Shown: in pieces, positions 1 through 64,000 of the stretch
How positions within the stretch are numbered: position 1 is the first letter of the stretch
Layout of the letters: every line of letters starts with the position of its first letter
DNA from: Eubacteriales bacterium
GTDB lineage: Bacteria > Bacillota > Clostridia > Oscillospirales > CAG-272
Assembly (NCBI GenBank): GCA_045658225.1
Contig: JAZOUO010000009.1
Location: 9,456 to 73,455, forward strand
Direction of reading: 5' to 3'
DNA length: 64,000 nucleotides
The notes under the pieces: model-generated
What the model saw: only the letters and a program-made list of their open reading frames with translations
Databases searched by the model: none
What the model was told of the DNA's origin: nothing
Made by a program: the position numbers and the translations under genes

Positions 1-926
1 GAAAACTCGGGCTGTGCGAAATATGTTTTTGTGTTTTGAGAGAGCATTTTCTTTATTCTGGAGTTGCTCATAACCCCGCCCGCGTAAAGCACGGGAATGT
101 TGGGATAAAGAGCTCGTAAATTTTCCGTCATTTTAAGGAGTGTTTTGCCTATAAAATCAAAAACAAACTCACAGACCTCGCCCTTATTCTGTCCTTGCGT
201 GTATAGTGCCGACGCCTGATTTTCAAGCCCCGAAAGGTTGCAGAAAAGTCCGTCAACACAGACCTTTATATGCTTGTTATACGACGCACCCTCGCCGCAC
301 ATACGCTCCATTTCTTTGCCGCATGGAAAATTAAGTCCCATCATAACGCCCGTACGGTCAATAGCCTGACCTGCGTTTATGTCACGAGTACCGCCTATCT
401 GCTCTATGGATATTTCGCTATCATTTAAGGTCACCAGCAAAAGCTCGGTCGTGCCGCCCGATACGTGAAACGCCGCAAATCTGCCGCCGCAGTCTGCCGC
501 CTGCGCGACAATCTGTTTTTCCGCACCCGACGAATACATTGCCGCCGCAATATGTCCTGCCTGATGCGAGAATTTGTAGATCGGACACCCTATTGGCGCG
601 CGTAAAGAATACGCCGCCGACTGACCCGCCAGAAAGCAAGGCATATACGAGCCCTCGCAGTCACGTGGATACGCTGAATATCCGATAGCGCATATCTCGC
701 TCTGCGGATAACTGTTATTTATAACGTCGGATAACTTGTCCATAAGCTCGGGGAGATTTTTTGTGTGCAAAAAGAGCGCATCGCTCTGTCTCAACCCCCT
801 CTCGCCGTTCTCAACGGAAAGTAATTTTTTGATGTTCGCAACGACCTCTCCCTCATACGTGCAGAGCGCGAGCGAGGTAGTATAGTTGCTCGTGTCTATG
901 CCGACGAAAAGCTTTTGTACACTCAT
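1..926 (-). CDS. Kae1/TsaD-like (peptidase M22 / ASKHA-fold) protein; 3' end lies beyond the left edge
   Basis: My own translation from the ATG at 924-926 gives MSVQKLFVGIDTSNYTTSLALCTYEGE...FSHQAGHIAAAMYSSGA...FAAFHVSGGTTELLLV. The GIDTS and SGGTTEL motifs are typical of the glycoprotease/Kae1 family. It is absent from the ORF track because no stop falls within the window. Confidence 0.6.
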   Translation of the reverse strand, partial: MSVQKLFVGIDTSNYTTSLALCTYEGEVVANIKKLLSVENGERGLRQSDALFLHTKNLPELMDKLSDVINNSYPQSEICAIGYSAYPRDCEGSYMPCFLAGQSAAYSLRAPIGCPIYKFSHQAGHIAAAMYSSGAEKQIVAQAADCGGRFAAFHVSGGTTELLLVTLNDSEISIEQIGGTRDINAGQAIDRTGVMMGLNFPCGKEMERMCGEGASYNKHIKVCVDGLFCNLSGLENQASALYTQGQNKGEVCEFVFDFIGKTLLKMTENLRALYPNIPVLYAGGVMSNSRIKKMLSQNTKTYFAQPEF

Positions 927-927
927 T

Positions 928-1380
928 TTACTCTGCGTCGGGTGCTGCGAGCGAAATAAGCGCATCCTTGCCCTTTGCCTCAACATCTCTTACTATACTT
1001 GCAAGCACGCCGTTTACAAATGCGCGCGCCTTATCTTCGCCATATTTCTTGGCAATATCTACCGCTTCGCTGACAGATACGTTTGCAGGAATGTCCGCGT
1101 AAAGTATCTCATAAACAGACAAACGAATAACGGTTCTTGATACCTTGGAAAGTCTGTCGGCTCTCCAACCCTTTGCATACTTGCTGATTATAGCGTCAAG
1201 CTCGGCACTCTTTTCACAGATGCCGAAGAATACGCTCTTTATATACTCGTCCTCGGGAATATGTCTATCCTCAAGCGCCGAGTTGTATATCATCTCGGGC
1301 GACTCCCCAGTCTTAAATTCAGTCTCAAACAAAAGCGCAAACAGAGTTCTTCTCGCTTCTTTTCTTGAAATCTCAGGCAT
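928..1380 (-). CDS. nusB: transcription antitermination factor NusB
   Basis: 150 aa. RKEARRTLFALLFE...RLSKVSRTVIRLSVYEILY...DKARAFVNGVLASI is typical of NusB. AAGGAGA RBS upstream. Confidence 0.9.
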   Translation of the reverse strand: MPEISRKEARRTLFALLFETEFKTGESPEMIYNSALEDRHIPEDEYIKSVFFGICEKSAELDAIISKYAKGWRADRLSKVSRTVIRLSVYEILYADIPANVSVSEAVDIAKKYGEDKARAFVNGVLASIVRDVEAKGKDALISLAAPDAE

Positions 1381-1608
1381 TTTTATGTCTCCTTATGTAA
1401 AAAATTACGATTATTGCCTTTCGGCAATACCTACCTATTTTAATTATATATCATTTATTTTATAATGTCAATAAACTTTGCATATTTTTGTGAATTTTTA
1501 TACATTTATTTTAACAAAAAATATAAAATGCTTATTGAAAAAAATGTCTATGTGTGTTAAAATAAAATGAGGGTGTGTTTGCCCTACTAAATGTGAAAGG
1601 TAATATCC

Positions 1609-2082
1609 ATGCTTAAAAGAATTATAAATCTCGGAGCAGTTTACTATACCGTAATAAGCGGAATCTTTTTATTGTTTGCACAGTTATTTGGCGATAAAAA
1701 CACGGGTCTTGACCCTGCCAAATTTTTGTTTTTGCTTCTGTTCGCCTTTATTATGTCAACAGGCACGGCGATAAAAGAAAGCGATATAATGGGTAAGATC
1801 GCAAGACTGTGTTGCCACGCTGTGTGCTACATAGGCGGATTTTTCTTCTGTATCATACTCCCATATCACAAGGGATTTTCATTTGCGGTCATTTCAACGG
1901 TTATATTCGCGGCACTATACGCAACAGCTTGCTTTATCAAATCATTTATTACCAACCGCAAAAGCGAGAAAAAAGTTTCCGCAAAAGCAACAAACACATC
2001 AAAAACCAAAAACGGTAAACCATCAAAAAAACAGTCTCAAGCGCAGACTGAGTACAAAAGTCTTTTCTCAGATGACAAATAA
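1609..2082 (+). CDS. hypothetical multi-pass membrane protein
   Basis: 157 aa with four or more hydrophobic segments and a basic K/S-rich tail. GAAAGG RBS. No family recognised. Confidence 0.5.
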   Translation: MLKRIINLGAVYYTVISGIFLLFAQLFGDKNTGLDPAKFLFLLLFAFIMSTGTAIKESDIMGKIARLCCHAVCYIGGFFFCIILPYHKGFSFAVISTVIFAALYATACFIKSFITNRKSEKKVSAKATNTSKTKNGKPSKKQSQAQTEYKSLFSDDK

Positions 2083-2094
2083 GATTAAAATAAA

Positions 2095-2937
2095 ATGAAA
2101 AAAATAACAAGGATAATTGTAATTTCTCTGCTCGCCGCCCTAGGTCTTGCAATAGTTGCCGCGACATCTCTCGCCGCCCTTATCCAGAAAGACAAGGACT
2201 TTGATATTTCAAGCAGCGAAGCAACTCTGAGCCCCACCCCCGATTACGGTCAAAATTATCTCAATAATCTAATATTTCTCGGCGATTTTACAAGTCAAAA
2301 TATGGTGAGTAGCGGCGTTTTGGAAAACGGAGTTGACTCAAATCAGGTATGGACGGGCAAAAACGGCACTCTAAGTCTCGACTACAACATAGATAAAGCG
2401 ACAATAATTCTCCCCGAAACCGACGAGGAGATGCTTCTCACACAAGCGCTCAAAACAAAAAAGCCAAGGTATCTTGTGATAACCCTGGGGCTTGAAAACG
2501 GAGTTCCCTATTGCGACAAGCAAGCCTTTTGTGAGTATTACCGAAAGCTTATTGATAAAGTAAAAGAAAGTTCGCCGAGCACTAAAATAATAATTCAGTC
2601 TATACTGCCCGTGACGGCAAAATTTCAACGTAAAAACAGTGAAATAACCAATGAAAAAATAGATACCTGCAACAAGTGGCTTTGTGAGCTCGCCGAGGAG
2701 ATGAATATAAGATTTCTTAACACCGCCGAGTGTCTTAAAGACTCGTCCGGCAACCTGCCAAAAAAACACGCAAGCGAGGATGGTAGCTCGCCAAACACCG
2801 AGGGCTACAAAATAATGCTTGAATACATAAGAACCCACGGATACAAGGATTATCCGATGGTTGACAAGCACACAGAGTCTCCCACACAAGTCCCCACACA
2901 AGTCCCCACAGAAGCACCTACAGAGTCAGGAACTTAA
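2095..2937 (+). CDS. membrane-anchored/secreted SGNH (GDSL-like) fold protein, probably non-catalytic
   Basis: 280 aa with an N-terminal signal/anchor. SGNH-like blocks are LIFLGDFTS, LVITLGLENG and EDGSSPNTEGYKIM. C-terminal PTQVPTQVPTEAPTE low-complexity tail. Confidence 0.55.
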   Translation: MKKITRIIVISLLAALGLAIVAATSLAALIQKDKDFDISSSEATLSPTPDYGQNYLNNLIFLGDFTSQNMVSSGVLENGVDSNQVWTGKNGTLSLDYNIDKATIILPETDEEMLLTQALKTKKPRYLVITLGLENGVPYCDKQAFCEYYRKLIDKVKESSPSTKIIIQSILPVTAKFQRKNSEITNEKIDTCNKWLCELAEEMNIRFLNTAECLKDSSGNLPKKHASEDGSSPNTEGYKIMLEYIRTHGYKDYPMVDKHTESPTQVPTQVPTEAPTESGT

Positions 2938-2950
2938 ACAATCAAATACA

Positions 2951-2986
2951 AATCGGAGGATGCCGAAGCATCCTCCGATTTTTTTA
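2951..2986. terminator. bidirectional rho-independent terminator between convergent genes
   Basis: AATCGGAGGATGC-cgaa-GCATCCTCCGATT followed by a T-run. The reverse strand is also followed by T-rich sequence. Confidence 0.8.
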
Positions 2987-3006
2987 TTGGTTAAACTAAT
3001 CAGAAA

Positions 3007-5523
3007 TTAGTCCTTTTTCTTAAAGCAAACTACGCCTGCAAGGCTAACTGTTGCGATAACAGCAAATGCCGAAAGTCCGATAACGGAACCGCATCCCTTC
3101 TTTTCTTCCTTGCCACCGTTGTCGTCGCCACCCTCGCTGGGAGTGTTGGTTGTGGGAGCCTGAGTTGTGATAGTTCTCTTCTCACCGCAAACATTACAAT
3201 CTGCGTCTGTATCGCTGTCGTATGTATGAGTTGTCACAGGTGTTTCTGTCTGCTCAACAGTTACAGTACCACATACTGTACACTTTTCACCAGCTGTAAG
3301 ACCTGTATCCTTACATGTAGCCTCTACTGCGGGGATCTCCTCGGGAGTATGACCCTTGGCAGAGATCAAATTCTGAGCAACAAGTGTAGTATCACATACT
3401 GTACACTTCTTACCCTCGGTTCTACCTGCATCGGTACAAGTTGCCTCTACTGCGGGCAATACTTCTTCCTTGTGTCCGGGAGCTTCAACAACTTTGGTGA
3501 TCTTAACAAACTGGCACTTCTTACAAACTTCAATCTCCGAGCCGTTAGTTGTACATGTTGCCGCTTTATCTACCTTCCATTCGGTGTTTTCGTGAGCGCA
3601 ACCGAATCCGCATCCCTTAACGGTACATTCACCGTTTTCGTTAAGTTCGTGGGGTACCGCAGCCTCGCTGTAATCACATCCCTTTGTACTACAAACTATC
3701 CAGTGCTCTGTTTCGTTGTTTGCATATACCTTAGTGTGGCCGGTAGCTTTAATAACATCAGATGAGTTTGTACCGCAAATAATGCATGCCTCGCCTGCTT
3801 CTCTACCATTCTCTGTACATGTGGGAGCTATGTATTCTGAAGGCTCCATCTTGTGACCGGGAGCCTGAACTCTCTGGGGAGCCTTACCATTGATGTACTG
3901 ATTACAAACAGCACACTGTTCGGTTTCTCTCCAACCGGGAGTGACGCATCCTACAGGAACCGCGGGAGTTATTATTTTATCACCCTCGTGTCCACAGGGC
4001 TCATAATTGTTGACATAGTTCTCTGCATACTCATTTGCAGCGTCTTGAGTGCGGAAGTATGCCATATAGCAAAGATCAAAGTGATTGGTTTCGGGGTCGC
4101 TAAGCATATATTCGGTATACTTAGCATCTATTCTGAAGAAGTTGATTCTGCCACTCCAATCTTCAAACAGAGAGAAGTCTATAACGAAGAGCTGATATGT
4201 GTTTCCATCAAAATCTTCAAACTCTTCAGACGGATACACATCCGGTATTCTACAGTTCATGCTAGGGCTAAGCTGTTGATTTGCGCCGTAGTATATGCAA
4301 TCAAACATATGGGCGTCCGCACCCTGACATTCGTAGTCATTATCTTCGGTACGTTCACAGTTACAGAAGTTTCTGAGAAGAACAGCTACATAAGGATATT
4401 CGGTAGCGTTATACGAGATAGCGTTATCGGGTGCTATTGTGAAATATGCAGCAATACCCTCCTTCTCAGGGTAAATCACGAAGGAACCGTCATAATTATT
4501 AGGTACACAGGTTCCGTTGGATACCTGAAGGTCACCGGTCTTTTTAAACTCGCCCTTTTCGTTCTTTGCATCAAAATAAAGAACGGGGTCCTTGGGATCA
4601 AACTCAGATGTATCGATAATGTCACCAATGGGTTCTACGTTGTTGACCTGCTCTGCCTTGTCACTACCTGTGGGCTTTTCACCGTTGAATTCCGTGATAG
4701 TCACAGTTGTTGTGACGTCGGATGTTTCGTTGAACAAACCAAAGCCTATGTATGCAAAGCCTTCAGTAAATCTTTGGTGGAGATATTCATTAAGAACGTC
4801 AGCGGGAGTTACCAGGACGTCCTGAATATAAAGGCTGTAGTAGTCAGCGGCTTTATCGTACTCAAGCCTCATGGTAAGAGTATATGTGCCATCCGCATCG
4901 GGATCCATAGACCCCGGATTAGGCGCAACGCCCCCAGCACCAGTGTTGTCAGCCATAAGGCTCCATGTACAGGGATTACCCTCTGATCCGTGTTGAAGCA
5001 TTTCATTTGTCCAGTCATAGAACACCTGGTCGGAAATAAAGTTCTGGATAACGGCAACTCTGTTAAGACATGCAAAGCCCTGTCCGTAATTACCCGAGTT
5101 ATCGCCCTGCGCAGGGTTGATCTGGTCCCAAATATAGAAGCTGAACCATCTATCAGTACCTGGTACGGCTTCGAATCCAGTCACCTTGACTGTCATGGAG
5201 ATACCCTCTTTGAGGTTCTGCATTTCTTTGGTTGTAGTCTGGATACGAGGAGTGCTCAACGTTTTAGTTGAAAACTCGCCGCTTATTTTGAAGCCGTCAT
5301 CGGTATATTCGTAGCCGGCAACGTTAGTTGTAGATTTGGTAGGATCACTAAAATCATAGATATAGTTACCATCATCATCCTGGTATGTTTTGGGGTCCTG
5401 GAAAACTGCCCAGTCACCACCGTCCTTGGTCTCCTCAGCTGCCGCCGCGGGAACGATGGCAAGAGTAGCAAGGATAGAGAGAATCATTACAGTTGCAAGA
5501 ACTGTAGCAATAATCTTTTTCAT
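3007..5523 (-). CDS. large cell-surface protein with an unknown N-terminal domain, tandem Cys-rich GH..C..CxxC repeats and a C-terminal TM anchor
   Basis: 838 aa. Signal peptide MKKIIATVLATVMILSILATLAIVPAAAA. About 5-6 repeats of GH-x(7-12)-[AP]TC-x2-G-x5-6-C-x2-C. P/T/G/D linker, then a hydrophobic helix + KKKD at the C-terminus. AAGGAGA RBS. Confidence 0.7.
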   Translation of the reverse strand: MKKIIATVLATVMILSILATLAIVPAAAAEETKDGGDWAVFQDPKTYQDDDGNYIYDFSDPTKSTTNVAGYEYTDDGFKISGEFSTKTLSTPRIQTTTKEMQNLKEGISMTVKVTGFEAVPGTDRWFSFYIWDQINPAQGDNSGNYGQGFACLNRVAVIQNFISDQVFYDWTNEMLQHGSEGNPCTWSLMADNTGAGGVAPNPGSMDPDADGTYTLTMRLEYDKAADYYSLYIQDVLVTPADVLNEYLHQRFTEGFAYIGFGLFNETSDVTTTVTITEFNGEKPTGSDKAEQVNNVEPIGDIIDTSEFDPKDPVLYFDAKNEKGEFKKTGDLQVSNGTCVPNNYDGSFVIYPEKEGIAAYFTIAPDNAISYNATEYPYVAVLLRNFCNCERTEDNDYECQGADAHMFDCIYYGANQQLSPSMNCRIPDVYPSEEFEDFDGNTYQLFVIDFSLFEDWSGRINFFRIDAKYTEYMLSDPETNHFDLCYMAYFRTQDAANEYAENYVNNYEPCGHEGDKIITPAVPVGCVTPGWRETEQCAVCNQYINGKAPQRVQAPGHKMEPSEYIAPTCTENGREAGEACIICGTNSSDVIKATGHTKVYANNETEHWIVCSTKGCDYSEAAVPHELNENGECTVKGCGFGCAHENTEWKVDKAATCTTNGSEIEVCKKCQFVKITKVVEAPGHKEEVLPAVEATCTDAGRTEGKKCTVCDTTLVAQNLISAKGHTPEEIPAVEATCKDTGLTAGEKCTVCGTVTVEQTETPVTTHTYDSDTDADCNVCGEKRTITTQAPTTNTPSEGGDDNGGKEEKKGCGSVIGLSAFAVIATVSLAGVVCFKKKD

Positions 5524-5610
5524 TTTCTTTTTCTCCTTTTAGAATTTTTTTGTGCGGAGTGTGCAAACTCCACTCTTAATGTAATTATAGCATAATACAA
5601 AAAAAATGTA

Positions 5611-5711
5611 AACTATCAAAAAGACCAAATTTGACAAGTATAAATTGTGGATATTTACCTTTCCGAGTCGTATATTGCTCGCGTTTTCCCACAATTCTGT
5701 CAAATTTGGCC
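5611..5711 (-). terminator. long-stem hairpin/terminator downstream of the radical SAM gene
   Basis: On the minus strand: GGCCAAATTTGACAGAATTGTGGG-(37 nt)-CCACAATTTATACTTGTCAAATTTGGTC followed by TTTTTGAT. Confidence 0.6.
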
Positions 5712-5725
5712 TTTAACTGATTTTT

Positions 5726-6694
5726 CTAATATTTATTCTTTCCCTGCCACAGATCTTCAGCAAACATTTTTTTGTCTATGTCGTTTATAACCACGGTCTT
5801 TTTTCTGCTCCAATCGGGTGCGAGGAGATGGGACTGCATACCGTCTCCTGTAAGTCTGCCGACCACGGTATTCTCAGGCAGATAGGTCAAGGATTTTGCG
5901 ACCACATCCACATAAGCCTCCATACTCATAGGCTTATATTCTCCCGAAAGATACATGTCCGCAAGGCGGGTATTCTTGAGCACGTGAAGCAGATGGAATT
6001 TTATCTGGTCGGGCTCAAGCGCGGCAACTGCCTTGACAGATTTAAGCATATCTTCCTCATTTTCTTCAGGCAGACCGAAAACAAGGTGAACACAAATATT
6101 GATTTTGTCCGACGCGGCGCGAAGCTTATTATAGCCGCATATAAAATCCTCGTAGGTATGTCCTCTGTTTATGAGCATCGCCGTTTTGTCGTGTATTGTT
6201 TGCAAACCTAGCTCGACGGTGAGAACTGTCCTCTCGGCAAGAGAGCAAAGATATTCCACAACATCATCCTCTAGGCAATCCGCACGGGTGGCGATGTTAA
6301 GTCCAACAACACCGTCAATGCTCATCACCGGCTCAATTTTTTCTTTTATTTTATCAAGCGGCGCGTAGGTGTTGGTGTGCGCCTGAAAATAAGGTATATA
6401 CTTGTCAGTTTTCCATTTTGATGAAAGCTGATTTTTTGTAGTTTCAAATTGCTCTGTCACGGGAATATCCGCCGTCTGCGCGAAATCTCCGCTTCCCCTC
6501 TGCGAGCAATATATACATCCACCAACAGAGCATTTACCGTCGATATTCGGGCAGGTAAATCCCGCGTCTATCGGTATCTTCATACACTTGCCGCCAAACG
6601 TGCGCTTGAGCCAATAATCGTAGGTATAATAACGCTTATTGGTATCGCTGTTTTTGTAGGGATTTGTGGCGGATTGAGTGAGCTTGTTCTTCAT
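5726..6694 (-). CDS. radical SAM protein, TIGR01212 (YhcC-like) family
   Basis: 322 aa. RYYTYDYWLKRTFGGKCMKIPIDAGFTCPNIDG...GGCIYCS matches the characteristic N-terminus and Cys cluster of this family. Confidence 0.8.
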   Translation of the reverse strand: MKNKLTQSATNPYKNSDTNKRYYTYDYWLKRTFGGKCMKIPIDAGFTCPNIDGKCSVGGCIYCSQRGSGDFAQTADIPVTEQFETTKNQLSSKWKTDKYIPYFQAHTNTYAPLDKIKEKIEPVMSIDGVVGLNIATRADCLEDDVVEYLCSLAERTVLTVELGLQTIHDKTAMLINRGHTYEDFICGYNKLRAASDKINICVHLVFGLPEENEEDMLKSVKAVAALEPDQIKFHLLHVLKNTRLADMYLSGEYKPMSMEAYVDVVAKSLTYLPENTVVGRLTGDGMQSHLLAPDWSRKKTVVINDIDKKMFAEDLWQGKNKY

Positions 6695-6736
6695 AAGTCT
6701 CCTTGCTTAAACAGGGCGGTAAAACCGCCCTGCGCT

Positions 6737-8014
6737 TTAATTTTCAAGTAAATTTTCAACCGCTGAGAGCTTTACACATAGGGTGAGCACATCCATAGCA
6801 GCCCTAAGACTCTCCATAGTCGTGTAAGTGGGCGCTATACGAATATTGCTGTCATTGGCATCATTGCCATAGGGGTATGTCGCGCCAACCGTGGTAAGTG
6901 TGACTCCAGCCGCCTTTGCAAGCTCAAAGGTTCTCTTGGCACATCCGTTGGGGGTGAAAAGACTCACGAAGTATCCTCCTCGGGGATTGGTCCACCTGCC
7001 TATACCCACAGGGGTCAGCTCGCTCTCAAGTCGCTCAAGAACAAGCGCAAACTTGGGGGCAAGAATTGCAGCGTGCTTTTTCATGTGCGCGCGCACTCCG
7101 TCCGCGTCTCCGAAAAACTTTACGTGACGGAGCTGATTTATCTTATCAAAGCTTATAGTCTGCGCCGTCATAACCGACTTTATTTGCTTCATATTATTCT
7201 CGTTTGCGGCGATTATAGCCACTCCCGAGCCTGAATGTGTTATTTTAGAGGTAGACGCGAAATAGAAAACTCTGTCCTCATTTCCTTCCTCTCTGCAAGC
7301 CTCGAAAATATCAAGAAGTACATCTCCCTGCTCGCAGAAATCATGTACTGCGTAAGCGTTATCCCACATAACTCTGAAGTCGGGCGCGGCAGTCTTCATA
7401 GCCGCAAGACGTCTTACGGTTTCGTCTGAATAAGTAATTCCGTCGGGATTAGAATATTTGGGGCAACACCATATTCCCTTTACGGACGGGTCGGCTACAA
7501 GTGCTTCAACTGCGTACATATCGGGTCCTGTAGGAGTCATATCCACATTTATCATCTCAATGCCGAGAGATTCGCAAATTTTGAAATGCCTGTCATAACC
7601 GGGTACGGGACAAATAAATTTCACCTTCTCCTCACGGCACCAAGGCTTCTTGCTGCCATAGACGCCGTAAAGCATAGCACGCGCAACCGTATCGTACATA
7701 AGATTTAATGACGAGCTTCCACCCACGAATATGTAATTCTGCGGTATGCCGAGAAGGTAGGAAAAAAGCTTTTTCGCCTCGGGGATTCCGTCAAAAAGTC
7801 CGTAGTTTCTGCAGTCAAATCCCGCCTCGGTCACGTATCCCTCAGTGTCCGACACACAGGTCAACATCCCGTTTGACAGATCAAGCTGCTCAGAGTTGGG
7901 CTTGCCGCGTGACAAGTCAAGAGAGAGCTTTTGCTCGCAGATTTTTGCATATTCGATTTCAAGCTTTGCCTTTTCGCAGACAAGCTGTTCTTTGGTCATT
8001 TGAGTGTAATTCAT
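6737..8014 (-). CDS. PLP-dependent aminotransferase (class I/II fold)
   Basis: The ORF track starts at 8089. I prefer the ATG at 8014 ([11 protein letters not shown]) with a [25 protein letters not shown] and SKITHSGSG are aminotransferase-like motifs. Confidence 0.7.
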
Positions 8015-8116
8015 CGGTGTTCTCCAAACAGTAAAAATATACTTTTGTATTATAACACAAACGGGCAAAAAAAGCAAGAGCAAATTCAAAATTTTGCAAA
8101 AATTCTAAATTTACCC

Positions 8117-10528
8117 TTACTTTTCCCAAAATCTTCGCGCAATTTCTGCAAGTGACGAAGAATTTCCTGCATATTTTATGTTTTTCCACTCGCTCGGAAA
8201 CAGTTCCGTGTACTTAGGCTCGGCATAGCGGTCATCAATGAGGACAGCTATTCCACGGTCGCTGTCGCGGCGAATAACTCTGCCCACCGCCTGAAGCACA
8301 CTGTTCATGCCCGGGAATGTATATGCGTAATCATACCCCTGCGAGCATTTTTCCTCATAGTAATCCCGCATTATATTACGCTCGTTTGACAGTCCCGGCA
8401 AGCCGACACCGACTACTATAACTCCGATAAGTCTGTCACCCGGCAGGTCTATTCCCTCCGAGAACTGTCCTCCCATAACGCAAAAACCTATCCGAAGCTT
8501 GTTGTCGTCCTTAAAAAACTCCAAAAACTCCTCGCGGTCGCGGTATGACATTCCCTTTTTCTGCAATATAGTCTTGACTTTAGGATATTTTGCAGAGAAC
8601 TTTTCTGCTACCTTTTCCATATAACTGTACGACGGTAGAAAAACTATATAGTTGCCCGCACGGGCAGACGCAGTTGCCGCCACACAGGACGCAATTTTTG
8701 CGTAAGACTTTTCTCTGTCCTCGTATCTTGTGCTTATGCCGTCTACCGCCGCCACGCAGAGATTTTCGGGCGGGAACGGTGACGGAAAGCTGACCGATAC
8801 CCCATTTTTGCCGCCGCCGAGAATGTCTGCAAAATACTCTGTTGGAGTTAGCGTTGCCGAGAAAAGCACCGACGCGCAGGCGCGGTTGAGCACCGCGTCA
8901 AGAAGGCTTGACGGGTCAAGGCAATAGAGCAGTATCTCTACTTCGTGATTGTTGGTATTTATAAATACGAGATAGTTGTCTCCAAAGCATTCCTCGGAAA
9001 CCCTATATTCACGTATTTTTGAGTGTAGTTCCTCAATTTTATGGTATGCGGGGCTATCCGAGTTATATTTGAGCCACCTCTCGCACGCCTTCTGGCAGGA
9101 CGCAAGCTTTTCGGACAAATGTGTGGGAAGTTGCTTGCCTATATAATATCCAATTTTATTTTGATTATGGTCGTAGCGTATGTTGTCCTCACAAAGCCCC
9201 TCAAGCTTTTCAAGCTCGCAGATAACTCCGTCAATTTCGGATAGCAGCGTTGAGCTCTCGCTCAAATATTCGCAAGCCTGCTCAAGCTCACCGCCGGATA
9301 ACTTTGCGGAAAACAGGTCTCTTGCTCTGTCGGGGAGGTTGTGCGCCTCGTCGATAAGGAAAATATACTTTTCTGTGCGGTTGCTGTCAGCAAAATATCT
9401 CTTGAGATAGACTGTGGGTGAGAAAATATAGTTATAGTCACAGATTATAACATCGCAAAGCTCGGATAAGTCTAGAGACAGCTCGTGAGGGCAAACGCGG
9501 TGCTTTTTTGCCACGCGCAGAATATCGGCACGGTCAAATTCAAATCCACTCTCTATAAGCTCAAAAATCGCTCCCTCGGCTCTGTCGTAATATCCCTTTG
9601 CGTAAGGGCATATATCACTTCTGCAATACGAGGAAACTCTGCCGCCGCGCGCCTTCGCCTCGTCACATATACAGCTCTGCTCCTTCGAGGAAAGAGTGCA
9701 GGTATATATATTTGCGCCGTGCGAGCGCATATTTTTTGCCGCCGAGAGCGCCTCGCGGCGTATGCTCGCTTTTGAGGTCAGATAAAAAATCTTGTCCGCA
9801 ACACGCTCACCAAGACACTTGACCGACGGATAAAGCGTGGAGATAGTCTTTCCTATTCCTGTGGGGGCTTGGCAGAAAAGTCTGTTGCCGTGCTTTATGT
9901 CGCGGTAGCACTCCTTTATCATCTCCGCCTGACTGTAGCGAAGCTCTCTGTACGGAAAAACCGCGTCCGAGAGCGAGGGTACTCTTTCCTTTTTTGAGAG
10001 AGACAAAAATTTGCCTCTTTGGTGTACCTTTGAGAGTGTTTTGGTATAGAAATCGCGAAGCTCATCAAGACTTGCATATGAATATTGCGGCTCTACCTCA
10101 CCTGTTTCGGTGTTATACGACGCCATACAAAGCTCAACGCTCTCAACGTCCTTTTGTCTGCACAAAAAATACGCCATAGTGTAAAGCCTTGCGCGGTAAA
10201 AGTCCTCGCTTACAAGCGGAGTGCCGTATTTGTTGACTACTCGTATCTCGACTACGCAGTAGCCGTTTGGCTTTTTGATAACTCCGTCGCACTCTCCGCT
10301 TACAAAATAGTATACGTCGTCAAGCCGTAATGTGTTCGAAAGCGACACGTTCATATAATATTCCCCGCCCATAGCGGATGCAAGTCGGGGAGAGACCGCC
10401 CTTTTGAGCTTTGTCGCGGACGTGTATTCCTTAACGGTATAGCCGTCAAGGTCACGTCTTCCAAAGACGTTATAGCAGAGCAAGTCTGCGGATATTTCTA
10501 TATGGTCGTACTCCAGACTGTATTTCAC
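8117..10528 (-). CDS. DinG/XPD-family ATP-dependent DNA helicase with Fe-S domain and an N-terminal extension of about 190 aa
   Basis: 803 aa, GTG start. Walker A is QAPTGIGKT; the DEAH box is LIDEAHNL; the Cys cluster is CICDEA...YCRSDICPY. C-terminal helicase motif GQFSEGIDLPG. Confidence 0.8.
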   Translation of the reverse strand: MKYSLEYDHIEISADLLCYNVFGRRDLDGYTVKEYTSATKLKRAVSPRLASAMGGEYYMNVSLSNTLRLDDVYYFVSGECDGVIKKPNGYCVVEIRVVNKYGTPLVSEDFYRARLYTMAYFLCRQKDVESVELCMASYNTETGEVEPQYSYASLDELRDFYTKTLSKVHQRGKFLSLSKKERVPSLSDAVFPYRELRYSQAEMIKECYRDIKHGNRLFCQAPTGIGKTISTLYPSVKCLGERVADKIFYLTSKASIRREALSAAKNMRSHGANIYTCTLSSKEQSCICDEAKARGGRVSSYCRSDICPYAKGYYDRAEGAIFELIESGFEFDRADILRVAKKHRVCPHELSLDLSELCDVIICDYNYIFSPTVYLKRYFADSNRTEKYIFLIDEAHNLPDRARDLFSAKLSGGELEQACEYLSESSTLLSEIDGVICELEKLEGLCEDNIRYDHNQNKIGYYIGKQLPTHLSEKLASCQKACERWLKYNSDSPAYHKIEELHSKIREYRVSEECFGDNYLVFINTNNHEVEILLYCLDPSSLLDAVLNRACASVLFSATLTPTEYFADILGGGKNGVSVSFPSPFPPENLCVAAVDGISTRYEDREKSYAKIASCVAATASARAGNYIVFLPSYSYMEKVAEKFSAKYPKVKTILQKKGMSYRDREEFLEFFKDDNKLRIGFCVMGGQFSEGIDLPGDRLIGVIVVGVGLPGLSNERNIMRDYYEEKCSQGYDYAYTFPGMNSVLQAVGRVIRRDSDRGIAVLIDDRYAEPKYTELFPSEWKNIKYAGNSSSLAEIARRFWEK

Positions 10529-10690
10529 ACCGACGCCCTGCCTTTCATAGAATAATACAAGATTATTATAACAAATGCGAGAGGTTATGTCAATAAAATT
10601 ACCAATATTTTAGGACTTACATTAACCTCAAAAATGTATTATAATATTAGTGTGGATACAAGCCTATACAATAGGCTGGAAAGGATTTTT

Positions 10691-11278
10691 ATGGAACTCA
10701 TTGTAATAAGCGACGACAAATTGAAAATTATGCTTTCTGAGGAGGACATGGAGCGCTATCACATCTCGGGTGACGAATTTGACTACTCAAAACTTTCCAC
10801 AAGAACCGTGCTCAAAAGCATTTTGAGCGATGCCAAAACCCTCACGGGCTTTGATACCGAGGGAGAACGCTTTTTCGTTCAGCTTTTCACGTCTGCTCAC
10901 GGCGGATGTGAGCTTTTCATCACAAAAGGAGAGCAGGACGATTATACGATAGACACGCAAATCGAGAAATCCCCTCCCCCCGCGAAACGTACATATCAAA
11001 GTCTATATTCCTTTGATACATTTTATAATCTCATATCGTCCTGCCGACGTCTGACACCATTTGTCAGGGATATTGACAGCATTGCCTACTCGGATATTTC
11101 GGGAAGATATTTTCTCTCCCTCAAGCACGCAAACCTCTCTCCTTATACAAGACTTGACAAATTTACATTTCTGCTTGAATACGGCAAACGCGAAAATAGC
11201 GAGAGCTTTGAGAAATATATTCAGGAATACGGAAATTGGATATGCAAGGACGCGGTAGCTGTCCTCGGCTCGCTCTAA
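10691..11278 (+). CDS. mecA: MecA-like adaptor protein
   Basis: Start moved to the ATG at 10691 (MELIVISDDKLKIMLSEEDMERY), with a GGAAAGGA RBS. The N-terminal pattern resembles the MecA family. Confidence 0.55.
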   Translation: MELIVISDDKLKIMLSEEDMERYHISGDEFDYSKLSTRTVLKSILSDAKTLTGFDTEGERFFVQLFTSAHGGCELFITKGEQDDYTIDTQIEKSPPPAKRTYQSLYSFDTFYNLISSCRRLTPFVRDIDSIAYSDISGRYFLSLKHANLSPYTRLDKFTFLLEYGKRENSESFEKYIQEYGNWICKDAVAVLGSL

Positions 11279-11354
11279 AATTTGCTTTTCCTCTTGAAAT
11301 CCCGAATATTTTTTGATATAATATTAGCAGAAAATATCCTTTGGAGGTTTTGAT

Positions 11355-11903
11355 ATGACTTGGGACGAGTTGAGAGCCGCTTGCGAGAGCTGCGAGAAGT
11401 GCGAGCTTTGCAAAACGCGCACAAATTGTGTGTTCGGCGTAGGTAATATAAACGCAGATATTATGTTCGTTGGAGAAGCCCCCGGACAGCAAGAGGATCT
11501 TTCGGGAACTCCGTTCGTTGGTCGAGCAGGCCAGCTTCTTGACAAGTATCTGTACGCCATTGATATAAAGAGAGAGGACGTTTATATCGCGAACATTCTC
11601 AAATGCCGTCCGCCCCAGAACAGAGACCCCCGTCCCGACGAGGAGGAGGCTTGCATAGATTATCTGCGCGAGCAGGTAAAGCTTATAAATCCGAAGGTGA
11701 TAGTCTGTCTTGGCCGCATCTCGGCTATGAAGCTTATAAAACCCGATTTCAAAATTACACAAGAACACGGTATGTGGTTTAAAAAGGGCAACTATCTTAT
11801 GACCGCAGTCTATCACCCCGCTGCGCTTCTCCGCGACCCGCGTAAAAAAGAAGATATGCTTCGCGATATGCAGAGGATAAAGGAGAAGATACAGGAAATC
11901 TGA
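11355..11903 (+). CDS. uracil-DNA glycosylase, family 4
   Basis: 182 aa. CEKCELCKTRTNCVFGVGN...IMFVGEAPGQQED...PFVGRAGQLL matches UDG family 4. GGAGG RBS. Confidence 0.85.
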   Translation: MTWDELRAACESCEKCELCKTRTNCVFGVGNINADIMFVGEAPGQQEDLSGTPFVGRAGQLLDKYLYAIDIKREDVYIANILKCRPPQNRDPRPDEEEACIDYLREQVKLINPKVIVCLGRISAMKLIKPDFKITQEHGMWFKKGNYLMTAVYHPAALLRDPRKKEDMLRDMQRIKEKIQEI

Positions 11904-11931
11904 AATTGATTTTCATATATTTTTTGATAAC

Positions 11932-11966
11932 AAAAAAAGGAAACCTATGTAGGTTTCCTTTTTTAA
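11932..11966. terminator. bidirectional terminator between convergent genes
   Basis: AAAAAAAGGAAACCTA-tg-TAGGTTTCCTTTTTT. It overlaps the divIC stop codon. Confidence 0.8.
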
Positions 11967-12382
11967 TCGTTAAGATCACTGTAATATACTATCTCATCGG
12001 GCAAGAAGAGACCAAGCTTTTCCTTGGCGATACGGATTATATAGTCCTTATCCGTAAGAGGAATACCAAGCAGATATTCTGTTTCCTCAATGCTTTCCTC
12101 GGTTTCCTTTATCTGCTCATTCAAAGCTCTCTTTTGATTCTGAAGCTCGGAGTATCTTATAAAGCTTGCTATAAAAATAATGATAGCAGAGATCAACAGT
12201 CCTAGCAAAAGAAGCTTAAGTACAGTAGACACGAGAGGTTTTTTTGACGCTACGACAACCGACTCAGCTACGGGGGAGGGTTCAACAGTCGGCTCATATT
12301 CTATGCTTGGAGTGTCATTTTCAAGGTCAGAATTTAATTCTTCCGCTTTTTCTATATCCTGAAGCTTTTCCGACATGCACAA
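11963..12382 (-). CDS. divIC: septum formation initiator (DivIC/FtsB family)
   Basis: 139 aa with a single TM and a coiled coil (LQNQKRALNEQIKETEESIEE), then IIRIAKEKLGLFLPDEIVY. It follows yabP-yabQ, as in Bacillus. Confidence 0.75.
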   Translation of the reverse strand: MCMSEKLQDIEKAEELNSDLENDTPSIEYEPTVEPSPVAESVVVASKKPLVSTVLKLLLLGLLISAIIIFIASFIRYSELQNQKRALNEQIKETEESIEETEYLLGIPLTDKDYIIRIAKEKLGLFLPDEIVYYSDLND

Positions 12383-12914
12383 AATCCTCCTTTGGTACTT
12401 CGGGTGTGTCCTGCACAGGGGACGGTTGCGCGCGAAGTCTTCGCGCTTCCCTTGCAGCCCTTACCCATAATACTATTTTAGCAAGAATTCTGCCTATTGT
12501 CAAGTGATATAGTAAAATCAGTTTGGATTTGATAAATTCAAGCGGAATGAGCAGAATTTTAAGCAGCTTGAATACGATGCCGTAAACAAAGCGTAAAAAT
12601 CTGCGGAAAAGTCTGCCAAGAGATATGCGAAAGCATATAAATCCCAAAAACATAATAGGTAATATTATCGCACGAAAAAATCCTCTGTTTGAATAGTACA
12701 TAAGAAGTAGCGCAGTAGCACCGCAGCATAAACAAAACAGAAAGTCAAACACAAAAATCAGGCAGGAGAATAAAATCCTTATTATTTTTTTCGAGTCTAC
12801 GGGTGGATCCTTTAGTAAAGTTGAAAATATATCGTACAATACACCAAGCATAGCGCCCGACAGAAATGATCTCAATATCAAAAGCAGAGTTTCGCCCTGC
12901 AAATTGAATATCAT
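12327..12914 (-). CDS. yabQ: spore cortex biosynthesis protein YabQ
   Basis: 195 aa multi-TM protein immediately downstream of yabP. The N-terminus LLLILRSFLSGAMLGVLYDIF is typical of YabQ. It overlaps divIC by 56 nt. Confidence 0.7.
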   Translation of the reverse strand: MIFNLQGETLLLILRSFLSGAMLGVLYDIFSTLLKDPPVDSKKIIRILFSCLIFVFDFLFCLCCGATALLLMYYSNRGFFRAIILPIMFLGFICFRISLGRLFRRFLRFVYGIVFKLLKILLIPLEFIKSKLILLYHLTIGRILAKIVLWVRAAREARRLRAQPSPVQDTPEVPKEDFVHVGKASGYRKSGRIKF

Positions 12915-12945
12915 ATTTCAGATAAATCCTTTCTGAAAATTAAAA

Positions 12946-13203
12946 TTATCTTTTACCGAAAAGCTTTTTCTTTTGCAGTGTGTTGTCAAAATAATATACA
13001 CCGTCTATTCTTCCGTCCACCTCGACTACCCCCTGATCTACGTTCAGCACGCCTATATGAAGCCCTTCGCCCTCGACCGTCATTCCTCCACAAGATGTCT
13101 GAAGCACTACCTCTCCTTCGTCAAAGCTTATAACGTCCTCCACTCCGTTTATTTTAATATTCTGTCTTGATTCAGACAAAAATGAATGTACTTTCTCAGG
13201 CAT
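12946..13203 (-). CDS. yabP: sporulation protein YabP
   Basis: 85 aa. INGVEDVISFDEGEVVLQTSCGGMTVEGEGLHI...VDGRIDGVYY matches the YabP/YqfC family. Confidence 0.85.
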   Translation of the reverse strand: MPEKVHSFLSESRQNIKINGVEDVISFDEGEVVLQTSCGGMTVEGEGLHIGVLNVDQGVVEVDGRIDGVYYFDNTLQKKKLFGKR

Positions 13204-13252
13204 AAAAAAACCTCCGCATAATAATGTTTGTACATTATATGCGGAGGTTTTT
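13204..13252 (-). terminator. terminator hairpin after the S4-domain gene; its 3' arm contains the yabP SD
   Basis: On the minus strand: AAAAAACCTCCGCATA-(16 nt)-TATGCGGAGGTTTTTTT, directly followed by the yabP ATG. Confidence 0.7.
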
Positions 13253-13498
13253 TCAATTATTCAATACCTCGTAAAGCGATGATGCATCTGCCTTTGCGGT
13301 ATAATCCTTAACGTCAAGAACCCTGACCTTCAGATTTCTCTGACCAAAGCTGATCTCAATAATATCGCCTGTCTTTACCTCGTAAGAGGCTTTAGCCTGT
13401 CTGCCGTTCACGGTCACGTGTTCAGCGTCACAAGCCTCGTTAGCAACTGTTCTTCGCTTTATGATTCTTGAAACCTTGAGATATTTATCAAGTCTCAT
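13253..13498 (-). CDS. S4-domain RNA-binding protein (YabO/Hsp15-like)
   Basis: 81 aa. MRLDKYLKVSRIIKRRTVANEA is an S4 motif. The position matches Bacillus yabO. Confidence 0.8.
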   Translation of the reverse strand: MRLDKYLKVSRIIKRRTVANEACDAEHVTVNGRQAKASYEVKTGDIIEISFGQRNLKVRVLDVKDYTAKADASSLYEVLNN

Positions 13499-13770
13499 CC
13501 ATTAACCTTATCCTTGAGGGTGCTGCCTGCACTGAAGGATACATACTTGGAAGCTGCGATCTGAACGGTTTCACCTGTCTTGGGGTTTCTGCCCTCTCTT
13601 GCTGCGCGATCCTTAACCTCGAAAGAACCGAATCCTGTGAGCTTAATGTCTTCGCCTGCTGCGAGAGTTTCGGAGATAACGTCGAGAACTGCACCAACAG
13701 CCTCTGCTGCTGCCTTCTTGGAGATGCCAGCCTTAGCTGCAACTGCTTCTGTGAGCTGTAACTTGTTCAT
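13495..13770 (-). CDS. hup: DNA-binding protein HU
   Basis: 91 aa. MNKLQLTEAVA...GFGSFEVKDRAAREGRNPKTGE is the canonical HU sequence. Confidence 0.95.
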   Translation of the reverse strand: MNKLQLTEAVAAKAGISKKAAAEAVGAVLDVISETLAAGEDIKLTGFGSFEVKDRAAREGRNPKTGETVQIAASKYVSFSAGSTLKDKVNG

Positions 13771-13808
13771 GGTAAAATACCTTCCTTTTTTATTTTTATT
13801 ACAAATTG

Positions 13809-13837
13809 ATTATAGCACACTTTTTATTATATTTCAA
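13809..13837 (-). promoter_or_regulatory. sigma-A-type promoter for hup
   Basis: On the minus strand: TTGAAA, 17-nt spacer, TGcTATAAT (extended -10). Confidence 0.6.
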
Positions 13838-13906
13838 TAGTTTTTTCAGAAAATTTTCCCGAAAAATCACATTTTTTACAAAAAAATTGTTAGAAATAGT
13901 CTTTTT

Positions 13907-14719
13907 TTAGTGTTTTATGCTATCCCAAACCTCATCAAGCTCGGTCATGCTCATATTTTCAACGTTTTTTCCTTGTTCCACAACCGCTTTTTCAACCTTT
14001 GAGAAACGGTCTATAAATTTGTTGGTCGCGCCGAAAAGTGCCTCCTCGGAGTTGACTCCAAGCTTGCGTGCAAGACTTGTGACAGTCAAAAGAAGGTCTC
14101 CAAGCTCTTCCTGAATGTCTTGCTTGTTCCCTGTTTGTGCGGCCGCCTTGACCTCGTCTATCTCCTCGTAGAGCTTTGAGTACACGTCCTCAACATTTTC
14201 AAAATCAAAAAAGCTTGCCTTTTTGCCAACCTTCTGAGCTCTGATAAGCGCGGGAAGCATAGGGGGAATCGCGGTCAGCTTGTCGGTAAGGGTGAGTCTG
14301 CTCTTCTCCTCCACCTTTATCTTCTCCCAATTACTTAGCACCTCTGCACTGTCCTTTACCTGCAATTCAGCAAAAACGTGGGGGTGACGGTGTATGAGCT
14401 TTGCACAGATGTCATTTGCAACATCATTTATGTCAAATCTCTCCTCCTCAGTCTCTATTCTTGCGTGGAATACCACCTGCAAAAGTACGTCGCCAAGCTC
14501 CTCGCGCAAAAGCACGGGGTCTTCGGTGTCAATAGCCTCGATAACCTCATAGGTTTCCTCTATAAAATCATTTCGGATGCTCTTGTGTGTCTGCTCAATA
14601 TCCCAAGGACAACCTCCCTCGCTACGCAAAAGCTCAACGATAAGCACAAGGTCGTCAAAAGAATATCTGTCCCTACTTAAAAGCTCTCTCTTTTTTGAAA
14701 TTATTTGTTCCGTATTCAT
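13907..14719 (-). CDS. mazG: nucleoside triphosphate pyrophosphohydrolase MazG
   Basis: 270 aa. GGCPWDIEQTHKSIRNDFIEETYEVIEAI and a tandem MazG domain pattern. Confidence 0.85.
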   Translation of the reverse strand: MNTEQIISKKRELLSRDRYSFDDLVLIVELLRSEGGCPWDIEQTHKSIRNDFIEETYEVIEAIDTEDPVLLREELGDVLLQVVFHARIETEEERFDINDVANDICAKLIHRHPHVFAELQVKDSAEVLSNWEKIKVEEKSRLTLTDKLTAIPPMLPALIRAQKVGKKASFFDFENVEDVYSKLYEEIDEVKAAAQTGNKQDIQEELGDLLLTVTSLARKLGVNSEEALFGATNKFIDRFSKVEKAVVEQGKNVENMSMTELDEVWDSIKH

Positions 14720-14735
14720 TTTTTATTCCTCTGTT

Positions 14736-16310
14736 TTATGTATTTTTTCTCAAAAGCAAAATATCTATTTCCTTTTTATTAAGTGTCCGTGTAAGCAGCA
14801 ACAGCACCGCATAAATTATCGCCGATATGGCTATCCCTCCAAGAGTTCTGAGTATATTATTGTCGCAAAAATTCCCCGACATATCATATATCATAAACGC
14901 AACTGTGCAAGATCCCGTCGCACACAAATACGGCTTTATCAGAATGTCCGAAAACTTGATTGTAAGCGGCGAGTGCTTTGCTAAAAAATAAAAGTTTATA
15001 GCACTTATGCAAAAGTCACACACAAAGGTCCCAATTGGTATGCCGTACATATTTATATTCGGATTGCCTACCATAACGTAGCACATAGCAATTTTAGTAG
15101 CCGAGCCTATGAGCATCGAGATAAGCGGAAGGCTTGGCTTTCCGTATGCCTGAAGCAGAGCATTCTGCACTGTTATAAAGCAGGACAAAAGCACTGATAG
15201 TCCGAGTATAGACAACAACGGCGACGAATAGGCTATCGCCTGTGTCTCGCCCGAAAATATAAGCTCCAAAATAGGAGTTGAAAACAACGTAAGCCCCGCA
15301 CCTATGGGCGCGGCTATCAGGGACGTGAGCTTGAACGCGCGGCGTACCGTCTGATTTTGCGTCTCCAAGTCTCCCTCTGCGCGAGCCGATGAAATTGTCG
15401 GCACAAGTGGGAGCGCAATAGCACTCACAAGCGCGGGAGTTAGACTGAAAAGCGGAATTGCAAGCGTGGTATAGCTTCCGTATATAGAATTTATAAGTTC
15501 GCTCCCATACCCTAGGCTTCCGAGTCTGCGAAATATCATTGTCATATCTATAAGTTTTGTGACACTCAAAACCGATGCCGAGAGAGTTATGGGGAGCGTT
15601 GTTCTCATAAGAGAGTAAAAAATCTCCCTTCCCTCACGCGTCTTTTTGTCCTCAACTCCGGTTTTGCCCTTTGACATAAACAGATATAGTGCCGAAAGTG
15701 CCTCAGCAAGCGTCAAACCAAGCACCGCCGCGCCCGCAATATGAGGCACGTCAAGTCCAATTTTTATGCCAACACTTGCAAATATTAGTCCGAAAATAAG
15801 CTTGCCCGCCGCCTCTATAACCTGCGAGATAGCCGTTTGCTTCATCTGCCCGAGCCCCTGGAAATATCCTCTCGCCGCGCTTGACAAGCATATAAAAAAT
15901 ATTGCGGGAGAAATGCAGAGCAACGAAAAATAAGTCTGCGGCGTGCCTAAAAATTCTGAGAACGGGTATGCAAGTCCTATCATCAACGCCATACAGACTA
16001 TGCCGAGTATCAAAAATGTGAATAGCGCGACCTTGAAGATTTTCCGTCTGCGTCGCTCGTCCTCTGTCGAAGAGATAAGCAGTGACATAGCCACGGGTAT
16101 TCCCGACGTGGAGATAACGCAAAACGACGCGTATATCTCGTAGGCTGAATTAAAGTATCCCATGCCTGTGCTGCCGAGTAGCTTCAGCATGGGAATCTTG
16201 TAGATAAGACCTATTATTTTAACTATGACCGTAGAGAGCGTAAGAATATAAACTCCCGAAATAAATTTCCTTCCTTTTTCAACTCTTCCGTTCCAAACGG
16301 TATTTTTCAA
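14736..16310 (-). CDS. MOP-superfamily flippase (SpoVB/MurJ-like polysaccharide biosynthesis protein)
   Basis: 524 aa with about 14 TM segments. TTG start with a GAGGGG RBS. The N-terminus ILTLSTVIVKIIGLIYKIPMLKLLGSTGMGYF is typical of this family. Confidence 0.75.
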   Translation of the reverse strand: MKNTVWNGRVEKGRKFISGVYILTLSTVIVKIIGLIYKIPMLKLLGSTGMGYFNSAYEIYASFCVISTSGIPVAMSLLISSTEDERRRRKIFKVALFTFLILGIVCMALMIGLAYPFSEFLGTPQTYFSLLCISPAIFFICLSSAARGYFQGLGQMKQTAISQVIEAAGKLIFGLIFASVGIKIGLDVPHIAGAAVLGLTLAEALSALYLFMSKGKTGVEDKKTREGREIFYSLMRTTLPITLSASVLSVTKLIDMTMIFRRLGSLGYGSELINSIYGSYTTLAIPLFSLTPALVSAIALPLVPTISSARAEGDLETQNQTVRRAFKLTSLIAAPIGAGLTLFSTPILELIFSGETQAIAYSSPLLSILGLSVLLSCFITVQNALLQAYGKPSLPLISMLIGSATKIAMCYVMVGNPNINMYGIPIGTFVCDFCISAINFYFLAKHSPLTIKFSDILIKPYLCATGSCTVAFMIYDMSGNFCDNNILRTLGGIAISAIIYAVLLLLTRTLNKKEIDILLLRKNT

Positions 16311-16322
16311 GTATTACACCCC

Positions 16323-17612
16323 TCAATCGAAATAGTGTTCAAAGACAGATTTTGCTTCTGCCGTAAGCTTTTCCATATCAATTGAAGTATATTCGCCGTT
16401 CTCGTAAAGTATGCGTCCGTCACACACCGTCATAAGAACATCGGACTCGCACGCGCTGTACGTCAGCGCGGAGTCATAGCTGAACACGGGAATGTTGTTT
16501 ACCGAGTTCATATTCACAAGTATAAGGTCTGCACGACAGCCGACCTGAATTTTACCGCAGTTAAGTCTTCCCTGCGCTATCGCGCCGTTTACCGTAGCAC
16601 ACTCTATCATATCGGCAGCATTGGTTTCCGCAGCATTACGTGTATTACCCTTGTGTATCAAGGCAGCATACTGCATCTCGCGGAGAACGCTCAATTTATT
16701 GTTTGAAGCCACGCCGTCAGTTCCGAGAGCTACGTTAATACCCGCCGCCTTTAATGCGCCATAGCGCATTAAACCGCTTCCAAGTTTGAGGTTGCTGACG
16801 GGGTTGTGCGCCACACTGACACCACGCTCTGCAAGTATTTGTATATCACTGTCCGTCACGTATACACAGTGCGCCGCCGTCACGGGCACATCAAGTATTC
16901 CCGTGCTTGCGAAAAATTCAGTAGGAGTCATCCCTCTCTGTTGCACGCATTTGTCATGCTCACTCTGTGTCTCTGACAGATGAAGCTGAATACCCGTGCC
17001 AAAATCCTTTGCAAGCTCGCCCACGTATCTGCAACATTTTTCAACGTTGGAATATTCCGCGTGCACGGACATATCCACCTTAAGTCTGCCGTCAAAGGTG
17101 TTGTGCCATTTGTTGAATGCGTCAACGCCCTCGGCGATTCTTGTGTCCGAGGTCACGTCAAGGTCAGGATCAAAGGACACCACAGAGCGAGAGATATTAG
17201 CCTTTATTCCACTCTCTCCGACTGCGCGAGCAGTGGAGTCAAGGAAAAAGTACATATCCGAGAAGGATACGACACCATTCTTTATCATCTCGGCAATAGC
17301 CATCATTGAGCCGTAATAAACTCTCTCCTCGTTAAGAAGCTCCTCTGCGGGAAGTATCTTTGTGTCAAGCCACTCGCGAAGTGGCAGATCGTCACCATAG
17401 CCGCGGAAAAGCGTCATCGCGCTGTGACAGTGAGCGTTATAGAACGCGGGCGCTAAAAGATTGCCCTTGCCCTCAATAATTCTGTCAGCCTGTTCTGTCG
17501 GCTCGTTCTTGCCTATATAAGCTATAATTTTATCATTTACAAGCACATTTACGCTCTCGAGTCCATATCCGTACTCGTCGGGCAGATGCACGTTTCTAAA
17601 AAGTATTTTCAT
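16323..17612 (-). CDS. mtaD: amidohydrolase, 5-methylthioadenosine/S-adenosylhomocysteine deaminase-like
   Basis: 429 aa. NAHCHSAMTLFRGYGDDLPLREWL and HLSET motifs. Confidence 0.8.
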   Translation of the reverse strand: MKILFRNVHLPDEYGYGLESVNVLVNDKIIAYIGKNEPTEQADRIIEGKGNLLAPAFYNAHCHSAMTLFRGYGDDLPLREWLDTKILPAEELLNEERVYYGSMMAIAEMIKNGVVSFSDMYFFLDSTARAVGESGIKANISRSVVSFDPDLDVTSDTRIAEGVDAFNKWHNTFDGRLKVDMSVHAEYSNVEKCCRYVGELAKDFGTGIQLHLSETQSEHDKCVQQRGMTPTEFFASTGILDVPVTAAHCVYVTDSDIQILAERGVSVAHNPVSNLKLGSGLMRYGALKAAGINVALGTDGVASNNKLSVLREMQYAALIHKGNTRNAAETNAADMIECATVNGAIAQGRLNCGKIQVGCRADLILVNMNSVNNIPVFSYDSALTYSACESDVLMTVCDGRILYENGEYTSIDMEKLTAEAKSVFEHYFD

Positions 17613-17635
17613 TTTTTGTCCTTTTTGTAAATTTG

Positions 17636-18532
17636 TTATACGAATTCGTTGTAAAGCGAGGTCTCGCTGAGCGCGTCTCTTGAAATGCTGTCAATATCTG
17701 CGACCGCAGAAAGCATACCGCAAATAAGGTCGTAATGCTCGGAGTCCTTGCCTATATCTGACAGTATTCTCTCAAGATATGGTTTTAAGACGTTTAACTC
17801 GTACGCTTGCGTTGTGTCAATATGCACGTCGCACTTGTGGGCGTGCGGAAATATATTTGCGTCCTCATTTCTGCGCACGCTTGCCCACAGGTCAAGGGTG
17901 AAAAGCGGGTCTGCCGCGCGGAAATTACTGTCTCTTACAAGTCGGCGCATAAGTCTCAAATTCTCCTTTGAAACGCAAACGTCTCCTATCTTTATTCCAC
18001 TTTCAGCGCATATATAAATACTCTTACCGTGCATTTGGTGGAGTATTGTCTCAACCTGCGGATAAAGCAGCTGTATGCCCTCAAAAAGCACCACGTCGCC
18101 CTCTGTCATTGTTATCTTTTCGCGACGGTCTCTGTCGCCCGTCTGAAAATCAAATATAGGCTTTTCTGCCTCTCCCTTATTGAAAAGGGTTGTGACGAAA
18201 GAATAAAACTCGTCGGTATCAAAGGTGTCGGGAGAATCGAAATCCACGTTTTTTGGGTCAATAAAATCGTCCTTTGAAAACTGGTCCTTGAAAAAGTCGT
18301 CAAGCGAGATAACGTGCAGCTTTATCCCGTGAGACTCATAATATCCTATGACCTTTTTTGCGGTAGTGGTCTTTCCCGAACACGTAGGTCCTGTAATGCC
18401 TATTATCTTTACGCTGTTGTCCTTGCAGACCTTCTCGACTGTGGTGTTGAGCAGATCGTCAAATTCCCTGTCGCATTTTTTTACAAATGCCTCGTCTATC
18501 GACGCGTGCCCCTTTTTGTATTTTAAGTCCAT
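17636..18532 (-). CDS. uridine kinase / phosphoribulokinase-family nucleoside kinase
   Basis: P-loop IIGITGPTCSGKTTTAKK. I prefer the ATG at 18532 (GGGAGGA RBS) over the TTG at 18535. Confidence 0.65.
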   Translation of the reverse strand: MDLKYKKGHASIDEAFVKKCDREFDDLLNTTVEKVCKDNSVKIIGITGPTCSGKTTTAKKVIGYYESHGIKLHVISLDDFFKDQFSKDDFIDPKNVDFDSPDTFDTDEFYSFVTTLFNKGEAEKPIFDFQTGDRDRREKITMTEGDVVLFEGIQLLYPQVETILHQMHGKSIYICAESGIKIGDVCVSKENLRLMRRLVRDSNFRAADPLFTLDLWASVRRNEDANIFPHAHKCDVHIDTTQAYELNVLKPYLERILSDIGKDSEHYDLICGMLSAVADIDSISRDALSETSLYNEFV

Positions 18533-18598
18533 CAATAAATCCTCCCTGTGAAATAAATACTATAATTATATTATTCCACAGAATCACACTTGCTACAA

Positions 18599-20092
18599 TC
18601 AGACAAGCCCGCGTCTTATATAAAATTCCTCTGCCGCCGCAAGCTTTTCGTCAATTTTATCGTTTGAGAGATACTCGTAAGGATACTTTGCATTGAAAAA
18701 TCTCTCGATAACTCGCTTTTCTCCGTTTGCGGGAGCATAGTCAACAAACTTTGACACCGCGCCTGCGCCCGCCGCAAAAATGGAATGAACCTCCTCCATC
18801 ATGTAGATGTTATAAAGTCCCTCCGTTCCCTCAAGCGCAAAGCCTACGTTTTCGTAGTTGCCGACGGTGTTCTTTTGCCTATACATATAGTAGGGTATGT
18901 AGCCCGCAAATTTAGTCTTTATCTGGGAATAGTCCACGCACTTTCCAACGTCGCCGCCGCGCATGGAGTATATGTTGCTGTCGTGCTTGAGCGCGTCGCA
19001 CGCCTTCTTTACGCTGAATGTATGTACGGTGATATTTTCGGGGCGCAGAGGCAGGAGCTTGTCAAACGACGCCGAGAACGTGGAGAATCTATCTCCGGGA
19101 AGTCCCGCGATAATATCCGTGTTTATTATCGGAATACCCGAGTTTCTCGCCATATCATACGCGCGCAGAAATTCCTCTGTGTTATGCGCTCTGCCTATCT
19201 TTTTTAGCACGTCGTCGTTGAGTATCTGCGGATTTACGCTGACTCTGTTGACTCCGTAAGCCTTGGCAATTCTGAACTTTTCCTGGGTCACAGTATCGGG
19301 TCTGCCCGCCTCAAGCGTATATTCCTCAAGCTTTGATACGTCGATATTCTCTGAAACTGTGCGGAGAAGTCGCTTAAGCTGTACCTCGTTTAAGATTGTG
19401 GGCGTTCCGCCGCCGATATACACGGTCTTGATATTAAGACCAAGCTTTTTTATAAGCTCAAAGGTCTTTACGACCTCAATGTTCAGTCTGTCAAGATAGT
19501 CGGGGATTGTTGCAAGAAGCTTTGGTGAGGTGTAGGACACGAACGAGCAATACGCGCACCTTGTAGGACAGAAAGGCACTGATATATAAACACTGCAGTC
19601 CTTTTTGTCGGGATTTCCGATAATTTTCGCCTCATTGAGCGCAACCTCGGTAGCAAGCGCAGCTTTCTTGGGAATAACGAAATACTCGCTTGAAAGAGTC
19701 TTTTTAACTCTTGTCTTGGGCATTCCTCCCTGAAGCATCTCGGTTGCGACCTTTGAGGGTCTCACGCCAATAAGCATCCCCCACGAGGGACGGTAGCCGA
19801 GTAGCTCGCCGCCCGCCTTGATTATCGCCTCTCCTATGGTTATCTTCTTGAGACGGTCAAGGGTCACTCCCTCCTTGTATTCGCCAAATCTTTCGCACTC
19901 CGCACTCTTTCCGTCGTTTGAGAGCTTGACAAAAACTCTGATACCTGTCTCCTCCTCAGTTAGAGTAAGCTCCAGTGAGGGCGCGTCAACCCTTTCCTGC
20001 TCACTCTCCGAGAAATGCTCTCCCGGGAAAAATATCATGCAAAGCATCTGAACATAATACTGATTTACGTTTCCACTGATATGGACCTTCAT
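18599..20092 (-). CDS. hemZ: HemZ-like radical SAM protein (coproporphyrinogen dehydrogenase family)
   Basis: 497 aa. The N-terminus YYVQMLCMIFFPGEHF is HemZ-like. The Cys motif is VPFCPTRCAYCSF. Confidence 0.75.
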   Translation of the reverse strand: MKVHISGNVNQYYVQMLCMIFFPGEHFSESEQERVDAPSLELTLTEEETGIRVFVKLSNDGKSAECERFGEYKEGVTLDRLKKITIGEAIIKAGGELLGYRPSWGMLIGVRPSKVATEMLQGGMPKTRVKKTLSSEYFVIPKKAALATEVALNEAKIIGNPDKKDCSVYISVPFCPTRCAYCSFVSYTSPKLLATIPDYLDRLNIEVVKTFELIKKLGLNIKTVYIGGGTPTILNEVQLKRLLRTVSENIDVSKLEEYTLEAGRPDTVTQEKFRIAKAYGVNRVSVNPQILNDDVLKKIGRAHNTEEFLRAYDMARNSGIPIINTDIIAGLPGDRFSTFSASFDKLLPLRPENITVHTFSVKKACDALKHDSNIYSMRGGDVGKCVDYSQIKTKFAGYIPYYMYRQKNTVGNYENVGFALEGTEGLYNIYMMEEVHSIFAAGAGAVSKFVDYAPANGEKRVIERFFNAKYPYEYLSNDKIDEKLAAAEEFYIRRGLV

Positions 20093-20123
20093 AATAAAGT
20101 AAAATTCCTTTCTTTTGGACGGC

Positions 20124-20585
20124 TTAGTTTGCTTTCTTTTTCAAAACCTCACTGTCCATAACGATTGTCACGGGCCCGTTATTTGTGAGCGACACCTGCA
20201 TGTGCGCTCCGAACACTCCGCTTCCCACGTGCTTGAGTTCTTTTGACATAAGGGATTTGAAGTGTTCGTAAAGTCTGTTTGCCTCGTCTGGCGGTGCAGA
20301 CTCCATATAGTCAGGGCGGTTTCCGTGCTTGTAATTCGCCATAAGTGTAAACTGCGATATTACAAGCGCTTCTCCTTCTATATCCTTGACCGATAGATTC
20401 ATCTTGTCATTTTCGTCGGTGAAAATACGCAGATTGCATATTTTCTTTGCGAGCAGGTCGGCGTCAAGTTCGCTGTCTCCCTTGGCAACGCCAAGAAGTA
20501 TCATAAGACCCTCTCCGCACTTACCCGTGATGGCTCCGTCGACCTCAACTCTCGCCTCTGTCACTCTTTGAATTACCGCTTTCAT
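20124..20585 (-). CDS. dtd: D-aminoacyl-tRNA deacylase
   Basis: 153 aa. MKAVIQRVTEARVEVDG...GLMILLGV...SQFTL matches Dtd. Confidence 0.9.
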   Translation of the reverse strand: MKAVIQRVTEARVEVDGAITGKCGEGLMILLGVAKGDSELDADLLAKKICNLRIFTDENDKMNLSVKDIEGEALVISQFTLMANYKHGNRPDYMESAPPDEANRLYEHFKSLMSKELKHVGSGVFGAHMQVSLTNNGPVTIVMDSEVLKKKAN

Positions 20586-20614
20586 TTTGTTATCCTGCCA
20601 ATATTTAAGTTTTA

Positions 20615-22837
20615 TCAGGTGTATCCGCGAGCAACGCTATCCACGCCGTCAAGTCCGCGAAGTCTGGACACGATAGAATTGTAATGCTCTATATTTTTAC
20701 AGCTTATTTTGAGATTGATGATGCATCTGCCACCGTTTCTCTTTTGCGAGTTGACGTGAAGTATCGCAACCTTCATATCAGCAAGCGCAACGGCTATATC
20801 CGCAAGCATACCCACTCTGTCCTCTGTAAAGAGCTGCAGATGCGCCTCGTAAACGTTCTTTGCGGAGCTTGCCACCTCGGGCTCTTCCCAATAAGCTTGT
20901 TTCCATCTGTCTGCGTTGCTCGTGTTTTTCTGTCCCTCAATAACGTTGGGACAGTCCTTTTTGTGTATGGATATTCCGTAGCCCTTTGTCACGAATCCTA
21001 TAACCTCGTCGCCCGGTAAGGGGTTGCAGCATTTTGCAAACTTGACCTGACATCCGTATTCTCCGTCAACGACAATTCCGCTGTTAGACTTAAGATGCTT
21101 GGGCTTGGATACGGTCTTTACTACGTCAATCTCTTCCTGTATCGGCTCCGGATCGGGCTCAATATATTTTGATACCTCGTCCTTGAGCTTTGCGGAGAAT
21201 TTGTGCATAGAAACCCCGCTGTATCCCAGCGCGTTGTACAGGTCGTCTGCCGACATAAAGCCAAGCTTTTGAGCTACGGCGGTCATACAGTCAAGTCTCT
21301 TCTGCTCGGAGAGTCTTACGGGGAATTTTTTGAATTCCGCATCAGCGACTCCGCGACCAACAACAATGTTCTCTGCCTTAGTCTCTTTTTTGAACCACTG
21401 TCTTATTTTGCCTCTTGCTTCGCTTGTCTTTACGATATTTATCCAATCTCGTCCGGGACCCTTCATAGTCGAGGACGTGATTATCTCAATTATCTCACCG
21501 TTGTGTACTACTCTGTCGATAGGAACTATAGTTCCGTTTATCTTCGCGCCCATCATTCTATTTCCTACTGCGGAATGTATGGCGTATGCAAAGTCAATAA
21601 CGGTTGCTCCCTGCGGTAGAGATATAACATCACCCTTGGGGGTGAAAACAAACACCTCATCGCGGAAAATATCGGTCTTAAGCGCGTTCATAAACTCGTC
21701 GGGGTCACGAGTCTCGTCCTCTGCCTCGATAAGTCTGGATATCCACTCAAGCTTCTTGTCCATATCCTCCTTGGAGGATGCGCCCGACTTATACTTCCAG
21801 TGCGCCGCCACACCGTACTCGGCTATGTGGTGCATCTCGTGAGTTCTTATCTGTACCTCAAACGGAATTCCGTCGCGTCCTATGACCGTGGTGTGAAGTG
21901 AACGGTACATATTAGGCTTTGGTGTCGAGATGTAGTCCTTAAATCTGCCCGGGATGGAATTAAACATCTCGTGGATTATACCGAGAGACGCATAGCACTC
22001 AAGCTCGGTATCCACGATTATTCGCAAGGCGTAAAAGTCGTATATTTCATCGAAGCTCTTGTTCTGATTATACATCTTTTTATAGATGCTGTACGGAGTC
22101 TTTATTCTGCCCTCAAGCACGAAATGTATTCCGTTTTCGGTAAGCTTTTCGGATATGGAGCTTCTTATATTTTCGATAAAATCAAGGCTTGCTCCGTATC
22201 GGCTTTCCATATGCTCCATTACCTCGGCATATCCTATGGGGTCGAGATAACGAAGTCCAAGATTTTCAAGCTCCTGTTTTATCTTCTGAATACCAAGTCT
22301 GTGAGCCAAGGGTGCGTACACCTGCATTGTCTCAAGTGCGGTAAGTCTGCGTTTCTCCTCTTTTTTTGCGTCCAGCGTACGCATATTGTGAAGTCGGTCG
22401 CAGAGCTTGATAAATATGACTCTTACGTCCTTGGACATAGCGAGAAGCATCTTTCGGAGATTCTCGATATGCTCCTCTTCTTTATCGTCAAGGTCGAGAG
22501 CTACAAGCTTTGTAAGTCCGTCAACTAAAAGCGCCACGTCCTTGCCAAAAAGCTTTTCTATTTCCTTGAGATTGGTCTTTTCAGAGCAGTCCTCAACGGT
22601 GTCGTGAAGCAGCGCAGCGCATATAGAGTCTGTATCAAGTCCAAGACTTGCAACTATCTCAGCAACCGCGACGGGATGCGAAATATACGGCTCTCCGCTT
22701 GCTCTGAACTGTCCTTCGTGCAAAGCATTTGCATAATCAAAAGCTCTTTGTATTTTTTCCGTATCGTATTTTTTGCCCGTTGCTTCAAGCATTTCAAACA
22801 ACGCGGCAGTATTTATATGAGGCGTGGTCTCTATCAT
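20615..22837 (-). CDS. relA: bifunctional (p)ppGpp synthetase/hydrolase RelA/SpoT
   Basis: 740 aa. HD domain (HPVAVAEIV...LLHDTVEDC), synthetase motif (YRSLHTTV), and TGS and ACT regions. Confidence 0.95.
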   Translation of the reverse strand: MIETTPHINTAALFEMLEATGKKYDTEKIQRAFDYANALHEGQFRASGEPYISHPVAVAEIVASLGLDTDSICAALLHDTVEDCSEKTNLKEIEKLFGKDVALLVDGLTKLVALDLDDKEEEHIENLRKMLLAMSKDVRVIFIKLCDRLHNMRTLDAKKEEKRRLTALETMQVYAPLAHRLGIQKIKQELENLGLRYLDPIGYAEVMEHMESRYGASLDFIENIRSSISEKLTENGIHFVLEGRIKTPYSIYKKMYNQNKSFDEIYDFYALRIIVDTELECYASLGIIHEMFNSIPGRFKDYISTPKPNMYRSLHTTVIGRDGIPFEVQIRTHEMHHIAEYGVAAHWKYKSGASSKEDMDKKLEWISRLIEAEDETRDPDEFMNALKTDIFRDEVFVFTPKGDVISLPQGATVIDFAYAIHSAVGNRMMGAKINGTIVPIDRVVHNGEIIEIITSSTMKGPGRDWINIVKTSEARGKIRQWFKKETKAENIVVGRGVADAEFKKFPVRLSEQKRLDCMTAVAQKLGFMSADDLYNALGYSGVSMHKFSAKLKDEVSKYIEPDPEPIQEEIDVVKTVSKPKHLKSNSGIVVDGEYGCQVKFAKCCNPLPGDEVIGFVTKGYGISIHKKDCPNVIEGQKNTSNADRWKQAYWEEPEVASSAKNVYEAHLQLFTEDRVGMLADIAVALADMKVAILHVNSQKRNGGRCIINLKISCKNIEHYNSIVSRLRGLDGVDSVARGYT

Positions 22838-22873
22838 TTTTGCCCCTCCCGTGTAAAACTTAGGGGCAATATT

Positions 22874-25072
22874 TCACCCCTTACGATTGGCTACAAGCAT
22901 TTTTAAGGTATGTGAGCTCTCAATGCTTGTTTTCTGAGCGTTTTCACAAATTTGTATTTCAAATATATCTCCCGATATTTCGGTCACGCTCATAACCCTA
23001 ATATCTACAAGAACATCAAGAATAAATCTCAACTTTATATAGTTTATTTCTCTGTCAAGGCAAGTGTCAATTCGGGATTTAAGCGTTCTGTAGGAGAACA
23101 CGGAATGTCCGAGCCCTATCTCATAACGCAAAAATCTGTATACCGCCGCGACTTCGTCTCTGGTCGGAACTATATCCTCGGACAAAGAAAATTCTTCTCC
23201 GCCAGATATTCTTAAATATCTGTCATTCTCAATAATTCTCTGACTCTCAAAATTCTTGGACATTCTGATGTCCTGAAGAATAAACTGAAGCGATTTTACT
23301 CCGCGGAATTCGTTTATGCCAAGTCGGCACAAAATATCTACTCTCTCGCCACGCAAAAAGTCAAGCTTGGAGGCTGACACACCAAAGCATACCGCACTGA
23401 TGCCGCTTGCCTCTCCCATAAAGAAGATCTTACTGTGATTGCCCGCACCGAGAGATATTATCTTGTCTATCTCAAGGTCGCGCACAAGAAATAGAGGTGC
23501 GGGATTTGAAACTCCAAACGGCTCAAGCATATCTATCTCTTGCACAAGTGACATAGTCACCTCGTCGGGAGTTATCTCGCAATCCGCCTCGTATCTTATT
23601 TTTATGTCCTCATCGGTAAGATGCTGCCAGGCATATTCATTTATTTTTCTTCTGAATGTATCCACGTTTCCGCGTCTGACCGAGAGTCCTGCTGCAAGCT
23701 CGTGTCCGCCGAACTTTTCAAGAATGTCCTCGCAATGACTGAGCGCGCCTACAAGATTAAGTCCCTTGATGCTTCTGCCCGAGCCCTTTCCTATGTCGTC
23801 AGGGCTTGCAAAGCCACGTGTCGCGCCCTCGTAGGAAATGAGTATAGACGGAAGACCGTATTTCTCGGTTATTCTTGAGGAAACTATACCAATTATTCCT
23901 TGCTGCCAGGAATCAGCATCAAGAATGATGACTCTGTCCTTTTCAAAGTCGTGAGTCTGCTCTATCATTTTATATGCCTGCTCGGCTATTCTGTTCTCCT
24001 CAACCTGACGGCAAAGATTTATCTCGCAAAGTTCTCGTGCCTTCTCGAGCGCCTTATCATAATCCTCACACAAAAGAAGCTCAACCGCCTTCTCCGCGGA
24101 GCTTATACGTCCCGCCGCATTTATTCTGGGCGCTAACGTAAATCCGATAAATCCTGTATTCACCTTGCGCTTTTTAGGCTTTTGCGCGTGTCCCACCGCA
24201 GGCTGTGAATTTGAATCGGTGGAGCTTGCAGTCTCAATAAGGGCTGCTAATCCGCATCTGTCAGTGACGGATATTTTTTTAATGCCCATATCAACTATAA
24301 ACCTATTCTCGTCACACACGGGCATAACGTCAGCTACAGTGCCTATCGCAACAAGGTCAACGTAATCTTTACATATATTACGCCAGCACTCTACCGCCGA
24401 AAGCTCGGGATGCATATACTGCTCAAACGCGCATACAAGCTTGAACACCACTCCAACTCCGGCAAGCTCCTTGAAGGGATATTCGCAGTCGGGTCTATGG
24501 GGGTTAACTACCGCCTCTGCCAAAGGAAGTGTAGCGTGGCACTCGTGGTGGTCGGTGACTACCGTATCTATTCCGAGTTCCTTTGCGTATTCCACCTCGC
24601 CGTTTGCAGTAATTCCCGTATCAACAGTAATAATAAGCTTAGTTCCACGCTCGCAAAGCTTGTCTATACCAAGCTTTGAGATGCCGTATCCCTCCTTGTT
24701 TCGTGAGGGAATATAGTAATCTATTTTTGCGCCCTGTGACTTTAAATAAAGGTACGCAAGGCTTACCGAGGTCACGCCGTCAACGTCATAATCTCCGTAA
24801 ACGGTTATGTTCTCCCCTGTCTCAATTGCTCTTGCTATTCTCTCAACAGCAAGGCGCATATCCTTCATAAAATAAGGATTGTGAAGGCTACTAACGTCTG
24901 TATATATGAAGGCTTTCGCCTCATCAGACGACGTATATCCTCGTGTATATATAAGCTTTGCGGTTATGGGAGAGATATCAAGCTCCGCAGCCAAGCGCAA
25001 AACAGCCTCTCTTGACTCCGCGCTCTCCACATAACGCAAGGACCATATTTTTTCTTTATCCGTATAATTCAT
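22874..25072 (-). CDS. recJ: single-stranded-DNA-specific exonuclease RecJ
   Basis: 732 aa. DHH motifs are YGDYDVDGVTS, DTGIT and TDHH. The DHHA1 motif is GGHELAAG. Confidence 0.9.
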   Translation of the reverse strand: MNYTDKEKIWSLRYVESAESREAVLRLAAELDISPITAKLIYTRGYTSSDEAKAFIYTDVSSLHNPYFMKDMRLAVERIARAIETGENITVYGDYDVDGVTSVSLAYLYLKSQGAKIDYYIPSRNKEGYGISKLGIDKLCERGTKLIITVDTGITANGEVEYAKELGIDTVVTDHHECHATLPLAEAVVNPHRPDCEYPFKELAGVGVVFKLVCAFEQYMHPELSAVECWRNICKDYVDLVAIGTVADVMPVCDENRFIVDMGIKKISVTDRCGLAALIETASSTDSNSQPAVGHAQKPKKRKVNTGFIGFTLAPRINAAGRISSAEKAVELLLCEDYDKALEKARELCEINLCRQVEENRIAEQAYKMIEQTHDFEKDRVIILDADSWQQGIIGIVSSRITEKYGLPSILISYEGATRGFASPDDIGKGSGRSIKGLNLVGALSHCEDILEKFGGHELAAGLSVRRGNVDTFRRKINEYAWQHLTDEDIKIRYEADCEITPDEVTMSLVQEIDMLEPFGVSNPAPLFLVRDLEIDKIISLGAGNHSKIFFMGEASGISAVCFGVSASKLDFLRGERVDILCRLGINEFRGVKSLQFILQDIRMSKNFESQRIIENDRYLRISGGEEFSLSEDIVPTRDEVAAVYRFLRYEIGLGHSVFSYRTLKSRIDTCLDREINYIKLRFILDVLVDIRVMSVTEISGDIFEIQICENAQKTSIESSHTLKMLVANRKG

Positions 25073-25151
25073 TTCTACTCCAAAAGCTCAAACATACCAA
25101 AAATAAGTATCCATCGGCATACTTACTCGGCATAAGCTCCGTAAATCATCT

Positions 25152-26771
25152 TTATATTTTCTTGTATTTTTTAATTATTGCAAGAGCAGCTTTTATTCCG
25201 TCAACTGCGGCACTTGTGATTCCTCCCGCGTAGCCTGCTCCCTCTCCGCATGGGTAGATTGCGCTATGACCTATAGCGCTCATGTCCTCTGTCCTCAGTA
25301 TTCTTACAGGCGCTGACGTTCTGGTCTCCGCACCCGTGAGTATTGCGCTCCCATCTGCAAATCCGCAAAATCTTCTGTCAAACGACTGTATTCCGTATTT
25401 TAAATGTCTGGTCACAAAATCAGGCAAAATCTCGTTCATATCTGCAACATTACATTTGCCTCCCATATAAGTGGGTGTGACCTTTGAGGGCATACTACCG
25501 CGCGTGCCCGAGAGAAAATCTCCTACCGTCTGCATAGGAGCGCTGTAATCTCTGCCGCCTGCAACATAAGCCGCCTTTTCAATTTTTCTCTGAAATTCTA
25601 TTGCTCCAAGCGCAAGATTGCCCTCGTATGCTTCAAAATCATCGGGGCGCACGGACACTGCTATCGCGGAATTTGAGTTTCTGCCGTCACGCGCATATTT
25701 ACTCATACCGTTTACAACAACAGTTTCCTCCTCTGATGCCGCGCCTACTACCTCGCCGCCAGGGCACATACAAAAGGTATATACTCCCCTCTCACTCTTT
25801 GTGTCGGACAATGCGTACTCCGCAGCGCCAAGTGCGTGGTGTCCCGCAAAATTCCCGTAAAGCATATTTTCTATATCCTCTCGGAGATGCTCTATTCTAA
25901 CACCCACAGAAATAGGCTTGGGTGAAATAGCAAAGCTCTTTTCAATGAGCATTTTATAGGTGTCTCTCGCGCTGTGTCCAAGAGCAAGAACTACATCACC
26001 GCAGAGAAAATCTCCTTTGGTAGTAGTCATTTTTATATTGCCGTCACTCAGCTCGGTAATATCCGTCATTCTGCATCGGTATATCACCTCTCCGCCAAGC
26101 TCCTTTATACGTTTGAGGATATTATCTACTACAACTCGTAAGATATCCGTTCCGATATGTGGCTTTGCCTTGAGAGTTATATCCTCTGGCGCGCCGAATT
26201 TTTTAAATGTATCAAGTACGTATGAGCATTTTTCATCGTTTATTCTCGTGATAAGCTTTCCGTCGGAAAATGTTCCTGCGCCGCCTGCGCCAAACTGAAT
26301 GTTTGAATCAGCATCAAGCTTGCCGTCAGAATAAAATTTATCAACTGCCAATACTCTGTCAGTCACACAGTCGCCACGGTCAATAATTATAGGACGATAG
26401 CCCTGCTCCGCCAGCATAAGAGCGCAGAACATTCCCGCAGGGCCCATTCCCACGACCATAGGACGCGCGGACATCTCTCGGTCACCGTATTCAAACTCCA
26501 TCTCAAGATTGCGAATTTTTCGCGCGCCGAGCTTGTCAACTATCTTTTGAGAAAGCCGTTTGCCCTCGACTGCTGATACTGCAATCGAATATACTAGCCT
26601 CACGTCCTGTCGTTTTCTTGCATCAACCGACTTTTTGAATATGGACAGTTCGTAATCTTTGCTTGAAACGCCAAGCTTGTCCAGCCTTCTTTTGACCACA
26701 TTCAACGCTTCAGTCTCTCCCCTATCGGGCGAGACTGATATGGCGTCTATTATATATTTTTCTTTGTTCAT
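25152..26771 (-). CDS. FAD-dependent oxidoreductase (COG2509-like)
   Basis: 539 aa. Dinucleotide-binding motif VVGMGPAGMFCALMLAEQG. Confidence 0.7.
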   Translation of the reverse strand: MNKEKYIIDAISVSPDRGETEALNVVKRRLDKLGVSSKDYELSIFKKSVDARKRQDVRLVYSIAVSAVEGKRLSQKIVDKLGARKIRNLEMEFEYGDREMSARPMVVGMGPAGMFCALMLAEQGYRPIIIDRGDCVTDRVLAVDKFYSDGKLDADSNIQFGAGGAGTFSDGKLITRINDEKCSYVLDTFKKFGAPEDITLKAKPHIGTDILRVVVDNILKRIKELGGEVIYRCRMTDITELSDGNIKMTTTKGDFLCGDVVLALGHSARDTYKMLIEKSFAISPKPISVGVRIEHLREDIENMLYGNFAGHHALGAAEYALSDTKSERGVYTFCMCPGGEVVGAASEEETVVVNGMSKYARDGRNSNSAIAVSVRPDDFEAYEGNLALGAIEFQRKIEKAAYVAGGRDYSAPMQTVGDFLSGTRGSMPSKVTPTYMGGKCNVADMNEILPDFVTRHLKYGIQSFDRRFCGFADGSAILTGAETRTSAPVRILRTEDMSAIGHSAIYPCGEGAGYAGGITSAAVDGIKAALAIIKKYKKI

Positions 26772-27811
26772 TACGTTGTGGGCTGAGTGGTAGCTAAGCT
26801 TTCGGTTATATGCACCGTGACCGTGATCTCATCCGCCTCAAGCTTTACTCCCTCGGGATAACCCAGCTGCTTGGCGGTAATGATGACTTCGTGGTCACCC
26901 ACACCCTTGTCTCCCATATCAATTATGTAATCCGAAAGCGCATTGAGCATTTCGGGGTCACCTATTACATTTGCTGTGACAGGATCTACGGTATATATAT
27001 AATTTGCAAAATTACCTATAGCCTTTATCTTCAGCACCACAGGTGCTTTTACAGATACGTGTATTTTCATATTGCTGGTATCGTAGCTTATAGAATTGGG
27101 TGACATTTCGTTGCTGTTGTTTATAATTATGGGCTCACCATTCTTGTTATAGAAATTCAGAGAAAAACCGGATATAGTCTTACTCTTATTAAATTCACCC
27201 TCTATCACATGCTCGGCTCTTGTAATCTCATCCACGAGCGTCTTGGGACCCTTAATGGTTATATTCTTTACACCGTCCTCAAGCTCATGCGAAACCTGAT
27301 AATTTGCATTATGCGTTATATTTCCCTGCTTTATTTCAAGTGGAACTACGGCTTCCGTTGCAACATCCGCATAAACCGATACCGCATCAATATCTGTGCT
27401 CAAAATAGTAAGACTGGAATTCTCCGGAGCTGTTGTAATTATTTTTACGGTAGACCAGCCCACAGAATCTATCTGGCTTACATCGATATACGCCGAATAA
27501 TCCGATGCGCTATATTTATTTATATCTCTGTTAGTTCCCTTGACCGTTATCTTTATCTCGGGTACATTGCTCATTGAATACATAGACATACCGTCGCTCA
27601 TACTTTCTGCGCCAATGACGTTAAGCTTTACTGAAAACGTGGCTGTGACATCACTCTCGTTAATATTTACGCAGTATATCCATATAGTGATTGCAAAAAG
27701 CAAGCACAAAAGTCTGGGGAAAAGGTCGATGCGTCTGTTTCTTTGACTTCCGATAACTACAGACTCGCGCCCTTTTTCATCGCGCTCTTTTTGGAAATCC
27801 ATTTGCTTCAT
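26771..27811 (-). CDS. cdaR: YbbR-domain protein, CdaA regulator CdaR
   Basis: 346 aa with an N-terminal TM and repeated beta-rich YbbR-like segments. Translationally coupled downstream of cdaA. Confidence 0.7.
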   Translation of the reverse strand: MKQMDFQKERDEKGRESVVIGSQRNRRIDLFPRLLCLLFAITIWIYCVNINESDVTATFSVKLNVIGAESMSDGMSMYSMSNVPEIKITVKGTNRDINKYSASDYSAYIDVSQIDSVGWSTVKIITTAPENSSLTILSTDIDAVSVYADVATEAVVPLEIKQGNITHNANYQVSHELEDGVKNITIKGPKTLVDEITRAEHVIEGEFNKSKTISGFSLNFYNKNGEPIIINNSNEMSPNSISYDTSNMKIHVSVKAPVVLKIKAIGNFANYIYTVDPVTANVIGDPEMLNALSDYIIDMGDKGVGDHEVIITAKQLGYPEGVKLEADEITVTVHITESLATTQPTT

Positions 27812-28806
27812 ACTGAATCACCGTCCTCACTTTCCACAGAATTTTCAGTGTCGATATTCTCGGTATTTATTATTCCCATATCCTCGTCGCCCGCAAACTT
27901 AATCTTATCAAAATTTACAGACATATATACATCCTCGTTCACCGAGCTACCCGTCATAAGAGTGTAAAGGTCATCACGCAAATCGTTGGACTTGTGCCTT
28001 CCGTTCTTACCTATGTCCTGGTATCCCCTTTTGAGTATTTTATTGTTTGCAATAGAAATAATTCCCGTCTCCTCGGATACCACTACCACAACAGCATCAC
28101 TAACCTCGGTTATACGAAGTGCGGCCCTGTGTCTTGTACCAAGACGTCTCATCTGAGGGTCATCGCTCTCCGAGATGTTTTTTGATTTACTGGATGCTGT
28201 TATTATTTTATTATCGCGTATTATCACCGCACCATCGTGCAAAGGTGATTTGTTAAAGAAAATGTTGCTCAGAAGCTGTCTTGATACCTTTGCGTCAAGA
28301 GATACGCCCTCGGTCATCTGCGAACGCAGGCGGCTTGAACGCTCAATAACGATAAGCGCACCGTCCCCACGTGCCGAAAGCTCAAATGCCGCCGCGGAAA
28401 TTTCCTCTACCATCTTAAGCGTGTCAGGGCTCTGATCCGCTTTTTTGTTCTTTATCTTTCTAAAATTCAAGGATGTAGAGCCAACCTCCTCAAGCACCGC
28501 GCGAAGCTCAGGCTGGAAGATGATACACACTACCATAATGCCGACCACGTAGAAATTCTTGAGTATAGAGCCTATAGCAACCATATGGAATATATCACTT
28601 AAAACATATATAAGCACAACCGCGCCCAGTCCGAGTGCTATTCTACCAACATGTCTATCTCTAATAAACTTAAATACCATATACAGAAGGCTCGCAAGCA
28701 AAAGTATATCTATTATGTCAATGATACCGATATTGACTATGGGGAAAATTACATAATCCTTGAAATTTTCAAGCAACGTATTCCAGAATACTGTTATATT
28801 TGGCAT
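27808..28806 (-). CDS. cdaA: diadenylate cyclase CdaA with an acidic C-terminal extension
   Basis: 332 aa with 3 N-terminal TM segments. DAC domain motifs are LHDGAVII and GTRHRAAL...VVVVSEETG. Confidence 0.9.
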   Translation of the reverse strand: MPNITVFWNTLLENFKDYVIFPIVNIGIIDIIDILLLASLLYMVFKFIRDRHVGRIALGLGAVVLIYVLSDIFHMVAIGSILKNFYVVGIMVVCIIFQPELRAVLEEVGSTSLNFRKIKNKKADQSPDTLKMVEEISAAAFELSARGDGALIVIERSSRLRSQMTEGVSLDAKVSRQLLSNIFFNKSPLHDGAVIIRDNKIITASSKSKNISESDDPQMRRLGTRHRAALRITEVSDAVVVVVSEETGIISIANNKILKRGYQDIGKNGRHKSNDLRDDLYTLMTGSSVNEDVYMSVNFDKIKFAGDEDMGIINTENIDTENSVESEDGDSV

Positions 28807-28823
28807 ATTTTCCTCCCTGACAG

Positions 28824-30278
28824 TTAATTATTTTTCCTGCTCTTTGTAAGCAGGTCGTTTTTGATGTCCCAAAGCTTTTGCGACAAGTCAACATAGTAGT
28901 TGTGAGGATTGGTAAATCTCTTTACCTCATCCCACATACCCTGAATTTCTCTTTCGTGATGCTCTCTTATCTCTTTGAGGGTGGGCAATTCATAAACAAG
29001 CTCTCCGTTTTTGAAAATAGGAACAAGAAGCTCGGTCGCGGTATAGTTTTCAAGCACCTTGCGCTTCCATGTGTGCTCAGGATCGAACAGCTCTATAGGC
29101 TTTGTGTCGTCAACCGTCTCGTCGTAAACGCATATAAGGTCTGCCTCAGCCTTGCCCGTATCACGACCGCGGAGTCTGTAGACCTTTTTGAAGTGAGGCG
29201 TGGTTATCTTGCCGACGTTCTCACTTATCTTTATTTTCGGGGTGACATTGCCATCTGCATCCTCAACCGCACAGAGCTTATATACCGCACCGAACACGGG
29301 GTGGCTCTTTGCCGTTATAAGTCTCTCACCGACACCAAAGCCGTCCACCTCCGCGCCCTGACGGATAAGCTCACGGATTATATACTCGTCAAGCGAGTTG
29401 GAAACAATTATCTTGCATTCCGTCCAACCAGCATCGTCAAGCATTTTTCTCATCTTCTTTGTAAGATACGTAATATCTCCCGAGTCAAGTCTTACACCGC
29501 ACTTGGTTATGCCAAGGGGCTTCAACACCTCGTTAAACGCGCGAATTGCATTCGGGATACCCGACTTCAACACGTTATAGGTGTCAATAAGCAATGTTGC
29601 GTTGTTGGGGTATATCTCACAGTATGTCTTAAACGCTGTATATTCATCGTCAAACATCTGCACCCAAGAGTGAGCCATCGTGCCTGTTGCAGGAACGCCG
29701 TACACCTCATCGGATATAGCGCAAGCGGTGGAATTACATCCACCTATATACGCAGCACGCGCTCCCAGTATCGCCGCATCTGCACCCTGAGCGCGTCTCG
29801 AACCAAACTCGCTGACTATTCTTCCCTTTGCTGCGCGGGTTATTCTTGCCGCCTTAGTCGCGATAAGCGACTGGTGATTTATCATAAGAAGCAGATAGGT
29901 CTCAATAAACTGTGCCTCTATCGCCTTTGCTCTTACTGTTATAAGAGGCTCTCCGGGAAAAACGATAGTTCCTTCGGGTATTGCCCAAATGTCTCCGGTA
30001 AATCTGAAAGTTGAAAGATACTTGAGAAATTCCTCGTCAAAGCATCCCTTAGAGCGAAGATATGCTATATCGTCCTCGTCAAACTTGAGATCTTTTACGT
30101 ATTCTATTATCTGCTCAAGACCTGCCGCTACCGCGTATCCACCATGATCGGGATTATCCCTGTAATACAGGTCAAAATAAACTATCTTATCCGCATATCC
30201 GCACTTGAAATATCCGTTTCCCATAGTGAGCTCGTAAAAGTCAAAGAGCATTGTAAGGTTTCTGCTTATATCCTTCAT
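28824..30278 (-). CDS. pncB: nicotinate phosphoribosyltransferase
   Basis: 484 aa. FDFYELTMGNGYF...GTMAHSWVQ is typical of PncB. Confidence 0.9.
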   Translation of the reverse strand: MKDISRNLTMLFDFYELTMGNGYFKCGYADKIVYFDLYYRDNPDHGGYAVAAGLEQIIEYVKDLKFDEDDIAYLRSKGCFDEEFLKYLSTFRFTGDIWAIPEGTIVFPGEPLITVRAKAIEAQFIETYLLLMINHQSLIATKAARITRAAKGRIVSEFGSRRAQGADAAILGARAAYIGGCNSTACAISDEVYGVPATGTMAHSWVQMFDDEYTAFKTYCEIYPNNATLLIDTYNVLKSGIPNAIRAFNEVLKPLGITKCGVRLDSGDITYLTKKMRKMLDDAGWTECKIIVSNSLDEYIIRELIRQGAEVDGFGVGERLITAKSHPVFGAVYKLCAVEDADGNVTPKIKISENVGKITTPHFKKVYRLRGRDTGKAEADLICVYDETVDDTKPIELFDPEHTWKRKVLENYTATELLVPIFKNGELVYELPTLKEIREHHEREIQGMWDEVKRFTNPHNYYVDLSQKLWDIKNDLLTKSRKNN

Positions 30279-30351
30279 TCTAACGTCCTCCCGTTAAAAT
30301 CAAATTCAAAATGGTTATTCTTTGGCATTATAAGATAAAATGCCAATATAT

Positions 30352-30381
30352 ATTATAACATATATATTATCTCAAAGTCAA
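30352..30381 (-). promoter_or_regulatory. sigma-A-type promoter for pncB
   Basis: On the minus strand: TTGACT, 18-nt spacer, TATAAT. The 5'UTR carries the hairpin TTGGCATT..AATGCCAA. Confidence 0.5.
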
Positions 30382-30434
30382 GCAGTTATTGAAATAATAT
30401 ATATAAACCTCACTATATAACGCAAGGTTTTTGA

Positions 30435-30505
30435 CAAAAAATATCCGCACATTCACTCCAATGCCGAAAATTCGGTCACGAAGCACAGATGTGCGGATAT
30501 TTTTT
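30435..30505 (-). terminator. terminator after the 30513-31298 gene
   Basis: AATATCCGCACAT...ATGTGCGGATATT stem flanked by A- and T-runs. Confidence 0.7.
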
Positions 30506-30512
30506 ATTAAAT

Positions 30513-31298
30513 TCACTCATAAAGCTCGCGTTTGAGCTTTGTCTCTAAAAACAGCATCAAGAGCCAGATTACCGCAAAGTAGCACGCTACACCGCTGAGG
30601 ATATCAGACGAATAATAAATTATCATACCCGGTATCTCAGAGAGTTGCGGAACACCGTACATTATCGTGTACAGTATATCGTAAAATATTCTTTGCGCTA
30701 CCTTTGTAGCGGCGACTATAACTCCCGCCCAAAATGCGCTTTTAATCATAGGATTATTGATGTCAATAAAGGATTTGAACGGATATATTCCGTCTGTGCT
30801 TGGTTTAATGCCAAGCTTTTTGTCTGCCTTGCGTTTTTTTTCAACGAGCTCAAGGTGCACTGACAATATTTTATATGCTATAAGCAAGACTACAAAATAC
30901 TGCAAAAGCTCAAAAAACAAAGGCACGAGAATACTGCGGATATCACTCCATATTCTGATTTCAAAGCCATTGTCAAGCCACGTCATAAATACGTTGATCA
31001 AATATTTGGACAAGGTCACAAGCAAGAATATCATCGCTGGTATGCCTATTTTTCCAACACCATATCTGTATATTGAGTAAATAGACACAGCATACGCTAT
31101 CGCTATCGCAACTATCTCAACCAAGTCGTAAATATACTCTATCACAGTGGGCAGTACAGTGTCCATATACTGAATATCATTTGCGTACATATTACCAAGC
31201 GGCACAAGTGCAAAACAGTAAAGACAGTACAAAAACATCATACTTACGGCAAAAAATATATTCAGTTTTCTGCGTAATTTAAGTTCCTTTTTATTCAA
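30513..31298 (-). CDS. hypothetical multi-pass membrane protein
   Basis: 261 aa with about 6-7 TM segments. No family recognised. Confidence 0.5.
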   Translation of the reverse strand: MNKKELKLRRKLNIFFAVSMMFLYCLYCFALVPLGNMYANDIQYMDTVLPTVIEYIYDLVEIVAIAIAYAVSIYSIYRYGVGKIGIPAMIFLLVTLSKYLINVFMTWLDNGFEIRIWSDIRSILVPLFFELLQYFVVLLIAYKILSVHLELVEKKRKADKKLGIKPSTDGIYPFKSFIDINNPMIKSAFWAGVIVAATKVAQRIFYDILYTIMYGVPQLSEIPGMIIYYSSDILSGVACYFAVIWLLMLFLETKLKRELYE

Positions 31299-31308
31299 AA
31301 TATATCCC

Positions 31309-32487
31309 CTATGATTTTACTTCTTCAAGAAATTTTCCTATTCTGTCAATAGCCTCCTTGATGTGGTCTGTGGAATAGCAATATGACGCCCTGATAAAGC
31401 CCTCGCCCGACGCGCCAAACGCGCTTCCAGGAACAACGGCAACCTTTTGCGAATAAAGCAATCTCTCACAGAACTCATCACTTGAAAGTCCCGATATTTT
31501 TATTGACGGGAAGGTATAGAAAGCACCCTTGGGCTCGAAACAATCCATACCAAGCTTGCGGAACCCATTTACCATTATGCGACGACGCACATCATATTCC
31601 GCCTTCATTCTCTCAATGTCCGCATCTCCGTTTTTCAGTGCCTCGATCGCCGCGTACTGAGCCGTTGTAGGCGCGCTCATTATGGCAAACTGATGTATCT
31701 TTGTTATCTGCTGAATTATGGGCGCAGGCGCGCAGACATATCCAAGTCTCCATCCTGTCATGGAATAGGTCTTGGAAAAACCGTTTATTACTATGGTGCG
31801 CTCTCTCATTCCGTCTATCGACGCAAAGGAAACATGGGTGTTATCTCCGTATGTAAGCTCGGAATATATCTCGTCGGAAAGCACGCAGATATTTGTCTCC
31901 TTGAGAACTTCAGCTATAGCCTCAAGGTCTGCTTTTTCCATAATAGCGCCCGTGGGATTACAGGGATACGGGAAGATAAGCATCTTAGTCTTGTCCGTTA
32001 TTTTTTCACGGAGCTCATTTGCTGTGAGTCTGAACTCGTTTTCTGCCTTAAGATCAATAATTACGGGAACACCGCCAGCAAGCCTTACGAGGGGCTCGTA
32101 GCAAACAAAGCTGGGCTGAGGAATAATGACCTCATCACCGCGAGAAACAACAGCGCGGATAGCATTATCAATCCCCTCGCTTCCGCCCACGGTTATAAGC
32201 ACCTCGCTCTTTGGCTCGTACTCAACTCCGTATTTTCTCAAAAAGAATTTACTTACCTCACAGCGCAACGCCATAAGTCCCGCATTGGCAGTGTATTTGG
32301 TCTTACTCTGCTCAAGCGACTGTATGCCCGCGCTTTTTATATGCCACGGTGTGGGAAAATCAGGCTCGCCGACACCAAGGGATATTACCCCCTCCATGCT
32401 CTCGGCAATGTCAAAATATTTCCGTATTCCCGACGGCTTTATATCCTGACTAACCACACTGTTCAGTACTTTGGAATAATCTATCAT
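31309..32487 (-). CDS. class I/II aminotransferase (aspartate aminotransferase-like)
   Basis: 392 aa. Motifs are GEPDFPTP, NPTGA and SFSKTYSMTGWRLGY (PLP lysine). Confidence 0.85.
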   Translation of the reverse strand: MIDYSKVLNSVVSQDIKPSGIRKYFDIAESMEGVISLGVGEPDFPTPWHIKSAGIQSLEQSKTKYTANAGLMALRCEVSKFFLRKYGVEYEPKSEVLITVGGSEGIDNAIRAVVSRGDEVIIPQPSFVCYEPLVRLAGGVPVIIDLKAENEFRLTANELREKITDKTKMLIFPYPCNPTGAIMEKADLEAIAEVLKETNICVLSDEIYSELTYGDNTHVSFASIDGMRERTIVINGFSKTYSMTGWRLGYVCAPAPIIQQITKIHQFAIMSAPTTAQYAAIEALKNGDADIERMKAEYDVRRRIMVNGFRKLGMDCFEPKGAFYTFPSIKISGLSSDEFCERLLYSQKVAVVPGSAFGASGEGFIRASYCYSTDHIKEAIDRIGKFLEEVKS

Positions 32488-32966
32488 AAGGAGTATGCTC
32501 CTCTTTCATCTTTTTCTGTATTTACAAGCTCAACATCAAGCTCTTTGTATCTGCGAAGCACAAAGTGCGTTGCCGTAGACGTTATCTCGCGCTTTGTCGC
32601 CAGCTCCTTGGCAACGAACATAGCCACCTCGTGGAAGGTCTTTCCCTTTACCATAACGCAAAGGTCGTACGTTCCCGACATAAGATAGACAGACTCCACC
32701 TCGTCGTATTTCATGATATTTTCTGCGACCTTCTCAAATCCGTACTCATCCTGAGGAATTACCTTCAGCTCGATAACAGCAGAAACGTATGCATTATCAA
32801 GTCTTTCCCAGTCAATAACTGTCTTGTATCCGCGGATAAGTCCCGCAACCTCAAGCTCCTTTATCTCCGCCTCAACTTCCGACTGTTCAAGCCCCGTCAT
32901 AACGGCGAGATCCTCTATCGTATAGCGCGCATTTTTTGCGAGTAAATTCAAAATCTGAATATTCAT
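32484..32966 (-). CDS. Lrp/AsnC-family transcriptional regulator
   Basis: 160 aa with an HTH followed by an AsnC-type ligand domain. Overlaps the aminotransferase start by 4 nt. Confidence 0.85.
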   Translation of the reverse strand: MNIQILNLLAKNARYTIEDLAVMTGLEQSEVEAEIKELEVAGLIRGYKTVIDWERLDNAYVSAVIELKVIPQDEYGFEKVAENIMKYDEVESVYLMSGTYDLCVMVKGKTFHEVAMFVAKELATKREITSTATHFVLRRYKELDVELVNTEKDERGAYSL

Positions 32967-33040
32967 ATTTTCTGCCTTTCAATTTAAAAAATCCTTATAA
33001 AACAAAGACTCGGAGAAATTCCCCGAGCTTTAAAAAATGT

Positions 33041-33083
33041 AAAAAACGCTCTCCGTTCTGCGCTTGCGCACAGAACGGAAAGG
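33041..33083 (-). terminator. terminator after the small P-loop gene; a second hairpin follows at about 33009-33030
   Basis: On the minus strand: CCGTTCTGTGCGC-aa-GCGCAGAACGG + TTTTTT. This is followed by GCTCGGGGAATTTCTCCGAGTC + TTTGTTTT. Confidence 0.7.
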
Positions 33084-33097
33084 AAAAGTTTTAAGTA

Positions 33098-33505
33098 TTA
33101 GAGGTACTTCTTAACTATATCGCTTGCTTCTTCAACGGGGATAGAAGACGTCATAACGATGTTTACGTTGAGATTGTTGGAGAGCTCGTCAACCTCTTTT
33201 ACAAAGTTGTCAAACGCCGCAACGTCATTGTTAGCTATCTTGAGAGCAGAGTCAACGAATACATCTGTCACGTCATGATTGCTTGCAAGAATACCCGCGA
33301 TGAAGCCATAAAGAGCGTCTGCGTCAAAAATGAGATATTCGTTTGTGTTTATAAGTCTTACGTTATAGTTAATATCAAAGCGGAGTCCAATACCCTTTTC
33401 GATACAAACAACCGCACCTGCTGACTTTTCTGCTGCTTCGTTTACCGTGCTGATGAGAGCCTTGGTCTTACCAGTTCCCTTAACGCCGATGATGAGCTTT
33501 AACAT
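33098..33505 (-). CDS. small stand-alone P-loop NTPase-like protein, function unknown
   Basis: 135 aa. Walker A-like GVKGTGKT at residues 7-14 and a Walker B-like DVFVD. GAGGAGG RBS. Confidence 0.55.
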   Translation of the reverse strand: MLKLIIGVKGTGKTKALISTVNEAAEKSAGAVVCIEKGIGLRFDINYNVRLINTNEYLIFDADALYGFIAGILASNHDVTDVFVDSALKIANNDVAAFDNFVKEVDELSNNLNVNIVMTSSIPVEEASDIVKKYL

Positions 33506-33602
33506 AATTAACCTCCTCGCCGCACAAACGCGGCTTTATATAAGTATTTAATATTTCCATTACCTTGACCAAAATATATACGGTCTCGGTCTTGTTTTTC
33601 AT

Positions 33603-33631
33603 ATTATAACACAAAAATTACAATTTTTCAA
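33603..33631 (-). promoter_or_regulatory. consensus-like sigma-A promoter for the small P-loop gene
   Basis: On the minus strand: TTGAAA, 17-nt spacer, TATAAT, leaving a 5'UTR of about 95 nt. Confidence 0.55.
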
Positions 33632-33686
33632 GTGCTATAATACAATTTATTCAATTTTTTTGCAAGAAATTGCCGCGCTGTACCGA

Positions 33687-35024
33687 TTATCCAAGTCTCG
33701 CTTCAAGCTCTGCTTTCATTTCCTCATAGCCGGGCTTACCGAGAAGCGCAAACATATTCTTCTTGTACGCCTCAACTCCGGGCTGGTTGAAGGGATTTAC
33801 ACCCAGCATATATCCCGATATAGCACAAGCTATCTCAAAGAAGTAAATAAGATAACCCATAGAGTATGCACTTCGGTCTGCAACCTCGATAAGAATATTG
33901 GGAACTCCGCCGTCAACATGGGCAAGAAGCGTTCCCTGCATAGCGAGTTTCTTGACTTTGTTAAGGTCGGTATTTGCAACGAAGTTGAGTCCGTCAATAT
34001 TCTCCTCGTCATAAGGAATGTTAAACGAAACACCCGTATCCTCAATAGAAATTACGGTTTCAAACAGATTTCTCATACCGTCCTGAATATACTGACCGAG
34101 GGAGTGGAGGTCTGTCGAGAAGATAACAGATGCGGGGAAAATTCCCTTTTTGTCCTTGCCCTCGCTCTCGCCGTAAAGCTGCTTGAACCACTCGTTGAAC
34201 ATTCTCGCGTAGGACTCGTATCCCGCAAGGATTTCGGTAGTCTTGCCCTTGTTGTAAAGTATATTTCTTATAGCCGCGTATCTGTATGCGTCGTTCTTTT
34301 CAATATCATTTACGGAATAAGCAACTCTCGCGTCTGCCGCGCCCTGCATAAGAGCGTCGATGTCTATACCTGCAACTGCTATAGGAAGAAGTCCTACTGC
34401 GGTCAGAACGGAAAATCTTCCGCCCACGTCATCAGGCACTACGTATGTATCATATCCCATCTTATCCGCAAAGCCCTTGAGAGTTCCGCGCGCCTTATCG
34501 GTAGTGACGAAAATTCTATCCTTTGCACCTTCGACACCGTACTTTTTCTCAAGCATTCCGCGGAATACTCTGAAAGCAACGGCAGGCTCGGTGGTAGTTC
34601 CCGACTTCGAAATAACGTTGATACAAACGTCACGTCCCTCGCAGATTTCCAAAAGCTCGGCAATAGACGCCGCACTTATATCACAGCCCGCAAAGTAAAT
34701 ATCGGGGGTATCCTTTTTTATGTTGTTGTAATTGGGGGATTTGAGAAATTCAATAACCGCGCGAGCGCCGAGGTACGAGCCGCCAATACCTATAACGATA
34801 AACACGTCACAGCTCTTCTTTATCTTTTCAGCCGCAACCTTTATACGAGCGAACTCCTCCTTGTCATAATTTTCGGGAAGGTCTACCCAGCCGAGAAAAT
34901 CATTTCCCGCACCGTTTCTGTTCACTATCTGCTCGTGAGCAGCGGTGAGAAGTGGGCGTATGCCTTCATATTCGTGGGATTCTATAAATCCGCCAAGATA
35001 CTTATCGTTTAACTTAACTGACAT
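33687..35024 (-). CDS. pgi: glucose-6-phosphate isomerase
   Basis: Start moved to the ATG at 35024 ([22 protein letters not shown]). Motifs are [11 protein letters not shown] and SKSGTTTEP. Confidence 0.9.
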
Positions 35025-35109
35025 TTTACAAAATTCCTTTCGTTTTACTGATTTCATTATATCACGGTAATAATTTTTTTGCAATAGCTTATTATGCTTT
35101 ATTTATATT

Positions 35110-36303
35110 TTATTTAAGAAAAAATCTCGAAAATGCTCTGAAAATAAGTGTATAATATCCAATTCTCTCAACATCATCACACACTATGACATCTACACTG
35201 CCTATCTCCTTGCCGTCGAGCATATATACGACCTTGCCGACCACGTCCCCCTTTGAAAGCGGCGCGCAAATGTTGTCATTCAAAATCAAGTTTTTTGTGA
35301 TTTTGGACGACGTTCCCTTGTCTGCGAGGTAATTAAACTGCGGATATTCAAGCGTCGCGTATCTGTCCTTTGAACCGAGTATTTGAACCTTATCAATGCT
35401 ATCACCCTCAGATGAATACATCTCGTATTTCGCAAAGCCACGGTCAAGCATAGTTGTAGCTATATTGTTTCTTATATCTCGGGTCGGCGCGCCCATAACA
35501 ACACAGATAAGCGACACACCGCCTCTTTCTGCCGTTGTGCTGATACAAAAGCCCGCCTTGTCAGTAGAGCCTGTTTTAAGTCCTGTACAACCCTGATAGT
35601 AGCGCACAAGACGGTTTGTGTTCGTGAGTCCGAACGCGCCACCTCTGACAGTATCCATCCATATTGAGCTATACTCGAGTATTTTAGGATGCTTTATAAG
35701 CTCGCGCGACATAATCGCTATATCGCGCGCGGACGTGACGTGGTTCTCTGCCGTATCGTCAAGACCATTTGTGTTCTCAAAATGCGTGTTTTTCATTCCA
35801 AGCTCTGCCGCTTTTGCGTTCATTTTCTCAACAAACGCCATCTCACTTCCCTCGCAGAACTCGGCAAGAGCGCAAGCCGCGTCGTTTGCCGACGCAATTA
35901 TAACACTTTTGAGCATATCCTCAACGCTCATCTGCTCGCCAACCTCAAGGTATATCTGTGAGCCGCCCATAGACGCCGCGCGCTCGCTGACGGACACCAT
36001 ATCATCAAGCTTTATTTTGCCTGAGTCTATGGCTTCCATTACAAGCAAAAGAGTCATTACCTTCGTCACGGATGCGGGCGGAAGTGCCTCGTCTGCATTT
36101 TGGGTGTATATTATTTTTCCCGTGTTTGCCTCCATAAGTATAACGCTTTTGCAGTCAAACTCATTGCCCTCGACGGATACGTCTGCTGAAGTATAAAGCG
36201 CATCGTCGTTTATGGGCATTTCATAGTCTGTTGCATTGACCGTCATCGGACAGATAAGAATTATAACGGTCAGGAAGACACATAAAAGGTTTTTAAATTT
36301 CAT
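35110..36303 (-). CDS. D-alanyl-D-alanine carboxypeptidase (low-MW PBP, class A)
   Basis: 397 aa with a signal peptide. Motifs are SVTK (SxxK), SAND (SxN) and KTGS (KTG). Confidence 0.85.
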   Translation of the reverse strand: MKFKNLLCVFLTVIILICPMTVNATDYEMPINDDALYTSADVSVEGNEFDCKSVILMEANTGKIIYTQNADEALPPASVTKVMTLLLVMEAIDSGKIKLDDMVSVSERAASMGGSQIYLEVGEQMSVEDMLKSVIIASANDAACALAEFCEGSEMAFVEKMNAKAAELGMKNTHFENTNGLDDTAENHVTSARDIAIMSRELIKHPKILEYSSIWMDTVRGGAFGLTNTNRLVRYYQGCTGLKTGSTDKAGFCISTTAERGGVSLICVVMGAPTRDIRNNIATTMLDRGFAKYEMYSSEGDSIDKVQILGSKDRYATLEYPQFNYLADKGTSSKITKNLILNDNICAPLSKGDVVGKVVYMLDGKEIGSVDVIVCDDVERIGYYTLIFRAFSRFFLK

Positions 36304-36354
36304 AAAAAAGCTCCTCTCTATTATCTACATAATAGTATGAGGAGCTTATGTTTT

Positions 36355-37359
36355 TTATGATTTTGTTTTGTTTAGCCTTTTTATATATGCGAATGTTTCT
36401 TCTTCGCCCTTTTCGGCAAGCATACGAAGCCATGATTCAAGCAGGTCTGCGGTGTTGGGGTGCATTATATTTTTCGCGCTTCCGCGAAGAAAATAGTCCA
36501 GTGCTGAGCGATCCGTATATTTATCACCCTGATAAATCTTGCTTGCCGCAACTCTGTCACAGAACATTTCCGTCACATATCGCAAAGGCATCTCTATCGG
36601 CACGTATTGCTTGGATTTGAGGTCAACGTCCGTCCAATACTCATAGTGGTGCTTATTTCGTCCCTTGTGGTGCATCCACGCGAGCGAATATCCGTAAAGC
36701 TCGCGGGCGCGCTCGTTTGGACTGCGTGTGCCAAGGTAGTGACGTCTGCCCTCGGAAAACTCTGTGGGAGTATATTTGGACAGATCGTGGAAAAGTCCTT
36801 GCCATCCGATTCCCGCACGAAAACAGTGGGAAATGACCTTGTGTCTGTGCTTGGTTATAGTGCAAAAATGCTTTATAGGATGGGGCTTATCGGGGTTTTT
36901 GGTTTTGTGATCCGATTTGCTCACACCCGCATCCGCAAGCAAGATTTTTCTTGCTTTGAGATACTTTTCGCAGCGAGCTAAAGCATACTCATCGGGAGCC
37001 TCATCAAAGCGAGAAAGTGTGCAGTTATGCTCAAGATCGCAAAGCTTTACACGACGCGCGAGCTCATTGGATTTAAGTCGATTGATATATTCAAAATAGT
37101 CCATATCCTCGGGCTTTGTCAGAAGCTCCACCGCGTCGCAGACCTCGGCGGGAAATTCTGCGCGGATATACTCGGCGGTCACGTCTGTGTCCTCAAGGGT
37201 GTCGTGCAGAAGTGCTGTGAGAGTTGAATACTCGTCCTTCATCTGCTCGGCAAGGTGTATCGGGTGCAAAACGTACGGCAATCCCGACTTATCCGTCTGT
37301 CCCTCGTGGGCTTTGTATATCAGCTTTATTGCTTTGTTTGTAAGTGGTGTGTATATCAT
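36355..37359 (-). CDS. HD-domain (RelA/SpoT-hydrolase-like) protein fused to a His-rich C-terminal domain (DUF5662-like)
   Basis: 334 aa. The N-terminus KAHEGQTDKSGLPYVLHPIHLAE...LLHDTLEDT is alarmone-hydrolase-like. The C-terminus reads LFHDLSKYTPTEF...WMHHKGRNKHHYEYW. Confidence 0.65.
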   Translation of the reverse strand: MIYTPLTNKAIKLIYKAHEGQTDKSGLPYVLHPIHLAEQMKDEYSTLTALLHDTLEDTDVTAEYIRAEFPAEVCDAVELLTKPEDMDYFEYINRLKSNELARRVKLCDLEHNCTLSRFDEAPDEYALARCEKYLKARKILLADAGVSKSDHKTKNPDKPHPIKHFCTITKHRHKVISHCFRAGIGWQGLFHDLSKYTPTEFSEGRRHYLGTRSPNERARELYGYSLAWMHHKGRNKHHYEYWTDVDLKSKQYVPIEMPLRYVTEMFCDRVAASKIYQGDKYTDRSALDYFLRGSAKNIMHPNTADLLESWLRMLAEKGEEETFAYIKRLNKTKS

Positions 37360-38129
37360 TATTTTTCCAATCTGTCCTCAAGGGACTCAATTATGTTTAT
37401 TCCCGCCTTGCTGGCAAGCTCTCTTGCCTTTTGCTCGGTTTCACTATCAATAATATGCGGCACGTGATGCGCGTCTGCTCCAAGGACTGCGGAGCAACCG
37501 TGCTCGACAGCGATTTTCCAGAACTCAAAATTGGGGTAATTTCTGCCCTCTCTCATACCAAGAATGTTTATTTCAAGGGGTATATCATTCTCTTTTGCAG
37601 ACTTGCAAAGTCGGCTCATCTCATATTTATAAAAGTCTGCGTCTCCCACGAAATTCAATATATCAGGGTGAGCAATATAGAGAAATTGTCCTGTTGAAAT
37701 TCCTTCTATTACTTGATCGACGTAGCGAGACAGATGTGTTTTGTCAGTGGTTTTTCGTGAGCAGTAGTGGTCGTTTTGCTCATTGCCGAGCGCGTGTTGA
37801 CCGAGAATGAGGTATTCGTAGGAGTAGTCTGACAGAAATTCAATCATTTGCGGGAACACATCGGGATAATATTCGGCTTCAAAGCCGATGCGTATTTTTA
37901 TATCGTTTTTGTATTCGTCGCACAGGTTCTCAAGGGTTTTTATATATTCGTCCGTCTCATTCAGCTTCATACGGAAATGCGAGTAGTATCCGTCCTCAAA
38001 CGGCATAGGCGCGTGGTCTGAAAAGCCGAGGGTTTTAATGCCTGCGGAAATTGCGTTTTCAATAAATTCTCTTTCACTTCCGCTTGCGTGGTTGCAGCGG
38101 TAGGTGTGGTTATGGTAGGAGTGGAGCAT
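37359..38129 (-). CDS. PHP-family phosphatase (histidinol-phosphatase-like)
   Basis: I prefer the ATG at 38129 (MLHSYHNHTYRCNHA, AAAGGAA RBS). The TTG at 38156 lies upstream of the predicted TSS. PHP His motifs are present. Confidence 0.75.
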   Translation of the reverse strand: MLHSYHNHTYRCNHASGSEREFIENAISAGIKTLGFSDHAPMPFEDGYYSHFRMKLNETDEYIKTLENLCDEYKNDIKIRIGFEAEYYPDVFPQMIEFLSDYSYEYLILGQHALGNEQNDHYCSRKTTDKTHLSRYVDQVIEGISTGQFLYIAHPDILNFVGDADFYKYEMSRLCKSAKENDIPLEINILGMREGRNYPNFEFWKIAVEHGCSAVLGADAHHVPHIIDSETEQKARELASKAGINIIESLEDRLEK

Positions 38130-38160
38130 TTTTATTTCCTTTTTGTTTTTTGTCAAGGTA

Positions 38161-38189
38161 ATTATAGCACTTTTTTGATTGTGTGTCTA
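38161..38189 (-). promoter_or_regulatory. sigma-A-type promoter for the PHP phosphatase operon
   Basis: On the minus strand: TAGACA, 17-nt spacer, TGcTATAAT, about 30 nt upstream of the ATG at 38129. Confidence 0.5.
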
Positions 38190-38215
38190 TAAGTTTTTTG
38201 AATTTTTCTTTTGTT

Positions 38216-38247
38216 GTCGCTTTTTGCCAACAGCGGCAAAAAGTGAC
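38216..38247. repeat. 32-bp palindrome, left boundary of the structured intergenic element
   Basis: GTCGCTTTTTGCC-aacagc-GGCAAAAAGTGAC. It matches the palindrome at 38509-38540 at 25/32 positions. Confidence 0.8.
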
Positions 38248-38259
38248 CAAAAAACGCCG

Positions 38260-38417
38260 CTTAAGAGTGGAGAGTGTCCTAATTTCACTCCCGTGAAATT
38301 TGTTTTCGTGGACGAAAACAACGGACGACCCTCTCCCCGTCTTAAGAATCTCCCCACTCCGCGAGTTTGCAAGCAAACTCGTCTGCACAGTGAGGTACAT
38401 TATCTCCCGTCTTAACC
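38260..38417 (-). ncRNA. candidate structured RNA (unclassified): three-way junction plus CUUG-capped hairpin
   Basis: The outer helix pairs 38260-38274 with 38331-38346 and encloses hairpins at 38281-38300 and 38302-38319. A further hairpin spans 38352-38395. Read on the minus strand, the loops are GGGA (GNRA) and CUUG, and one stem position is U-G rather than C-A. Confidence 0.4.
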
Positions 38418-38460
38418 GCTATGGATGGCAACCGAGTAGGCGTTTGCGTGGGTGGGTTTC

Positions 38461-38492
38461 AAAAGGGCGGGAGGAATCGCAACCTCCCGCCC
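38461..38492 (-). terminator. uvrA rho-independent terminator
   Basis: On the minus strand: GGGCGGGAGG-ttgcgatt-CCTCCCGCCC + TTTT. The plus strand also has a T-run. Confidence 0.75.
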
Positions 38493-38508
38493 TTTGTGGC
38501 TTTTTTTG

Positions 38509-38540
38509 GATACTTTTTGCAGCTATTGGCAAAAAGTATC
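38509..38540. repeat. 32-bp perfect palindrome, right boundary of the structured intergenic element
   Basis: GATACTTTTTGC-agctattg-GCAAAAAGTATC, located 8 nt from the uvrA stop codon. Confidence 0.8.
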
Positions 38541-38547
38541 ATAAAAA

Positions 38548-41379
38548 TCATTTATTTAATATCTTCTTCAAATACTGCCCTGTATAAGAGCCTTGTACTC
38601 TTGCAACCTCCTCGGGTGTGCCAGTGGCAACGATAGTACCGCCTCCCTCTCCCCCCTCGGGGCCGAGGTCAATGATATGATCCGCGGTCTTTATCACGTC
38701 AAGGTTGTGCTCTATAACAAGCACGGTGTTCCCACCGTCGCAGATACGGTTTAGCACCTCAAGAAGCTTTGCCACGTCGTGCGTGTGAAGTCCCGTCGTG
38801 GGCTCGTCAAGAATATATATCGTCTTGCCCGTGCTGCGCTTTGAAAGCTCTGTTGCAAGCTTAACTCTCTGCGCCTCGCCGCCCGAAAGCGTGGTTGACG
38901 ACTGACCAATTTTCACGTAGCCAAGCCCAACATCATAAAGTGTCTGAAGCTTGCGCTGAATTTTGGGGAGTCCATCAAAGAAGGTTATTCCCTCCTCAAC
39001 CGTCATATCAAGCACGTCAAATATATTTTTACCCTTATATTTAACCTCAAGCGTGTCGCGGTTGTATCTCTTTCCCTTGCACACGTCACAGGTCACGTAA
39101 ACGTCGGGCAAGAAGTGCATCTCAATGCACTTAACTCCGTCGCCCTCGCAGGCTTCGCATCTGCCTCCCTTGACGTTAAAGGAAAATCTGCCCGCAGTAT
39201 ATCCCTTTGCCTTTGCATCCTTGGTCTGCGAAAAGAGGTCACGAATGTCCGTAAACAGACCCGTGTAGGTCGCAGGGTTGGAGCGAGGAGTGCGCCCTAT
39301 GGGGCTTTGGTCGATACAGATAACCTTGTCGAGATTTTCAAGTCCCTCAATGCCCTTGTTTTTGCCAGGGTAAGAGATAGCGCGGTTGAGGTCGTGCGCA
39401 AGTTTGGGGTAGATTATACCGTTTACAAGCGAGGACTTACCCGAGCCCGAAACTCCCGTCACGCAGACGAATTTGCCAAGCGGCATCTCAACGTCAATAC
39501 ATTTGAGGTTGTTCTGCTCCGCACCCTTGACAGTCAAATAATTGCCGTTGCCCTCGCGTCGAGACTTTGGCACATCTATCTTCATTCTGCCCGACAGATA
39601 TGCGCCCGTGATGGAATCGGGATTGTTTTTGACCTCGTCGGGAGTTCCTGCCGCCACAACGTGACCGCCGTGTATTCCCGCACCGGGACCTATGTCGATT
39701 ATATAGTCAGACTCCTGCATAGTCTCCTCGTCGTGCTCGACGACGATAACCGTATTTCCTATATCACGCAAGCGTTTGAGGGTTGCTATAAGCTTTGAGT
39801 TATCCCTCTGATGAAGTCCTATGCTGGGCTCGTCAAGTATATAAAGCACGCCAACGAGTGACGAGCCTATCTGTGTGGCAAGTCTTATTCTCTGCGCCTC
39901 GCCGCCCGAGAGCGTTCCCGCCTTGCGCGAAAGCGTGAGATACTCAAGTCCGACGCTCACAAGGAAGCCGAGTCGGGCTCTTATTTCCTTGAGTATCTCG
40001 CGGGATATTTCCTGCTCCGTCTCGGTAAGCGTGAGATTATTGACAAACTCAAGCTCGCGCTCAACCGACATAGCGCAAAAGTCGTGCAGATTTATGCCGC
40101 CCACCGTGACTGCAAGTGACAAGGGGTTAAGTCTTTGTCCGTGACAGTATGCGCAGGGTGCTTCTTCTACAAACTGCTCGTAATATTCCGCCGCCATACC
40201 CATCGCCATTCTCTGCTCTATCATAGGTATAACGCCGTCAAAGGATGCAAGTCGGCGGTGAGCCTCGCCGCCAAAATATCTTACGACGTCGTACTTTTCA
40301 GTGCCGCTTCCGTACATAAGCACGTCATAAGCCTTGTCCGAAAAGTCCTTTATGGGCGTGTTGAGGTCAAATCCGAATTTTTCACCGACTGCGGCAAATA
40401 ACGGACCGTTCCAGCTCTCGTCCTCAAGGGTCTTGAAGCCGTTTACGTTTATCGCTCCTTCGCGGAGTGACAGGGACTTATTGGGTATAACTCTGTCAAG
40501 CGCGATTCGTCTTGTGTCGCCAAGTCCCGAGCAGTGCGGACACGCGCCCTGCGGGTTGTTGAACGAGAACATTCTCGGCTCAAGCTCTCCGACAGAAACT
40601 CCGTGTTCCTCGCAGGCATAGGACTGCGAAAAGGAAAGCTCCTCTCCCTCGCTGTTATCTCTCGGGAGCGTGACGACGAGCAGATGTCCGTCTGCCGCCG
40701 ACAACGCGCTCTCAACCGAATCGGCAAGGCGCGAGCGTATTCCGTCCTTCATTACAAGTCTGTCGACTACTATCTCAATAGAGTGCTTTTTATTCTTGTC
40801 AAGCTTTATCTCCTCGGACAAATCGTATATACTTCCGTCAATTCTGACGCGCGCATAGCCGCTTTTTTTTGCATCCGAGAGCACCTTTTCGTGCATTCCC
40901 TTTTGCGCACGAACAACTGGCGCAAGTATCATAAATCTCTCGCCCTCGGGGAGTGCCGTCACTCGCTCGATTATCTGGTCAACGCTCTGCTGTCTTATCT
41001 CCTTGCCGCAAATGGGACAGTGAGGCACGCCGATGCGCGCGTAGAGCAGACGCAGATAGTCGTATATTTCTGTCACCGTTCCAACTGTGGAACGGGGGTT
41101 TTTTGACGTTGTTTTCTGGTCTATGGAAATAGACGGAGAGAGCCCCTCGATAATATCCACGTCAGGCTTGTCCAGCTGACCGAGAAACATTCTCGCATAG
41201 CTCGAGAGTGACTCCACGAAGCGTCTGTGTCCCTCGGCATACACCGTGTCAAACGCGAGCGACGACTTGCCGCTTCCCGACAGACCCGAAAGCACGACCA
41301 GCTTGTCGCGCGGTATATCGACGTCAATATTCTTGAGGTTGTGTACCCTCGCTCCTCTGATTACTATATTCTGCGCCAT
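38548..41379 (-). CDS. uvrA: excinuclease ABC subunit A
   Basis: 943 aa. [39 protein letters not shown], two ABC modules and zinc-finger Cys motifs. Confidence 0.95.
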
Positions 41380-41386
41380 AATTCTC

Positions 41387-43357
41387 CTATTCTTCCCTTA
41401 TCCTCTTTATCTCGTCACGCAGGTATGCCGCGCGCTCGAAGTCGAGCTTGCGTGCGGCGTTCTTCATCTCGACAGTCATTGATGCGATGAGCTTGTCCTT
41501 TTCCTGCGTTGTCATCTTCTTCTTTGTCTTTGTTTGCTTCTTATTTGACGTATCCTCCGACGCGCCTATGTCGATCACGTCACGCACGCCCTTGATGATT
41601 GTTTTAGGCGTGATACCGTGCGTCTCGTTGTACGCCATCTGAATCTTACGGCGGCGTTCGGTCTCGCGTATCGCACCCGCCATTGAGTTTGTTATGCTAT
41701 CAGCATACATTATGACCTTTCCGCCCGCGTTTCTCGCGGCGCGTCCTATGGTCTGGATAAGAGACCTCTCTGCACGCAAAAAGCCTTCCTTGTCTGCGTC
41801 AAGTATCGCAACGAGCGACACCTCGGGTATATCAAGTCCCTCACGAAGCAAATTTATTCCAACGAGAACGTCGAAAACTCCAAGACGTAGGTCTCGGATT
41901 ATCTCCATTCTCTCCATTGTGTCCACGTTATGATGAATATATCTGACCTTAATTTCATTACTTTCAAGATACTCGGTAAGGTCCTCCGCCATCTTTTTCG
42001 TGAGAGTGGTGACAAGCACCCTCTCGCCCTTTTTAGTGCGCTCACGTATCTCTCCCATAAGGTTGTCTATCTGACCCTCAATGGGGCACACCTCGAGCTC
42101 GGGGTCAACAAGTCCCGTCGGACGAATTATCTGCTCGACGGTCTGCTCCGAGTGTATGTTTTCATAGTCTCCGGGCGTTGCGGAGACGAATATCGCCTGA
42201 TTTATTTTTGACTCAAACTCCTCAAAATAAAGCGGTCTGTTGTCGTATGCTGAGGGCAGTCTGAAGCCATAGTCTATAAGGTTTTTCTTTCTTGCTGTAT
42301 CTCCTCCACTCATTCCCCTGACCTGTGGAAGCGTCACGTGTGACTCGTCCACAAACATAATAAAGTCCTCGGGAAAATAGTCGAGAAGTGTGTAAGGTGT
42401 CGAGCCCGCCGGGCGACGCGCGAGAACTCTCGAATAGTTCTCAACGCCCGAGCAAAAGCCTATTTCTTTTAGCATTTCCATGTCGTACTTGACGCGTTCC
42501 TTTATTCTCTGCGCCTCGATAAGCTTGTTCTCGGACTCAAAATACTCTACGCGGTCGTACATCTCACACATAATGTCAGCTATAGCCGCCTCTCGCTTTT
42601 CGTCGGATACGGCATAGTGAGTTGCGGGGTAAATGGCAACGTAGGAAAGTAGTCTTACATACTCTCCCGTCACAATATTTATCTCTGAAATTCTGTCAAT
42701 TTCGTCGTCGAAAAATTCAATTCTTATAGCCTTATCGTCCATATTTGCGGGGATTATCTCAAGCGTATCCCCACGGACTCGGAAATTGTCACGCGTAAGG
42801 CTCATATCATTTCTCGTATAGCTTATAGCGACCAGTCGCTGTATGAGCTCTTCACGCGACATTATCATTCCCGGACGTAGAGCGAGGACAAGTCCCTTGT
42901 ACTCGTCAGGCTCACCAAGTGAATATATGCACGACACAGAGGCTACGATGATTACGTCTTTTCTCTCGAAAAGAGCGCTCGTAGCCGAATGGCGAAGTCT
43001 GTCTATCTCGTCGTTGATAAGCGCGTCCTTTTCTATATACATATCTTTGCCGGGGATATAAGCCTCAGGCTGATAGTAGTCGTAATAGGACACAAAATAC
43101 TCAACCGCGTTGTCGGGAAAGAACTCCCGAAACTCCGAGCAGAGCTGCGCCGCAAGTGTTTTATTGTGCGCGAGCACCAGGGTGGGCTTGTTTACCTGCG
43201 CTATGACGTTTGCCATAGTGAAGGTCTTACCCGATCCCGTGACGCCCAAAAGAGTCTGCATACGCTTGCCCTCTCGAATGCCGCGCACGAGACCCTCAAT
43301 AGCCTCGGGCTGATCGCCCGAGGCTTGATATTCACTTTTAAGAATGAATTTTTCCAT
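41387..43357 (-). CDS. uvrB: excinuclease ABC subunit B
   Basis: Start moved to the ATG at 43357 ([20 protein letters not shown]). [10 protein letters not shown] and the C-terminal UVR domain are present. Confidence 0.95.
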
Positions 43358-43385
43358 ACTTTTAGTGTTCTCTTTTTTGTGAAAA

Positions 43386-44018
43386 TTATTCTGCTGCTTC
43401 CTCTGTTGCTTCTTCTGTTGCCTCTGCCTCAACCTCAACGGGAGCTTCATCGTCAGCCTTCTTGGATGCCTTTATGTAAGCAATAAGAGAAAGAACGAAG
43501 GAAAGAACCGTGAGAACGATGATAACGATACCTGCTATCATAAGAAGAATGTTTACGATAGCGTCAGCTGCGCCGAGAATAGCGGGAAGGAACACGATAA
43601 GGATAGCACCGATAAGTATTCTGAGCCATTCCTTGGAAAGCTGCTCCTTCTTGGAGGGAGCGATAACTATTCTGATAATGGGAAGAACGATAAGGTAAAT
43701 TGCAAGAAGCACTGTAAGTATCGTAGAAATGATAGCGTTCTGGTAAACGATCATAATAGCTCCGAGCACTACTGCGATAGCGGAAACTATAACGTCAAAC
43801 AGACCTCCCTTTTCCTTGTGAGCAAGGTTTACGATACCTCTGATAAGGGGTGCGATGTTGGTAAGGATAATGATTATACCTGTGACGATAAGCACCCACT
43901 TGATGATTGTGGCAGCTCCAAGTGTGGAGAGGAACAAAAGAAGTCCTCCGAAAATAAGTCCGAATACGAGCGAGATAATTATCTCAGCAAGTACGCTCTT
44001 TTTTGTCTTTGTAGCCAT
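43386..44018 (-). CDS. hypothetical multi-pass membrane protein (DUF308/HdeD-like) with an acidic tail
   Basis: 210 aa with about 6 TM segments. C-terminus [22 protein letters not shown]. Confidence 0.5.
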
Positions 44019-44022
44019 GTTG

Positions 44023-44547
44023 TTAAATTCCTTTCTGATTTGAATTTAATTGTTTTATATAAGCTAAAGCATCGGGATGAATACTTCCCTCGAGAGATGA
44101 AAGCTCACCCATAGCTATAACTTCTCTGATGTTTGTTGAGCTTATAGAGTCAAAGCTCGGGTCTGCGGGCATAAACAGCGCTTGCGCACGGGGATTATGC
44201 TCGCGATTGTATTTGGCGTGTATCATTTCATATTCAAAGTCACGCGAGTCGCGCACGCCGCGCACCACTGCAACTATATTATATGCGTCACAAAAATCTA
44301 TAAGCATTCCGTCCCAAAGCACCGCCTCGGCGTTTTTTATATGGGATATTGAGAGACGCGTCAGCTCAAGTCTCTGCTCGGGAGTGAACATATATTCCGT
44401 CTTTGAGGACAGTCTTTTGTCATGCTCTGCCGAGTCGTTGTTCATCACCGCGACGTATATTTTTTCAAACATCGGAGATGCGCGCTCAATTATATTGACG
44501 TGACCAAGAGTTATGGGGTCAAAGCTACCCGGTACGAGTGCGTTCAT
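44023..44547 (-). CDS. coaD: pantetheine-phosphate adenylyltransferase
   Basis: 174 aa. PGSFDPITLGHVNIIERA matches CoaD. Confidence 0.9.
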   Translation of the reverse strand: MNALVPGSFDPITLGHVNIIERASPMFEKIYVAVMNNDSAEHDKRLSSKTEYMFTPEQRLELTRLSISHIKNAEAVLWDGMLIDFCDAYNIVAVVRGVRDSRDFEYEMIHAKYNREHNPRAQALFMPADPSFDSISSTNIREVIAMGELSSLEGSIHPDALAYIKQLNSNQKGI

Positions 44548-44562
44548 ATTATCTGTCCTTTC

Positions 44563-45129
44563 TCAATTATTTTTTATGCCTATAAGGGTTATGTTTGCCG
44601 CGCCGAATTTTTTGTGCTTTATCACCTCAAAAATTTCTCTTGACTCGGGGCAGGACTCAAAAATATCCTCCTCCTCGCTCTCGCAAGCGATTATAGTCGT
44701 AGGCTTGAGAAGTCCCGCGTCATAAAGACTTTTCGCACTTTGCGCGGCTATGCGCAAAGCGTACGGCGGGTCTATAAAGACTATATCGTATTTTTTTCGA
44801 TTTCTCACGGCACGGATAAAGTCCGAAACGTCGGAGCATATAACGCTCGCGCCGTCGAGCAGTTTCGTTTTTATAATATTTTCGTCAATAACTTTAGTGG
44901 CTTGCTTTGACTTGTCCACCATTGTCGCGCTGTTTGCTCCGCGAGACAACGCCTCAAGCCCAAGCTGTCCCGAGCCCGCGTAAAGGTCTAGCACGTCTCT
45001 GCCCTCAATATCAAATTGAAGCATAGAGAACAATGCCTCCTTACATCTTTCGGACGTGGGTCTTGTGGCGTCCCCCTCAAGAGTTCTGAGCTTGACACCG
45101 CGAGCCTTGCCCGTGATTATTCTCATCAT
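44563..45129 (-). CDS. rsmD: 16S rRNA (guanine966-N2)-methyltransferase RsmD
   Basis: 188 aa. RIITGKARGVKLRTLEGDATRPTSERCKEALFSML and DPPY motifs. Confidence 0.85.
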   Translation of the reverse strand: MMRIITGKARGVKLRTLEGDATRPTSERCKEALFSMLQFDIEGRDVLDLYAGSGQLGLEALSRGANSATMVDKSKQATKVIDENIIKTKLLDGASVICSDVSDFIRAVRNRKKYDIVFIDPPYALRIAAQSAKSLYDAGLLKPTTIIACESEEEDIFESCPESREIFEVIKHKKFGAANITLIGIKNN

Positions 45130-45148
45130 AATTCTTGCCTTTTCCTAT

Positions 45149-46993
45149 TTATTTCTTACCTTTTTCAAAATATTCTCTGATATTTTTTGCCAAAGCCTCG
45201 GTAATTCCCGAAACTTGAGTCAGCTCCTCAACAGTCGCTCTCTGAACACCCGCAAGTCCGCCAAAGGTCTTGAGCAGCAGCTTTGCCTTGGCGTCACCAA
45301 TTCCCTTTATCTTCGTCAGAGAGGATTTTGTAAGTGTCTTCCTCTTTGCGCTGTCCATTTTAGATACTGTGTATCTATGCACTTCCTCTTGTATCTTATA
45401 GATAAACACAAACACCGCGTTCTCGCGCGAAATGTTTATCTCCTCGCTTTCGGTACAGAGCGCGCGGGTCTTGTGGAACTCGTCCTTGACCATTCCAAAA
45501 ACCGCTATATGCTCCATTCCCCGTTCGCGCAAAAGCTCCTTGACTGTGGAGACGTGTCCACGTCCTCCATCAAGCAGTATAAGGTCGGGTAGATGCGAAA
45601 ACGAGCCGTCCTCGTCCGACAGGTGCGACAGTCGACGGTCTATGACCTGCCGCATTGATGCGTAGTCATCGGTAGTGCCTTCAAGACCCTTTATCTTAAA
45701 GCTTCTGTAATCCGACCTCTTGAAAGAGCGTCCCTCCGTCACTATCATACCAGCGGTGATATGCTCTTTTCCAAGGTTGGATATATCGTACGCCTCGATT
45801 CTCTCGGGGTAGGTTTCAAGACACAAAAGCTCGGCGAGGCGCAAAAGCACCTTTTCGTCCTTTTCGTTTTCAATCTTATAAAGCTTTGCCTGCTCCGCGG
45901 CATTATCTCTCGCCATATCGCAAAGCATCTTGGCATCTCCCCTCTCAGGAGTTCTGATTTTCACGCGGCGCCCCGAGAGCTCAGATAGATAATCCGAGAG
46001 CAGCTCTCTCTCCTCGTCCTCAAGTTCAAATGAGACAAGTATGCTTTTGGGTATATATTCGCGTCTGAGATAATGCTCCAATATAAACGAGCTGATATTG
46101 CTCTCGTCAACAATTCTGTCTGCGCCAAAGGTGTAGTCACTCTTGTCACTGACTGCGCCGTTTCGTATATAAAGCACGGATATTGCCGTGCAGACGTCAT
46201 CTGAGTAAAGCGAGATTATGTCGTGTTCCGTATCGGGTGACGCTACCACCTTTTGCTTTTGACTGAGTCTATCAAGCGCGGCTATGGTGTCGCGACACTT
46301 TGCCGCAGCCTCGTATCTTTCGCGTTCGGCGTAGTCATACATTTTTTCAGTCAACTCTTTTTTAACCTCGCTCGTATTGCCCCGCAGAACGTCGGTCGCA
46401 TATCTTATCTTTTCAGCATATTCCTCGGGTGTGATGTTTCCCGTGCATACACCGCAGCAGCGTCCTATCTGATAGTATATACATGGTCTCTCCTTGCCAA
46501 TATCCTTTGGAAATTTTCTTTTGCAGGTGGGGATTCCAAGTGTTGCAGACAACGTATTTATTACTGAATAGACTGTTGAAACTCCAGAATACGGGCCGAA
46601 ATATTTTCCCTTGTCGGAGTCTCTTTTACGAGTCATAGTCAACACAGGATACTTGCCCTCAGGAATCTTTATATACGGATATGACTTTGCATCCTTGAGC
46701 CTTATATTATATTTCGGATTGTATTGCTTTATCAGCGTATTTTCAAGTGTGAGCGCTTCAATTTCGGTATCACACACATAATAGTCAAAATCCTTGACTT
46801 GTGACACCATTTTTGCGGTTTTCGTGTTTTTTTCACCTTGACGGAAATATTGAGTCACACGATTTTTGAGTTTGCGTGATTTACCAACGTAAATAACGCC
46901 CCCCGCGCCCTTCATTATATATACTCCCGGACGCATAGGCAGAGTATTGGCTTTTTCAAGAAGATTTTTCATATTATCTCTTGCCTGTTGCAT
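45149..46993 (-). CDS. uvrC: excinuclease ABC subunit C
   Basis: 614 aa. GIY-YIG motif (PGVYIM...IYVGKS), UVR domain and C-terminal HhH. GGAGGAG RBS. Confidence 0.95.
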   Translation of the reverse strand: MQQARDNMKNLLEKANTLPMRPGVYIMKGAGGVIYVGKSRKLKNRVTQYFRQGEKNTKTAKMVSQVKDFDYYVCDTEIEALTLENTLIKQYNPKYNIRLKDAKSYPYIKIPEGKYPVLTMTRKRDSDKGKYFGPYSGVSTVYSVINTLSATLGIPTCKRKFPKDIGKERPCIYYQIGRCCGVCTGNITPEEYAEKIRYATDVLRGNTSEVKKELTEKMYDYAERERYEAAAKCRDTIAALDRLSQKQKVVASPDTEHDIISLYSDDVCTAISVLYIRNGAVSDKSDYTFGADRIVDESNISSFILEHYLRREYIPKSILVSFELEDEERELLSDYLSELSGRRVKIRTPERGDAKMLCDMARDNAAEQAKLYKIENEKDEKVLLRLAELLCLETYPERIEAYDISNLGKEHITAGMIVTEGRSFKRSDYRSFKIKGLEGTTDDYASMRQVIDRRLSHLSDEDGSFSHLPDLILLDGGRGHVSTVKELLRERGMEHIAVFGMVKDEFHKTRALCTESEEINISRENAVFVFIYKIQEEVHRYTVSKMDSAKRKTLTKSSLTKIKGIGDAKAKLLLKTFGGLAGVQRATVEELTQVSGITEALAKNIREYFEKGKK

Positions 46994-47006
46994 AATACTC
47001 CTCCTA

Positions 47007-47058
47007 AAATCAAAATAAAAATGGCACGGCGAAGCTCAAAGCAATCCGTGCCATTTTT
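47007..47058 (-). terminator. ptsH terminator
   Basis: On the minus strand: AAAAATGGCACGG-(16 nt)-CCGTGCCATTTTTATTTT. Confidence 0.75.
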
Positions 47059-47069
47059 ATTTTACATGA

Positions 47070-47333
47070 TTATTCGTTAAATCCCGAACCTACAAGTGCT
47101 GCGAGTCCGTTAAGCGCGGCCTCTTCGTCCTGTCCGTCGGCAATAAGGGTAATTGTCATTCCCTTTGCGATGCCAAGTGAGAGAACTCCAAGCAAGCTCT
47201 TTGCATTTACCTTGCGATCATCCTTCTCCACGTATATAGAACACTTATAGCAGTTCGCCTTCTGAATGAAAAATGTTGCGGGTCTTGCATGCAGACCACT
47301 GTCGTTTGTTATAACAACTTCACGAGTTTTCAT
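47070..47333 (-). CDS. ptsH: phosphocarrier protein HPr
   Basis: 87 aa. GLHARPA carries His15 and KSLLGVLSLG carries Ser46. Confidence 0.85.
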   Translation of the reverse strand: MKTREVVITNDSGLHARPATFFIQKANCYKCSIYVEKDDRKVNAKSLLGVLSLGIAKGMTITLIADGQDEEAALNGLAALVGSGFNE

Positions 47334-47570
47334 ATATTTACTCCCCTATCGGCAGGCGCTAAAGCACTCTGCTCCTGATTTTTCTTGTGTGCCACAATCC
47401 CGCAAAAGCTAGGATTACAGTTTTAACCATAATAAGTATAACAAAAAGTTGTTGTAAAATCAAGAGACAATATGGAGTAATTTTGCACATACCAAGTGCA
47501 TTATTTTTGGCACAATGCACAAAACAATATGCTTTTTAAACGAAAATCAAGTATTGGCACGAAGGAAATG

Positions 47571-48101
47571 TTAATTTCCGTTCTTGTCTGTAAATTGCTT
47601 TACTGTTATTGTAAATTCAGTGTCGTCAGTATATACCTCTATTTTACTGCCGACAGTTATGTTCAAATCATCAAGGACGTAGTAATTGCCCTCTCTGCTC
47701 TTTTTCGTATTTCCGTTAAGCTTTATTTTTCCCTCAAATCTGACACGCTCATACATATCGTCAGAGGGTGTATCAGGACTTACGGGTATTTCCTCTGCAT
47801 TCGGCTCGTCAATAATAACCACCGCATACGCGCCGATTATATCTCCACTCTTATGAATATATCCTAAAAGCTCACCTGAGGATTTGATGTACACCTCTTC
47901 TCCGTCGAGAAGATACTTTGCAAGTGTTTCGTAATCCTCGCACTCAAACACAACGGTATACACGGGATTATCTTTTCTCGCGTCCTGTTTGGAATTCTGC
48001 GATATTTTATACACAACAGACGCTATAAGTATCACCACCAAAAGTATAATGAAAACGTCAAGAACATTAAAGGAAAATCTTTTTTTCATATTGTTGCTCA
48101 T
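47571..48101 (-). CDS. membrane-anchored beta-rich protein (DUF4330-like), unknown function
   Basis: 176 aa with an N-terminal TM. ATGA overlap with the upstream gene. Confidence 0.5.
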   Translation of the reverse strand: MSNNMKKRFSFNVLDVFIILLVVILIASVVYKISQNSKQDARKDNPVYTVVFECEDYETLAKYLLDGEEVYIKSSGELLGYIHKSGDIIGAYAVVIIDEPNAEEIPVSPDTPSDDMYERVRFEGKIKLNGNTKKSREGNYYVLDDLNITVGSKIEVYTDDTEFTITVKQFTDKNGN

Positions 48102-48709
48102 CAGTTTCCACCTCCTCGGCTTATTTCAACAATAGTAGCGTCAAATCCGCCCTCTTCTACTCGTAGCGAATATTCAGTGCCGACGGCTATTCTGTTGCCC
48201 CCTACGCTAAAACCCTCGCCTTTTCTGTATTTAGAAGAAACAGAAATGTCGGCGGTAATCTGTACGGTTCCGTCAGCTCCCTTAAGAAGAGCAACATTTA
48301 CTATTTTGCCAAAATAATATGTATTTCCGTCACAATCAAGGTATATCTCTTTACCCTTGAGCGCTTCGGGGTCTGTTGTACCATCTGCGTCGCATATGAG
48401 CAACGTATATTCAATATTCGCATCCTTATAGCTGTCGGCATAGTTTTTGAAAACAAAATATGCGCCAACAATAAGAGCCGCAACCACCAAAACTATAGCG
48501 ATAGCAATAATTATATCAAGAGCTAACGGAACACTTCTTTTTTTATCCGAGGATTTTTTATTCTGCTTGCTCTTTTCTTTTCTTTCGCCTATCAGAAAAT
48601 CTCCCTTATCCAAGCTGTCGGCGGAAATCTGATTGCCGCCAAACTTGTCTATATCGGCGTGCTTGAGATTCTTTTTATCATCGGGAGACATTTTTTTATT
48701 ATCTGTCAT
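48101..48709 (-). CDS. membrane-anchored beta-rich protein (DUF4330-like), unknown function
   Basis: 202 aa with a basic N-terminus, one TM and a beta-rich ectodomain. Same architecture as the downstream neighbour. Confidence 0.5.
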   Translation of the reverse strand: MTDNKKMSPDDKKNLKHADIDKFGGNQISADSLDKGDFLIGERKEKSKQNKKSSDKKRSVPLALDIIIAIAIVLVVAALIVGAYFVFKNYADSYKDANIEYTLLICDADGTTDPEALKGKEIYLDCDGNTYYFGKIVNVALLKGADGTVQITADISVSSKYRKGEGFSVGGNRIAVGTEYSLRVEEGGFDATIVEISRGGGN

Positions 48710-48733
48710 TTGAGCAATTCCTTTCGTTTTATC

Positions 48734-50716
48734 TTAATGGAATTTAACGTTTACATCTATTCTGTCGGGCTCAATGGTCCAGCCGATAAGCTTACGCTCA
48801 TCACGGACTCTGCCAAGTCGTACGTATCCGCAAAGAAGTGCGGTCATCATCCAGAACAGATAGAAAATTCTCATATCTTCCCACAAATTAGTGACCGTTC
48901 CGAGCATCAGCGCACTCGCGATACCACAGCTGAGGGCGATAACTATTCTGCGCACCTTTATATCAGTACAGGCAATAATATATCCAACAGCATTTTTGAA
49001 TACCCACGCGAAAAACAGGCAAAATGCCACAAGCCCTCCTATACCCGACCAGCACATTATCTGCATATACAGGTTAGCGGCAGACAATGCTCCTTCGGTA
49101 GAGTGTGTCGCATATGGGTAAAAGGCTTCAGCAAAAGCACACTCGCCAACTCCTACACCGTGAAGATTTCCGTTTTTCAACATATTCCACACACCCTCGT
49201 TGAGCTCTGTTCTTATAGAAGCGTCGGGATGATTTACGGGTCTGAACCCTTCCATGATACTGATTGCTCTATCGGTAATATTTCCTGGCACGAACGAGAA
49301 CACAAGATTTATTGCGATACAAGCTATAATAAATATTATCAATAGTGCCGCAAATGACCTTCTGCTATGTAATATACAGTATATCAAAAGTCCTATACAT
49401 ATTGCGAGGAGTGACTCATACGTTCCGTATATAAGAGACATAGCGATCGCCGCGCAGAAGCCCACAAACGATAGAGTTATTCCTGAAATGCTCTTTTTAG
49501 CACATGCATTACAGAAAAGTATCGGGCAAATAAGACAAGCAATTATGCCAAAATTAGATGCGCTATCGGCTATGTAGAATATCTTTTGCGATATCATATA
49601 CGATATACCGCTTTGATAATGTTTTATAGTATCCTCGACTACAGACAATACCATATCAAACATTCCCATAAAAATCAATATTCCAAACGATATCATCAAT
49701 GCTTTAAGACATGTGTTGAGCTTTTTCTCGTTTCTCATCAGGTTATACGTGATGTAAAATCCGCCTATAACCAATACCACCGCATATACTCCGTCGGCGA
49801 AAGTTTGCCAACCGCCCGCTGTAAACGACGATGCAAGTATCATAAATATACAGAAGAACGATAGCACTATTCCCTCGGTAGAACGAACGCCCACACGTTT
49901 ACCGCTACACACCTTAAAGAAGTATGAGGCGCAGGTCACGCAAACGAGAATAGGAAATATAAATCTCAGCTCCTTTGTGTACTGCAAAAATGGGACGGTC
50001 ACGGCTATCACCATAACACCTGACTCGGGGTGAGACATAATAACCAGAAGCAGAATGATTGCAAAAAACACAATTGGAATTATCAGCGTGGGCACAAAAT
50101 ACGTAAGCGCGCCCAATCCAACACCGATCAAAGCAATGATTGTCTTAAGCACAGATGATCCAACTCTCTTTTTGGTGACGAGCTTTTCCTCGGGAATCAT
50201 TAAGAATGATCTTACGAGCTTTCCTATAAACATACTTGAAGATGCTATTTCTGTAATTGACCTTTGAGACATCAACAATGGCACGGAAAGCAACACGATA
50301 GCCACGGGAACGCCTAGCTCAAGTATTATGTCACTCTCATAGTTTTGTATAAACATCAGAGCATATTTTGCAAAGGCCGCCGCAATGCCGTACGCCATAA
50401 ACAGTACACCGTAAACACTTATTGACATTGAAAGCATAACCGAGGTCAACTTTTTAAAAAATCCTGACACCATGCTCTTTGAAAAGAAGATATTTATCGC
50501 CGTAAATCCCTTTGACGAACGACCTATTTTTTTATCCTCAGCTATTCGGCGTATTCGGCTGTTGCCACAGGATTTATCATCCCGTACAAAAAACTGCCCC
50601 ACCCTGCTCGCATATATAAGCGATAGCAGACAAGCTATAATTTTGTTGTATATTCTGCCCAGAAAAAAGCGAGACTCTTTTTTCTCCGCGCCTCGTACTC
50701 GCTCCTGACGATCCAT
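48734..50716 (-). CDS. O-antigen ligase / Wzy-like polytopic membrane protein
   Basis: I prefer the ATG at 50716 (MDRQERV) with an AAGGAGG RBS 7 nt upstream. More than 12 TM segments and a large periplasmic-type loop near the C-terminus. Confidence 0.6.
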   Translation of the reverse strand: MDRQERVRGAEKKESRFFLGRIYNKIIACLLSLIYASRVGQFFVRDDKSCGNSRIRRIAEDKKIGRSSKGFTAINIFFSKSMVSGFFKKLTSVMLSMSISVYGVLFMAYGIAAAFAKYALMFIQNYESDIILELGVPVAIVLLSVPLLMSQRSITEIASSSMFIGKLVRSFLMIPEEKLVTKKRVGSSVLKTIIALIGVGLGALTYFVPTLIIPIVFFAIILLLVIMSHPESGVMVIAVTVPFLQYTKELRFIFPILVCVTCASYFFKVCSGKRVGVRSTEGIVLSFFCIFMILASSFTAGGWQTFADGVYAVVLVIGGFYITYNLMRNEKKLNTCLKALMISFGILIFMGMFDMVLSVVEDTIKHYQSGISYMISQKIFYIADSASNFGIIACLICPILFCNACAKKSISGITLSFVGFCAAIAMSLIYGTYESLLAICIGLLIYCILHSRRSFAALLIIFIIACIAINLVFSFVPGNITDRAISIMEGFRPVNHPDASIRTELNEGVWNMLKNGNLHGVGVGECAFAEAFYPYATHSTEGALSAANLYMQIMCWSGIGGLVAFCLFFAWVFKNAVGYIIACTDIKVRRIVIALSCGIASALMLGTVTNLWEDMRIFYLFWMMTALLCGYVRLGRVRDERKLIGWTIEPDRIDVNVKFH

Positions 50717-50745
50717 AAATATCCTCCTTTCCAATTGTTTTTAAA

Positions 50746-51447
50746 TCAATTTTTTTCAAGCAAATCAGGTCTGTTCTGCTCTGTCAATGCCTTGGCGGTT
50801 TCATCCCGCCATTTGTCTATATTTGCGTGATGTCCCGATATAAGCACGTCGGGCACTTTTACGCCGTGAAACTCATAAGGTCTTGTATATTGCGGATATT
50901 CCAGCATTCCTGAGGAAATGCTCTCTTTCTCGTGGCACTCAGGATCGGAAAGCACTCCGTCCACAAGTCTCGCCACACAGTCAACGAGTATGCACGCGGG
51001 GATCTCGCCACCCGTAAGAACGTAGTCTCCTATGGAAATCTCCTCGTCAACTATTTCGTCAACAATACGTCTGTCAACTCCCTCGTAGTGTCCGCAAAGG
51101 ATAATGAGGTTGTCAACGCGAGAAAGCTCCTCTGCCTTTTTCTGCGTCAGGACCTTACCCGCAGGTGACATATACACAACGCGGCGGCTCTCACACTCAA
51201 GTCCCTCAATCTTCTGATTTTCCAGAATAGCCGAGTAGCAATTATATATCGGAGGTGCCATCATAAGCATTCCCTTGCCTCCGCCGTAGGGGGTGTCGTC
51301 AACTCGTCTGTGCTTGTCCTCAGAGTAATCACGGATGTTGTGGAGTCTGACATCTATAAAATTGTTTTTTCTCGCCCGACCGATTATACTCTCCGAGAGA
51401 ATATAATCCACCATGTCGGGAAAAAGCGTCATAATATCAAATCTCAT
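50746..51447 (-). CDS. trmD: tRNA (guanine37-N1)-methyltransferase
   Basis: 233 aa. MRFDIMTLFPDM...DDTPYGGGKGMLM...CGHYEGVDRR matches TrmD. Confidence 0.95.
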   Translation of the reverse strand: MRFDIMTLFPDMVDYILSESIIGRARKNNFIDVRLHNIRDYSEDKHRRVDDTPYGGGKGMLMMAPPIYNCYSAILENQKIEGLECESRRVVYMSPAGKVLTQKKAEELSRVDNLIILCGHYEGVDRRIVDEIVDEEISIGDYVLTGGEIPACILVDCVARLVDGVLSDPECHEKESISSGMLEYPQYTRPYEFHGVKVPDVLISGHHANIDKWRDETAKALTEQNRPDLLEKN

Positions 51448-51458
51448 AGCTACTCCAA

Positions 51459-51971
51459 TCAGTCGTAAAGCATTCCGGGTATTACCTCAACGTACACTCC
51501 CTTGTCTATATCAGTCTTCTTGACAAATTCCTTTACGGCGGGCATCATTCTCTCACCATCGGGAGTTTTTACGACGTATATATCAGACGCGCCCTTGTTC
51601 TGCACGTCAATTATTTGACCGTAGACCTTGCCGCTTATATTGTCAATCACATCAAGCCCGATAAGGTCTGCTATAAAGTAGCTTCCCTCGGGGAGCTTGA
51701 AATCTTTTCTCGCCGCATATACAGTGGTGTTCTTGAGAGCGATGGCCTTGTCCATATTATCAACACCCTCAAGTCTTGCTATGACGAAATTCTTAAACAC
51801 GGATGCTTTGAGTACCTTCGTCGCACGATAATCTCCGTCCTCGTAAAAGTAAATTTTCTTAAACGATGCCAGTATGTTGGGGGTGTCGCAAAGTGACTCC
51901 AACTTTACATCTCCGTTTACTCCGTGAGTGTTTATAATAATACCGCATTCAAGATAATTGTTCTTCTTCAT
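51459..51971 (-). CDS. rimM: 16S rRNA processing protein RimM
   Basis: 170 aa. G-I-NTHGVNGDVK and the PRC barrel pattern. Located upstream of trmD. Confidence 0.9.
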   Translation of the reverse strand: MKKNNYLECGIIINTHGVNGDVKLESLCDTPNILASFKKIYFYEDGDYRATKVLKASVFKNFVIARLEGVDNMDKAIALKNTTVYAARKDFKLPEGSYFIADLIGLDVIDNISGKVYGQIIDVQNKGASDIYVVKTPDGERMMPAVKEFVKKTDIDKGVYVEVIPGMLYD

Positions 51972-52188
51972 TTCCGCATTTTTACCCTTAATTTTGATTA
52001 TAAATATAGTAATACAGAATAATTATAACATAACTTATAGAAAAATGCAACCAAAAACGCAATTTTTTTTGCGGAATACTCAACAAATCTACATTATAAA
52101 AAAATTTACAATTAGGTATTGAATTCCCTCTCTTATTGATGTAGAATAATGTGAAAGTAAAAATGCATTTAAGGAAAGGAATATTATC

Positions 52189-52473
52189 ATGCCAACAGAA
52201 TTGATTACAACAATTATAATGGTACTTGCCATCGGAGCTATGTTCTTCTTTATGTGGCGTTCCAACAAAAAGCAGGAAAAGCAGACTAAAGATATGCTTT
52301 CAAATCTTCAGGTAGGCGATGAGATCACCACTATCGGCGGCATTATAGGTAAGATCGTTAGCATCAAGGAGGAAACCTGTGTTATCGAGACCTCCCGCGA
52401 CTGTACAAAGATCCGTATCCTCAAGAGCTCTGTAAGCCGTGTTGACGTAAAGGCTGAGGACTCTATAGACTGA
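52189..52473 (+). CDS. yajC: preprotein translocase subunit YajC
   Basis: 94 aa with one TM. LQVGDEITTIGGIIGKIVSIKE matches YajC. Confidence 0.85.
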   Translation: MPTELITTIIMVLAIGAMFFFMWRSNKKQEKQTKDMLSNLQVGDEITTIGGIIGKIVSIKEETCVIETSRDCTKIRILKSSVSRVDVKAEDSID

Positions 52474-52494
52474 TTTTTTTCAAAAAGAATAAAA

Positions 52495-52553
52495 AAGTCT
52501 CCGAGTACATATATTTTACCAATCGTGGAAAATATATATTCGGAGGCTTTTTT
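52495..52553 (+). terminator. yajC terminator (long AT-rich stem)
   Basis: AAGTCTCCGAGTACATATATTTT...AAAATATATATTCGGAGGCTT + TTTT. It abuts the next ATG. Confidence 0.6.
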
Positions 52554-53027
52554 ATGGACACAAAAAGAAAAACTTACGCGCACCGCGCCCGACATAATGA
52601 AAGTGAGAACGATGTATCCCTTGTCACAGCTATAAGAGCCTGCACCTGTGGCTTGCTTGTATCCTTTGCGGCGGCTGTTTTAATGTTAAGTATTCTCGCA
52701 GTTTACGCGCTCACAAGGCCCGACCCGGAAGGATTTTTACTTCCCATAGCGTCTTTTTTGTGCTATCCCAGTGCTATTTTTGGCGGTTTTATGAGCTGTA
52801 AATTATACCGTGGAAGTCCCGTGCTTTGCGGTGTGATATTTGCGCTTATGAATATCGTAGTATCTATGGTGCTATATCCGCTGCTGCCATCAACTGACGC
52901 AGGCTCACTTTCTACATTCTGGTTTTTTGCCTTGCGTGGACTTCTCGTTCTTTGCTGCGCGGTAGGCTCGTTTTTAGGCGCTAAATCTCTTGCGGTATCA
53001 GGAAAAAGACGGCGCAGAAGAAGATAA
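52554..53027 (+). CDS. hypothetical 4-TM membrane protein
   Basis: 157 aa, hydrophobic, with an RRRRRR C-terminus. The start directly follows the terminator T-run, so expression is uncertain. Confidence 0.45.
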   Translation: MDTKRKTYAHRARHNESENDVSLVTAIRACTCGLLVSFAAAVLMLSILAVYALTRPDPEGFLLPIASFLCYPSAIFGGFMSCKLYRGSPVLCGVIFALMNIVVSMVLYPLLPSTDAGSLSTFWFFALRGLLVLCCAVGSFLGAKSLAVSGKRRRRRR

Positions 53028-53028
53028 T

Positions 53029-53060
53029 AAAAAACGCAGACTTGCTGTCTGCGTTTTTTT
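53029..53060. terminator. bidirectional terminator between convergent genes
   Basis: AAAAACGCAGAC-ttgct-GTCTGCGTTTTTTT. Confidence 0.8.
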
Positions 53061-53859
53061 ATTTTACCGCGTGATAAAAATCAAGTGAATCAAAGCTTCT
53101 GCCTAGGTGTGAGGTGACATAAGTCTCGGCAAGCTTTGCGAGTATTTCAAGCTCGTCATCGTCGTTGATATCAAACGAAAATGCCTTTTCGGGCTGAGCG
53201 CTCAACACGTATTTGAGCGCAACGGCTACCGACGAGGTCATAGGAGAAATAACGCTCGCTTCTCTTACGTCCTCAAAGTCACGGGAAATGTTTTTGACCT
53301 TATCCCCACGCTCCTTAAAGCAGTCCGCGCACATTATGCGTACGCCAAGCACGTCAAGATACATATTATCGGCAATAATCGATTTGCAGTATTTACAACA
53401 GGACACGTCGGGCATATATCCCGATAACGCCATAGCGCGAAGCTCAAAGGTCGCCTTGACAAGCGGTACTTTTTTCTTTCCCTTGCCAAGCAAATACATT
53501 GAGTTTAGCAGCAATCGGAGTATATCCTCACACTCATCGGACTCGTCGGTAAGCTCGTTTGCAACCTCGCACATGTAAGTCGCCGCCGCAATACGCACAA
53601 TATCCTCCGAAAGACTGTAAAACGGGTCCATCACCATTCCGCCGCGAAGCCAATACATTCCGTTTTTTTCGTATATCTCAAAATTTCCGTATGTAAATAA
53701 CTGTGACAGCGACGCGGTCTTACTATCGGGTGAGCGTGAGCCCTTGACAAGCACCCCAATACGACCGCGGTTAGGGGTGATTATATTCAAGAATTTGTCG
53801 CTTCCAGTGGCATCACTAACGCGCGTGACGACACCGTCGGTTGCAAAAAGCATATTCAC
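53059..53859 (-). CDS. recO: DNA repair protein RecO
   Basis: 266 aa with an OB-fold N-terminus and a CKYC...CADC zinc motif. Located downstream of era. Confidence 0.85.
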   Translation of the reverse strand: MNMLFATDGVVTRVSDATGSDKFLNIITPNRGRIGVLVKGSRSPDSKTASLSQLFTYGNFEIYEKNGMYWLRGGMVMDPFYSLSEDIVRIAAATYMCEVANELTDESDECEDILRLLLNSMYLLGKGKKKVPLVKATFELRAMALSGYMPDVSCCKYCKSIIADNMYLDVLGVRIMCADCFKERGDKVKNISRDFEDVREASVISPMTSSVAVALKYVLSAQPEKAFSFDINDDDELEILAKLAETYVTSHLGRSFDSLDFYHAVK

Positions 53860-53884
53860 CCCTCCCCTCGTTAAATCTCAAAAA

Positions 53885-54769
53885 TCAATCTTCGGTAAAT
53901 CCGAAGTCGGTTATTCCTCTCCGACTGTCACGCCAATTTTCCTTAACCTTTACCCAAAGGTTGAGATAAACCTTCATATCGAATATTTCCTCAAGGTCGG
54001 CGCGGGCATACGAGCCTACTCGCTTGAGCTCCTCTCCGTTTTTACCTACGATTATTCCCTTGTGGGACGCCTTCTCGCAGAATATCTCCGCGCGGATACG
54101 GCAGAGCTTGCCCTCAACCTTGAATTCCTCTATCGCAACGGCAATTCCGTGAGGTATCTCCTTGTCAAGCGTGCGAAGCAGCTTTTCACGGATTACCTCT
54201 GCCGCAACCTGTCGCTCGGACTGGTCGGTAATCATATCCTCAGGGAAGAAAAAGTCAGACTCGGTGAGGAATTGCTCGCATTCCGAGAGCAGTGCGTCAA
54301 CTCCCTTTCCGTTTTTTGCACATATCGGCACGACCGCCTCAAAATTGTGAAGCGCGGCATATGCCACGATAGTCTCCGCTATCTGCTTGCGGCGGTACAT
54401 ATCTATCTTGTTGAGAGCGAGAATACAGGGCGTTTCCGTTCTCTTGACGTAGTCAATGACCTTTTGCTCAATATCGCTCACGGACTTGCCCGTATCGACT
54501 ACGAGCACCACAGCGTCGGCGTCCTGCATAGTGGAGTTCGCCGCCTTTACCATAAAAGTACCGAGTGAGTTGCGAGGCTTGAATATTCCCGGTGTATCAA
54601 GGAAAACGTACTGCTTGTCCTCTACCGTGTGAATACCCATTATTCTGTTTCTCGTGGTCTGGGGCTTTGACGAAACTATCGCCACCTTCTCGCCCAAAAT
54701 ATTGTTCATAAGCGTGGACTTGCCCACGTTAGGTCTGCCTACTATAGCTATAAAAGCCGTCTTGCTCAT
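53885..54769 (-). CDS. era: GTPase Era
   Basis: 294 aa. Motifs are GRPNVGKST, DTPG and NKID, with a KH domain. Confidence 0.95.
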   Translation of the reverse strand: MSKTAFIAIVGRPNVGKSTLMNNILGEKVAIVSSKPQTTRNRIMGIHTVEDKQYVFLDTPGIFKPRNSLGTFMVKAANSTMQDADAVVLVVDTGKSVSDIEQKVIDYVKRTETPCILALNKIDMYRRKQIAETIVAYAALHNFEAVVPICAKNGKGVDALLSECEQFLTESDFFFPEDMITDQSERQVAAEVIREKLLRTLDKEIPHGIAVAIEEFKVEGKLCRIRAEIFCEKASHKGIIVGKNGEELKRVGSYARADLEEIFDMKVYLNLWVKVKENWRDSRRGITDFGFTED

Positions 54770-55305
54770 TAGTCTTCCTCTCTTTGCTGCATTGTTTTAT
54801 TAACGAACGCCTCGGCGTCATTCTTGCGAATATCTATAACCTCTCCCGTGCCCTCAAAATCAATAAGGTACACGTAGTCAGGCGACTTATCTATACTCTC
54901 TCCGCCTACCCAGATTATATATCCCGTATTCCCCACGGGGTATTCGCGTTTTATGTATTTTTTACCGTCTATCTTGTAGCTTATATCGGTATAATTATAT
55001 TTCTGAAAATGTATCCAGCTTACCTCAATACCCATATCCGACAAAAGATACACGGTTTTCATAGATATATCTGTCTTATCGTCTACCTGATTTTTTCGTT
55101 CCTCTATTTTGTCCGCTATCCATTTGACGTTAAAGGGCCCGAAAAATATCAGAAAGACCAGGATACAGATTATAAAGGTTATGAGCTTGGGATAGGTTTG
55201 CCAAAGGCTTTGTCGGCGTTTTGGTGTTTTATCCCTCGTCTGCGTCTTTTGCTCCCCCGACTGTGCCCTTTGCTCGCGCAGAGCGCGTCTTTCACTCGGT
55301 TTCAA
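54769..55305 (-). CDS. hypothetical membrane-anchored protein
   Basis: 178 aa with a basic N-terminus, one TM and a small ectodomain. Overlaps the era start. Confidence 0.5.
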   Translation of the reverse strand: MKPSERRALREQRAQSGEQKTQTRDKTPKRRQSLWQTYPKLITFIICILVFLIFFGPFNVKWIADKIEERKNQVDDKTDISMKTVYLLSDMGIEVSWIHFQKYNYTDISYKIDGKKYIKREYPVGNTGYIIWVGGESIDKSPDYVYLIDFEGTGEVIDIRKNDAEAFVNKTMQQREED

Positions 55306-55323
55306 GATATATTCCTCCTGAAT

Positions 55324-55818
55324 TTATTTTACTCCAAGTCCAATAATGTTCATTATCTCGCTCTGGCGGGCACGCATATTCTTGTCATCCTCCTCGCTTG
55401 TCTCGTGGTCGTAGCCAAGTAAGTGGAGCATAGAGTGTACACACAAAAACGCAACCTCGCGCTCAAAAGAATGTCCGTATTCCTCTGCCTGTTCCTTTGC
55501 TTTTTCAAGAGATATAACTATATCTCCAAGCATATTCATTATGTCGTCCACAGGGGGTTCCTCACTCTCACCATCAAAATCAAACAGCGGGAACGAAAGG
55601 ACATCCGTAGGTCTGTCTATCTGTCTGAACTTGTTGTTAAGCTCGCGTATTCCCTCATTGTCGGTAAAGGTCACGGACACCTCGCACAGATTTCTGTAAT
55701 CCTCAAAATCAAGAGTTGCCTCAACTGCCTCTCTTATAAGCATTTTGAGCTTGTAGGTTATGGGGAGCTTGTCCTGCTCATTCTCAAAATATATCTTAAG
55801 CTTCATTTTTCTGTTCAT
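55324..55818 (-). CDS. ybeY: rRNA maturation RNase YbeY
   Basis: 164 aa. The zinc motif is HSMLHLLGYDH. Confidence 0.9.
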   Translation of the reverse strand: MNRKMKLKIYFENEQDKLPITYKLKMLIREAVEATLDFEDYRNLCEVSVTFTDNEGIRELNNKFRQIDRPTDVLSFPLFDFDGESEEPPVDDIMNMLGDIVISLEKAKEQAEEYGHSFEREVAFLCVHSMLHLLGYDHETSEEDDKNMRARQSEIMNIIGLGVK

Positions 55819-55833
55819 AGTGCTATCCTCACT

Positions 55834-56859
55834 TTAGTCCTTTTTGTTGCTTTTTTGATTGTTCTGCTTTTTTGCGTATTTTTCGTGTTGCTCGCGCTCA
55901 AATTTCTCGTACGCAAGAATTATCTTTTGTACAAGCTTATGTCTTACTACGTCTCGCTCGGAAAAATTGTGAATTGCTATATCGTCAATTCCCGCAAGTA
56001 TCTTTACCGCCATAGCAAGTCCACTCTTTTGTCCCGAGGGCAAGTCTGTCTGCGTCAGGTCACCCGTGACTACCGCCTTGGAATTGAAGCCCAGTCGCGT
56101 CAGAAACATCTTCATCTGCTCGGGTGTGCAGTTCTGCGCTTCGTCAAGAATTATGAAAGAGTCGTCAAGCGTTCGTCCTCGCATATACGCAAGCGGAGCT
56201 ATCTCTATTACTCCCCTCTCGACCTGCTTTTGATAGTTCTCCGCGCCCATCATTTCGTATAGTGCGTCGTAAAGCGGGCGTAGATATGGGTCTATCTTGC
56301 TCTGAAGGTCGCCGGGCAGAAATCCCAGCTTCTCGCCCGCCTCTATCGCGGGACGTGTCAAAATTATTCGCGAGACCTGCTTTTCTCGTAAAGCCTTTAC
56401 CGCCATAGCGACCGCAAGAAATGTCTTACCCGTTCCCGCAGGGCCTGTGCCTATAACGATAGTGTTTTTCTGTATCGCACGGACATACTGCTTTTGTCCT
56501 ACCGTCTTTGCCTTTATGGGCTTGCCCTTCATCGTCACGAAAATACAGTCGTCGCCGAGAGAATCAAGCTCACCCGCCTTACCTGCCGTGACCATATCGC
56601 AGATGTATATAACACTCTGCTCGTTTATATCCTCGTTATATTTTGCCATTTTAACAAGGTACGCTACCGCGTCTGACGCCTGCTTTATTCTGCCCTCGTC
56701 GTCGCCCGACACGATTATCGCGTCGCTTCCGTCGTCAGCTAACCTGTTGTTGAGAGTGACTCCAAACTTGCGCTCTATCACCTTGGCGTTTGCGTCAAAG
56801 CTCCCGAATATCGCCGACACGATATTCTGTCCCTCCACCTTTATTATTTTACTGCTCAT
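55834..56859 (-). CDS. phoH: PhoH-family ATPase
   Basis: I prefer the ATG at 56859 (MSSKIIKVEG, GAGGA RBS). Motifs are GPAGTGKTFLAVA and ILDEAQN. Confidence 0.9.
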   Translation of the reverse strand: MSSKIIKVEGQNIVSAIFGSFDANAKVIERKFGVTLNNRLADDGSDAIIVSGDDEGRIKQASDAVAYLVKMAKYNEDINEQSVIYICDMVTAGKAGELDSLGDDCIFVTMKGKPIKAKTVGQKQYVRAIQKNTIVIGTGPAGTGKTFLAVAMAVKALREKQVSRIILTRPAIEAGEKLGFLPGDLQSKIDPYLRPLYDALYEMMGAENYQKQVERGVIEIAPLAYMRGRTLDDSFIILDEAQNCTPEQMKMFLTRLGFNSKAVVTGDLTQTDLPSGQKSGLAMAVKILAGIDDIAIHNFSERDVVRHKLVQKIILAYEKFEREQHEKYAKKQNNQKSNKKD

Positions 56860-58060
56860 TTTTATCCTCACTTTCCTGCAAGGTTATATCCACGTCAAAC
56901 TCCACCGTCTGCGCTATATTTTCGATACAGACTATCACACACCGAAGCGCAAAAAAATCATCGTGTATCTCGGGCATTATCACCTTGCGTACAAGTATAG
57001 CGTCACCCGAAAGCTCACCAAGTCTTTGAGAGAGCTCAAAATACGCAAGCTCCTCTGCCTGCGCCGTTGTACGAGTAGCGGTCTGTTTTTCATATTCAAG
57101 ATATTTATGCGTGGTTTTGGACAAAGGCAATCTGCCACCATCCAAAAAGCTATAACTATCCACTATACTTATTTTATCATAAAGTACGTATGTTTTTCCA
57201 CTGTTTTTTGAAATTTTTATCGAAAAATCGAAAAAGTTTAAATATTCGTCACAATATTCGTCACCTGTGTAGACTTTTTCCTCGTATTCGTAAGGAATTT
57301 TGATATAAAATTCCTCCGATGTCTGCGCATAAACCCTGCCCTCGGCGCGTGTGACGCGATAGCCCTCGGTCTTGCTGTCGAAAATTCCGCTAACAAGAAG
57401 GTCGCCCGCCTGAACAAAATCACCCCCCGCGACCACGACGTTGCCCGAGAGAAGCTGCACCTGAACTATCTGTCCTGCCTTTGACGCGACGAGGTTTGCG
57501 GGTGAATTACTGTCCGTGTCCTGCGTTGCGCCGCTTATCTCACGCACCTCAACCGAGGCGATATTCCCGTTTATGTTGACAGATATCCATGAGATTTTAT
57601 CCGAATCGATAAGCACTCTGTTTTGTATCTTGTCGGTATTAAGCTTGGGAATATAGCTGCCCTCGAAAAGTCCGTACTCATCGAGCATATTCAAGATTTC
57701 CTCTGTGGTGATGCTCTTGTTTCCCACAACGTCTATCCGCCAGATAAAATTCTGCATAAATATAACAAGAAAAAGCGCCGAAATAACTCCTAGCATAAGT
57801 CCGTATCTGTGTCGGCGAGCATTAAGCCAGATCGGCAGTCCGCCGACCTTCCCGACAGATATTTCAATCCCCTCGCGAGCGCAAAGAGCCTTAAGAGCTT
57901 TAAGTCTTCCAAGACGGAAAAGAAATGTCACTCCACTCTCGGACTGCTGTGTTTTTCCATACGGCAGATGATACTTCATACACAGGTTTATCAAGTCGAG
58001 AGCGCACTCTCCCTCGGCAAAAACCTCGGCATATCCCAGACAAAAATAAGTTATATTCAT
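56849..58060 (-). CDS. yqfD: sporulation protein YqfD
   Basis: Start moved to the ATG at 58060 (MNITYFCLGYAEVFAEGE), which forms an ATGA overlap with yqfC. One central TM. Confidence 0.8.
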   Translation of the reverse strand: MNITYFCLGYAEVFAEGECALDLINLCMKYHLPYGKTQQSESGVTFLFRLGRLKALKALCAREGIEISVGKVGGLPIWLNARRHRYGLMLGVISALFLVIFMQNFIWRIDVVGNKSITTEEILNMLDEYGLFEGSYIPKLNTDKIQNRVLIDSDKISWISVNINGNIASVEVREISGATQDTDSNSPANLVASKAGQIVQVQLLSGNVVVAGGDFVQAGDLLVSGIFDSKTEGYRVTRAEGRVYAQTSEEFYIKIPYEYEEKVYTGDEYCDEYLNFFDFSIKISKNSGKTYVLYDKISIVDSYSFLDGGRLPLSKTTHKYLEYEKQTATRTTAQAEELAYFELSQRLGELSGDAILVRKVIMPEIHDDFFALRCVIVCIENIAQTVEFDVDITLQESEDKNEQ

Positions 58061-58353
58061 TCGAAATTCTCCAACTCTATGCTTTTTACAATACCCTTTA
58101 TCACTATTCCCGATTGGTGAAACGAGGCACAAGTAAGCTTTTCACCGCCAATAAAAACATCAAAGACCTTGGCGCGTATCACCATTTCATTATCCGAGTA
58201 TTTTAGTATCCTTTTACCTCCGAAAATGTAAAGCTCGCGTCTGCCTCGCATCTCAAGTCTGAACTCTCCCTCAAGCAGATCGCACGGAAGCTGTGTTTTT
58301 GATACGACCACACGGAAAATGTTATTTGGTGTTTTTTTGCTATCTGTGCTCAT
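58057..58353 (-). CDS. yqfC: sporulation protein YqfC
   Basis: 98 aa, YabP/YqfC family pattern (LEMRGRRELYIFGGKRILKYSDNEMVI). Confidence 0.8.
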   Translation of the reverse strand: MSTDSKKTPNNIFRVVVSKTQLPCDLLEGEFRLEMRGRRELYIFGGKRILKYSDNEMVIRAKVFDVFIGGEKLTCASFHQSGIVIKGIVKSIELENFE

Positions 58354-58408
58354 ATTTCCACCCTCCCAAAAATAAAATTAAGGTGACAAAGCCGTGGGGG
58401 TAAGTTGT

Positions 58409-59503
58409 ATGAAAAAAGCAGATCTCAAAAAAACAGGTAGACAGGTATCTCCATTGCCTATATTTGTGCTCTTCTTGCTCGTGCTGCTGCTTATATCCCC
58501 CACAGTTTCCTTTGAGTATATGAGGGGCTCGCTCAAACTATGCGTGCAAAGTCTTGTCCCATCGCTTTTTCCTTTTATGATAATTTCGGATTTTCTCATC
58601 TCTAGCGATACGGGAAAAATACTCAAAGTGCTTTTTGCTCGTCCGTTGAGCTTTATATTCGGTACGTCTCGCGAGGGATCGTTTGCAGTGTTGCTTGGCT
58701 TTTTGTGCGGATTTCCCATAGGTGCTAAAAGCGCATTGAAGCTTTACGAGGAGAATAAAATAAGCCACACCGAGCTTTGCCACATAATGAGTTTTGGCAA
58801 CATCCCATCCCCTGCATTTATGTGTGGCGCGGTCGGACTGCTTTTTCAAAGCTCTCGAATTGGAGTAATTCTGTTTGTGTCGCTTATTTTGTCCTCGCTG
58901 ATTTTAGGAACAGTGGGAAGATTTATATACAAATACAACCGCAAGGCTGTCCCCGTATCGCAAAAAAGAACAGATGCGGTAAATGCCTTTACAAGCGCGG
59001 TATCCTCGTCTGCGGTGGTTATGCTGACTGTGTGCGGATACGTGGTGTTTTTCTCTGTGCTTATCGGGTACGCCACACGTCTGTGCGACATAGTTGGCGC
59101 GCCGAAAATACTGCCTGTAATTCTGTCTGGATTGCTTGAAATATCAAACGGAATATCACACTCGGCAGGACTTGGCGGTGATATTTCACCCATACTTGCA
59201 GCGTTTTTTGCGGGATTTTCGGGGCTTTCGGTTATTTTTCAGATAATCTCGCTTGACTCTGGCAGACACATAAGAAAAAAAACCTTTGTTGTCCAAAAGC
59301 TTTTGCAAGGAGTCCTCTGCTCAATTATATGCTTTGTTTTGCTAAAAATCTTTCCTGTGTCAGTCACTCCATCCGCCCCGACGTTGAGTGACATATCCGT
59401 TGAAAGCTACGGGCTTTATATCTGCTTTTTATTCTTCATAAGCGCAACGCTGCCGCTTCTTGCCATGTTTTTTCAAAGAAAAAAAGACTCTCACGAAAAG
59501 TGA
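58409..59503 (+). CDS. ylbJ: sporulation integral membrane protein YlbJ-like (nucleoside-recognition domain)
   Basis: I prefer the ATG at 58409. SLVPSLFPFMIISDFLI and a multi-TM profile. Confidence 0.7.
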   Translation: MKKADLKKTGRQVSPLPIFVLFLLVLLLISPTVSFEYMRGSLKLCVQSLVPSLFPFMIISDFLISSDTGKILKVLFARPLSFIFGTSREGSFAVLLGFLCGFPIGAKSALKLYEENKISHTELCHIMSFGNIPSPAFMCGAVGLLFQSSRIGVILFVSLILSSLILGTVGRFIYKYNRKAVPVSQKRTDAVNAFTSAVSSSAVVMLTVCGYVVFFSVLIGYATRLCDIVGAPKILPVILSGLLEISNGISHSAGLGGDISPILAAFFAGFSGLSVIFQIISLDSGRHIRKKTFVVQKLLQGVLCSIICFVLLKIFPVSVTPSAPTLSDISVESYGLYICFLFFISATLPLLAMFFQRKKDSHEK

Positions 59504-59519
59504 TAGCCTATGAAAAATT

Positions 59520-59559
59520 ATAAAAACACAAAAGCACCTACGCTTTTGCATAGGTGCTT
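59520..59559 (-). terminator. terminator of the distal tRNA-like unit
   Basis: On the minus strand: AAGCACCTA-tgcaaaagcg-TAGGTGCTT + TTTGTGTTTTT. Confidence 0.75.
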
Positions 59560-59664
59560 TGGAGCTGGTAATCAGAATTCAACTGATGACCGACGTTTGC
59601 GTAGCAAACTCGCGGCAGTGAGCGAAGCGAACGTATGTCGTCCTTACCAATGACGTGCTCTACC
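59560..59664 (-). ncRNA. tRNA-Thr-derived tRNA-like unit 1 (46-nt variable-loop insert, degenerate 5' half)
   Basis: The D-stem 3' strand and anticodon stem-loop are identical to the real tRNA at 21/21 nt. Variable-3'/T-arm/acceptor-3'/CCA match at 30/32. The insert lies at 59592-59637. The T-loop reads TTGAATT. Confidence 0.55.
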
Positions 59665-59675
59665 CCTCAAATCAT

Positions 59676-59715
59676 ACATAAACACAAAAGCACCCACGCT
59701 TTTGCATAGGTGCTT
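59676..59715 (-). terminator. terminator of tRNA-like unit 2
   Basis: Same hairpin as the other two terminators. The single arm difference gives a U-G pair on the minus strand and a C-A mismatch on the plus strand. Confidence 0.75.
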
Positions 59716-59829
59716 TGGAGCTGGTAATCAGAATTCAACTGATGACCCGACGTTTGCGTAGCAAACTCGCGGCAGTGAGCGAGCAATGTGAGCGAACGTA
59801 TGTCGTCCTTACCAATGACGTGCTCTACC
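59716..59829 (-). ncRNA. tRNA-Thr-derived tRNA-like unit 2 (55-nt variable-loop insert, degenerate 5' half)
   Basis: Same architecture as unit 1. The insert lies at 59748-59802 and differs from unit 1 by an 8-nt internal indel plus 1 nt. Confidence 0.55.
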
Positions 59830-59840
59830 CCTCAAGTCAT

Positions 59841-59880
59841 ACACAAACACAAAAGCACCTACGCTATTGCATAGGTGCTT
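59841..59880 (-). terminator. terminator of tRNA-Thr
   Basis: On the minus strand: AAGCACCTA-tgcaatagcg-TAGGTGCTT + TTTGTGTTTGTGT. Confidence 0.75.
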
Positions 59881-59956
59881 TGGAGCTGGTAATCAGAATC
59901 GAACTGATGACCTCGTCATTACCAATGACGTGCTCTACCGACTGAGCCATACCAGC
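59881..59956 (-). tRNA. tRNA-Thr (anticodon GGT), CCA encoded
   Basis: Hand-folded as GCTGGTA-TG-GCTC-AGTCGGTA-GAGC-A-CGTCA-TTGGTAA-TGACG-AGGTC-ATCAG-TTCGATT-CTGAT-TACCAGC-T-CCA. All four stems are perfect. Confidence 0.9.
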
Positions 59957-60013
59957 GAAGTATGAGCTTGTGTGGCGCAAGGAGGTAGCGCAAAACCACC
60001 AAAGGTGGTGAAA

Positions 60014-60035
60014 CTACCGACTGAGCCATACCAGC
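60014..60035 (-). repeat. exact 22-nt duplicate of the tRNA-Thr 5' end (acceptor 5' strand + D-stem/loop)
   Basis: ctaccgactgagccataccagc is identical to 59935-59956 and sits 79 nt upstream on the minus strand. Confidence 0.9.
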
Positions 60036-60059
60036 ATGCCACTTTGTGACGACCTGTGT

Positions 60060-60088
60060 ATTATATCAAATAAAATTGCGTTTGTCAA
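60060..60088 (-). promoter_or_regulatory. perfect consensus sigma-A promoter driving the tRNA-Thr array
   Basis: On the minus strand: TTGACA (60083-60088), 17-nt spacer, TATAAT (60060-60065). Confidence 0.75.
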
Positions 60089-60125
60089 GGGCTTTTGAAA
60101 AAAATTTCGTATTTTTATAAATGTA

Positions 60126-60154
60126 TTGCAAATCTCCTCTTATTATGGTATAAT
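60126..60154 (+). promoter_or_regulatory. sigma-A promoter for the flavin reductase-rubredoxin gene
   Basis: TTGCAA, 17-nt spacer, TGgTATAAT (extended -10). Confidence 0.6.
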
Positions 60155-60192
60155 AAGGCTACAAACACAACAAACACCAAGGAGGTAAACAT

Positions 60193-60795
60193 ATGGATCC
60201 TAAGGCTTTATTCAAAATAGGCTACGGTCTTTACGTTGTGACGGTCAACGACGGCGTCAAGGACACAGGCTGTATCCTCAACTCCATAATGCAGGTCACA
60301 GGCTCGCCAGCGAGAGTTGCGGTGACAATAAACAAGTCAAATTACACCTACGAGGTCGTAAAAAACACGGGCAAGATGAACATAAACTGCCTTACTGTTG
60401 ACGCGCCGTTCTCTGTCTTTGAAAAATTCGGCTTCAAGAGCGGCAGGAACACGGTCAAGCTCGGCGGCGAGTTTCTTCCCCGCTCAAAGAACGGTCTCGG
60501 ATATCTGACAAAATATATAAATTCGTATATTTCTCTCGAAACCGAGAAGTTTATCGACCTTGACACACACGTTATGTTTATCTGCAAGGTTGTTGACGCG
60601 CAGGTAATTTCCAACGCCGAGACTATGACGTACAGCTACTATCACGCAAACGTCAAGCCCAAGCCACAGAAACCCAAGACAAAGGGATACGTGTGCAAAA
60701 TATGCGGATATATTTACGAGGGTGACCCTCTTCCTGAGGACTTTATCTGCCCTCTCTGTAAGCACCCCGCGTCTGATTTCGAACCGCTTGATTAA
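60193..60795 (+). CDS. flavin reductase-like domain fused to rubredoxin (high-molecular-weight rubredoxin type)
   Basis: 200 aa. The N-terminal half is a flavin reductase fold (GLYVVTV...GCILNS). The C-terminus [27 protein letters not shown] is rubredoxin. AAGGAGG RBS. Confidence 0.8.
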
Positions 60796-60808
60796 GACAT
60801 TATATTAA

Positions 60809-60840
60809 ATTCTCGGGCATCGTGCCCGAGAATTTTTTTA
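60809..60840 (+). terminator. rho-independent terminator
   Basis: ATTCTCGGGCA-tcg-TGCCCGAGAAT + TTTTTTT. Confidence 0.85.
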
Positions 60841-60847
60841 AAAATCA

Positions 60848-60876
60848 TTGACAAGTATACTTTTATTTGTTATAAT
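60848..60876 (+). promoter_or_regulatory. perfect consensus sigma-A promoter for the valS leader
   Basis: TTGACA (60848-60853), 17-nt spacer, TATAAT (60871-60876). Confidence 0.75.
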
Positions 60877-60882
60877 ATGGTG

Positions 60883-61132
60883 TAAAAATTAAAACACTTT
60901 GATCGGAAGTAGTAAATTGTGAGTCCTTTGCAGAGAGTGGGCGGTCGGTGCGAGCCTACAAGGATAGCTTTTGAAGTCGTCCGTTAGTGGTGTGGGTGAA
61001 GGCGTCCGCATATAGCCTGCAACGGTTGCTCCGTTATAGCATAAGAGAGATATTTGCCAAGAGGCAAGTATAAATTAGGTGGTACCGCGTGTATTATTAT
61101 GCGTCCTGATGTTTTACATCAGGGCATTTTTT
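60883..61132 (+). promoter_or_regulatory. T-box riboswitch leader (Val specifier) with terminator/antiterminator
   Basis: T-box sequence AAATTAGGTGGTACCGCG at 61072-61089. AGAGAG/GGTGCGA stem I elements. GTC codons at 60976-60981 in the specifier region. Terminator GTCCTGATG-tttta-CATCAGGGC + TTTTTT at 61103-61132. Confidence 0.85.
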
Positions 61133-61170
61133 GTTTTATAAACAATTTCAAAAAATACAGGAGATTAAAA

Positions 61171-63819
61171 ATGAATTCTTACAACGAGCTTCCAAAAACA
61201 TATTCTCCTCAGGATTTTGAGGACAGAATTTATGCAAATTGGTGCGAAAAGGGTTATTTTACACCCGATGCAAAGAACAATAATCCCGCATTTTCAGTAG
61301 TTATTCCTCCCCCGAACGTCACGGGCCAGCTCCATATGGGTCACGCGCTTGACGAGACACTTCAGGACATTCTCGTTCGCTACAAGAGAATGCAGGGCTA
61401 CAACACCCTCTGGGTGCCCGGCACAGACCACGCGGGAATTGCTACACAGATAAAGGTTGAGGAGAGACTCCGCGTTGACGAGGGTCTTACTCGTTATGAC
61501 CTCGGCAGAGAAAAATTCCTTGAGCGCGTATGGGGTTGGAAGGACACTTACGAGGCTCGCATTACAAGTCAGCTCAAAAAGCTTGGCGCGTCTTGTGACT
61601 GGTCACGTCAGAGATTTACTATGGACGAGGGCTGCTCAAAAGCTGTTCGCGAGGTATTTGTAAACCTTTACGACAAGGGACTTATCTACCGCGGTCACAG
61701 AATAATCAACTGGTGTCCCAGATGTCTGACTGCTCTGTCCGACGCCGAGGTTGAGTACAAGGATCAGCCTGGATTTTTCTGGCACATAAAGTACCCCATT
61801 ATCGGTGAGGACGGCTACGTTGAGGTAGCTACAACTCGTCCCGAGACTATGTTCGGTGATACCGCCGTTGCGGTTAACCCCGAGGACGAAAAGACAAAGC
61901 ACCTCATCGGAAAGAAGGTTCTTCTTCCCATAGTAAACAGAGAAATTCCCGTTATTGCCGACGACTACGTAGAGATCGGCTTTGGTACGGGTTGCGTAAA
62001 GATCACTCCCGCACACGACCCCAACGACTTTATGGTAGGTCAGAGACACAACCTTGAGCAGATAAAGGTTATGAACGACGACGCGACTATGAACTCGGGC
62101 GCGGGCAAGTACGAGGGTATGGACAGATACGAATGTCGCAAGGCTCTTGTCTCTGATCTTGAGGCAGAGGGTTATCTTGTAAAGGTCGAGCCTCACGACC
62201 ACAATGTTGGCGTTTGCTACCGTTGCGGCACGACAGTTGAGCCTCTCACGAGCGACCAGTGGTTCGTTAAGATGAAGCCCCTCGCGGCTCCCGCTATTGA
62301 GGCAGTTGAGTGTGGTGACATCAACTTCGTTCCCGAGCGTTTCTCCAAAAACTATTTTAACTGGATGAACAACATCCTTGACTGGTGTATCTCCCGTCAG
62401 CTCTGGTGGGGACACAGAATTCCCGCGTTCTATTGCGATACGTGCGGAGAGATGACGGTTTCTAAGACCGACATCTGCACCTGTCCCAAGTGCGGCGCAC
62501 CTGTTCGTCAGGACCCCGACGTGCTTGACACGTGGTTCTCCTCGGCTCTCTGGCCCTTCTCTACTCTCGGTTGGCCCGAGTCAACAGAGGATCTTAAAAA
62601 GTATTATCCCACGAGCGTGCTCGTAACGGGTTACGATATTATCACGTTCTGGGTATCGCGTATGATATTCTCAGGACTTGAGCATATGGGACAAAAGCCC
62701 TTCTCCACCGTATTCATTCACGGTCTTGTAAGAGACGCGCAGGGCAGAAAGATGTCAAAGTCTCTCGGCAACGGAATAGACCCGCTTGAAGTTATAAAGA
62801 CCTACGGCGCAGACGCGCTCCGCTTTGCGCTCGCGACAGGCAACTCCCCCGGAAATGATATGAGATTCTCGGACGAAAAGATCGAGGCAGCAAGAAACTT
62901 TGCAAACAAGCTCTGGAACGCGTCGAGATTCGTAAGAATGAATCTTACCATTGACGAGATAAAGCTTCCCGAAGCGGACAAGCTCGCACTCGAGGATAAG
63001 TGGATACTCAACGAGTACAATAAGCTCGTAGAAAACGTTGTTGGCGCGCTTGACAAATTTGAAGTCGGCGTTGCTCTCTCTGCTATCTACGACTTTGCTT
63101 GGGATATCTTCTGCGACTGGTACATTGAGCTTGCAAAGGCAAGACTTAACGACAAGGAGACAAAGGCAAATCTTATCTGCCAGAACGTTATCTCTTACGT
63201 TCTCACAGGTATTCTCAAGCTGCTCCATCCCTTTATGCCCTTTATCACAGAGGAGATATATCAGAGCCTTCCCCACGATTGCGAAAGCATCATGATCTCC
63301 GAATATCCCGTATATTCCGAGGCTCTCTGCTTCGCTCAGCAGGCTGACGAGATGGGCAAGATAATTGACGCTATCAAGGCTATAAGAACCCGCCGCAGTG
63401 AGATGAACGTTGTTCCCTCCCGCAAGGCAAAGGTTTATATTGAAACTAAATATCAGGACATTTTCGACGGTCAGTCCGCTGTATTCTTCAGCCGTCTTGC
63501 ATCGGCCTCCGAGGTTATAGTTTCGGATAAGTTTGACGGAAATGAAGTCTCTGCCGACAACGCGGTACAGATAATCACCGATGCTTGCACCATATATCTT
63601 CCCCTCTCCGATATTATCGACTTTGAAAAGGAAAAGGCGAGACTTCAGAGCGAGCAGAAAAAGCTTATCGGCGAGATAGAGAGAATCGAAAAGAAGCTTG
63701 CAAACGAGGGCTTTGTGTCCAAGGCTCCCGCGGCAGTAATTGAGGGCGAGCGCGCAAAGCTTGCAAAGTATCGCGAAAATCTTGACGGTGTACTTTCGGC
63801 ACTCGCAAAGCTTGGATAA
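61171..63819 (+). CDS. valS: valine--tRNA ligase
   Basis: Start moved to the ATG at 61171 ([17 protein letters not shown]), with an AGGAGA RBS. HIGH-type motif [20 protein letters not shown] motif, and a C-terminal coiled coil. Confidence 0.97.
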
Positions 63820-63856
63820 AATTTTTTCAAAAATCTGAAACCTAATCTAAAATTTG

Positions 63857-63916
63857 GCGACCTTATAAGTAGAGGAGCAAACACGCTCCAAAAATCTGCT
63901 TATAGGGTCGCTTTTG
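63857..63916 (+). terminator. valS terminator (Y-shaped hairpin)
   Basis: GCGACCTTATAAG...CTTATAGGGTCGC + TTTTG, with an inner hairpin GGAGC..GCTCC. Confidence 0.6.
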
Positions 63917-63934
63917 CGATGGAAAGGAACTGTT

Positions 63935-64000
63935 ATGAAAAAATTCAGAATTTTAGCTTTATGTCTTGTACTGATCGTGGCTATTGCCATTTCTATGACG
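63935..64000 (+). CDS. 5' end of a secreted/lipoprotein-like gene, truncated by the right edge
   Basis: ATG at 63935 with a GGAAAGGA RBS. MKKFRILALCLVLIVAIAISMT is signal-peptide-like. Confidence 0.4.
   Translation, partial: MKKFRILALCLVLIVAIAISMT

Follow-up and report, generated by a model that had tools for sequence, protein, structure and literature searches.

The BIMEs of enterobacteria and the modular BOX elements of Streptococcus pneumoniae are built from palindromic units and short motifs, and roles in transcription termination and in the stability of mRNA 3' ends have been proposed for them; for REP/BIME elements in particular, a role as stop structures at 3' ends has been put forward. 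MITEs with structured interiors, such as the Correia elements of Neisseria, ERIC and the bcr1 elements of Bacillus cereus, may carry terminators or parts of outward-facing promoters. Cassette systems are represented by the attC cassettes of integrons and by the pdif modules of Acinetobacter plasmids. REP sequences and REPINs are mobilised by RAYT transposases (Bertels and Rainey, PMC3116915; PMC3337134), a REP sequence has been described as a 3' UTR regulator (bioRxiv 10.64898/2026.03.23.713779), and BIME, BOX and MITE elements have been reviewed (PMC3184786; see also PMC11602168 for MITEs).

Here we analyze a window of 64 kb of DNA in which positions 38,200-38,554 probably represent one member of a dispersed repeat family that is non-coding, mosaic, palindromic and MITE/REPIN/BIME-like. 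The repeat family is new, but elements of its kind are known, and its likenesses to the described systems are divided among them. As in a REPIN, two homologous inverted hairpin units bound a non-coding, extragenic, multi-copy unit at gene 3' ends, and the hairpin stems of the window family are kept by compensatory change. Unlike a REPIN, in which a short linker gives one long hairpin, the unit holds 239 nt (~240) of independently folding modules between its hairpin units. In further differences from REPINs, a weak test found no RAYT/Y1 transposase here, a conserved GTAG-type tetranucleotide was not recognized, and the host belongs to a low-GC clostridial MAG clade. With BIME and BOX elements the unit shares a mosaic make-up, modules that are present or absent between copies, an intergenic position and stable structures, but there is no sequence relation, and its three-way junction and GC-rich hairpin (loop AATCGCAA) are specific to the clade of the window. 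It resembles a MITE in its terminal inverted repeats (50-nt arms, 80% complementary), its length of a few hundred bp, its lack of coding capacity, its many copies in either orientation near gene ends, and the outward TTGGCA/TTGACA hexamers in the terminal hairpins of the window family. It differs from a MITE in that we identified neither a target-site duplication nor, in 1.13 Mb of sequence, a parent IS, and in that the terminal repeats are themselves hairpins. Finally, the unit is like attC and pdif cassettes in having fixed palindromic sites with interchangeable inserts, such that one locus carries differing cores in differing orientations; unlike those cassettes, its cargo is non-coding, and the sequence of its hairpins is unlike dif or attC.

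The folded segment lies in the gap 38130-38547 between uvrA and a gene for a PHP-domain phosphatase. All genes around this gap are encoded on the minus strand: uvrB (41387-43450), uvrA (38548-41379, stop codon 38548-38550), the PHP-domain phosphatase gene (37359-38129, start codon at 38129), a gene for an HD/DUF5662 protein (36355-37359) and, near the gap, genes for a PBP5-type carboxypeptidase and a PGI-family protein. Three ORFs overlap the gap, none of them with a Pfam match. A prior reading made from the sequence alone (the sequence-only reading) had described the segment as an unclassified, highly structured RNA-like domain located downstream of a uvrA terminator and upstream of a predicted promoter of the PHP operon. 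The promoter is a strong promoter-like site on the minus strand (TAGACA-17-TG-TATAAT, 38161-38189) in the flank, outside the repeat. It is kept in all relatives (TAGACA-17-TGcTATAAT), whichever way the element points.

Every helix that had been listed for the segment is present at its coordinates. The three-way-junction module (38260-38346) is closed by an outer helix, interrupted by a bulged G and a single T.C mismatch, of CTTAAGAGTGGAGAG (38260-38274) and CTCTCCCCGTCTTAAG (38331-38346), and by a junction helix (38275-38279/38323-38327) that contains GTCC (38276-38279) and GGAC (38323-38326). These helices enclose a first hairpin of AATTTCAC/GTGAAATT (38281-38300) and a second of GTTTTCG/CGAAAAC (38302-38319). 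A third hairpin (38352-38395) follows, with the inner stem CGAGTTTG/CAAACTCG (38362-38381). Folding of positions 38245-38430 (186 nt) gave -67.2 kcal/mol (z = -3.88) for the minus strand and -56.3 kcal/mol (z = -3.82) for the plus strand, and 0 of 200 shuffles folded as well on either strand. The segment is thus highly structured, as had been claimed, in that it folds far better than shuffles on both strands. It is also unclassified: searches with Rfam 15 at gathering thresholds and at a permissive E-value, covering the whole window and, at permissive thresholds, positions 38100-38600, returned chance-level matches only for the segment.

The folded domain is just the core of the 350-bp unit at 38,200-38,554. 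The unit is bounded by two hairpin units of ~50 nt (38209-38258 and 38498-38547), both absent from the sequence-only reading, that are inverted and 80% complementary to each other. The left terminal hairpin unit (38205-38259) has arms at 38209-38228 and 38235-38254 around the spacer AACAGC, and the right one (38498-38547) has arms at 38502-38520 and 38529-38547 around the spacer AGCTATTG and abuts the uvrA stop codon, its end being one base away from it. The two units are inverted, since the right spacer is the complement of CAATAGCT, against AACAGC on the left. More generally, the terminal hairpin consists of arms of ~12-13 bp, flanking T/A runs and an asymmetric spacer of 6-8 bp; within the 64 kb this palindrome occurs at these two places only, and a left-type terminal unit bounds every copy that we found. 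On the minus strand of window positions 38202-38230, and at equivalent positions in other copies, the terminal hairpin contains an outward -35-like hexamer (TTGGCA/TTGACA) that makes a weak promoter-like site with an A/T-rich flank.

In the left unit the arms are followed by an A-run (38249-38254) and CGCCG. An A-run (CCAAAAAACGCCG) lies immediately inside the left unit and a mirror T-run (GTGGCTTTTTTTGG) immediately inside the right one. Between them, the three-way junction is joined by the hairpin module (38352-38395), which is found in the subfamilies that we call A and B and in whose place subfamily C carries GCGCC-TTCG-GGCGC, and by a module CCGTCTTAACCG...GAGTAGGCGTTTGCGTGGGTGGGTTTC (38403-38461). 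The latter contains the second occurrence of a direct repeat, CCCGTCTTAA (38336-38345 and 38406-38415). The motif CCGTCTTAAC(C/T)G occurs in all three subfamilies, independent of the sequence of the outer helix, and is missing from some short copies. The last module of the core is a GC-rich hairpin (38462-38495; arms 38462-38474 and 38483-38495, loop AATCGCAA at 38475-38482), flanked by AAAA before and TTT after. Its stems covary between copies (GGGCGGGAGG, GGGAGAGAGG, GGAAAGGGAGG) and its 8-nt loop is conserved. On the plus strand it is succeeded by GTGGC and a T-run (38496-38509, T7 at 38501-38507) that mirrors the A-run at the opposite end of the core; other copies likewise show ...GCGGCGTTTTTTGG.

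A GC-rich hairpin with a U-run, as in a terminator, is thus present in the unit by sequence. The plus strand reads the hairpin 38462-38495 and then T7, and the minus strand reads the hairpin and then TTTT, followed by the outer helix and then CGGCGTTTTTTGG; on the uvrA-sense strand the hairpin is trailed by just four U. Judged by these features, the GC-rich hairpin looks terminator-like in both directions. The hairpin 38462-38495, which had been taken for a terminator of uvrA, belongs to the repeat unit itself and lies inside the bracket formed by the terminal hairpins.

We asked how the three-way junction has changed among 20 distinct copies. Standard pairs make up 98.4% of the pair cells, compared with only 36-57% in slid registers, and the covariation score is 0.317 versus 0.152 in shuffles, with 0 of 500 shuffles reaching 0.317. 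Conservation with covariation is thus supported: both sides have changed in compensatory fashion at 12 of the 28 base pairs, in all five helices, although the copies form few subfamilies, so that these double changes stand for a limited number of events. The segment is a real, conserved, unclassified structure.

The evidence for one particular strand is of a different kind. A dedicated minus-strand RNA, possibly an independent sRNA, had been proposed, and another idea is that the copies are a family of paralogous genes for trans-acting small RNAs, each with its own promoter and a fixed strand and each ending at the GC-rich hairpin and U-run, with the terminal hairpins being incidental. The strong covariation of the helices between subfamilies fits such a family, as do the GC-rich hairpin and T-run with their conserved 8-nt loop and the first-hairpin loops, which on the strand preferred in the sequence-only reading are GGGA, GAGA or GGAA (all GNRA) in most copies. 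However, the loop is also GGTA, which is not GNRA, and G.U pairs show no strand bias: in 15 full copies their share of all pairs is 6.4% for one strand and 5.9% for its complement, and the folding energies are alike. Neither strand is favored by the outer-helix mismatches, which across copies are T.C, A.C or C.C, and the sole invariant wobble, a T.G at the junction, favors the strand opposite to the one chosen. A promoter scan of 19 copies detected no recurring promoter-like (sigma-70-like) site in the core or immediately before it, whichever strand was read; the recurrent sites were the PHP promoter and, in the terminal hairpins only, the weak outward TTGGCA/TTGACA hexamers. Furthermore, three composite copies (L025, L026 and L029) hold two cores head to head, copies point both ways relative to the abutting gene, and a SNP in the population at position 38279 (C in the window and L001, G in L002-L004) disrupts the junction pair C38279-G38323 without compensation. 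These observations do not sustain a dedicated minus-strand RNA or an independent sRNA, and we regard a family of small RNA genes as unlikely. The compensatory change in the internal modules nevertheless exceeds what a purely selfish DNA element would need, and it leaves room for a role at the RNA level.

To find further copies, we searched a set of genomes, one for each GTDB species, for a strict junction pattern, GTCGYYCGN{24,42}AAATTAGRRCAYYCTYC, for which we estimate that ~3 matches would be expected by chance. The pattern occurs at 16 loci: three MAGs of the clade have five each, and a MAG from roe-deer cecum has one. In related MAGs, which are fragmented, the family thus numbers five or more copies per genome; the window copy is the single copy in its 64 kb. 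A match to a multi-copy selfish repeat whose hairpins act at the DNA level had been named beforehand as the finding that would speak against a functional RNA, and with regard to copy number the segment does match such a repeat. Rfam searches of 16 related loci returned a THF riboswitch and a T-box elsewhere only.

The layout of the copies is shared: terminal hairpin, A-run, three-way junction, hairpin module, optional modules, GC-rich hairpin (AATCGCAA), T-run and terminal hairpin, in units of 257-427 bp. Subfamily A comprises the window copy, L019-L021 and L025a; subfamily B comprises L008, L011, L023, L024, L026, L027 and L029-L031; and subfamily C occurs only between uvrA and PHP, in sense orientation. 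Nearly all copies abut at least one stop codon, with gaps of -13 to ~20 nt, and five lie between convergent genes, among which the L030 copy exactly fills the gap. Relative to the abutting gene, copies point one way about as often as the other, and most copies adjoin unrelated genes. In nhmmer comparisons the window copy scored 194-211 bits against L020, L021 and L030, which are at other loci in other species, versus 104-107 bits against L007 and L010 at the orthologous locus. By these scores, the window copy is nearer to copies from other loci in other species than to copies from its own orthologous locus. Several copies lie at synteny breakpoints (L008/L022 and L019; L020, L024, L030 and L031): one MAG has PALP-element-PHP where others have uvrA-element-PHP, and the flanks of one copy in one MAG match those of two different copies in another.

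Relatives of the uvrA-PHP locus were found through homologs of the PHP protein (P0001 is identical to the window protein), and the contigs were compared. Apart from one SNP, the window is matched by four further assemblies of its species (L001-L004). Among the more distant relatives, L007, L005, L009 and L010 (PHP identity 81-88%) and, in addition, L018 have the same terminal hairpins and a homologous core in the orientation opposite to that of the window, whereas L008 and L011 are oriented as the window. Cores antisense to PHP belong to subfamily A in the window and to subfamily B in L008 and L011, and those sense to PHP (L005, L007, L009, L010 and L018) belong to subfamily C; the terminal hairpins are common to both sets. 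The window and L010 share both terminal hairpins and differ in the subfamily and direction of their cores, and the right unit of the window is identical to the uvrA-proximal hairpin of L010. The PHP-proximal hairpin of the window recurs in L009 and L010 around other cores, and L009 combines this hairpin with the uvrA-proximal hairpin of L007. These combinations show free recombination of hairpins and cores at this locus. In L010 (2440-2470, the same as L028) the loop of the GC-rich hairpin is flipped, reading TTGCGATT rather than AATCGCAA, and the orientation of the remaining core is unchanged, which makes this a local inversion across the stem.

The gene order at the locus also varies. Another gene lies upstream of the unit in L008, and two extra genes separate uvrA from the element in L005; therefore, it is the PHP promoter region, not uvrA, that the unit accompanies. 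The L005 insertion (1061-1956) carries HTH_3 and YpsA-like genes, with the unit still just upstream of the PHP promoter. In L014 only part of the unit remains.

The same comparison bears on the proposal that the segment is a leader of the PHP operon, or more generally that it regulates the PHP/HD operon in cis, as a leader or riboswitch. The cores of L005, L007, L009, L010 and L018 do lie upstream of PHP in the sense orientation. However, the conserved PHP promoter is downstream of the unit, the core is antisense in the window, L008 and L011, several relatives carry an inverted core or one of another subfamily, most copies adjoin unrelated genes, and the distant relative L017 (61% PHP identity) has a 62-nt gap without the element. 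A riboswitch or leader would lie between a promoter and a start codon, keep a fixed sense and accompany one gene family, and the unit does none of these. The leader reading is refuted by promoter position, orientation and the distribution of copies, and we give it next to no credence. The proposed switch or attenuator, in which the strand at 38403-38416 would compete with the outer helix for the same partner, fares no better. The second strand belongs to the CCGTCTTAAC(C/T)G module, and its extensive pairing (38403-38415) is present in the window copy and a few close relatives only; in subfamily B, the commonest, TTAA alone is able to pair with the 5' strand. The alternative pairing is thus unconserved, and the 13-nt identity is a trait of the window copy. 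The unit is not a riboswitch, a leader or a locus-specific sRNA at uvrA/PHP, and this false lead can be removed.

A further possibility is that the unit is an inverton: inversion of the core by a site-specific recombinase acting at the two inverted terminal hairpins would then alter read-through from uvrA into the PHP operon. The hairpin units resemble the core sites of recombinases in their arms of 12-13 bp, asymmetric 6-8-bp spacers and inverted arrangement, and both orientations are found at three orthologous loci, two of them beyond uvrA-PHP (L020 versus L030, and L024 versus L031). But the opposite cores at uvrA-PHP differ in subfamily, which means replacement and not a simple flip, and assemblies of the same species agree in orientation, both for the window and L001-L004 and for L011-L013. 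Across the five same-species assemblies, which show a single orientation, there is no sign of ongoing flipping of the core. Moreover, the core has no promoter, structure and U-run are present in both orientations, and no recombinase gene is nearby. We consider an inverton very unlikely.

Core swaps, synteny breaks and similarity across loci together point to the behavior of a mobile or recombining repeat rather than that of a locus-specific regulator. No transposase, recombinase or autonomous partner was found adjoining a copy in 1.13 Mb of sequence around copies and hairpins. We clustered 506 adjacent ORFs and searched representatives against Pfam, which returned housekeeping genes only; the genes nearest to terminal hairpins include recF, dnaN, cysS, MatE and ABC. 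A phmmer search of the 1.13 Mb with an IS200 TnpA query had no match, although this was a weak test. No direct repeat that could represent a target-site duplication is visible at the outer ends of copies, and no empty site was found inside the low-GC clade, L017 being without the element but distant. BLASTN of the unit against plasmids gave no match, and searches of IMG/VR with the GC-rich-hairpin module and with the terminal hairpin gave 0 matches.

These searches also weigh on the idea that the copies are non-autonomous versions of a guide or scaffold RNA belonging to an RNA-guided mobile element, such as the omega RNA of IscB/TnpB or the bridge RNA of IS110. Copies that are numerous, strongly structured and covarying, and that sit at mobile-looking units bounded by hairpins, would fit this idea. 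However, there is no Rfam match, HEARO included, and no IscB, TnpB or IS110-like ORF adjoins any copy in the sequence examined. The ends are inverted, unlike the direct-oriented hairpins of IS200/IS605, and pairing is symmetric between strands. We judge this origin to be highly improbable.

On the reading that we favor, that of a dispersed mosaic palindromic repeat, the unit probably serves as a two-way transcription stop at gene ends, as predicted from its GC-rich hairpin and U-runs. In either orientation, a transcript entering from the neighboring gene would meet a GC-rich structure and a U-run before the end of the unit, and here, with the PHP operon having its own promoter, the unit would form a two-way stop or 3'-end structure that separates this operon from uvrA. 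The unit is presumably spread, and its cores exchanged, by recombination or transposition at the terminal hairpins.

The terminal hairpin itself extends beyond the clade. A metagenome scan for this hairpin returned at least 120 loci; those listed have a median GC of 0.60 and, by the record names that state a source, most seem to come from human gut. Among the matches listed are pairs of hairpins that are inverted and 350-470 nt apart, and solo long hairpins too. BLASTN of the unit against phages gave matches to the terminal hairpin alone; the two fecal contigs that matched, labeled 'Bacteriophage sp.' and unverified, have unrelated, GC-rich cores. When the window core was compared by nhmmer with 122 hairpin loci (L034-L155; 120 metagenome loci and two from the phage collection), no match was obtained; therefore, the cores are specific to the clade. 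Marine (TARA) and other environmental contigs with a GC of 0.39-0.64 carry a near-identical terminal hairpin with CAAAAAAYGCCGC (among L036-L155; e.g. L086 11083, L097 3018 and L152 572), set within mosaic repeats of other kinds. This marine form had no match in plasmids or E. coli genomes, and Rfam searches of these hairpin elements returned no family.

Speaking for mobility, one orthologous site is found both empty and filled in a high-GC gut family with the same terminal hairpin. L042 and L114 have a solo hairpin with a 23-bp stem at this site, and L143, L116 and L074 have a mosaic element of ~620 nt between the inner and outer hairpin arm, together with an extra inverted small hairpin. The insertion lies inside the solo hairpin, with no obvious duplication.

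An end of ~40 nt is thus nearly identical across very different hosts, around unrelated cores. That the terminal hairpin is common to unrelated repeat families in distant habitats points to a common mobilizing or binding factor. One speculative answer, to which we attach a low probability, is that the terminal hairpin (CTTTYTGNCAAYAGCNNCARAAAG, N4, CAAAAAAYGCCGC) is the recognition site of a widespread recombinase or hairpin-specific transposase that exchanges structured non-coding cassettes. Such an enzyme would insert, invert and exchange cassettes at gene ends, as a non-coding counterpart of integron and pdif cassettes. If true, this would explain the near-identity of the hairpin in the low-GC clade, in human-gut Clostridia with a GC of ~0.6 and in marine and environmental contigs with unrelated cores, and it would also explain the different cores between the same hairpins and the compensatory change in the internal modules.

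The present analysis documents a repeat family of uncultured gut Clostridia that has no description in Rfam, and our literature search likewise found none. Because its covariation is of the textbook kind, the family will lead screens for structured RNAs astray. It also marks synteny breakpoints and probably breaks assemblies.

Two other structured regions of the window came to our attention. An intact tRNA-Thr(GGU) (59881-59956, within region 59470-60035, minus strand) is followed by two tRNA-Thr-like units of ~160 nt, each with an altered 5' part, an insert of ~50 nt at the position of the variable loop and an identical terminator hairpin at its end; a partial tRNA 5' part is also present at 60014-60035. 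The insert holds a hairpin (CGCGAGTTTGCTACGCAAACG) similar to the module at 38362-38381, with which it shares a 12-mer, possibly by chance. We estimate that ~2-3 such 12-mer matches would arise by chance in 64 kb, and a kinship between the hairpin at 38362-38381 and this tRNA-like insert at 59.5 kb was dropped from consideration. Finally, a T-box leader lies on the plus strand at 60890-61111, with a score of 125 bits versus a gathering score of 93.

Follow-up and report, generated by a model that had tools for sequence, protein, structure and literature searches.

A tRNA-Thr gene followed by probable dead duplicates that host a cross-phylum hairpin repeat

Several kinds of described sequences share parts with the locus analyzed here. 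The class II tRNAs (Leu, Ser and bacterial Tyr) carry a variable arm that is a single stem-loop of about 10-24 nt, and tRNA 3' parts that are directly repeated downstream of a tRNA gene are the classic signature of integrase insertion. Among the bacterial repeats, the families to compare are the REP/BIME/REPIN palindromes and the MIRU minisatellites. In Treponema denticola, TD-1 and TD-2 are multi-copy motifs to which no function has been assigned (Weinberg et al. 2007, PMC1950547; TD-1 is RF03155).

The window, that is, the whole stretch of 64,000 nt of Eubacteriales DNA that was analyzed, contains a tRNA-Thr(GGU) gene followed by two tRNA-like units. We consider it probable that these units are non-functional, 5'-truncated tandem duplicates of the tRNA gene together with its terminator, each interrupted by a 46-56-nt non-autonomous hairpin repeat.

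The tRNA-Thr gene and the two pseudo-units downstream

According to the original prediction, a tRNA-Thr at 59881-59956 is followed by two further units, with periods of 165 and 156 nt. ARAGORN, Rfam, repeat searches and alignment confirm this tandem array: direct repeats spaced by 165 and 156 nt lie 3' of the tRNA-Thr gene on the minus strand, and the locus consists of the following features.

60060-60088, minus strand: promoter of the tRNA-Thr cassette, consensus sigma-70, TTGACA-17-TATAAT with TG (12/12 matches)
60014-60035, minus strand: exact 22-nt copy of tRNA nt 1-22 in the leader (direct-repeat search)
59970-59988, minus strand: stretch of the leader with complementarity to the 22-nt copy and, to an equal extent, to the 5' part of the tRNA itself (RNAalifold)
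59881-59956, minus strand: functional tRNA-Thr(GGU) (ARAGORN and Rfam)
59852-59881, minus strand: tRNA terminator, a 13-bp stem followed by a T run (hairpin search)
59687-59851, minus strand: pseudo-unit 1, 165 nt, consisting of a spacer, a 5'-truncated tRNA-Thr copy with insert, and a terminator copy (alignment)
59748-59802, minus strand: insert of unit 1, the long form of the hairpin element, 55 nt, after tRNA position 44 (family alignment)
59687-59716, minus strand: terminator copy of unit 1 (hairpin search)
59531-59686, minus strand: pseudo-unit 2, 156 nt, with the architecture of unit 1 (alignment)
59591-59637, minus strand: insert of unit 2, the short form of the hairpin element, 47 nt, or 46 nt depending on which G is counted in (family alignment)
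59531-59560, minus strand: final terminator copy, belonging to unit 2, ahead of the convergent ylbJ-like gene (hairpin search)

The only tRNA called at the locus by ARAGORN is tRNA-Thr(GGT) at 59881-59956 on the minus strand, with an Rfam tRNA score of 71.5 bits; in Rfam searches at the gathering threshold and at E<=10, only this real tRNA and the T-box of valS were significant. The sequence of the tRNA is identical across the related species examined (related loci are designated here by L numbers), with the exception of two D-arm changes in L050, and the promoter is kept in all related loci. The convergent ylbJ-like gene ends at 59503, beyond the last terminator copy.

The 22-nt copy of the tRNA 5' end in the leader was overlooked in the original prediction. 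It is kept in the outgroup contigs L001 and L004 and is absent from L048, L049, L051 and L052; in the RNAalifold consensus of 7 contigs from 6 lineages, segment 59970-59988 pairs with this copy, and every pair is invariant. A split tRNA composed of the leader 5' copy and the downstream 3' units was considered and rejected, given that L001/L004 have the copy only and L048/49 have the units only.

In both units, a degenerate 5' remnant, GTATGACTTGAGGGGTAG, is followed by the D-stem 3' strand and anticodon stem-loop, GGTAGAGCACGTCATTGGTAA, in which tRNA and units agree at 21 of 21 nt. The 32-nt GGTCATCAGTT..CTCCA segment of the units differs from that of the tRNA in the T loop alone, TTGAATT in place of TTCGATT, and the units keep the T arm with this loop, the acceptor 3' strand and the CCA. 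Together with the tRNA terminator, the two terminator copies make three terminator-like hairpins of 13 bp each. The identity of the anticodon arm, the TTGAATT loop, the inserts between positions 44 and 45 and the terminator copies had all been pointed out before and hold in the alignment, and a contig of the same species from another sample (L009) shows the identical two-unit structure; the change that had been noted at the 31-39 pair is likewise real and consists of T39G, present in the units. The two units differ from each other by 3 substitutions, one 8-nt indel and one 1-nt indel, and are 98% identical outside these indels. We agree with the earlier view that the units are not the result of simple decay by point mutation. 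No promoter-like site was found in front of the units, which are preceded by the 13-bp terminator of the tRNA.

The units neither form a tRNA cloverleaf nor are selected to do so. When ARAGORN and Rfam were run on the locus, a check that the original prediction had proposed, neither unit was called a tRNA by ARAGORN, and Rfam gave no tRNA match to the units even at E<=10; the units of relatives likewise received no tRNA call from either program. With the element removed, the eight units of complete sequence can form 1-4 of the 7 acceptor-stem pairs, 0-4 of the 4 D-stem pairs and at most 4 of the 5 pairs of the anticodon stem, whereas 3-5 of the 5 T-stem pairs are possible in a count that also includes L012, which entered for this stem only. 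The acceptor, D and T stems are broken in different ways in each species. The tRNA-like roles that had been proposed draw on the preserved anticodon loop, the T-loop change and the class II-like placement of the insert, none of which is stable across relatives; the insert itself, at 47-55 nt, consists of a hairpin and an unstructured 5' half and is embedded in a broken cloverleaf, which does not correspond to a class II tRNA. Nor do the units qualify as T-box ligands or mimics of tRNA-Thr: no Thr T-box is located nearby, the single T-box of the window (60890-61111, Rfam) precedes valS, and the fold is not maintained.

The hairpin element and its copies elsewhere

The claim that the insert holds a real, conserved hairpin is borne out. 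The hairpin comprises 22 nt, CGAGTTTGC-TAC-GCAAAC-G-TCG, and is found, in exact form, at 25 loci of a species-representative genome collection, against 0.07 expected by chance. Most of these matches come from Treponema MAGs, with up to four contigs per genome, several of these MAGs carrying the hairpin on 2-4 contigs; the others belong to Eubacteriales, Oscillospiraceae, Lachnospiraceae, Clostridia, Actinomycetes and Armatimonadota MAGs. The flanks of the 25 loci are unrelated, and no ORF common to their neighborhoods was found: in the shared-gene search, the only cluster present at more than two loci was a TatD-like hydrolase, and no transposase was among the shared genes.

The element takes the form CGTTCGCT..CGCTCACT-N3-4-CRAGTTTGC-NNN-GCAAAC-N-TYG, and the whole two-part module can be written as CGTTCGCT-[0 or 8-9 nt]-NCGCTCACT-N3-4-hairpin. 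Away from any tRNA, the two-part module occurs in a Treponema MAG (L014) and in four metagenome contigs (L037-L040), where it follows gene ends and is located among other CGAG...CTCG hairpins, with no tRNA. Because the hairpin occurs at 25 loci with unrelated flanks and the module is found outside the tRNA context, the insert is one copy of a short non-autonomous repeat with a wide distribution, and this is the very finding that, according to the original prediction, would downgrade a functional interpretation of the units. The same palindromic module is present at many unrelated, mostly intergenic sites, as in interspersed hairpin repeats.

Within the 64-kb window, there are no further copies outside the tRNA-Thr locus, and in the L030 and L012 genomes, the exact 22-mer is found at the tRNA-Thr locus only, in an exact-match search that mismatched copies would escape. 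The element is absent from the phage, plasmid, viral-contig and E. coli collections searched with the insert and with the hairpin in exact and degenerate form; the whole locus and the mutated T arm retrieved only generic tRNA matches, or nothing, from the same collections. An origin from a phage attP or from a fragment of a universal gene is unsupported by these searches. Rfam contains no family for the element, a full-text literature search for a 15-mer of the hairpin yielded no paper, and a search for tRNA pseudogenes with REP elements yielded mitochondrial papers only. Interpretation of the Treponema copies as integron attC sites was rejected as well: 1-3 hairpins per 8 kb do not make a cassette array, and the R'/R'' core motifs, judged by eye, do not fit.

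The array in related species, its probable history and rival explanations

Syntenic loci were reached via homologues of the neighboring YabP, YlbJ-like and flavin-reductase proteins. In a neighbor-joining tree of YlbJ, YabP and YqfD, the outgroup L001 is followed by L048 and then by ((window, L041), (L030, L043)) and (L012, L047); L050 is a further in-group species, with a YlbJ identity of 78%. A pseudo-unit is present at the same place in six related species, that is, in seven including the species of the window, and all these loci are syntenic, beside ylbJ. The duplication junction, at which the terminator tail TTTTGTGTTT.T is joined to approximately nt 5 of the tRNA, is common to the units where sequence is available; junction, T39G and 44/45 insertion are common to the window, L041, L030, L047, L048/49 and L050, and in L012, where the contig breaks off within the array, only the 44/45 array and the 3' part are visible. 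Because the junction, T39G and the element at position 44 are common to the units where sequence is available, the comparison indicates a single ancestral tandem duplication of the tRNA and its terminator.

The number of element copies differs between species. There is one copy in the window, L041 and L048, two tandem copies are present in L050, and at least four tandem copies of 56 nt in L012; L047 has one copy in the anticodon loop and one at 44/45, and L030 has one in the anticodon loop and two at 44/45. Head-to-tail units of 40-100 nt that vary in number between species are the hallmark of a minisatellite or MIRU-like VNTR, and this is what the array displays. The anticodon loop, the preservation of which had been taken as a sign of function, is split by an element copy in L030 and L047. 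L030 and L050 have a wild-type 5' remnant of the unit, that of the window and L041 is patched, and in L047 and L048 it has been deleted or struck by a MITE-like insertion. The T arm is CATCAG-TTGAATT in the window, L047, L048 and L050, and the stem-breaking CACAGG-TTCGATT in L041, L030 and L012. The T-loop change, previously regarded as non-random, alternates with the wild-type TTCGATT even within the species of the window, where L010 combines the wild-type T loop with a terminator loop of the tRNA type.

The number of units is equally variable. In the species of the window, two units are present in the window and L009, and one in L008, L010 and L011; L048 has one and L049 has two. These within-species variants come from metagenome assemblies, which can collapse repeats, the one-unit form being seen in two independent assemblies. 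No units are present in L043/44, L043 being the sister of L030 at an amino-acid distance of 3.3%, or in the outgroup contigs L001 and L004, which are two close relatives that represent one lineage. The presence of the same structured insert in both units, initially read as fixation of the insert on two occasions, is explained by recent duplication of a whole unit, with unit number still polymorphic (one unit in L008 and L011).

Several observations suggest that the live gene and the dead copy continue to undergo unequal crossover and gene conversion with each other, probably alongside some exchange between species. The L008/L011 haplotype is the exact expected product of an unequal crossover between the tRNA and unit 1 within the 31-nt stretch that they share. 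In L041, L047, L048 and L050, the unit and its own tRNA have exactly matching terminator loops, in L030 nearly so, and these loops differ between species; in the species of the window, the match is found in the L010 haplotype only. Neither the T-arm types nor the anticodon-loop element are distributed in accordance with the species tree, L030 and L047 share a private spacer, CACTAAT, in their anticodon-loop copies, and ylbJ and the flavin-reductase gene, which flank the cassette, have different nearest relatives. A simple site-specific crossover at the shared TCAT/ACG microhomology was also considered and was rejected on manual check, the predicted junctions differing from those observed.

We infer the following order of events and recombination mechanisms. 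An illegitimate tandem duplication, extending from approximately nt 5 of the tRNA through the terminator, would have taken place in the common ancestor of these uncultured gut Eubacteriales, which form a clade at the level of a genus; microhomology (TAT/GTATG) is present at the junction. Having neither a promoter nor the first 4 nucleotides of the acceptor, and being placed behind a strong terminator, the duplicate would have been dead on arrival. A REP/MIRU-like mini-repeat would then have inserted behind position 44, with a further insertion between positions 33 and 34 in some lineages, and since then would have grown and shrunk in the manner of a minisatellite. Finally, unequal crossover and gene conversion with the live gene would keep stretches of the copy identical to the tRNA, make the terminator loop of a unit follow that of its own tRNA, bring the number of units to 0, 1 or 2, and shuffle variants between lineages. 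The coexistence of preserved stretches with shared changes is explained by such crossover and conversion, with no need for a function. Thus, of the four roles that had been offered for the units, the recombination relic is favored, and the tRNA-scaffolded ncRNA, the tRNA mimic and the decoy are unsupported.

A challenge to the interpretation of the units as relics comes from the conservation of the element, where the pattern of substitutions resembles that under purifying selection more than that of a neutral relic. At four-fold sites of the flanking genes, the species of the window differs from the others by 32-44%, whereas the 44/45 element differs from the window copy at 1, 1, 1, 3 and 6 of 47 nt across species, for an identity of 87-98%; the binomial P for such low divergence is 4e-7 to 6e-6 in the four species for which a four-fold estimate is available, and the orthologous element copy evolves about 10 times slower than synonymous sites. 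The eight variable columns are confined to the hairpin loop, the bulge, the linkers and one stem pair, which is changed on both sides, CGAG..TCG to CAAG..TTG, in L048 and L014. Gene conversion by the tRNA cannot explain this conservation because the tRNA has no element. Possible causes are purifying selection that maintains the element, be it as a binding site or as an RNA or DNA hairpin, turnover from a pool of active elements, and exchange of the whole conserved cassette between species. The invariance of T39G and GGTAAGGACGA in the six species where this region is seen also counts against a relic, given that the adjacent live gene could have converted both, and so does the occupancy of the 44/45 site in all seven unit-bearing species, among which no pseudo-unit with an empty site was found.

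A function of some kind for the element or the unit is therefore an unlikely but serious prospect. In its most explicit form, a conserved core, made up of what remains of the anticodon arm (with T39G), the hairpin element, what remains of the T arm and CCA, and the terminator, would be kept by selection and not by recombination alone, either as a small RNA derived by read-through or as a DNA site; candidates for the latter are a hairpin bound by a protein, a landing pad that intercepts insertions directed at the live tRNA, and a back-up bidirectional terminator or insulator with respect to ylbJ. Apart from the near-identity of the element and the confinement of its substitutions, with the compensated stem pair, such a core would account for the retention of the unit in seven species and for the conservation of the entire cassette, from promoter to last terminator, far above that of the flanking synonymous sites. 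However, the unit is dispensable, being lost in L043/44, absent from the L001/L004 lineage and polymorphic in copy number; it sits behind a 13-bp terminator with no promoter found; the tRNA-like pairings are not maintained; the anticodon loop is interrupted in two species; and unrelated mini-insertions pile up in the same spacer (L047, L048, L050), as expected for insertion-tolerant DNA. Furthermore, the element is not alone in its low divergence: L047 and L048 differ by only 10-14% in another small repeat of the locus, and the divergence of the leader is 9-14%, so that the whole cassette, and not just the element, is little diverged. All things considered, we judge this form of selection unlikely, a little more so than function in general.

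Less probable still is a reading in which the hairpin element itself, possibly with its tRNA 3'-half, is a selected module or a tiny mobile element that targets the loops of tRNA genes. In the former case, it may be a hairpin recognized by a protein or an RNA, shared across gut-bacterial phyla and kept for a purpose of the host or of the element; in the latter, it may be the bacterial analogue of the tRNA introns that transpose in Thermoproteales.

We regard as quite improbable the more specific scenario of an active, site-selective mobile repeat, moved in trans by, for example, a hairpin-specific HUH/Y1 transposase, that would insert repeatedly at N|GGTMA motifs of tRNA-Thr, with survival of insertions in the dead copy only and with turnover from the active pool resulting in low divergence. 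The two separate insertion points in a single pseudo-tRNA, which resemble each other in their 3' flanks (|GGTAA and |GGTCA) and lack a target duplication, are compatible with this scenario, as are the identity of the hairpin across phyla, its several copies per Treponema MAG and the failure to find a viral carrier. Against it, no unit has an empty 44/45 site, neither the window outside the locus nor, by exact match, the L030 and L012 genomes elsewhere contain a second copy, and no transposase was seen adjoining any copy of the element; moreover, the two anticodon-loop copies, in L030 and L047, are orthologous rather than independent because the private spacer is common to both.

Finally, the suggestion, already made in the original prediction as an alternative to be recognized by repeats flanking an integrated element in relatives, that the units are scars of att sites, that is, attR-like tRNA 3' parts left by integration of an island or prophage, with the element as a remnant of the integrated DNA, is very improbable: tRNA 3' parts are indeed repeated directly 3' of the tRNA, as after integrase insertion, one element copy occupies the anticodon loop, a classic crossover site, and the cassette is rearranged or inverted in some relatives, but in all seven species with a unit, the tRNA terminator is separated from the unit by no more than 9-16 nt or by a mini-insertion of 60-85 nt, and no integrase or island was seen, the repeat spans nearly the whole tRNA, from nt ~5 on, and the terminator, unlike an att core, unit and element have no match in the phage, plasmid and viral-contig collections, and the element is also present as tandem arrays and away from tRNA genes.

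Comparison with known systems

What looked like a tRNA with a giant variable arm is, in the interpretation that we favor, a dead gene copy hosting a small repeat, and should be neither annotated nor pursued as a tRNA mimic. The locus would then provide a compact natural example of concerted evolution and copy-number change, with a live tRNA gene set against its dead duplicate. For the bacterial-repeat field, the object of interest is the uncurated hairpin repeat, with a 22-nt core that is identical in MAGs of Spirochaetota, Bacillota, Actinomycetota and Armatimonadota.

Compared to class II tRNAs, the units likewise have extra sequence in the variable region, between positions 44 and 45. However, the insert is 46-56 nt long, reaches at least 4 x 56 nt in tandem and is a repeat found elsewhere, and the remaining cloverleaf of the units is broken, with no match to a tRNA model. 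As with the tRNA 3' ends displaced at att sites, direct repeats of the 3' part of the tRNA are located downstream, but here there is no intervening island or integrase, and the repeat encompasses nearly the whole gene and its terminator. The units most closely parallel the tRNA pseudogenes and partial duplicates of tandem arrays, in which a 5'-truncated, promoter-less copy likewise lies beside a live gene, is patchily identical to that gene, in keeping with concerted evolution, and is missed by tRNA finders; they differ in the presence of an interspersed repeat in the variable region and, in relatives, also in the anticodon loop, and in their persistence at one locus in at least seven species.

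The element, on its part, behaves like an interspersed palindrome of the REP/BIME type and, at the tRNA-Thr locus, like a minisatellite of the MIRU type. Similarly to REP/BIME/REPIN and MIRU sequences, it is short, non-coding, imperfectly palindromic and intergenic, often follows gene ends among other hairpins, and is present in several copies per Treponema genome; its tandem units of 46-56 nt, with copy number varying between species, are as in MIRU. It departs from REP/BIME/REPIN in its 22-nt identity across phyla and its conserved, non-palindromic 5' half, and also in being rare or restricted to a single locus in the Clostridial genomes seen. There is a further resemblance to TD-1, of which the first hairpin, CGAGUUUGcc..ggCAAAC-a-UCG, has the same sequence and bulge as the hairpin of the insert, and which is likewise multi-copy, most of the other matches of our hairpin being in Treponema MAGs; on the other hand, the TD-1 matches score 24.8 and 22.4 bits, far below the gathering score of 64.5, with a part of the match covering the T arm and terminator by chance, and the Treponema hairpin loci that were fetched also have no TD-1 match at the gathering threshold. 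Both components of the locus are thus of known kinds, a tRNA pseudogene and an interspersed hairpin repeat, and its interest rests mainly on the cross-phylum hairpin and the unexplained conservation thereof.

The tRNA-Thr leader and the neighboring T-box

The transcribed region preceding the tRNA-Thr(GGU) gene contains a partial duplicate of the tRNA itself, and the elements of this leader, together with the T-box located farther away, are as follows:

59957-60059, minus strand: tRNA-Thr 5' leader
60014-60035, minus strand: 22-nt copy of tRNA-Thr nucleotides 1-22, an exact match
59996-60010, minus strand: small hairpin in the leader
59970-59988, minus strand: segment complementary to the 22-nt copy, about 25 nt downstream of it
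60890-61111, plus strand: T-box leader, 125 bits

Because the segment at 59970-59988 is complementary to the copy, it is equally complementary to the 5' part of the real tRNA, so that alternative pairings could form among the copy, its complement, and the tRNA-Thr 5' end. The layout of copy and complement is retained in 7 contigs representing 6 lineages, the outgroup that lacks the pseudo-unit among them, and is precisely missing from L048/49 and L051/52; across these 7 contigs and 6 lineages, no covariation was detected in the pairing. In L050, a relative with the pseudo-unit, the apparently live tRNA-Thr immediately downstream of the leader carries two changes in the D arm (GGCACAGTCGCTAG). 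They would make both the D stem and the contact of G19 weaker, and may be either genuine or an artifact of assembly. The T-box leader lies upstream of valS (ORF 61054-63819), is also kept in relatives, and is unrelated to tRNA-Thr.

Recombination and small insertions at the locus

The tRNA-Thr cassette is flanked by two protein-coding genes:

58394-59503: ylbJ-like gene
60193-60795: flavin reductase-rubredoxin gene

The nearest relative of the window differs between the two. For ylbJ, L041 is the closest, with a four-fold divergence of 0.26; for the flavin reductase, it is not, at 0.42 versus 0.27-0.32 for L043, L030, and L047. This discordance suggests that recombination between species has had a breakpoint at the tRNA locus. 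In several relatives (L004, L048, L049, L051, and L052), the entire cassette, from promoter through terminators, points the opposite way with respect to ylbJ than it does in the window, and in L048/49, its flavin-reductase neighbor is swapped for other genes.

Small, unrelated insertions lie in the same spacer of the locus in L050, L047, and L048. The one in L050, 62 nt long and hairpin-rich, sits in the stretch that separates the unit from the tRNA terminator, with the direct repeat GTGTTTATG on both flanks. L047 contains a MITE-like insertion adjoining GGTAG, the start of the pseudo-unit remnant:

L047, about 3930-4020, minus strand of the locus: MITE-like insertion of ~80 nt with 9-bp terminal inverted repeats GTAGGGCGG / CCGCCCTAC

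A repeat of ~130 nt is common to L047 and L048, in both of which it lies beyond the last terminator; the 181-nt aligned stretch containing it has 86% identity.

The 22-nt hairpin in Treponema

In Treponema MAGs, the 22-nt hairpin that forms the core of the pseudo-unit insert is often nested within another repeat, GTCATTCCC...GGGAATC (L016, L018, L019, L025, L029, L031, L033, and L034), the 'empty' form of which, GTCATTCCCGTGCTTGACACGGGAATC, occurs nearby in L018 and L034; this nesting, together with the empty form, suggests mosaic, NIME-like repeat arrays. In seven other loci (L014, L020, L023, L026, L027, L032, and L035), a conserved cassette of ~110 nt is located upstream of genes and is made up of three hairpins: one of GC, the 22-nt one, and one that is flanked by A/T and resembles a terminator. 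Although it scores under the Rfam threshold, this Treponema cassette resembles, in its layout, a TD-1-like 5' regulatory element.
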